Shown here: positions 1 through 30,156 of the stretch, in pieces | Layout: each line of letters opens with the position of its first letter | How positions within the stretch are numbered: the first letter of the stretch is position 1 | IMG/VR virus record: IMGVR_UViG_3300027702_000004 | Coordinates: 1-30,156 of that record | Direction: 5' to 3' (one strand) | DNA length: 30,156 bases | Source: a virus | Taxonomy: Duplodnaviria > Caudoviricetes | The notes under the pieces: generated by a model | The model's database searches: none | What the model was told of the DNA's origin: nothing | The model's input: the letters and a program-made list of their open reading frames with translations, nothing else | Translations under genes and position numbers: made by a program

Positions 1-2111
1 CCATACAAGTATAGTCTTGTGTTGACTGCACCAATATACGCCCATGTAACTTCATTATCTACGACTGCACCAGATGTATGCACAGGTCCTGATCCTGCTC
101 CTGCTGTGGATCCAGATCCTGCAACTGACGTTGCTAAGTATGAATTACCACCATTGATTACTGAGTCACCGACTGATATACCTGACTGGTTGATAGCCCA
201 CTGACTGTTACCTTGTGATGCGTTATCTTGTATCTTCTGTACGTCAAGTGCAACATAACCAACAGGTATTTCACTGACTGTTCCTTTATATGCAGTCTGA
301 CTAGCACCGCTGACTGCACTACTGATATTTCTGTAACCTCTATTAAGAGTTAGTTCTCCTGTGCCAGATGCAACTGCTGATACTAGATATGACTCTGGAT
401 GATCTGCTGTTCCAAATCTTATATAATCACCGACTGCAATGCCATGACTGTTGTTAGCTGGACTTGACTGTACTAATTTATTGTTAAATGTAAGTGTAAA
501 TGTATATCCACCGACTGCAGCATATGTTCTTGCTAACTTCTGTGGCGGTATGATATGTGTTATAGTACCAGCTTTATCCTGCGTAAATGGTGTTGTTTTA
601 AATCCTTTTGCTCTTAATGCACATGAACCAAAGTTACTATTAGAGTTGGTGATAGATTGGTCACCACCAGACTCAGCAACAAAGTGATCTGCAAATCCAA
701 CAGCAAACACTGATACCGCCTGTATAACTGAGTCATTAGAACATTTTACGTGGAAGTTTCTATATGATGCTTTGAATATACTATCTCCATCAGTGTGGGA
801 TCCTGCAATATATGCTGATCCATCCCACTTAATGAATGCGTTGTCATCTTTCTGTAGTGATACACCAGTGAACTGTGCAACAACCATGGATTTGAATCCA
901 GTTGCTTTACTACCATCAGCATGCATACCTTGCATACCCCATGTAGAACGTAGAGATATGTTAAAGATATATGGTGATGAACTGTCGACGTTGTCAACCT
1001 CCACCTTCACCGTTGATCCACCCGCAGTTGGGTTACCAGATGGTGCACCTGTGCCAGGATTCTTAATAGTATATCTAAATGTTGTTGGTGTTGGTATCGC
1101 ACTGATAAAGAACGATCCATTAAATCTTGATGCATCAGTTCCTGTGACACCTTCAAGCAATACGGGAGTTCCAACTGAGAACCCGTGAGCATCAGCAGTT
1201 GTTACCTCTGCTGTTGTTGTGAATACGTTTGTGCTAACAAAGTCAGTAACAATACTATTGATTGTTTTAGGACCTGCTGTGTTAGGACCTACGATCCTGT
1301 TCTCTTCTACACGTGCTTGTAATTCATCAGCAGATATAACACTTGTACTATCGGGAATGTCTGACCATCCTTTTGCTACTTTTTGATAGTATAATTGTAA
1401 GTCACTAACTGATAATGAATTACCACTTGTATCATTAACTGACGACAAAATATTTTTACCATCAGCATATTCAAAACATGTGAGTTTGTGGTGAGAATAT
1501 GTTGGAGGTGAAGATGCACTTGGTTGTGCAGGGTCTTTATACACACCCTGTGATATACCATCAAAGAATGAGAACTGCCAGAAATAACATCCACCAGTAA
1601 CTCTGAATACTGCAGAACTAGCAATAGATCCAGATGCAGGATCAGGAACATATAGAGGACGTAATTTAGTCTTACGTAAGTCCATACCTACGATAGATGT
1701 ACCTCTAGGAACTATAACTCCACCTTCTACTGAGTTAAATTTATATAATACGTTGTTTGGATTGACATTACCACTCTCATCTACTAACGTCATGTCACTA
1801 GATGCACTTAGTTCTAAAATATCGTCGTCTGTAAATGCTTGTCCAGTTGTGTTTGTGCCTGGTCTGTTATCAATAACATAATCGCCAGGATATAATACTA
1901 TACTAAATGACTCGAATGTGTCATTAAACTGACCACTCTTATATGAAAATCTTGCTGCTTCAACTAACGCCCTCTGAATACTTTTGAAAGGACGGTTAGG
2001 AGAGTTACCTCTATTATCAAATGCGTCTGATGCATCAAAATCATCAGAGTTGACATATAGGCAACGTCCAGTTTTTGATGTAAAGACGTTCTTTAGTCTA
2101 GTAAGTGCCAT
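1..2111 (-). CDS. Large virion structural / tail-fibre-like protein (3' end runs off the window)
   Basis: Missing from the ORF track because no stop is in the window. ATG at 2111 reads MALTRLKNVFTSKTGRCLYVNSDDFDASDAFDNRGNSPNRPFKSIQRALVEAARFSY, an N-terminus typical of cyanomyovirus structural proteins. The same frame reads ...VTWAYIGAVNTRLYLY at the left edge. Confidence 0.85.
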   Translation of the reverse strand, partial: MALTRLKNVFTSKTGRCLYVNSDDFDASDAFDNRGNSPNRPFKSIQRALVEAARFSYKSGQFNDTFESFSIVLYPGDYVIDNRPGTNTTGQAFTDDDILELSASSDMTLVDESGNVNPNNVLYKFNSVEGGVIVPRGTSIVGMDLRKTKLRPLYVPDPASGSIASSAVFRVTGGCYFWQFSFFDGISQGVYKDPAQPSASSPPTYSHHKLTCFEYADGKNILSSVNDTSGNSLSVSDLQLYYQKVAKGWSDIPDSTSVISADELQARVEENRIVGPNTAGPKTINSIVTDFVSTNVFTTTAEVTTADAHGFSVGTPVLLEGVTGTDASRFNGSFFISAIPTPTTFRYTIKNPGTGAPSGNPTAGGSTVKVEVDNVDSSSPYIFNISLRSTWGMQGMHADGSKATGFKSMVVAQFTGVSLQKDDNAFIKWDGSAYIAGSHTDGDSIFKASYRNFHVKCSNDSVIQAVSVFAVGFADHFVAESGGDQSITNSNSNFGSCALRAKGFKTTPFTQDKAGTITHIIPPQKLARTYAAVGGYTFTLTFNNKLVQSSPANNSHGIAVGDYIRFGTADHPESYLVSAVASGTGELTLNRGYRNISSAVSGASQTAYKGTVSEIPVGYVALDVQKIQDNASQGNSQWAINQSGISVGDSVINGGNSYLATSVAGSGSTAGAGSGPVHTSGAVVDNEVTWAYIGAVNTRLYLY
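23..517 (+). repeat. Dispersed cluster of 11 co-oriented YGACTG hexamers
   Basis: GACTG starts at 24, 63, 171, 184, 203, 276, 312, 432, 446, 466 and 513, each preceded by C or T. None seen by eye in 520-2111 of the same gene. Confidence 0.7.
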
Positions 2112-2127
2112 TTTCTAATTCTCTGGG

Positions 2128-3180
2128 TTATGAAGCTACCTCAGCTACCTCTTCAAATCCTATTAGATTGAATGTAACTGCAGCAGAAGAACTAACAAAA
2201 ACAGATTGATGTGCTCCTAAGACCAATCCACTCAACTCATAGGTGTCATTGTCATTGACTGATTTATCTTGAACAATGAATTGTTCTGCAGCACACTGTG
2301 ATACTCCAGATATTAACAACTCAACACCATTAGCATCAATGAATTCTGTAGCTGGTGTTGATGCACCTCCTGCATTATTATATTCAGTAGTTGTTGTAGC
2401 AACAGGTCTCCAGATTCTACCATTAGATCTATTGACGTTGTTGTTATTTTGCTCACGAACTTCGTTAGCATCATTATCATATAGGTATGCATAGTCTAGA
2501 TTATTTCTAAACTCAAGATTGTTAAAGAATATTCTACCATTCAATGAATCATAGAATCTTATCTTACCACTATGTCCAACATTAACAGTAGTTCCTGCAT
2601 ATGATGTACCAATTGAACATGTTGCATTTGATGTGCCACCAGTAAAGGTGTGGTCACCAGATGGTAACTCTAATGCTAGTGGATGAGTCATGTTCCTCAA
2701 CCATAACTTACTATTTGTTGCATCAACATAATGAATTATTCCTGTCATGTTAGCAGCAGCACCCGCACCTCTGTTACTGTTTGTCCATGACAAAACTTCT
2801 CCCACTTGGAAAGGTCCGTTTGCTAAGTTAGAATATTTTATAGCGATTGATGTTGCATAGTCATTTACTGATCCACTTGGAAAACTTAACTGACCATATC
2901 CTGTATATGATGATCCTGTGTTAGGGTCATTGGGTTGTGATGCTAGTGCATCTAGTTGTAATACCTCTGTTTGTTCTACAAGACCAACATTTATCGTAGC
3001 AGCACCACCTGTATTATTTGACACCAACAATTTACCACTCATCAACGTGGCAGCAGGAACTGTATACATCATCCAAGCAGTTGCAGTTATCTGTCCAAGA
3101 GCATTGGTTGTTGTTTTATTCGTGTATTTTGATACTGTCGGAGTAAATGTTGCTAGAACTCCATTCTGTTTAGTCGCCAT
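2128..3180 (-). CDS. Virion structural protein (tail-fibre associated)
   Basis: 350 aa, T/G/N/S-rich. YTVPAAT..V.N motif near the N-terminus and LVL..Q.VFVSS..V.F..GFEE at the C-terminus resemble small fibre-associated proteins. Lies between two fibre-like genes. Confidence 0.7.
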   Translation of the reverse strand: MATKQNGVLATFTPTVSKYTNKTTTNALGQITATAWMMYTVPAATLMSGKLLVSNNTGGAATINVGLVEQTEVLQLDALASQPNDPNTGSSYTGYGQLSFPSGSVNDYATSIAIKYSNLANGPFQVGEVLSWTNSNRGAGAAANMTGIIHYVDATNSKLWLRNMTHPLALELPSGDHTFTGGTSNATCSIGTSYAGTTVNVGHSGKIRFYDSLNGRIFFNNLEFRNNLDYAYLYDNDANEVREQNNNNVNRSNGRIWRPVATTTTEYNNAGGASTPATEFIDANGVELLISGVSQCAAEQFIVQDKSVNDNDTYELSGLVLGAHQSVFVSSSAAVTFNLIGFEEVAEVAS

Positions 3181-3186
3181 GACGTG

Positions 3187-4788
3187 TTAATTAGATAAGA
3201 AGAATACCTTGCCTCTTGAGAGACCACCACCTCCGCTTATCGCGTTTAATGTGGTTGTTGCACCTGTGGAAGGATCTGTAAGAACAAGTTCTCTTGCAGA
3301 TATTTTACCACCTGTGTTGTTTGTTGGATTGGTTGTAACAATAGTTATGTCACCATCAATACCCGCATCACCAGAAACATCCAACTTTTTAGCTGGTGTT
3401 TTACCAATACCGAAACGACCAGAAGCATCTATGACAGCTTCATCGGTTCCAACATTGTTAGTAAAGTGTATGCCGATAGCAGCAGCACCCTTTTGAAGGA
3501 TGAACTTACCAACGGATCCATTTCCTGCAATAATCGTAGAACCTGTAGAGTATATATCCCCTTCAACCTCTAGATTATACGTGGCAGCTGCTCTACCAAC
3601 ACCGAGTTTGGCAGATGATGATGACCCAAGTTGGAATGCAGTTCCACTTGATGCGGTGATGTCGCCACCACCTGTAATGTTCCCCCCGAATACTGCATTG
3701 CCATTAGCACTATCCAAAGTAAACTTATTAGTAGCAATAGCGATGTCGCCACTGCCTGTGATAGATGTGACAGCATCAATAGCTCCGTTAATGTTTATAC
3801 CTGTTGCAGTCGTTGTTACACGAGTTGCGTTGTTATGATAAATGACAGTATCTGTTGTGCTTGCCTTAAAGAACTTATTAGAACCAGAAGCAAGTTCAAC
3901 ATCAGCACTACTAATAGTTAAACCATTTGTAGATGTATCTGTTATTGTTGATGCATCTGTACCATTGCTGTATACAATTTGAAGGTCATCATCAGTTCCT
4001 AACTTAATAATCTTATCATCAACCATATCAATATGACTGTTTGCAATCAAATCACCTGTTAAGGTAAGTGATTGTTGTGCGATCAAAGTGTTAGCGAACG
4101 TTGCAGATGCAGAAAATATTGACCCTGCATTAACAGTTAAACTGTCAGACGCTTCATTACCAATAGTTGCGTTACCAGTAGTAGCAAAATCAACCATTGC
4201 AACACTACCAGAAAAACTGGGAGATACAATAGTCTTGTTCTCTATAGTCTGTGCAGCTTTAAGTGTTACTAATTCATCAGTGAAATTCGCATCCGCATCT
4301 GTGTTAGGAGGGAAAGAATAGATGTTAGTAATACCCGCAACTAAGTTAGATGAACTAAACTTTGCTACCTTTGTCTCATCAATAGAGTTAGGTACGATAA
4401 AGTTAAGGTCATTAACTGCCAAAATAGAACCTAGACGTATTTTACCAGTACCCTGTGCAGATATAGTAAAGTCTAGGTTAGTATCAGCATCGTCTCTTGC
4501 CTGTATGTTAAGAGTAGTTCCAACTTTCTGTAAGTTTAATCTCGCATTTCCCATAGCAAGACCAACCTGTCCCTGAGTCTCAGAAAATACACCAGTAGCA
4601 GTCTTGCCTTCAAAACGAACGCCAGGTGCTGTGTATGTTCCAGACGGAACTGCAGTAAAAATACTTCCTACTGCGGATCTTTTATTTTGATCGGTTGGGT
4701 CTGAGTTATCTAGTAACAGTAGAGTATCAGATGATGATACTTGATCTACTCCTAACAATGTAAGGTCAGATATCTTACGAGTTGCCAC
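3187..4788 (-). CDS. Tail fibre-like protein
   Basis: 533 aa, GTG start. N-terminal MATRKISDL, LGVG/FGIG..P.KKLDVSG beta repeats, and C-terminal GGGGLSRGKVFF. Confidence 0.75.
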   Translation of the reverse strand: MATRKISDLTLLGVDQVSSSDTLLLLDNSDPTDQNKRSAVGSIFTAVPSGTYTAPGVRFEGKTATGVFSETQGQVGLAMGNARLNLQKVGTTLNIQARDDADTNLDFTISAQGTGKIRLGSILAVNDLNFIVPNSIDETKVAKFSSSNLVAGITNIYSFPPNTDADANFTDELVTLKAAQTIENKTIVSPSFSGSVAMVDFATTGNATIGNEASDSLTVNAGSIFSASATFANTLIAQQSLTLTGDLIANSHIDMVDDKIIKLGTDDDLQIVYSNGTDASTITDTSTNGLTISSADVELASGSNKFFKASTTDTVIYHNNATRVTTTATGININGAIDAVTSITGSGDIAIATNKFTLDSANGNAVFGGNITGGGDITASSGTAFQLGSSSSAKLGVGRAAATYNLEVEGDIYSTGSTIIAGNGSVGKFILQKGAAAIGIHFTNNVGTDEAVIDASGRFGIGKTPAKKLDVSGDAGIDGDITIVTTNPTNNTGGKISARELVLTDPSTGATTTLNAISGGGGLSRGKVFFLSN

Positions 4789-4816
4789 TACATGCTTACA
4801 ATAATACTATCAAGTA

Positions 4817-4824
4817 TATTTATA
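4817..4824 (-). promoter_or_regulatory. T4-type late promoter TATAAATA for the fibre genes
   Basis: Exact gp55 consensus about 30 nt upstream of the GTG at 4788, overlapping the cpeT stop codon. Confidence 0.75.
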
Positions 4825-5224
4825 CAGTTTTTTTGAAGAGAAAGAATCCTTCGCTACCTTCCCAATATCCTTTGTCCCAAGTGTGGTATTCTTTCTCATA
4901 TAATCGTGCTTTACTCTCTAATGGAGTGTCCTTCCAAGTACAGTCTGGTTCAGATTCTCCCTCAAAATATTTTTCTCTCCATCTGAAACACATATCACAT
5001 GCAGGATTATGAACTATTATCAATTCTGGTGACACATATTCTATTTCTACAGTCTGTTCTCTGTATGGTTTGTCCATGTAACTATATCGAGAAGATGTAT
5101 GATACTTATAGTCATCTAACTTCTCATGCTTCACTATTATATGTGCCCACTTTGTAGGATTGGATGCTGCCTGTGTCCAATTATCAAACTCACCCTCAAA
5201 CCATTCACAAAATTGATCTATCAT
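4820..5224 (-). CDS. cpeT: CpcT/CpeT-type phycobiliprotein lyase
   Basis: F.GEFDNWTQA..NP..WAHI, PYR, CDM.F, and TWDKGY motifs of the compact phage T-type lyase. Confidence 0.85.
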   Translation of the reverse strand: MIDQFCEWFEGEFDNWTQAASNPTKWAHIIVKHEKLDDYKYHTSSRYSYMDKPYREQTVEIEYVSPELIIVHNPACDMCFRWREKYFEGESEPDCTWKDTPLESKARLYEKEYHTWDKGYWEGSEGFFLFKKTV

Positions 5225-5718
5225 TTTTCAAAGTAACTTATATTTAATACCATTCTACGATCCACATTTGTAGCAGGTACACCTCTATGTTTGATGTTGG
5301 TGTCAAATATAACAGCAGTATTTGTTTGACTCATCACCTTCTCACCTGTTTCAAACTCAGTGTAACCATCATTTTCATTTAAGTATAACACACAAGTCTT
5401 ACTTGGTGTGGATATCTGCCAATCAGTATGCCATTCTTGCTCTGGTGCATTTCTACACGTAGCATTTAATTTGACTCTTAGTATTGCAATCACATCTAAC
5501 TTATTTGTTGCTGCCATAAGACATCTATTAAGTGTAGGATTCATTGCACTAGAAAACTGGTGATCAAAATACAGTAAATTTACATACTGCTCTGGTTCCC
5601 CCTGTGATTGTGTCCAGAACCATGGAAAGTTTGGACTATTAAACTGACTGTATAGTTCGTTAAACGTATAGAACTCAAGAAAGTTCGGTATTATCTTTAG
5701 ATTCTCTGATGTCATCAT
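5221..5718 (-). CDS. 2OG-Fe(II) oxygenase
   Basis: HTD ... HRG ... R.VLNI facial triad and 2OG-binding Arg; [12 protein letters not shown] motif. Confidence 0.85.
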
Positions 5719-6169
5719 GTAGTCTTTCCATTGCTTCTTGTGTATCCTTACTGGAGATATCTTTATTGATGTACTGACCTGGTGGTTTTGACATCATAGG
5801 ACTCTCAGGATGTGGAACTGGAGTTTGTTTCAGTGTAGCAGCAGAGATCTTTTTACTCTTGCCTTTGTTTGCTTTGCATTTCTTGATCGTTGCACAGGCA
5901 TCACCAACAGTAACTATGTTTCCTGCTTCTTCATCTGGTATTTCAATGCCAAAACATTCTTCTAAGAACATGACAAGTTCTACCATGTCCAGACTATCAG
6001 CGTCTAGATCAATAAATTTACTGTCCCATTCAATTTTATCTGCTTCAACTCTATCTCCTAGAGTTTCTACAATGGCAAGACGTGCAATTTGCAGCATCAT
6101 AGGTTTAGTCACCTTCTTGGACTCTTTTAATATGTCCTTGATCTGACTATATGTGTGGTTATAAGACAT
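5675..6169 (-). CDS. acpP: Acyl carrier protein with N- and C-terminal extensions
   Basis: [35 protein letters not shown] is the canonical ACP core with the phosphopantetheine-attachment Ser. Confidence 0.9.
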
Positions 6170-6360
6170 TAGACGTAAGTAACTTGTTCAACAGGAGTCA
6201 ATTCACGAATTGTATTGAGAACTGACATGAATTGTTCCATGTCACAATCAAGTTCTTTTCGTTCTCCTTTATTACCGATTAGTACAAATTTTCTGGAAGC
6301 AATATCAACTATTACTTGTTCAAGGCACTCGTCGAGTGGTTCTAGTTCTTCGTTATGCAT
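6169..6360 (-). CDS. Hypothetical protein
   Basis: 63 aa; TAATG overlap with the ACP start. Confidence 0.7.
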
Positions 6361-6383
6361 TAATAGGATGCGATGATAAAATT

Positions 6384-6412
6384 AGTATAGCACAGGGTTA
6401 GGACTTTGTAAA
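6384..6412 (-). promoter_or_regulatory. Sigma70-like (early) promoter
   Basis: TTTACA-17 nt-TATACT with an extended -10 TG, upstream of the 6360 ATG. Confidence 0.7.
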
Positions 6413-6631
6413 GTACGTGTCGTTTCCTGCTCTAGCAGCACGTCGGATCGTGTCCTCAACCTTACTCATTAACTCAAGTCCTGCTTCTCTATTTGCCTTC
6501 ATATTATCCATTGCGTTGCCTGTTTTATCTTCTCGCACTAGTTCCTCGACGTAATCGTCTAAATGTTTTGCAAGAATACACTTTAAAAATTCTGCTTCCT
6601 GCTTACTTACTGACATGTGATGTTGTGTCAT
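6398..6631 (-). CDS. Hypothetical protein
   Basis: 77 aa helical ORF filling the gap in the operon direction. Confidence 0.7.
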   Translation of the reverse strand: MTQHHMSVSKQEAEFLKCILAKHLDDYVEELVREDKTGNAMDNMKANREAGLELMSKVEDTIRRAARAGNDTYFTKS

Positions 6632-6652
6632 GTTACTCTATGAAATCTACTA

Positions 6653-7525
6653 TCAATTCAAGTATATCTCAGTACCATCAATATCGACGTTTCCAGTTGC
6701 GTTAATAATAACGTCACCAGATGCTTGTTGGTCAATGGTTCCTGCGACATTTAATTTGTAGGAATTACTATCAGGTGTGTCAAACATGCCAGGAAATGCT
6801 CCTCCTTTAATACATGATTGACTTGCACCACCCACCTGTGTTCTCATCTTACCAACAACTTTATTGAGATGATTTCCGAATGTATATTCGTATCTGCATC
6901 CCGATGCTCTTGATCTGATGTCTCCGTTACTAACAACAGAGAATGTGGATGATGATTTTAATATCTTAACTTCATAATTACCTCTTACGTTCTCTTTAAT
7001 AGAACCACCCGCACTCAAATCATTTTCCAAGAACGTTGTCTTGTTTGTGTAGGCATTGGATTGTAATTTCATTTCATTCTTAGCTTGTATTGCTAAGTTC
7101 TCATCTGATTGAATCGTTGCCACTCCACCGACTTGCATCTGGTAGTTGCCATTGACTCTATCATAACGGTCACCTTCGACCTCAGTGTGCATATCACCTT
7201 CAACGTAAATATTGACATCGCCCACAATGTGTAGTGCCATTCGGTCAGAATTTACGTCCTTACCAACTTTTATAACAAGATTATGGTCTGATAAGATATA
7301 TGTATCATTATAAGAAACTAGGTTGTTGTTTTGTTTCTCATCTATATTCAAAAAATTGCCATTTGCATTGAGCAAACGTATGTATTCTCCATCCTTGGTA
7401 TTGTTCATCTCGAACATATGACCCGCAGATGTTGCTTGCACCCAGTTATATGGATATTTTATTTTTGTATCAGGTGCTGTGTTAGGATCGTTAGTCCCAC
7501 CTGTAAATGGATTTATGTCAGACAT
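6653..7525 (-). CDS. gp5-like baseplate spike, C-terminal beta-helix part
   Basis: YPYN.V..T.AGH.FE, V.GD/V.GN repeats, and C-terminal IDGTEIYLN. Confidence 0.8.
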   Translation of the reverse strand: MSDINPFTGGTNDPNTAPDTKIKYPYNWVQATSAGHMFEMNNTKDGEYIRLLNANGNFLNIDEKQNNNLVSYNDTYILSDHNLVIKVGKDVNSDRMALHIVGDVNIYVEGDMHTEVEGDRYDRVNGNYQMQVGGVATIQSDENLAIQAKNEMKLQSNAYTNKTTFLENDLSAGGSIKENVRGNYEVKILKSSSTFSVVSNGDIRSRASGCRYEYTFGNHLNKVVGKMRTQVGGASQSCIKGGAFPGMFDTPDSNSYKLNVAGTIDQQASGDVIINATGNVDIDGTEIYLN

Positions 7526-10311
7526 TAGTAACCTCCATAACCACCTTGTTGTGGTGGATTATTTTGTGCGGGCGGTGTTGATGGTGGAGTTTGTTGAGTT
7601 TGCTGAGTATTCTGTTGTGTATTCTGTTGTGTAGTATCTTGATTAACTGGGGTTGATACAGGATCAGAGACAGTCGGTGTTGTGGTTGTGGTAGTGTCGG
7701 AAGAACTTGTTGTGGTTGTTGTGTCCTGACTGTTCACTAGATTAAATCCTGTATCAATAAGTCCAGCCTGTTCTTCTTCTATAGCAGATTGTATCATAGG
7801 ATGACCTACACAGTCAATATATTGTGTGAGTGGCAAGATATTATTATCTCTAATCTCTCTTGGACTTGTGTATGTATATACAGTACTCAACAATGCACCA
7901 GTTCCTGTTCCGTTTTCTGCCTTGTCTTCTACAATAGGTTTAACAAAACCTAATATTGCTTCTGTTACAGTTGCTTTGATTAATCTACCTTGTGAATCTG
8001 TAGTGGCAGATCCAATCTCTCTCTTCTTATCTCCAGAACCAATAGTAATTACTGGATTAACATACTGAGTTCCCACATTTATGATACTAACATCATCTAA
8101 CTTAGGAATTACATCACCACACTTAGCATATATTGCTGTTGCATCTTGTGGTATTACAAGTGTTGGGAACTTATTATTAAAGTTCAATGTGAATTCATGA
8201 CCAGATTTTGTTCTTACTTGTAATCCAACAGTCAAATTAGTATTGAATGATGGATCTATGGTTGCAATAAGTATATGATCTTCATCATAGTCTGTATCAA
8301 CCACTTGTAATATATCAGGAGATCCAGTAATAACTTGTTCTATGTACTCACCATCATTTACATGTTCTTGTAATCCTACTTTATCAACTAATATAGCGTA
8401 CTGTTCGTTAGGGCAATATGTGCTTGCAGGATCAAATCCATATCCTATGCCAGGATTTATAACTTCAATAGAATCAACCTTACCATTTATAATATTTGGT
8501 TTGAATTTAGCACCGCTTCCTTCTGGTTCGTTACATGTAAACTGTGCTTTGACTGTTGCTTCTGCACTAACACCTGATCCTTTCTTTCTCATCAATACGC
8601 CAAGGATCTGTCCTATATCATCAACGATAGGTAATGCTTTGATTGGACTGGTGGACTGCAAGTTATCCCATACCATTTCTGGGAAGCATGGTTTCTTGTT
8701 TAATATAGAGTTAGCACACTGTACTGCTGATGATGCTACGTTACCAGATGAGTCATAGAAATTAAGATCTTCAAATTTCTCTAAAGGTCCTCGTGTATCA
8801 AAGTTTTTGAGTGACAGTCCAGTTGCTACACCAGCTGCACTTTCAAGGTCAACAAGTGCACCACTAGCAGTGTCAAATATTTTCTTCACGCCATTACGAT
8901 CTACTGCAGGAACAAATCCTTTGATAGGTATGCCCTTACCAACGATTGATACAGCATTAGGAGGTTTGACTTTATATTGTGCAATTTGTTTTGCTGCTCC
9001 TTCAAGACCTTTTGGTTTTGCACCAAGACCAGTCTCAAATACTGATGCACCAATAGCACATGATAGTTCTCCATCACAAAATAGATCTATGAAATCACCA
9101 ACCTTGTTAAGTAAGTTTTGTATCTTCTCTGTTGCTCCTTTGATAGCACCCGTAATACCTTTCAATATACCCAATGCACCCGTGATAGCATCCATGAGTT
9201 TCTTCATGATATCACCAAGAATATTTTGTACAAGACATAGTGCAGTGTCTAACACATTTTCTACTAGATCTTTCAATAGTCCTTTTATAAAGTCACCTAA
9301 CTCATCTATTAACTGTTTGAATAAACATGAAACAAGATCTCCAACACTCTTTAATTGATCTCTGACTGCAACATCTAACTCAGGATCTGGCACACTAAGT
9401 TTTTCTAAACCTTCTTGTACAAGTTTGTTGGTTTCTTCCATGACCACACCCTTGATATTAGCAGTCAATCCAGTTAGTTTCTTTTGTATGCGTTGTTGTA
9501 CTAGATTAATTTCGTAGTCTAAATCAACGACAGCACCATCTAATTTATTAACAAATTGATTGATATCATTCTTCTCTATACCACGAGCAAACTTCATAAA
9601 CTCTGCCATAGGTGCTTCTAATTTAGTAGCAGTCTCTGATCCACATTTACCATTACCAACATGGACTGTTACCTTTTGTTTCTCGTCTGCTAACTTTTGC
9701 TTTTCACTCTGTTCTTTTGCTGCACCACGTTCGTTTTTACTATCTTCTGTTCCCTCTTCTGTTTTATGTCCTGCATTATTAGTTGGTGCTTCATCTACAC
9801 CTGTCTCTTCATTAGTTTGAACTGTACTACCAGTATTAGCTGCAGAACTACCATCACCAGTATGGTCACGCCTTTTATAGTCAGTTGATGCTAGTCTTGC
9901 AAATCCTTCTTCTTTACCACCAGCTACGCCATAACTGCTAGTAGGATTCTCATCACTGATTGTTCCCATGACAATAGGAATCTGTGCAGATGTACCATCC
10001 ATGAAGAATCCAACAACCCAACTGTTAAGTTGTAATTGGTGCACTGATCCAATACCAGAACGTTGTGAGTATATGGGTGGCATCAATACCTGTGCCCATG
10101 GTAGATCTGAGGTAGGTAACTCTTTTCTATTTGGAGTATGATATCCTATAATTCTAACCTTAACTTTATTAGTCCAGTCCCAATCTCCATAATCAAAATC
10201 TCCTGCACCACCATCTAGATCAGCATTCCAGAATTTTGCACCATCATTCTCTACCTGTCCAACCCACCAGTTGAACCCTTCTCTACCTATAAAATTAGCA
10301 AGACTTTCCAT
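7525..10311 (-). CDS. gp5-like baseplate hub protein (N-terminal OB-fold)
   Basis: FNWWVGQVE, KVKVRIIGYH, LPTSDLPWA and WVVGFFMDG..AQ.P.VMG are typical of the T4 gp5 OB domain. Confidence 0.85.
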   Translation of the reverse strand: MESLANFIGREGFNWWVGQVENDGAKFWNADLDGGAGDFDYGDWDWTNKVKVRIIGYHTPNRKELPTSDLPWAQVLMPPIYSQRSGIGSVHQLQLNSWVVGFFMDGTSAQIPIVMGTISDENPTSSYGVAGGKEEGFARLASTDYKRRDHTGDGSSAANTGSTVQTNEETGVDEAPTNNAGHKTEEGTEDSKNERGAAKEQSEKQKLADEKQKVTVHVGNGKCGSETATKLEAPMAEFMKFARGIEKNDINQFVNKLDGAVVDLDYEINLVQQRIQKKLTGLTANIKGVVMEETNKLVQEGLEKLSVPDPELDVAVRDQLKSVGDLVSCLFKQLIDELGDFIKGLLKDLVENVLDTALCLVQNILGDIMKKLMDAITGALGILKGITGAIKGATEKIQNLLNKVGDFIDLFCDGELSCAIGASVFETGLGAKPKGLEGAAKQIAQYKVKPPNAVSIVGKGIPIKGFVPAVDRNGVKKIFDTASGALVDLESAAGVATGLSLKNFDTRGPLEKFEDLNFYDSSGNVASSAVQCANSILNKKPCFPEMVWDNLQSTSPIKALPIVDDIGQILGVLMRKKGSGVSAEATVKAQFTCNEPEGSGAKFKPNIINGKVDSIEVINPGIGYGFDPASTYCPNEQYAILVDKVGLQEHVNDGEYIEQVITGSPDILQVVDTDYDEDHILIATIDPSFNTNLTVGLQVRTKSGHEFTLNFNNKFPTLVIPQDATAIYAKCGDVIPKLDDVSIINVGTQYVNPVITIGSGDKKREIGSATTDSQGRLIKATVTEAILGFVKPIVEDKAENGTGTGALLSTVYTYTSPREIRDNNILPLTQYIDCVGHPMIQSAIEEEQAGLIDTGFNLVNSQDTTTTTSSSDTTTTTTPTVSDPVSTPVNQDTTQQNTQQNTQQTQQTPPSTPPAQNNPPQQGGYGGY
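7528..7730 (-). repeat. Low-complexity Thr/Gln/Pro tail with a 12-bp tandem repeat
   Basis: gtattctgttgt occurs twice in tandem near 7607-7630. The protein reads TQQNTQQNTQQTQQ...GGYGGY. Confidence 0.7.
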
Positions 10312-11561
10312 TATGATTCCTCACCATCTGAGTCTGTATATAATGTGATTTTAGATGACATTTTATCTTCACTAGATTTGAATGTTCTTTCAACTCTACC
10401 GATAACATATTTACCAGAGGTTGCAAAGTCTTGCTCTCGATCACTCGTACCTTTATATACATCTAACTGTACTACCTCACCTATCTCTAGTGAGTAATCT
10501 GCAACAAGCTCTACAACTACTTTTTTACCATAAAATAATTTTTCCCTTAAACTGGATTGTGAAAGTTGCTTTGTAAATCCCTGTGTATATGTGCCTTCGG
10601 TAAACAAAGCAGAGTCAGATAATTTGGACATAATTCTAGTATATGTTACGTTGGTATCAAATCCCTTGTAAAACTCTGGTACTCTCCTTGAGTTCATTAC
10701 ACTAACGTCTTGATAATATTTATTGATGCTAAAAGGATGTTGCTCAAATTTCATGTCTTTTATATCTAATGTCATCACATTACTAGAGTATGAACCTAAG
10801 TTCAATCCTTTCAATAAATCAACTGACGTTTCAATAGTTAGTTTATCTAAAGCAATGATACCTGTATCTTCTTCATCTTCTAACTCTCCACCCTCATGTC
10901 CTACAACCATTCTCACTACTGGTTCTTTACTGGCAAATGAATCGTATGAAACAAAATTATATCCTGATCTTGTCTCATAGAAAGCATATCCTGCAGTTGC
11001 ATTCTTACCACTACCTTTTGCAGCTGGTATTGCCTTGGTAGCTAACCATCTTATTGCAGTAAATGGATTCCAGTACGGTGATACGAATGAGAAATTATTG
11101 ACACATGGTTCAAAGTTTAATAACTTAGATTCATCAACACCAATCAAGTCTATCATTATTTCTTTTCTCACTACCTCATGTATTTTTTTACCTAAACCTT
11201 TACCAAATCTACGTGATATTTTGTTAGCAGCGTTGTTTAAAAAATCAACCCTACACATCATCAGTACTGCAGATGATTTACCACCTATATTTCTTCTATC
11301 TTGTATATCGTATATAACAAAGTCTCCTCCAATTTCAGTTGCACCTTCACTGTCTCCAATACGAATAAACACGTTCTCCATACCTGTTAGTTCAGATATA
11401 AAACCAGTCTCAGTATCTGTAACCTGTACTTCCATAAGCATAGTAGCAGACATGATATCCTCAGTGTATTTTACATACAACACTTGATTAACTCCAATGG
11501 GAGGATAGTCCGCAATGAAGAATTGGTAAAGATTAAAATTTGACTGAGTATTAACTGACAT
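10311..11561 (-). CDS. Putative baseplate hub protein (gp27-like)
   Basis: 416 aa directly upstream of gp5. PYWNPF.AI.WL, Y.FYET..GYNF.S and SGKYVI motifs. Confidence 0.65.
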   Translation of the reverse strand: MSVNTQSNFNLYQFFIADYPPIGVNQVLYVKYTEDIMSATMLMEVQVTDTETGFISELTGMENVFIRIGDSEGATEIGGDFVIYDIQDRRNIGGKSSAVLMMCRVDFLNNAANKISRRFGKGLGKKIHEVVRKEIMIDLIGVDESKLLNFEPCVNNFSFVSPYWNPFTAIRWLATKAIPAAKGSGKNATAGYAFYETRSGYNFVSYDSFASKEPVVRMVVGHEGGELEDEEDTGIIALDKLTIETSVDLLKGLNLGSYSSNVMTLDIKDMKFEQHPFSINKYYQDVSVMNSRRVPEFYKGFDTNVTYTRIMSKLSDSALFTEGTYTQGFTKQLSQSSLREKLFYGKKVVVELVADYSLEIGEVVQLDVYKGTSDREQDFATSGKYVIGRVERTFKSSEDKMSSKITLYTDSDGEES

Positions 11562-12895
11562 TAGAATTGAGAAGTCCTGTTATAGAGATCGAGGTATCCA
11601 GATTTTTTGATCTTTGGTTGAGCAAGTTCGCCACCCTCTTGTTGCATAGGTGGTGGACTTGGTGCACCTGCAGCGACAGCAGCACCAGTTCCTGCAGCGA
11701 CATCAATTTGTTTCTGTGTCTTGGCGTCAGCACTCTCTCTATTCTCTTGTATAGTTTTATCAGTCAGTTCAGTTAGGTTAGTTGTCTGTTCAGTTTTTGG
11801 TGCAAATATATTTTTGATACCACCGAATGCTTTCATACCAAGTTTCAAACCCATACCCATGGGTGTCATAGCAAATGCTTTCTTAGCTATACCACCTAGT
11901 CCATCTTTACCCATCTTACCAGCTAATCCTTTTGCACCCTTGAGTAAACCTTTGCCCGCATTGAATGCCATACCCATAGGTGTTAGACCAAACAACTTAG
12001 ATGCCATTGATCTAGTTTTCTTAATAGGTTGCATAGCTCTGCCTGAGCCATCACCCATGCCTATACCATCAGCAGTTCCTGTATATGGTGCACGTCTTCC
12101 AAATGTAGGATCTCCCGATGCACTTGGTAACAAATTCTGTTGTGGTGCTGATGGTAGTTGTGGTTGATCTCCACCACCTCCTGAGTCTCCACCACCCATT
12201 TTACCCCTGACAAAATTAATTGCCTTGGCAAGAAGACCACCAATAACACTTCCTCCCTTCTTATCATCTTTCTTATCGTTATCTTCTTCATCGTTAGCAA
12301 CTTCAGCACTAGCAGCACCTAACTTGAATGAATTAGATATCTTAGATATATTTCTATTCAATATCTTAGATGCTTCCTTACTTGGTGCAGGAATCTTCTC
12401 TAATAAATCTGTCATTGCAACAGCAGCAGATTTAGCAGGGAGTGCTAAGGCATCCATAAATGCCTTCTTCATCTTAGGATCTATTTCAAGATTATCTTCT
12501 AAATCTTTCTTGACCTTTTCTTTGACATCTTTCTCACCTATTCCTGCATCTTCTAACTTATCTACCTTTGGTATGTCTCCTGCTTCTTTTGGAGGTGATA
12601 CAAATCCTCTCGCTTTATCTCTATTTTCTTTGAATTGTCTTATCCTTTCTTTCTTATCATATATTGTATTACCTTCAGCATCTTTACCATATGCAGCTAC
12701 AGGGTCTGGTACGAGATTTGCAGCTGGTAACGCCTTTGGTGCTACTACTGGTTTGGGTGTTACATCAGTTGCAGATACATCAATGGTCTGTTTAGACGCA
12801 GGAAGATCCATTGCCTTTGTAAGGGCACTAGGATTAGCGATGAACTTGGAAAGTCCAACACCCTGTTTCGACATAGCTGGAGGTAATGCTTTCAT
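11561..12895 (-). CDS. Tape-measure-like / tail-associated protein
   Basis: 444 aa, K/G/A-rich amphipathic segments with a TPMGM repeat; position upstream of the hub gene. Confidence 0.55.
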   Translation of the reverse strand: MKALPPAMSKQGVGLSKFIANPSALTKAMDLPASKQTIDVSATDVTPKPVVAPKALPAANLVPDPVAAYGKDAEGNTIYDKKERIRQFKENRDKARGFVSPPKEAGDIPKVDKLEDAGIGEKDVKEKVKKDLEDNLEIDPKMKKAFMDALALPAKSAAVAMTDLLEKIPAPSKEASKILNRNISKISNSFKLGAASAEVANDEEDNDKKDDKKGGSVIGGLLAKAINFVRGKMGGGDSGGGGDQPQLPSAPQQNLLPSASGDPTFGRRAPYTGTADGIGMGDGSGRAMQPIKKTRSMASKLFGLTPMGMAFNAGKGLLKGAKGLAGKMGKDGLGGIAKKAFAMTPMGMGLKLGMKAFGGIKNIFAPKTEQTTNLTELTDKTIQENRESADAKTQKQIDVAAGTGAAVAAGAPSPPPMQQEGGELAQPKIKKSGYLDLYNRTSQF

Positions 12896-12896
12896 G

Positions 12897-14729
12897 TTAC
12901 TTGTACTTCAGAACGTAGTTGGAAGTTTTATCCATAGGACCTATCTGCAACTCTATTGCTTCGTCTATCTCATGTTGATCCATCCATTTATATACTATAA
13001 CTTCTTTAGGTGGCATATTAACAGGAACTACTCTTGGTGCAACAACCACATTTCCTGATGAATCTTTTGATCCTTGTGTTACTGGTTCTTCATTTAAAGT
13101 CTCTTTTGATCCAGATCCAGATGGTGCTGATATTGCACTACCTGTTCCAGATGCAGTCTTAACAGCACCTGATGATTTTGTTTCTGATGTAACAGGATCA
13201 ATATTTGGGATCCATTTATTTTTACCAGGTTGCAACCACTTATCATTTTTCTCATTGTTTTCATAATCAAAATGTACTGGATCTCCTTCACCTTGCCATT
13301 CAAACCCAAACTTCTTACCTTTCTCTCTCATCCATTCGTTTGCTTTTGAGTAGAAGTCAATATCAATTGCCCAACCTTGTCCATGTGGTGACTGTCCTAC
13401 AGGTGCAGGATTTATGGCGTTCTCATCGCCCGCTTCAGCTGCATTTATCAATGCTTGTTGCTGTTCTGGACTTCTATATGAAGATGACACACTCATAGGC
13501 AAGTTTATACCATCTTTTGCTGCACGATTTACTGCCTTCTTCCATGCCTTCATAGTCGGTGGATTCAAGATGATCGGTCTCCCATACATATCCCTACTAG
13601 GATCTGGAGCTGGTGCTGCTCCAACTTGGTCTTCTGCTTTCTTTTGACCTGGCAATACGCCCATGTCTTTAGCAGCAAGTGTTGCATCAAGTCCTATGGA
13701 TATAGCAGTTCCTGCACCAGGTATCATAGATGCTGCACCAGACATAGCTTCAAGAGCAGCACCCTTGAAGTCGCCCGCCATCAGTCGTTGTCCTGCAAAT
13801 AACAATCCTGCACCAAGACCTACAAATGGTATCTTCTTAAGTAACCCTTTACCTAATGCTTTTGCACCTACTTTTGCTACTGCCTTACCACCTAGTTTAG
13901 TAGCGATCTTCTTAGATCCTTTCTTTAACAGTGCCATTGATGCTTTCTTTGCACCCTTCACCAACTTAGTACCTGATGCTGCTACTTTTCTTATACCTTT
14001 TCCTGCCTTTCCACCATATTTTTTTAATAACTTAAGACCTTTACTACCAGTCTTTTTAAGGTTCTTTAGCATCCTCATAGGGTTACCCATGAATGATCTG
14101 GTTGATTTCTCTGGTGTCTGTTCTGTAGTTTTAGTTACTGGTGCACCAGTTGCAGTTTGTTTTTTGCCACCCCACCATACTAATGGTGCTTTCAATCCAA
14201 TAGTTGCTTGTGGTTTTGGTGTCTCTGCTATTCCAAATATACCTTTTAATCTATTTGCTTCTGCTATTACACTAGCTTTAGCAGGAGATGGAGGTAGTGT
14301 TTTTAAGAAACCTAATGATGAACTTATTATTAATGATGCACCTTGTTTGTATATCTGTTCTACTGACTCACCATAATCTTTGACTGGTTGTACAATCTCT
14401 GGTTCTTTTTCACCAACCTTTGCAATAGTCTCACGTTTAACTATACCACCTTTCTCTAGTGCAACTTCTGGTTTCTTTTCGTATGGTAAGTTTCTCTGTT
14501 GTGCTACTTCTTTTATTGCTTCTAGTACTACTTCTTCATATTTGTCTTCGTTCTCTGGTTTCTCTATAGGTGTTGTCGTTCCATATGATTTATCTACAGC
14601 CTCTACAGGTATTGGTGCTATAGCGGGAACTAATTTTGTATCGTCACTAGATTCAATTGCACCAGCTATCCCAACAGCAAGGTTCTTTGCTGCCTTTTTG
14701 AAAAAACTAGTAATTACGGAAGTGTCCAT
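12897..14729 (-). CDS. Tape-measure-like protein with peptidase M15 (VanY-like) domain
   Basis: SSYRS.EQQ, SPHGQGWAID (SxHxxGxAxD) and DPVHF zinc-peptidase motifs; KKIPFVG..AG and IPG.GT..S.G.D motifs of T4-like tail proteins. Confidence 0.75.
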   Translation of the reverse strand: MDTSVITSFFKKAAKNLAVGIAGAIESSDDTKLVPAIAPIPVEAVDKSYGTTTPIEKPENEDKYEEVVLEAIKEVAQQRNLPYEKKPEVALEKGGIVKRETIAKVGEKEPEIVQPVKDYGESVEQIYKQGASLIISSSLGFLKTLPPSPAKASVIAEANRLKGIFGIAETPKPQATIGLKAPLVWWGGKKQTATGAPVTKTTEQTPEKSTRSFMGNPMRMLKNLKKTGSKGLKLLKKYGGKAGKGIRKVAASGTKLVKGAKKASMALLKKGSKKIATKLGGKAVAKVGAKALGKGLLKKIPFVGLGAGLLFAGQRLMAGDFKGAALEAMSGAASMIPGAGTAISIGLDATLAAKDMGVLPGQKKAEDQVGAAPAPDPSRDMYGRPIILNPPTMKAWKKAVNRAAKDGINLPMSVSSSYRSPEQQQALINAAEAGDENAINPAPVGQSPHGQGWAIDIDFYSKANEWMREKGKKFGFEWQGEGDPVHFDYENNEKNDKWLQPGKNKWIPNIDPVTSETKSSGAVKTASGTGSAISAPSGSGSKETLNEEPVTQGSKDSSGNVVVAPRVVPVNMPPKEVIVYKWMDQHEIDEAIELQIGPMDKTSNYVLKYK

Positions 14730-14890
14730 TAGCGTCGGTTTTCTTCAGCGATGCGATCTCTCTCCTTCTGGAGATGAGTTGCTAACATGTTCACATATAC
14801 TTCCCGTTCCCACGGGATCATATTTTCTATATCTGTCAAGCTATATTTATGGTGTTGAACGAGAGAAAAATTAGTTTGGTAGAAGACCAT
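14729..14890 (-). CDS. gp51: gp51-like baseplate hub assembly protein (53 aa; possibly made as a gp26 frameshift fusion)
   Basis: Translated by hand: MVFYQTNFSLVQHHKYSLTDIENMIPWEREVYVNML. TAATG overlap with the next gene. Confidence 0.85.
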   Translation of the reverse strand: MVFYQTNFSLVQHHKYSLTDIENMIPWEREVYVNMLATHLQKERDRIAEENRR

Positions 14891-14893
14891 GAT

Positions 14894-14923
14894 GCCCTCG
14901 TGGAAGAGGGCTATGCGAAAAAA
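14894..14923 (-). promoter_or_regulatory. Candidate -1 programmed ribosomal frameshift signal
   Basis: Slippery heptamer T TTT TTC (14923-14917), 5-nt spacer, then hairpin GCCCTC-TTCCAC-GAGGGC (14911-14894). Confidence 0.7.
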
Positions 14924-15609
14924 TCAGATAATCCTTCCAGTACTACCTCATTTGCAACTTTAGTCTTAGGATTTTTGACCTTCAATACATGCTTAAGAGT
15001 TGGCATGGTCTCAAAAAATGCTTGTATCTTATCAAACTGTGCATTGGTTAATCCTTCTACCCACTTCTTTGACTCCTCAACAGAATCTGCAGTGTAATCA
15101 TCTTCACCCACATAAACTCTCTTGATACATTTAGCGACTAACTCATATGCATCTGGTTCTTCACCTATGAAGTTGACCTTAGTAAAGTAATCTAGATCAG
15201 GATACTTCATCTCGACAGTAAGATCATCATCTATTTTAATTACGTTAGTATGTCCTTTGGGGAAATTGACTTTGACATCATCTACCATAAATTTTACATC
15301 CACAGTAGTCTCTCCATCATCAGCACACGTAACTTTCATCTCAATCTCCTCACTGATTGATCTAGCACGTATCTGTAAAAATAAGTACTCGATATCAAAC
15401 AGTGCCATGTCCTCTACTTTGATTTTTGTATGCAGACAGTTCTGGATAGTCTTAGTTATAGCGTCTAATATTTGTTCTTGGTCATCGTTCTCCAATGCCA
15501 ATATTAATAACTTTTGTTCCTTGACTAGGAATGGTCTATACTTTACTCTCTTCTTTGTAGAAGGGACTGTCAATGTATAGATAGGCGTTGCAATCTCAGG
15601 TAATGCCAT
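14911..15609 (-). CDS. gp26: gp26-like baseplate hub subunit
   Basis: MALP.I.TP.Y.L, YRPFLVKEQK, FDIEYLFLQIRARS and C-terminal LEGLSDFF. Confidence 0.9.
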   Translation of the reverse strand: MALPEIATPIYTLTVPSTKKRVKYRPFLVKEQKLLILALENDDQEQILDAITKTIQNCLHTKIKVEDMALFDIEYLFLQIRARSISEEIEMKVTCADDGETTVDVKFMVDDVKVNFPKGHTNVIKIDDDLTVEMKYPDLDYFTKVNFIGEEPDAYELVAKCIKRVYVGEDDYTADSVEESKKWVEGLTNAQFDKIQAFFETMPTLKHVLKVKNPKTKVANEVVLEGLSDFFA

Positions 15610-15640
15610 AATTTATAATTTCAGTATATTATATAGTAGC

Positions 15641-16321
15641 TCAACTGAAGGTCATTAAATGACTATACTCGTAGTAAAACCCAACAGTTGCCTTAACAAG
15701 TTGTGCAGGACCTGCAGAGAATGGTATTGATGCTACAGTGTATGGATATGCTTTTACAAGTCTAGCATTCCATGGGTTTTTGTAGTCTCCATTATCTCCC
15801 CCTAAGTCTTTGGGTTCTCCTTGAGGTGAATTATATTTTTCTAACTTACTGATAAACATATCACATGCATAGTCCTCATAGTAATTAGATGCGAATGCTC
15901 TCTTATATGGTTGATCGTCATAGAAGAACTCAGGATTACCACCAACTCCATTTGAGGTGAAGTCTTGCCATGCTCTAAAAAATCTTAATGGTAATGATGT
16001 ACCATCCATAAAGAAACTAACATCTAATTCATTATATACCTTTGCTGTTGCCATCTTTTGTGTGATACCTTTATGCACTGACTTAACATCAAATGCTGAG
16101 TATGTCACACCTGGCAACTGTATCTCATTGCATAGTAACTGTAAGTTTATTGTATCACCATTATCTGTTAGTTTTAAAAACTCATCAAACACATTATCTT
16201 TAAAAAATTTCTCTAACCTTGGTGTTGGTTGAAAAGAAAACTGGTATAAATTAGACGCAGAGATACCACCAGACTTGCCGATAGCCTGCATGAAATTCTG
16301 TAGTCCTCTTGCGGATGCCAT
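15641..16321 (-). CDS. Tail tube-like protein (gp19/gp54 family)
   Basis: GG...SNLY, LLC..IQLPG, FF.AWQ, L..AYP..V and V.F.YEY motifs. Confidence 0.7.
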   Translation of the reverse strand: MASARGLQNFMQAIGKSGGISASNLYQFSFQPTPRLEKFFKDNVFDEFLKLTDNGDTINLQLLCNEIQLPGVTYSAFDVKSVHKGITQKMATAKVYNELDVSFFMDGTSLPLRFFRAWQDFTSNGVGGNPEFFYDDQPYKRAFASNYYEDYACDMFISKLEKYNSPQGEPKDLGGDNGDYKNPWNARLVKAYPYTVASIPFSAGPAQLVKATVGFYYEYSHLMTFS

Positions 16322-16354
16322 AAATAACCGTATGGTTTGTTATATGTATTTATG
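16319..16354. promoter_or_regulatory. Pair of divergent late-promoter-like boxes (CATAAATA on each strand)
   Basis: CATAAATA on + at 16319-16326 and on - at 16347-16354. Each contains the start codon of the gene on the opposite strand. Confidence 0.6.
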
Positions 16355-16813
16355 CTGAATTTTAAAAAAGGAAAGTATAGAGTGAAAAACTATAGGAAAT
16401 ACATGGGTGACCCCACTGGGGTTGTGTATCGTTCTGGTTGGGAACATGAAGTAATGAAGTGGTGTGATGCCAATCCAAATGTGAAAAGATGGTGGTCTGA
16501 AGAGATTGCTATACCATATAGAAAGCCTACAGATGGCAAGTTTCATAGGTATTTTCCTGACTTCTATTGGGAAATAGTTCAGGACGGAAAGTTAAAAAAA
16601 TATTTAATTGAGGTCAAACCCAAGAGACAAACAGAGAAACCTAAGAATCCACGAAGCAAAACTTATTTGAAAGAATGTAAAGAGTATGCAGTCAATCAAG
16701 CAAAATTTATCGTTGGCAGGGAGTGGGCATTAGATCATGGAGCAGAATTCGTCGTCATCACAGAACGAGACCTCAAGATTCGATGGACTGGTAGAAAGTC
16801 TAAAAGGAAGTAA
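16352..16813 (+). CDS. gp4: gp4 head completion protein (TnsA-like nuclease fold)
   Basis: KY.GDP..VVYRS.WE, W.SEE..IPY, HRYFPDF and IEVKP motifs. ATG at 16352 preferred to TTG at 16337. Confidence 0.9.
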   Translation: MLNFKKGKYRVKNYRKYMGDPTGVVYRSGWEHEVMKWCDANPNVKRWWSEEIAIPYRKPTDGKFHRYFPDFYWEIVQDGKLKKYLIEVKPKRQTEKPKNPRSKTYLKECKEYAVNQAKFIVGREWALDHGAEFVVITERDLKIRWTGRKSKRK

Positions 16814-17183
16814 GATATCTAATTCCAAACTTAGAGACGAGGTATTTAATCTACTATTAGATGATGCTACTGAGTCACCTAGTGCAGGAAAGTTTTATAT
16901 CTTTGAATACGATCCTAAATTTGCAGACAAATTGAAGGAATGGGATGCATATCCTATCATATATGCTATGGAATTTAAGAAAAATAATCTAATTGGTGCA
17001 AATATTCATTATATACGTACAACAAATGCTCGATTAAAGGCACTAAATAGTATGAGTTTCCCTAAAAAAACTTTACGTCAATATATACCTAAAAGAGCTG
17101 ATAGCATCTTTTTTGAAATAAAGGAAAGTGAAGTGCAATTATTAAGTACATTGCCTCTAGAAAAATTTCATTACAATAGATAA
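16737..17183 (+). CDS. gp2: gp2-like DNA end protector protein
   Basis: GKFY.F.YDPK...L..WD..P and G.N.HY motifs; adjacent to gp4. Confidence 0.7.
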   Translation: MEQNSSSSQNETSRFDGLVESLKGSKISNSKLRDEVFNLLLDDATESPSAGKFYIFEYDPKFADKLKEWDAYPIIYAMEFKKNNLIGANIHYIRTTNARLKALNSMSFPKKTLRQYIPKRADSIFFEIKESEVQLLSTLPLEKFHYNR

Positions 17184-18514
17184 TGTCACAACAAAACACA
17201 GTAATTGAATATCCCACTGGTCTCTCCTCGATTCCTTATGCTTCTTTCTTGCAGATAGAGAAGTATAGTTATGATGAAGCACAGAAAACAGTTGCTAAAC
17301 AATTTAACGATGCTTTAGGATCTTATAATAGAAGTGTTATATCAGATGTAGTAAGAACTGGTGCAAATACATTAGCAAAGGCATATGGATCTGGAGCTCC
17401 AACAGACAGTTTTACTGACTATGCGTTAAATGAATATAAAACAGAGAGTAGATTAATAAGTACAAGAGAAACTTCTAGAGGGACAAAGAAAAAATATTCT
17501 GGTAGTAGAACAATTAATATTACAGATCCAAACGTAGATCCAAACACAAGAGTTAAATTAAAAAACGGTGAAGTAACAACAGTAGGTCAACTCTTACAAA
17601 AGAAAAAAGAAGCAGTAGATAAGAAAAATAAAGGTTTGATGTCATCTAGATGCATGTTACCACTACCTAATGAGTTTCAATATAAGTATGGTGCAGATTG
17701 GAGTAACGAATTTAAACTAGGAACACTAGCACTTGCAGCAGATGAAGCAGGAAAGTTTGCAGCAGTTGCTGCAACTGGTGGAGTTATCGGTGGCGGTTTG
17801 CAGTTTGCTGCAGGAAAACTAAGTGCAGGAAGTAACGTTGCTAAAGTTGGTGGAGTCGATCTTACTAAGATTATTCAAGGATCAGCACAAGGTGTTAAGA
17901 CTGCTGTTGATCCTATGAAAGTAAATAGTCCGTTGAATCCAAAAAACATTGCAGGATTAGCAGGACTAGCACCTAACGAAAACTCTATACAGTTCTTTGA
18001 AAGAATGCAAGGTAGAGAGTTTGGTTTCAGATTTGAATTAGCAGCAAGAAATAAAAAAGAAAGCAATAGAGTCATAGAAATAATAGAGTGGTTTAAACGT
18101 GGCATGCACCCTAACTCAAAATCTGGTAGAGGTAGTGCAGTCATGCTTACATTCCCAGATGTATTTGTATTGACTCCGAAGTTTGTAAAATGTGATGAGG
18201 ACGGAAATGTAATCGGAGATCCAATACAACATCCTATGATGCCTAGAACAAAACTATGTGCATTGACTGGACTGACTATAAACACAACACCATTTGGTCA
18301 ATTACAAACAGTGTTTGATGGTACGATTCCTATTGTCACAATGGAATTAAATTTCAAAGAGACAACAAAACTTACACGTGTGGATATGGAAGGTGCTTCT
18401 TATACAGACAAGAGAAACTCAAAGGTTATTGCAGGAGTAGATGCAACTGCTACATCAGAGGGTGGATTTATTGCAGATCAAGACAAAGCATTTACTGGAG
18501 AGGTATCATTCTAA
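17183..18514 (+). CDS. gp48: gp48-like baseplate tail tube cap
   Basis: R.F.F.F.L.ARN..ES..V..II.WFK..M.P, P.VF, CALT...IN and M.L.F.ET motifs. Confidence 0.8.
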   Translation: MSQQNTVIEYPTGLSSIPYASFLQIEKYSYDEAQKTVAKQFNDALGSYNRSVISDVVRTGANTLAKAYGSGAPTDSFTDYALNEYKTESRLISTRETSRGTKKKYSGSRTINITDPNVDPNTRVKLKNGEVTTVGQLLQKKKEAVDKKNKGLMSSRCMLPLPNEFQYKYGADWSNEFKLGTLALAADEAGKFAAVAATGGVIGGGLQFAAGKLSAGSNVAKVGGVDLTKIIQGSAQGVKTAVDPMKVNSPLNPKNIAGLAGLAPNENSIQFFERMQGREFGFRFELAARNKKESNRVIEIIEWFKRGMHPNSKSGRGSAVMLTFPDVFVLTPKFVKCDEDGNVIGDPIQHPMMPRTKLCALTGLTINTTPFGQLQTVFDGTIPIVTMELNFKETTKLTRVDMEGASYTDKRNSKVIAGVDATATSEGGFIADQDKAFTGEVSF

Positions 18515-19128
18515 TGTTAGGGAAATTACCAGACTTACTATACAACTTCTCGTCAAAACCTCTTGACCCAGATTTTCTAGTAGTCAAAAATATATGGAGA
18601 CGTGCTCAAATTCTTACTGAATATAAAGCACAGGTTAGTTTATTTGTAGAAGATCAAGTAGGAGATGGAGAGAGACCAGAAGATGTTGCAGTAAGGTTGT
18701 ATAGCAATCCATTTTATAATTGGACTATACTTGTAATTAATGACATCACTGATTACTATGCACAATGGCCACGATCAGTTACACAACTACAAGATTTTAT
18801 AAATCAAAAATATGATAATGCACAAGCAACTAAACATCATGTAACTACAGAAGTAAAAGATTCCAATAATAACATTATCGTTCCTGCAGGAAAAGTTGTA
18901 GCATCTAACTTTCAAGTAGCATACTACAATGGATCTACTACTGTTACTGCAAATCCAGTAGTATCAATAACTAATGCAATGTACGAAACAGAAATAAATT
19001 CTAGGAAACAAGCAATACAAGTTGTCAAACCAGATTTAATAGAAGATTTTGTAGCAACTTATGGAGAGATATTGAAGAAAGGAAAAATAACCACAACTGC
19101 GGGTGGAACGTCAGATATAAACATGTAA
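18514..19128 (+). CDS. gp53: gp53 baseplate wedge protein
   Basis: DGERPEDVA..LY....Y.W.IL..N.I.D...QWP (LysM-like). Confidence 0.9.
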   Translation: MLGKLPDLLYNFSSKPLDPDFLVVKNIWRRAQILTEYKAQVSLFVEDQVGDGERPEDVAVRLYSNPFYNWTILVINDITDYYAQWPRSVTQLQDFINQKYDNAQATKHHVTTEVKDSNNNIIVPAGKVVASNFQVAYYNGSTTVTANPVVSITNAMYETEINSRKQAIQVVKPDLIEDFVATYGEILKKGKITTTAGGTSDINM

Positions 19129-19129
19129 T

Positions 19130-19152
19130 AAAAAAGACCCCCGAAGGAGTCT
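19130..19152 (-). terminator. Intrinsic terminator downstream of gp32
   Basis: AGACTCC-TTCG-GGGGTCT followed by a T run (cUUCGg tetraloop). Confidence 0.85.
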
Positions 19153-19167
19153 GTAAGTTCCGATAGT

Positions 19168-19194
19168 AGAGACCGCACGAAAGGTCTCTTTTTT
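19168..19194 (+). terminator. Probable intrinsic terminator downstream of gp53
   Basis: AGAGACC-GCACGAAA-GGTCTCT followed by TTTTT. Confidence 0.6.
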
Positions 19195-19196
19195 AT

Positions 19197-20072
19197 TTAG
19201 TCGTCTTTTGCTAGTTGAGCAAAGTACGATAACGTATCCGTTTCTTCATTTACTGATGCAGGAGCAGAAGCAACAGGTGCGGGAGTAGATTCTACTTCTT
19301 CACCAAATGTTTCTTCATCAACTGGTTTTGAATAGTTACCCTTTAAAGTGCTCTCAAGTCTAAACTTAAGATCTTCATAGGACTTAAACTGATCATCAGC
19401 AGTGAATGATGCTAGACTATGTTCTTCTTTCCATAATGCTTCCAACTCTTTGTCGTTGAAACCACCTAATACAGATGTTTCTGCAAACTCAGACTTGTCA
19501 TAGTTCCAGAATCCTGCGACTCTAGTGATCTTTAACTTAAAGTCTGCACCTTTCCAGAAGTCAAATGGATTTACTGGTGTCTCATCTTCAAATGCGGGTT
19601 GCATTGATTCCATAATCTTATCAAATATTTTCTTACCATATCTGTATAAGAAAACTCTGCCTTCGTTGGCAGGATTTGCACTATCTTTTACAACGTAGAT
19701 GTTGCTATAATAGTTTAACTTACGCTTTTGCTTGCGTGCCTGATCTCTTTGTGGAGATCCTTCTGCTCCTGCGTTCCATAGTTCTCTGTTGAGATCGGAA
19801 ACAGGATCTTTTTTACCTAAAGTTGTAAGAGAGTTCTCTATGTACCATCCACCTGGTCCTTGGAAGGCATGACTCCAAACTTGTGCCCATGGAAGGTCTT
19901 CTCCATCGGGTGCAGGGAGAAATCTGATTACAGCGTAACCATTTCCTGCTTTATCCACCTCTGGTTTCCAGAGACGCTCATCAGGACCTGCTTTTGTTTC
20001 GGTCTTGTTGAGATTTTCTGCTTTAGAAAGTAAGTCTTGAAAATTAGACTTCTTTAATGCACTAAATGACAT
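19197..20072 (-). CDS. gp32: gp32 single-stranded DNA-binding protein
   Basis: D.R.WKP..DK.GNGYAVIRFLP, HAFQGPGGWYIENSLTT and NYDKSEF motifs; acidic tail ending YF..LA. Confidence 0.95.
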   Translation of the reverse strand: MSFSALKKSNFQDLLSKAENLNKTETKAGPDERLWKPEVDKAGNGYAVIRFLPAPDGEDLPWAQVWSHAFQGPGGWYIENSLTTLGKKDPVSDLNRELWNAGAEGSPQRDQARKQKRKLNYYSNIYVVKDSANPANEGRVFLYRYGKKIFDKIMESMQPAFEDETPVNPFDFWKGADFKLKITRVAGFWNYDKSEFAETSVLGGFNDKELEALWKEEHSLASFTADDQFKSYEDLKFRLESTLKGNYSKPVDEETFGEEVESTPAPVASAPASVNEETDTLSYFAQLAKDD

Positions 20073-20074
20073 GT

Positions 20075-20105
20075 GTATTCCTCGTATTTACGTATTGTGT
20101 GTATT
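20075..20105 (-). repeat. Four AATAC repeats in the gp32 leader
   Basis: gtatt at 20075, 20084, 20092 and 20101 (spacing 9, 8, 9 nt), flanking the GAGG Shine-Dalgarno sequence. Confidence 0.7.
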
Positions 20106-20120
20106 CATGACAAAAAAGGG

Positions 20121-20290
20121 GGGAGGTTGGATTACTGTGTACCAACAAAAGAAAGGGCATTACTACAGTGTAAAATTACTTTCCTTGCCTGAGACCCGAC
20201 TGGTAAGTCGATTCTGACTCGCATCAGCAGCACCACCTGTGTCTCATCACCTTAACTAGCGGTTGCCAGTAAGTTTATTCAGTCACTCCC
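20121..20290 (-). ncRNA. manA-motif-like structured RNA
   Basis: Closing stem GGGAG/CTCCC; helices TGAGAC/GTCTCA, CGACT-TACC-AGTCG, ACTGGC/GCTAGT and GTTGG/CCAAC. The sequence resembles, from memory, cyanophage members of the manA RNA motif. Confidence 0.8.
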
Positions 20291-20316
20291 AGTATTAGAA
20301 CCGTCGTCCCAATACA

Positions 20317-20940
20317 CTATTTATTATAGCAGAATAAAAATGATTTGACAAGCTTTTCTGCTTTTTCCTCTCCAAATATACCTTTTAGATACCCTCCAAC
20401 AGGGTCTAGACGTGTCATGTAAGTATCGAAGTCAGCATATACTGACGTATCTTCTCCATCTGGTTCTACTGCTTCTACCATTCTTCTATATGCATCAAGA
20501 TATTGTGCAAACTCTCCCACGTATTGATCTACCTCATCCATTTTACACTTACGTACAAATATATTCTCTGAGAAATGATTACCTTTCTCAAAAAATCTGT
20601 AGTCTTCTGTTGCTACTGGTAAGTCTGGATGTGAGAACATGTAGTTCTCTGTAGGATGCTGAAAATCAAATACTATGATTACCTTATACTCAGCAAATCC
20701 CATAAGATCCATGCCAAAACAGGGCAGATTACTGCCAGTCTTAGGATAGAGGATGTTGTTGTAAATGCTAGACTTTTCATTGTAAATTTCTACCTCACGT
20801 GCTTTCAAAAAATATTTATGACGATACTCTATTGCTTTTAAACTTGTGTTACGTTTTCCTTCCCACTCCATGCTAGTAGCATCAGGTTCAAGATCAAAAG
20901 TATTGAACAATACCTTCTTATAATTCTGCCAAAGATTCAT
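20317..20940 (-). CDS. pebS: Phycoerythrobilin synthase (ferredoxin-dependent bilin reductase)
   Basis: ILYPKTG..LPCFGMDLM, VIIVFDFQHP, RFFE.GNHFS.NIFVR and DFDTYMT.LDPV motifs. Confidence 0.93.
   Translation of the reverse strand: MNLWQNYKKVLFNTFDLEPDATSMEWEGKRNTSLKAIEYRHKYFLKAREVEIYNEKSSIYNNILYPKTGSNLPCFGMDLMGFAEYKVIIVFDFQHPTENYMFSHPDLPVATEDYRFFEKGNHFSENIFVRKCKMDEVDQYVGEFAQYLDAYRRMVEAVEPDGEDTSVYADFDTYMTRLDPVGGYLKGIFGEEKAEKLVKSFLFCYNK
20318..20351 (-). promoter_or_regulatory. Overlapping sigma70-like and late promoters upstream of the RNA
   Basis: TTGTCA-17 nt-TATAAT with an extended -10 TG, plus AATAAATA at 20318-20325. Confidence 0.7.
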
Positions 20941-21452
20941 TGAAAATAATTAAAGTTAATAACAAAACGTGCTTTAGTATTGCTAGGAGTTGATCCTGCA
21001 TGACGTAAGTGTGATGGAAAAGTTATCATACGATTCTCTACACTATTATATGTATCTCCGTTCTCAAAACTTGTATAACCATCATTATTATTAATATAGA
21101 ATATACTTGTAGTGTGTCTATAATCTCCTACATCAACATGCATACCACCAACTCTTACTTCATCAGTTTTTAATCTGCAGTTTGCTTTAATTCTAACCCA
21201 AACAGAAGGATTAAGTTTATCTAGAATAGGTGCGATAACATTTATATTTTCTGATACAACACCACGATTAGGATACCAGAATAGATGCATAAACTGAAAG
21301 TCATCAGGATGATCTACCTCAGGTCCTACAACATAGGGACAATACATCCATGGACAATTATTCATGAACCATTCTTGCAATTCTTTAAATTGTCTTTGTG
21401 TTAAAAAATTATCTTCTACCTGTACTGGCGAAACTTTCTGAACATTAAGCAT
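20937..21452 (-). CDS. 2OG-Fe(II) oxygenase
   Basis: HVD ... HAG ... R.VIN motifs and FYINNNDGYTSF; paralogue of 5221-5718. Confidence 0.85.
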   Translation of the reverse strand: MLNVQKVSPVQVEDNFLTQRQFKELQEWFMNNCPWMYCPYVVGPEVDHPDDFQFMHLFWYPNRGVVSENINVIAPILDKLNPSVWVRIKANCRLKTDEVRVGGMHVDVGDYRHTTSIFYINNNDGYTSFENGDTYNSVENRMITFPSHLRHAGSTPSNTKARFVINFNYFQ

Positions 21453-21675
21453 CAGTTATAAATTCTTTCTTTTCATAATCAAATCTAGGATGTGGTTCAG
21501 CAGGAACCCATGGTTTCTTAGATTCGTTTCCAATAACAATAAATCTATCAGCAGCAAAAGTTCCTGCTAGACTAATTCTAATTTCGTCACCATCAACCCA
21601 GTTCATTGAACCATCTTTTTTAGTATGGTTCATCAACTCTTGGATCTCGTCAATCATTTCTTGTGTTAGTTTCAT
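21445..21675 (-). CDS. Hypothetical protein
   Basis: 76 aa, tightly packed in the operon. Confidence 0.7.
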   Translation of the reverse strand: MKLTQEMIDEIQELMNHTKKDGSMNWVDGDEIRISLAGTFAADRFIVIGNESKKPWVPAEPHPRFDYEKKEFITDA

Positions 21676-22287
21676 TTAAACTCCATATTTACTGTAATCT
21701 TTTTGCTTCATATGAACCCAAACACCATTTTCTTTAACTTTATAGTGACCATTGTTTAGTTTTTTAACTGTTCCATCAGGTGCACCATATCTCTTTCCCT
21801 TGTTCCAAACAGGATCAGTGTTTGGAATTAAAACCCACTCATCATTTTTTTTAATATACTTACTAGAATTTCCTTTGTAATTTCTAATTGTACCTTCGGG
21901 TAGAGAATTATCTGCTTCCATCATATTCTCTTGATGAGTTCCCCATCTTAAGTTATCAACACTATTGCATAGATGTCCTCTCTTACCATGAAGTATTTCA
22001 TTGTGTCCATCTGGATTTGGAATAAAAGTTTCTGCAACTAATCTATGAACTGGTCTTGTAAATTGTTTTACAAAATTATTATTCTCATCATAAAGAGAAA
22101 TATTAACACAATGATATTGTTTCTCTTTATACTTGTTATGTCCTTGAAATCCTGGTTTTAGATAAACTAATCCATATTCATTGACTGGCATACGTTCTCC
22201 CTTGGGTCTTGCGTTGCGATAGCAATCACCCATTCTAGTAACATAATAATTTGGATATTGTGTTGGTACAATATGATCTGGTATCAT
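21676..22287 (-). CDS. Free-standing HNH homing endonuclease
   Basis: VHRLVAETFIPNP....ILH......N.V.NLRWGT..EN (HNH_3-like); NUMOD4-like N-terminus YPNYYVTR.G. Confidence 0.85.
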   Translation of the reverse strand: MIPDHIVPTQYPNYYVTRMGDCYRNARPKGERMPVNEYGLVYLKPGFQGHNKYKEKQYHCVNISLYDENNNFVKQFTRPVHRLVAETFIPNPDGHNEILHGKRGHLCNSVDNLRWGTHQENMMEADNSLPEGTIRNYKGNSSKYIKKNDEWVLIPNTDPVWNKGKRYGAPDGTVKKLNNGHYKVKENGVWVHMKQKDYSKYGV

Positions 22288-22367
22288 TTTTTAAATACTC
22301 CTAATTTTGTTAGCACATATAATGATAATGCTGTCCAAAAGATAATTTCTAGTCCTAAGTTATTCAT
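22284..22367 (-). CDS. 27-aa hydrophobic micropeptide
   Basis: MNNLGLEIIFWTALSLYVLTKLGVFKK; TAATG overlap upstream and ATGA overlap downstream. Confidence 0.65.
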   Translation of the reverse strand: MNNLGLEIIFWTALSLYVLTKLGVFKK

Positions 22368-22615
22368 TAGTAAGTTCCTCTATACAACCACTCATCAGAC
22401 TCATCTTCTGGAAAGTCATAAGGACCTTCAAGTTGTTTCTGATGTTCTCTTTCATCTAATACTTCATTGATAAGTTGTTTAAGTTCTATCTTGAGTGAAT
22501 CAGATATAAGATTAAGTTTATTGACTTGCATTGGTTTGATAGCAGCACGCTGCTCTTCAAGAGTTCTACCACTCTTACCATCCCCAAATGACATTCCTTG
22601 AGTGTCAATCTTCAT
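22367..22615 (-). CDS. Hypothetical protein
   Basis: Start MKIDTQGMS at 22615 preferred over 22672 because it avoids a long overlap with psbN. Confidence 0.65.
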   Translation of the reverse strand: MKIDTQGMSFGDGKSGRTLEEQRAAIKPMQVNKLNLISDSLKIELKQLINEVLDEREHQKQLEGPYDFPEDESDEWLYRGTY

Positions 22616-22814
22616 GATCATCCCATTGATCAGTAAGACCTTCGTTATTAAAGAATGCTCTATACACTCCAAAACCCGCTAGTAGAACTAATATTACTAA
22701 TATAGAAATACCAAGAGTTTGATTTGGATCTGCGTTGTAATGCGGTATGATAGCATTACATTTTGTCCAAGTGCCAGGTAGGGTATAGACAGGTGGACAT
22801 GAAATAAACAACAT
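22605..22814 (-). CDS. psbN: PsbN-like protein with N-terminal extension
   Basis: Single TM helix followed by G.GVY.AF....L.D.WDDHED, matching the PsbN C-terminal DPFDDHED motif. Confidence 0.7.
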   Translation of the reverse strand: MLFISCPPVYTLPGTWTKCNAIIPHYNADPNQTLGISILVILVLLAGFGVYRAFFNNEGLTDQWDDHED

Positions 22815-22817
22815 AAG

Positions 22818-22904
22818 TTATGCGGGACAAGTTGGTGGAGGAAGTTTTGGAAAACGCAATCGCTTTTTCCATCTCTCTATGAAATCTTTTATCTTTTTAT
22901 CCAT
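22818..22904 (-). CDS. 28-aa basic micropeptide
   Basis: MDKKIKDFIERWKKRLRFPKLPPPTCPA; ends 3 nt before psbN. Confidence 0.45.
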   Translation of the reverse strand: MDKKIKDFIERWKKRLRFPKLPPPTCPA

Positions 22905-22930
22905 TATATCATAAAAATTATTTTGTGCAA
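22903..22930 (-). promoter_or_regulatory. Sigma70-like promoter
   Basis: TTGCAC-16 nt-TATAAT with an extended -10 TG. Confidence 0.5.
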
Positions 22931-22936
22931 GGATTG

Positions 22937-23995
22937 TTAAAATACAGGCATAGTTTTACCCATGTGCTGCATCATATCAAAGATAATATACATCCTATCC
23001 ATGTATCTAGACCTGTAAGGTTCTTGAAAATATGGCATGTATGATTTTTGTTGTACATGTGTATAATCAAATTGGTATCTCAATGCTAACCTATCTGTAG
23101 TATCTCCTAGACGTCTATGTTGTATAATACTGTTATCAAATATCAATAGGTCATCATCATTCTCCCACCAATAATCATAAGTATATTGTTCTTTTACTAA
23201 TTCTTTTCTAATCTCTCCCAATACTTTTTCTGCTTCTACATCAGACATACCTTTGATACCTGTCACAGTATTGAAACTAAAATGCAATCCTTTAATTCCT
23301 GCAGGACTTTCTATAACAAGTGGTATCTCAGTATTTGGATCAGGACACATGTTCTTGTACATAAGATTATCCTGTGGTTCATTTAAACCAGGATTTATTC
23401 TGCCAGGCACAAAGTTATGTACAAGTATCATCTCATCTAATTCGCTACGAAAGCTATCACTTACACTATAATAATAGTTTGTAGTCTCCATAAAACCTGT
23501 GGCACTTCGAGTCATGCCTTCTACACCCAACAGTGCAACACCTGGCGTAAATGCTATGTCACCACTCTCATTACTATGCCATAACAACTCACCCTCAGCG
23601 AACATACCAATGCGATGTCCGTTGATTCTCTTTCCGCTTATTCTTAGTGTATTACCATATGCATCATCAGCACCCACTCTCCAAAATTCTCTTACAATTT
23701 CTTTAGTTTCTCTAGGTACATCTGGACTCATCATGAGTTGTTCTATGTTACCTTTAAACTGTGGAAACCTAGCAAAAAGAGTGGAAGCAAAGTTCTGTCT
23801 GTCTTCACCCCACTTCTTTATGACTTGATAAAATGATTTCTTTTTTAGTCCTGATTTTCTGATAATCATGACTAATTTTTCTAGGTGTAACTTACCTAAT
23901 TCTAACCACTCATCTCTAGTCGTATTTTTCCAATCTAGATCATCAACAAATACACCAAACTCTCCCATACTTGGGATGTTAGTTATGCGGGTCAT
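22937..23995 (-). CDS. TauD/TfdA-family dioxygenase
   Basis: G..V..LD, L.WHS, T.F and W..DD.LIFDN....HRR....R motifs. Confidence 0.8.
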   Translation of the reverse strand: MTRITNIPSMGEFGVFVDDLDWKNTTRDEWLELGKLHLEKLVMIIRKSGLKKKSFYQVIKKWGEDRQNFASTLFARFPQFKGNIEQLMMSPDVPRETKEIVREFWRVGADDAYGNTLRISGKRINGHRIGMFAEGELLWHSNESGDIAFTPGVALLGVEGMTRSATGFMETTNYYYSVSDSFRSELDEMILVHNFVPGRINPGLNEPQDNLMYKNMCPDPNTEIPLVIESPAGIKGLHFSFNTVTGIKGMSDVEAEKVLGEIRKELVKEQYTYDYWWENDDDLLIFDNSIIQHRRLGDTTDRLALRYQFDYTHVQQKSYMPYFQEPYRSRYMDRMYIIFDMMQHMGKTMPVF

Positions 23996-24059
23996 AGTAT
24001 CTTATCAACCACCCAGTTACTGCAATTAATGCAGCGATTCCAATTAATACCCAAGTCAT
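23979..24059 (-). CDS. 26-aa membrane micropeptide
   Basis: MTWVLIGIAALIAVTGWLIRYYDPHN; ATGA overlap with the upstream gene. Confidence 0.6.
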   Translation of the reverse strand: MTWVLIGIAALIAVTGWLIRYYDPHN

Positions 24060-24379
24060 TCTTTTGGCAACTCCTTAATCATTTTGTGTACATTATCTTT
24101 TAGTTTGTCATAGAACTGAGGACCTACCTCGTCCTTTGGCATACCTAGCATACTTGCAGCATTTTTTACTTGCTCTACAAGTTGCTTTGCATCAGGATCA
24201 TCAGACAATGTAACACGCATGTACATTGTTTGTTGGAGATCAATTAGACGTAACATCTTTTGTAACTGTTCTCTTTTCTGATCCAAACTCAACATGAGAC
24301 CCATCTTGTTGATGTCCATGTAAAGGTCTTGCATTTGTGTTAGTTCTTTTTGAACTACTTCTGATTGGAAAAATTTCAT
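24056..24379 (-). CDS. Conserved cyanophage protein (DUF1825-like)
   Basis: FF.SEVVQ.E and Q..MY.R..LSDDP.A motifs. Confidence 0.75.
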   Translation of the reverse strand: MKFFQSEVVQKELTQMQDLYMDINKMGLMLSLDQKREQLQKMLRLIDLQQTMYMRVTLSDDPDAKQLVEQVKNAASMLGMPKDEVGPQFYDKLKDNVHKMIKELPKE

Positions 24380-24531
24380 TCTTCGGCAGTTGATGGTGCA
24401 GGTTTACTTCCTTGTCCAGACTGTTCCCAGAATCCTGAGACAGGTCCTAATTCAAACTCACGATTGACATTGAACATTTGTGTCTCAAGTTTAGCAATTC
24501 TTGCTTCCAGTTCTTCAAGTTTGTCAGACAT
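24376..24531 (-). CDS. 51-aa protein with N-terminal coiled coil
   Basis: MSDKLEELEARIAKLETQMF...; overlaps the gp59 stop and has an ATGA overlap downstream. Confidence 0.65.
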   Translation of the reverse strand: MSDKLEELEARIAKLETQMFNVNREFELGPVSGFWEQSGQGSKPAPSTAEE

Positions 24532-25108
24532 ATTGTTGTTTGATTATACTCTTATATTTACCTTTATCTATACTGACAAAGGGTTCGTATTTCACTACCC
24601 TGTTACGGATTGGTTTCCATACGATTTCTTCTTTGATAATCTTGTCAAAGTTATCAACATAGTTGAAGATCTTATTAAAGATTGCCAAAGTCTCTATGCT
24701 TATTCTACCACCTAAATGTGCTTTTAGCAAGGGTGGGTGCATACCATCTATTATAAACAATTTATCAAACAAGTGCGAGATGTCATGTAGAGTTCTTACA
24801 TCTTGTTGAAAATTATATGCAAGTGATTGTTTTCTTTTGAGATATTCTTTGTAATTGTCTGCACCTTCTCTTACTAATGTAGCAGGATAGACTTTATCTT
24901 CTACTATCATATTAGCTACAAAAAATTCGCGTAACTCGTCCTCCTTGAAAGTCCTCGAAAGTTTCACAAAAAAGAATTTATCTCTACGACTATCAAATGA
25001 TTGCTGCGATGCTTTAGCAGCGTTACCATATTTGAAATAATCGAATGTGTCTGTGGTGAAGTGAAGTTTCAAAGAGAGGTACATTTTATAGACCTCTATT
25101 CCACTCAC
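24524..25108 (-). CDS. gp59: gp59 helicase loader
   Basis: Y..YL.LK.HF....DYFKY.G, F..R.DK.FF.KL and IS.ETL motifs. Confidence 0.9.
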   Translation of the reverse strand: MSGIEVYKMYLSLKLHFTTDTFDYFKYGNAAKASQQSFDSRRDKFFFVKLSRTFKEDELREFFVANMIVEDKVYPATLVREGADNYKEYLKRKQSLAYNFQQDVRTLHDISHLFDKLFIIDGMHPPLLKAHLGGRISIETLAIFNKIFNYVDNFDKIIKEEIVWKPIRNRVVKYEPFVSIDKGKYKSIIKQQYV

Positions 25109-25362
25109 AGTTTTAAAAATGCTTTAGATGTTCTCTTCATGTAGTTGAGTCTTTGTGCGTCATATTTCAACTTCTCTTTCAATGGTTTAGATATTAACTT
25201 ACCGATGCCATCCATCTCTATGTTCTTATCTTCGCAGAACTGCACGATTGCTTCAATGTAATTGAGGTCTCCTTCCTTGACAATGTTCTCTATTTCCACT
25301 GAAAATTTTGCAGCGGTCATAAAATTCTTTTCAAAGATGTCATCAACTTTACCAGTTGCCAT
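25105..25362 (-). CDS. gp33: gp33 late-transcription coactivator
   Basis: F...IE.IV....NYIEAIV.FC and KLISKPLKEKL..DA..LN motifs; start MATGK at 25362. Confidence 0.9.
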   Translation of the reverse strand: MATGKVDDIFEKNFMTAAKFSVEIENIVKEGDLNYIEAIVQFCEDKNIEMDGIGKLISKPLKEKLKYDAQRLNYMKRTSKAFLKL

Positions 25363-26017
25363 TGTCTCTCCTATAGGCGTCAATATACTCTTTAAGTTTT
25401 CGAGCGTATTTGTTTGTGTCATAAATTTCAAAGATTTGCGGTTCGCCTGTCTCACAAGCGATAATGGTTACGAGTTTCTTTGGTATTAAACCAGTTAGCT
25501 CTTGAAACATTATAGCATATGCTGTCTCCTGTGCAAAGTAGTCGTGTATCCATTCTTCACGTTTGTACTTTGTTGAGGTTTTGAAATCTATTATTGATAG
25601 TTCTCCTTTGTATTCTCCAATACAATCTACTCTTCCTGCCATTTTCAAGAGACTAGAAGACATTGATTCTTCTAGGGCATGTATATTATCAATACTATCT
25701 AGGTAGGGTTTAATCTGGTAGAATAACCCCATGGATAGTGGATCGTCACTATATTTACTAATTGATTTATTTTCTAGATATAATTCACATAACTTGTGGC
25801 ATTTATTACCTCTGGTAGATGCACGTTTAGATATCTTATTTGCTTCTTCTTCACCAACTTTTTGTCTCCACTCAAATATTGCTTGCTTCTTAGAATGACC
25901 TATGACAGTTGTAACAGAAGGGTAGAGAGAATCGCCAACACGATATCTCCTACCCTGTAATGTAGTTGTTGCTTTTAACTTTGGAAAGTTATGTATGTTT
26001 AAATGGTTAAATGCCAA
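25349..26017 (-). CDS. PD-(D/E)XK exonuclease
   Basis: YPSVTTV, RG...H, AGRVDC, IIDFKTS and Q..AY motifs. Confidence 0.85.
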   Translation of the reverse strand: MAFNHLNIHNFPKLKATTTLQGRRYRVGDSLYPSVTTVIGHSKKQAIFEWRQKVGEEEANKISKRASTRGNKCHKLCELYLENKSISKYSDDPLSMGLFYQIKPYLDSIDNIHALEESMSSSLLKMAGRVDCIGEYKGELSIIDFKTSTKYKREEWIHDYFAQETAYAIMFQELTGLIPKKLVTIIACETGEPQIFEIYDTNKYARKLKEYIDAYRRDNGNW

Positions 26018-26753
26018 GATTCAATTTACTAATCAAATAAGATTTGACTAGACCTGATCTCACGATGTCGTCAATGCCAAACTCAATACTTTCAAACTCA
26101 TCCATGTCATCAATAATTTTCTTGAAGTCCATGATACCAGTTTTTTCATGTGCCTTAATAAGATCACTTTGTGCAGCGTCTCCTGCAAAGATAATTTTAC
26201 TATTCACACCTAGTCTTGTTATTATACTATCTAATTCATGAAAATTCAAGTTCTCAGATTCATCAACCAAAACTATACTATTATCTATGGTAGTTCCACG
26301 AATGAAACTTGTAGACCAGAATGATATAGTATCCTGTGCTTTTAGATTGCCATATAGCATTTCAAATGATGCATCATCAGGCATCTCAAACATATAGCGT
26401 ACCATGTTTTTATATGGTATCTGATATAAGTTTGCCTTGTCTTCATGATCACCTGGCAAGAAACCAATCTCTCTTGTCGGTACTAATGATCTTACAATGT
26501 AAAGTTTATTATATGGTGTCTGCTCATTCAATATCTCTTTAAGTGCAAGATACAATGTAATAAACGATTTACCAGTTCCTGCAGCACCAAACAAGAATAG
26601 ATGTTTATTCCTCTCCCACGCTTCAAAGACTTTCTCTTGTGCGGGTGTGAGAGGTTTAATATCTACTAGATGATCTGATCCAATTGGTTTCTTTCTCATT
26701 TTTCTCGATGATAACCCAACCATGGTAGGTTGTTTCTTACTTTTGACTGGCAT
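26007..26753 (-). CDS. phoH: PhoH-family ATPase
   Basis: GAAGTGKS Walker A; IGFLPG, RG.T, DE.EN and GD..QSDL motifs. Confidence 0.95.
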   Translation of the reverse strand: MPVKSKKQPTMVGLSSRKMRKKPIGSDHLVDIKPLTPAQEKVFEAWERNKHLFLFGAAGTGKSFITLYLALKEILNEQTPYNKLYIVRSLVPTREIGFLPGDHEDKANLYQIPYKNMVRYMFEMPDDASFEMLYGNLKAQDTISFWSTSFIRGTTIDNSIVLVDESENLNFHELDSIITRLGVNSKIIFAGDAAQSDLIKAHEKTGIMDFKKIIDDMDEFESIEFGIDDIVRSGLVKSYLISKLNLGI

Positions 26754-26992
26754 TAAATTTTGTCGAACTTAGCGTAGGGATGATGTTTCTTGACGTTGTT
26801 CAGACGATCTTTGAAACCTTGTGGTAATTTGTTTTGGAAGTCACCTACTCCACTGACAGCAGATGCTATTCCTGCTTGCCAGTCTTTATCCCAATCTGGG
26901 TTATTCTCTCTCCACTCTTCGTATTTTGCAAGTGAAAGGTTAAGAACCTTAGTCTCACCAGTCTTTAAATTTTTAACATCATATAGTGCCAT
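26753..26992 (-). CDS. Conserved hypothetical protein
   Basis: 79 aa; TAATG-coupled to thyX and phoH. Confidence 0.75.
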   Translation of the reverse strand: MALYDVKNLKTGETKVLNLSLAKYEEWRENNPDWDKDWQAGIASAVSGVGDFQNKLPQGFKDRLNNVKKHHPYAKFDKI

Positions 26993-27630
26993 TACTTATA
27001 CTCCCAGTTTAATGCATTTGTACATACAGGAAACTCCTTCTTAAAAATGTCCCTGACTTCTTTTACTATGTCCATATGTTCTTTTTGTGTTCCATGTGCA
27101 CTACGTAAATCTATATAGTGAATCCATGACCGAACACTTCCTGTCATGTATATACGGGTCGGAGTTGCTAACGGGAGAACAAATCTCGCACACTCCTTCG
27201 CAACACCCTCACGGATGAGTTCATTGTAGAGATCAATTCCCTCAGCGAAATATCTAGCAATTTGGTCTTGTAACCTTTTCTTTTGTTCTTCTGGTATATC
27301 ATCGTTACTATTCTGGCGGTTTTTTAAATCCTGACTACGAAGATCAGGCACTGGAATTTCTCCCAACAAATTAGTGTTTGCATAACGCTGACTAAACTCT
27401 TGGAATGTAAATGATCTATGTCTTAATATTTGTGCTGCTATACCCCTAGTCGTTTCTATTTCGACTGTCATATGTGCTTGCTCGAAAACTGACCAATGCC
27501 CATGTTTTATACAATATCCTAATAATCCTGCTACTGCGGGATTACCTTGATTCTGTGGGTTACTCACCCTCGCTATGTAACCCATCTGCTTCTCTGCGTC
27601 TGGAGTCACTGTCACTAGTTTTACTTTCAT
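26992..27630 (-). CDS. thyX: FAD-dependent thymidylate synthase
   Basis: RHRSFTFQEFSQRY signature, HWSVFE and KECARFVLP; start MKVKLV at 27630. Confidence 0.95.
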   Translation of the reverse strand: MKVKLVTVTPDAEKQMGYIARVSNPQNQGNPAVAGLLGYCIKHGHWSVFEQAHMTVEIETTRGIAAQILRHRSFTFQEFSQRYANTNLLGEIPVPDLRSQDLKNRQNSNDDIPEEQKKRLQDQIARYFAEGIDLYNELIREGVAKECARFVLPLATPTRIYMTGSVRSWIHYIDLRSAHGTQKEHMDIVKEVRDIFKKEFPVCTNALNWEYK

Positions 27631-27733
27631 GTTTTCGGAATAGTTTTGCATATTGCACTTCTTGTGCACTGTACAAATCAGGGTTGTGTTTCGCTCGTTT
27701 AATTAAGATTTTTGCTGCTTTTCTACTCTTCAT
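27560..27733 (-). CDS. Small basic hypothetical protein
   Basis: MKSRKAAKILIKRAKHNPDLYS..EV.YAK; overlaps the thyX 5' end. Confidence 0.55.
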   Translation of the reverse strand: MKSRKAAKILIKRAKHNPDLYSAQEVQYAKLFRKHESKTSDSDSRRREADGLHSEGE

Positions 27734-27953
27734 ATAGGTATTTATTCGTATGCTCATGCATAGCATCGAATAACTCATCAGCAAGGTCGTCTAAATCGGT
27801 TGTATCCGACTCAAACTTGAAGTCATCAGGCTTTCTCTTTAGTGCCTGATCCGCTAGTTTTGAGATATGATTTTTTATCGAAGAGGGGTGGAGAAATTCC
27901 TCCGTTACACCATCCGATATCTTTAATTCTGGATCCGTCTCTGAGTTTGTCAT
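27723..27953 (-). CDS. Acidic hypothetical protein
   Basis: 76 aa; fills 27733-27826 but overlaps the upstream ORF by 128 nt. Confidence 0.45.
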   Translation of the reverse strand: MTNSETDPELKISDGVTEEFLHPSSIKNHISKLADQALKRKPDDFKFESDTTDLDDLADELFDAMHEHTNKYLYEE

Positions 27954-28170
27954 AATAGCAGTTAAATACGTCCATCTTCACACCCATCACTATATCATAG
28001 TGTGGTGCAAATTCTTCACTACCATCCTTGCGATCAAGGTAGGTAACTATCCAAGCATTTGTTGGCAACTTCTTGTCTGCCTTTTTATCCTGAGTGCAAT
28101 CAATATGTAAGAAGGTAAGTTGATACTTGTCGGCAACTTCTTCTATTTCCTGATTACCCTCCCAGATCAT
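27826..28170 (-). CDS. Conserved hypothetical protein
   Basis: LH.DC, LP.NA..VTY, YDIV and F..YYD motifs; ATGA overlap gives a start at 28170. Confidence 0.75.
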   Translation of the reverse strand: MIWEGNQEIEEVADKYQLTFLHIDCTQDKKADKKLPTNAWIVTYLDRKDGSEEFAPHYDIVMGVKMDVFNCYYDKLRDGSRIKDIGWCNGGISPPLFDKKSYLKTSGSGTKEKA

Positions 28171-28622
28171 CCTCTGTTTCCCCATTCTATTGATGGAAAT
28201 GCTTCGGCAACAACTGCTTTGGTAACACGATATTTTGATTGAATATCTTTATTACATGCAGATACTAATAAGTTTGCTTCTTGTTCTGTCAAACCTTCTA
28301 ACAATTGAACAAAGAGTTGTTCTCTCTTCATACCTTTTAGAGTGCTATCTCCACCTTTAAAGTATCTGTAAAGACCTTTATACTCTTGTGTTAAACGAGT
28401 ATGTTCAGTTCCTACTGGTGCATCATTAGGTGTAAAAGGAACGTCTCCTGCGGGTAGTAAAAACTCTAGAGATTCGTCAAAGTTTATAATTAAGATCGCA
28501 CGTAACGCATTATTGTTGTACTCTTGTAAAAGTTCAACCTTTTCCTTCTTAGTCTTCGCTGAGGAGACCTTCTGAAGGATTTCAGTTACTAGTGCATCAT
28601 TAGGTAATTTTTTTGCTGCCAT
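28167..28622 (-). CDS. Conserved T4-like hypothetical protein
   Basis: LP.G.VP...N, L.YF.KGG and KRE..F.QLLEGL...EA motifs. Confidence 0.85.
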   Translation of the reverse strand: MAAKKLPNDALVTEILQKVSSAKTKKEKVELLQEYNNNALRAILIINFDESLEFLLPAGDVPFTPNDAPVGTEHTRLTQEYKGLYRYFKGGDSTLKGMKREQLFVQLLEGLTEQEANLLVSACNKDIQSKYRVTKAVVAEAFPSIEWGNRG

Positions 28623-28642
28623 TTCAATTCACAGTTTCGTAT

Positions 28643-28671
28643 AGTATATCAGATTTAATCGTCATCGTCAA
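28643..28671 (-). promoter_or_regulatory. Sigma70-like (early) promoter
   Basis: TTGACG-17 nt-TATACT with an extended -10 TG. Confidence 0.75.
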
Positions 28672-28885
28672 GTATGTCATCATCATCCATGAAGCGAACT
28701 GCTAAGAGTTCCTCATTCACGTATGAACCATTGCCATTTAAAAACTCAGGATGTAAATTATTCATCTGACGTTTAAGTGTGTTTTGATCTACATTTTGTT
28801 TGTAAATCCAACCTATTATCCCACCCATTATGAATGTTATTACCATTCCTGCTGCGGAAAAGAATAGGATTATGTTAGTTTCCAT
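28655..28885 (-). CDS. Single-TM hypothetical protein
   Basis: AGGAG RBS before ATG 28885; TM helix ...GGIIGW, HPEF motif and acidic tail. Confidence 0.75.
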   Translation of the reverse strand: METNIILFFSAAGMVITFIMGGIIGWIYKQNVDQNTLKRQMNNLHPEFLNGNGSYVNEELLAVRFMDDDDILDDDD

Positions 28886-28991
28886 TATGCTCCTGTTTAA
28901 AGTCGATTCTAAGTCGAATTGACCACCTAAAGAAATAGAAGGTGCGATCAAACCAACTGGGTTTTCGTATCCTCCTGCTTCTTGGAAGCAT
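28875..28991 (-). CDS. Small basic hypothetical protein (start uncertain)
   Basis: MLPRSRRIRKPSWFDRTF...; fills the gap; CTAAATA late-like box at 29006-29012. Confidence 0.5.
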   Translation of the reverse strand: MLPRSRRIRKPSWFDRTFYFFRWSIRLRIDFKQEHNGN

Positions 28992-29004
28992 AACTTCTAT
29001 GCCT

Positions 29005-29349
29005 TTATTTAGTTCGTATTCTTTTGGGTGTTTTTGCCTTTTCGTAGTTCCACGCATCACTTAGTATTCCATATAAAAATTTTCTGATCTTTCTAGCATC
29101 ATCTGTGGTTAAATCGGGATATGCCATCTTGATGTCTTGACCCCCATGTTTTATGTAGTGGTCTAGATCGTCTATTGTACAGGATATGTTTCCTGCTGTT
29201 CCAGATGCTACAAATCTGGAAACATCACTTTTCTTGAAATTGTTCTCTTCAAGAAATTTCATCATCTTGAACGTATTACGACCTGTCTTGAGCATTGCTC
29301 TGTCATAAACTGCTTCGATAATATCAACTAGTGTGTCTTCTGGATCCAT
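29005..29349 (-). CDS. Conserved hypothetical protein
   Basis: 114 aa; DL..YIK.G...AY...ARKIR.FL..IL.DA..YE. Confidence 0.8.
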   Translation of the reverse strand: MDPEDTLVDIIEAVYDRAMLKTGRNTFKMMKFLEENNFKKSDVSRFVASGTAGNISCTIDDLDHYIKHGGQDIKMAYPDLTTDDARKIRKFLYGILSDAWNYEKAKTPKRIRTK

Positions 29350-29584
29350 TTAATAAATTGTGTTCTTTTAAGTATTTTACTGTATCGGTGCAACCACCTA
29401 ATTTTTTGTTATTTAGAAGAACTTGTGGGAAAGTTGAGTTTCCTCCAAATTCCTCATAGAAGGCAAATCTGTCAAAATGCTCATCTAACTTGTATTCCTG
29501 ATATTTGAATTGACACAAATCTAGGACTTGTTTGATTTGGGTGCAATAAGGGCATCCGTCCTTTGAATACACTGTGAAGTTCAT
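29324..29584 (-). CDS. Glutaredoxin
   Basis: CPYC, TFPQV and LGGC motifs. Confidence 0.95.
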   Translation of the reverse strand: MNFTVYSKDGCPYCTQIKQVLDLCQFKYQEYKLDEHFDRFAFYEEFGGNSTFPQVLLNNKKLGGCTDTVKYLKEHNLLNGSRRHTS

Positions 29585-29949
29585 TCTGGATTAGAGTCTA
29601 AATTCTTATTTAGTTTTTCTTCCCTCTCTTTTTCTTTCTTAAGTTGTCTATTAGTCCAGATACCAACTGCTATGATACTTAAGTATGCAAGTGTGTCATC
29701 TAGCATAACAAGGAAGAAAATTGTAGATCCACCAAATCTGATCCATTCTGGAAATGGTCGTATTAGTCTGCCACCCCATTTACGGAATGTGCCTTCAAAT
29801 TTGAAATATAGGATTATTAGTGCTGTAATCACAAATTCTGAATATGGCACTACAAAGTAGCAAGACAGAAATATGAAAAGTGGCCAATAATGCCTTTCAT
29901 CGACTTTTTTAACAAGGTCGAAATATTTTTTAAGTAACTTTTTGATCAT
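29581..29949 (-). CDS. Membrane hypothetical protein
   Basis: 122 aa with several hydrophobic segments. Confidence 0.7.
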   Translation of the reverse strand: MIKKLLKKYFDLVKKVDERHYWPLFIFLSCYFVVPYSEFVITALIILYFKFEGTFRKWGGRLIRPFPEWIRFGGSTIFFLVMLDDTLAYLSIIAVGIWTNRQLKKEKEREEKLNKNLDSNPE

Positions 29950-29963
29950 AAAAACCTATACGT

Positions 29964-30000
29964 AAAAAAATACCCAGAATTTTTTTTCCGACTTTCTGGG
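29964..30000 (-). terminator. Possible long-loop terminator
   Basis: CCCAGAA ... TTCTGGG followed by TATTTTTT. Confidence 0.5.
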
Positions 30001-30020
30001 GAACTAAAAGTCATTTTACC

Positions 30021-30156
30021 TCACCAATCATCATCTGTCAACGTTGGTGCAGGACATGGTGGTGCTGTGTTGTGATAGTTGATGTGTAATACCTCTATGA
30101 AGACAAGAGAACACACTAATATCATGTTGATCTGGAACAACGGATGCTTGAGTAAA
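30021..30156 (-). CDS. Partial small membrane protein (start outside the window)
   Basis: ...LLKHPLFQINMILVCSLVFIEVLHINYH...DDDW*. Confidence 0.5.
   Translation of the reverse strand, partial: LLKHPLFQINMILVCSLVFIEVLHINYHNTAPPCPAPTLTDDDW

Follow-up and report, generated by a model that had tools for sequence, protein, structure and literature searches.

The locus analysed here raises the question of whether a short open reading frame (ORF) called gp51 in T4-like cyanophages encodes a protein of its own or the end of a longer protein that begins in gene 26. The window, i.e. the whole stretch of DNA that was analysed, is a virus record of 30,156 bases from a T4-like cyanophage. Between its gp26 and that of Prochlorococcus phage P-HM2 the identity is 100%, and the 12.7 kb surrounding this gene show 99.4% identity to GU075905. 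The order on the minus strand is a tail-tube-family gene, gp26, the 53-codon 'gp51' ORF, a 610-aa gene, a 444-aa gene, a tail protein gene and gp5. An earlier reading of the sequence alone (the sequence-only reading) had proposed that a -1 ribosomal frameshift fuses gp26 to gp51, and that the two form a pair of tail assembly chaperones of the G/GT type of phage lambda. Our analysis supports such a pair by the heptamer, its register, the coding-type evolution of the bridge between the two ORFs, the homology to T4 gp51 and a predicted chaperone fold. Thus, gp26 and the 'gp51' ORF are likely one gene that is read in two ways by a -1 slip and gives a G/GT-like chaperone pair; we put the probability of this reading at about 0.86.

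Gene 26 (14911..15609, minus strand) encodes the short, TAC-N-like form of 232 aa (PF12322, E 2.5e-64) and ends with GAT TTT TTC GCA TAG. As had been claimed, T TTT TTC (14917..14923, minus strand) is a slippery heptamer of the X XXY YYZ type; it lies one codon ahead of the gp26 stop TAG (14911..14913, minus strand), which is bypassed in the -1 frame. A GC-rich 6-bp hairpin, GCCCTC-TTCCAC-GAGGGC (14894..14911, minus strand; -12 kcal/mol), is indeed present 5 nt past the heptamer and is a candidate stimulator. A -1 slip would read FF-RIALFHEGI-MVFYQTNF and further, in frame with gp51 and with no stop until 14729, again in agreement with the sequence-only reading. The resulting TAC-C-like extension (14729..14917, minus strand; 62 aa and a stop; phrog_634, E 8.6e-24) contains the 53-codon ORF (14729-14890, minus strand), the ATG of which is at 14890. 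The predicted fusion has 231 + 62 = 293 aa; T4 gp51, which has the same tail in frame, supports the view of the short gp51 as the C-terminus of a roughly 290-aa fusion. Across 16 genes of the window, T TTT TT was found in phase at 4 of 5,982 codon positions. A sequencing error at the junction was considered and rejected, because the junction is the same in P-HM2 and stays in phase in all relatives.

Outside this locus, the window carries ordinary auxiliary cyanophage genes: CpeT-like (4820-5224), acyl-carrier-like (5675-6169), ferredoxin oxidoreductase (20317-20940; phycoerythrobilin in P-HM2), dioxygenase (22937-23995) and PhoH (26007-26753). The gp53 gene (18514-19128) is a single 204-aa ORF in the window and is split into two CDS in P-HM2; gaps open at three points when the two sequences are aligned, possibly due to a sequencing difference.

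The conservation of the junction was studied in several sets of relatives. Peptide patterns outside the junction gave 600 IMG/VR matches, of which the best 80, with identity from 91 to 38%, made up the IMG/VR set. One locus that is cut before the stop (L046) was left out, giving 79 scorable loci, and three that end inside the extension (L015, L047, L064) were kept for the heptamer count; stops in the -1 frame were counted in 77 loci. Another 29 loci (L102-L130) were collected, of which two (L129, L130) were cut before the stop and dropped; the junction was found by script in 25 and by hand in 2. L100 and L101 were dropped as identical to their queries. Scans for relatives of RSP15 and phi-ST2 gp26 gave one and two loci, two of them 100% query matches, and L102 alone was counted. 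Twelve named records were examined among 60 listed of 634 matching: P-HM2 and 11 distant phages, with identity down to 22% and Sinorhizobium, Aeromonas, Vibrio, Cronobacter, Ralstonia, Rhizobium, Stenotrophomonas, Synechococcus and Methylophilales as hosts. A protein homolog search with gp26 returned solely near-identical gp26 and was set aside.

The alignment of junctions that the sequence-only reading had suggested as a check bore out both the heptamer and the -1 register. Six T's in the X XXY YY phase, with one codon left before the stop, were found in 79/79 scorable IMG/VR loci, the heptamer in the same phase and followed by an open -1 frame in 27/27 further loci, and the heptamer with an open -1 frame of 54-68 codons in 11/11 distant named phages; the sampled relatives share kinship, and these counts are not independent trials. 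The heptamer is TTTTTTC in 56 of the IMG/VR loci and TTTTTTA in 23, the second residue changing from F to L while the six T's stay. As a background, the remaining long ORFs of these loci contain 335 [DNSA]-F-[FL] tripeptides, of which 58 are written T TTT TT. The distance of the stop from the heptamer is not fixed, because one locus (L120:2700-2735) retains the heptamer though its 0-frame stop is eight codons further on.

The reading frame past the slip site is conserved as well. Stops between the slip site and the gp51 ATG, named beforehand as an observation that would speak against the fusion, were not found: within 150 nt past the gp26 stop, the -1 frame is interrupted in 0/77 loci and each other frame in 77/77. 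The amino acids upstream of the gp51 ATG, which were also to be compared, evolve as coding sequence, with variation concentrated in the third positions of the -1 frame (codon-position entropy 0.52/0.37/1.37 from the stop to the ATG versus 0.44/0.33/1.14 past the ATG). A Pfam scan of 62 extension peptides gave no convincing family; Stealth_CR2, which was hit by 18 of the 62 peptides (best E 0.004), was judged a chance match.

The link to T4 comes from profile comparisons. In the phrog_150 profile (282 positions), gp26 matches positions 5-232 and the small ORF matches 244-280, leaving a gap that fits the nine bridge residues, and in the same profile T4 gp26 covers positions 14-235 and T4 gp51 13-280. 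A profile of the 62 extension peptides matched residues 200-244 of T4 gp51 (probability 89%, E 2.2e-6), and this alignment starts at the slip site and includes residues upstream of ATG 14890. The gp26 profile matched T4 gp26 with a probability of 97.8% and, weakly, the N-terminal part of T4 gp51 (probability 47%, E 2e-4). GenBank record MN709128 names both gp26 and gp51 'tape measure protein assembly chaperone'. XXXYYYZ was found in the last 11 codons of gene 26 in none of seven two-gene phages, i.e. T4 and 6 of 40 listed phages with full-length gp51; T4 and RB69 write the FF of gene 26 as TTC TTT. Phages that depend on a single gene for both forms have the slip signal, and those with two genes lack it. 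In Cronobacter phage GAP161 (L098:610-3188), the gp54 tube gene is directly followed by full-length gene 51 and gene 26, arranged in tandem on the same strand, possibly a remnant of the duplication by which the frameshift was replaced.

The structure of gp26 was modelled from a 68-sequence alignment (pLDDT 85). In a Foldseek-free search of 48,161 chains, 3FGX ranked first (Z 8.1, rmsd 4.0, 85 residues aligned), followed by 3KLU (Z 7.5, rmsd 3.9, 85 aligned) and 2OB9 (Z 7.4, rmsd 3.9, 84 aligned), after which Z drops to 5.3 and 4.4. Since Z values of 7-8 can reflect common arrangements, the weight rests on the top three being one family: all are tail assembly chaperones according to PMC9603447. 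The top Foldseek row was also the HK97 chaperone 2OB9, with E 0.86 at best, and the 50 matches listed in a BFVD search included only gp26-family and unnamed proteins. The model thus predicts a tail-assembly-chaperone fold for gp26 residues ~1-94, to which the match is limited.

The sequence-only reading had placed gp26 and gp51 between a tail-tube-like gene and tape-measure-like genes; the order was as stated, and the labels fared less well. The upstream gene (15641..16321, minus strand) does belong to a tail-tube family (PF23849, E 3.5e-15; phrog_45, E 1.9e-36), in a gp54-like position, annotated in two relatives as gp54 or tube initiator and not as the major tube protein. A search for gp19 in the 30-kb record found none, but the controls of this search also gave nothing. 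Downstream, the tape-measure label is weakly supported. The 610-aa gene (12897..14729, minus strand), rich in Ala, Gly and Lys, carries an M15/VanY peptidase domain (PF02557, E 3.2e-8), and its match to a tape-measure PHROG is confined to residues 388-494, in this domain; it may tentatively be regarded as a candidate tape-measure client. The 444-aa gene (11561..12895, minus strand), of the same Ala/Gly/Lys-rich composition and with no named family (phrog_26201, unknown function), is a second candidate. Matches to tape-measure families were found for the downstream genes in 3 of 6 relatives tested, two of these matches being weak. In RSP15 and Bakedbeans no tape-measure-like gene follows, and the tube/chaperone/tape-measure order is broken. 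The 610- and 444-aa genes (11561-14729) are one base apart, and the match of the 444-aa protein to its PHROG is limited to positions 135-579 of the latter; at the position of this pair, S-PM2 carries a single gene of more than 1,100 aa. The tape measure may be split or variable in this group.

Two further observations concern possible promoters. The motif ATAAATA, which we take to resemble a T4-type late promoter, lies inside the extension (14844-14850, minus strand), about 120 nt before the 610-aa gene, and is found in 59/79 relatives. The HKY residues over it are written CAT AAA TAY in 58 of these 59; in gp26 bodies, CAT accounts for 204 of 257 His codons and AAA for 988 of 1651 Lys codons. 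It is possibly an internal promoter for the downstream genes. The region that separates the tube-family gene from gp4 contains two ATAAATA motifs that face apart, one at 16320 (plus) and the other at 16353 (minus), likely a divergent late-promoter pair. A Sigma-70 promoter scan was uninformative (12 sites versus 7.4 expected).

The best surviving alternative accepts the frameshift but regards its products as structural or catalytic parts of the baseplate hub, which would not act on the tape measure in the manner of G/GT. Genetic support for gp26 as part of the hub is noted in the review PMC3004832, about 140 gp26 residues lie outside the chaperone-like domain, and the tape-measure client is weakly supported among the window genes. 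The chaperone folds at the top of the structure search, which depends on a predicted model, and the short-plus-long architecture speak against it. The same review describes T4 gp26 and gp51 as hub assembly chaperones and gp29 as both hub component and tape measure; as the tape measure of T4 is thereby part of the hub, chaperoning the one can amount to chaperoning the other. We consider purely structural or catalytic hub parts improbable, and prefer the chaperone pair.

The role of the hairpin requires separate consideration. None of 200 shuffles folded as stably as 29-nt and 57-nt pieces, and 4 of 200 did for a 56-nt piece that includes the T-run. Compared with synonymous recodings of the same peptide, the hairpin of the window gave p 0.01, and the recodings were beaten in 43/45 close and 16/34 distant loci. 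Strong stems in the distant loci are mostly in a register shifted by two bases; many other distant loci and most named phages have no stem. Covariation, which had been proposed as a check, did not exceed that of shuffles: the score was 0.137 in the register of the window, with 277 of 500 shuffles as high, and 0.172 in the register shifted by two, with 54 of 500. The hairpin is probably a clade-specific aid and not a required part. Its 3' arm contains an SD-like GAGG, 5 nt before ATG 14890, and for this reason the hairpin may also gate re-initiation.

It could be argued from the latter feature that the 53-aa ORF is made as a separate protein by coupled re-initiation, the gp26 ribosome melting the hairpin and exposing GAGG and ATG 14890, with no fusion. 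An ATG stands at the position used in the window in 38/79 relatives, and another four have GTG or TTG only, but 37/79 have no ATG, GTG or TTG in -1 codons 3-14 and still keep the frame and the peptide. The stop of gene 26 overlaps an ATG in 5/11 distant named phages and 1/25 further loci, as coupling would have it; yet the bridge codons show coding-type evolution, the heptamer is invariant here and absent from 7/7 two-gene phages, and T4 gp51 is a covalent fusion. Coupling in place of the fusion is therefore very improbable on our estimate; it could operate alongside slippage. Individual overlaps of the gp26 stop with a -1-frame ATG (TGATG or TAATG) were seen in L083, L085, L087, L089, L091 and L102; they sit one or two codons past the heptamer, a coupling-like signature added to the slip site.

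The least probable explanation is that the same fusion arises by RNA polymerase slippage adding one U in the T-run. In its favour, the run is the only universal element, with no RNA structure conserved across all clades. Against it, the run has a length of exactly six T's in 79/79 IMG/VR loci and in 8/11 named phages, without exception in the X XXY YY phase; tandem tRNA slippage needs at least six, whereas polymerase slippage has a threshold of about 8 or more. RNA contigs from runs X1-X4 of one study span the junction with no letter added or lost, but contigs drop rare variants and are therefore no test of polymerase slippage, nor do they indicate how strongly the region is transcribed.

Under the preferred reading, that of ribosomal slippage, most ribosomes would stop at TAG and release the 232-aa chaperone. 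We infer both the slippage itself and its rate: a minority of ribosomes likely slip back by one base on U UUU UUC, both Phe tRNAs re-pairing in tandem from UUU UUC to UUU UUU, which would give the 293-aa form with a gp51-type tail. A pause is probably added by the nearby stop and, in the clade of the window, by the hairpin. The presumed binding partners are taken from lambda: by analogy, the tape measure protein would be covered by the abundant short form and connected to the tube protein by a small number of long copies, so that the pair would act as chaperones of the tape measure and initiate the assembly of the tube. In T4 and its closer relatives, the same two forms are products of the separate genes 26 and 51. 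A speculative extension, which we regard as doubtful, is that T4-like phages form a series of devices setting the short:long ratio, i.e. bare U6, U6 with a hairpin that originated in two or more registers, U6 combined with a stop/ATG overlap, which would also free the C-terminal domain, and two genes, and that the hairpin of the cyanophage clade has a double duty, pushing the slip and masking the start of a third, free 53-aa product.

The sequence-only reading regarded this arrangement as not known to be described for T4-like cyanophages; novelty for the T4-like group as a whole is not supported. Vladimirov, Gautam and Davidson (Virology 2022) reportedly found that several T4-like groups retain the frameshift and that T4 relies on genes 26 and 51. 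Papers that cite this work attribute to it the poly-T signals for a -1 shift in 'TAC-N genes of T4-like phages' (PMC12846349) and the T4-like phages carrying separate short and fused long genes (PMC10885494), so that the arrangement appears to have been predicted in 2022. Both the poly-T signal and the two-gene alternative are reproduced here at the level of sequence. Specialists are unlikely to be surprised, because of the 2022 paper, and the present case is a well-supported example together with an annotation gap, not a discovery. Our literature search, with subscription journals mostly outside its scope, found no direct description of a gp26/gp51 frameshift in T4-like cyanophages, and no protein, reporter or ribosome-profiling evidence in a T4-like phage. 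None of the 12 one-gene annotated records examined joins the two ORFs; the P-HM2 record gives gp51 only 30 codons, and the LPCS28 record omits it. The annotation might be corrected, since what is listed as a short 'gp51' in T4-like cyanophages probably forms the tail of a longer protein.

Among known systems, lambda gpG/gpGT resembles the pair proposed here in the -1 slip near the end of the first ORF, the short and long products and the location in a tail-assembly locus; as given in PMC5009743, the gpG:gpGT ratio is 30:1, G binds the tape measure and T binds the tube protein. Lambda differs in its non-contractile tail and in a lysine-codon slip site, versus U UUU UUC here, and gp26 carries ~140 residues beyond the chaperone-like domain. 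HK97 gp13 (2OB9), YqbN (3KLU) and Rbstp2171 (3FGX) are the best three structural matches to gp26 residues ~1-94, but with 2-14% identity at an rmsd of about 4 A, and with 96-119 residues versus 232. T4 gp26 (208 aa) and gp51 (249 aa) belong to the same phrog_150 family, and the tail of gp51 is similar to the -1 extension; the difference is that T4 uses two genes, with no slippery site and on opposite strands. T4 has been cited as the exception to the tail-chaperone frameshift (PMC5009743), and the result for gp26 and gp51 fits it into the general tail-chaperone scheme.
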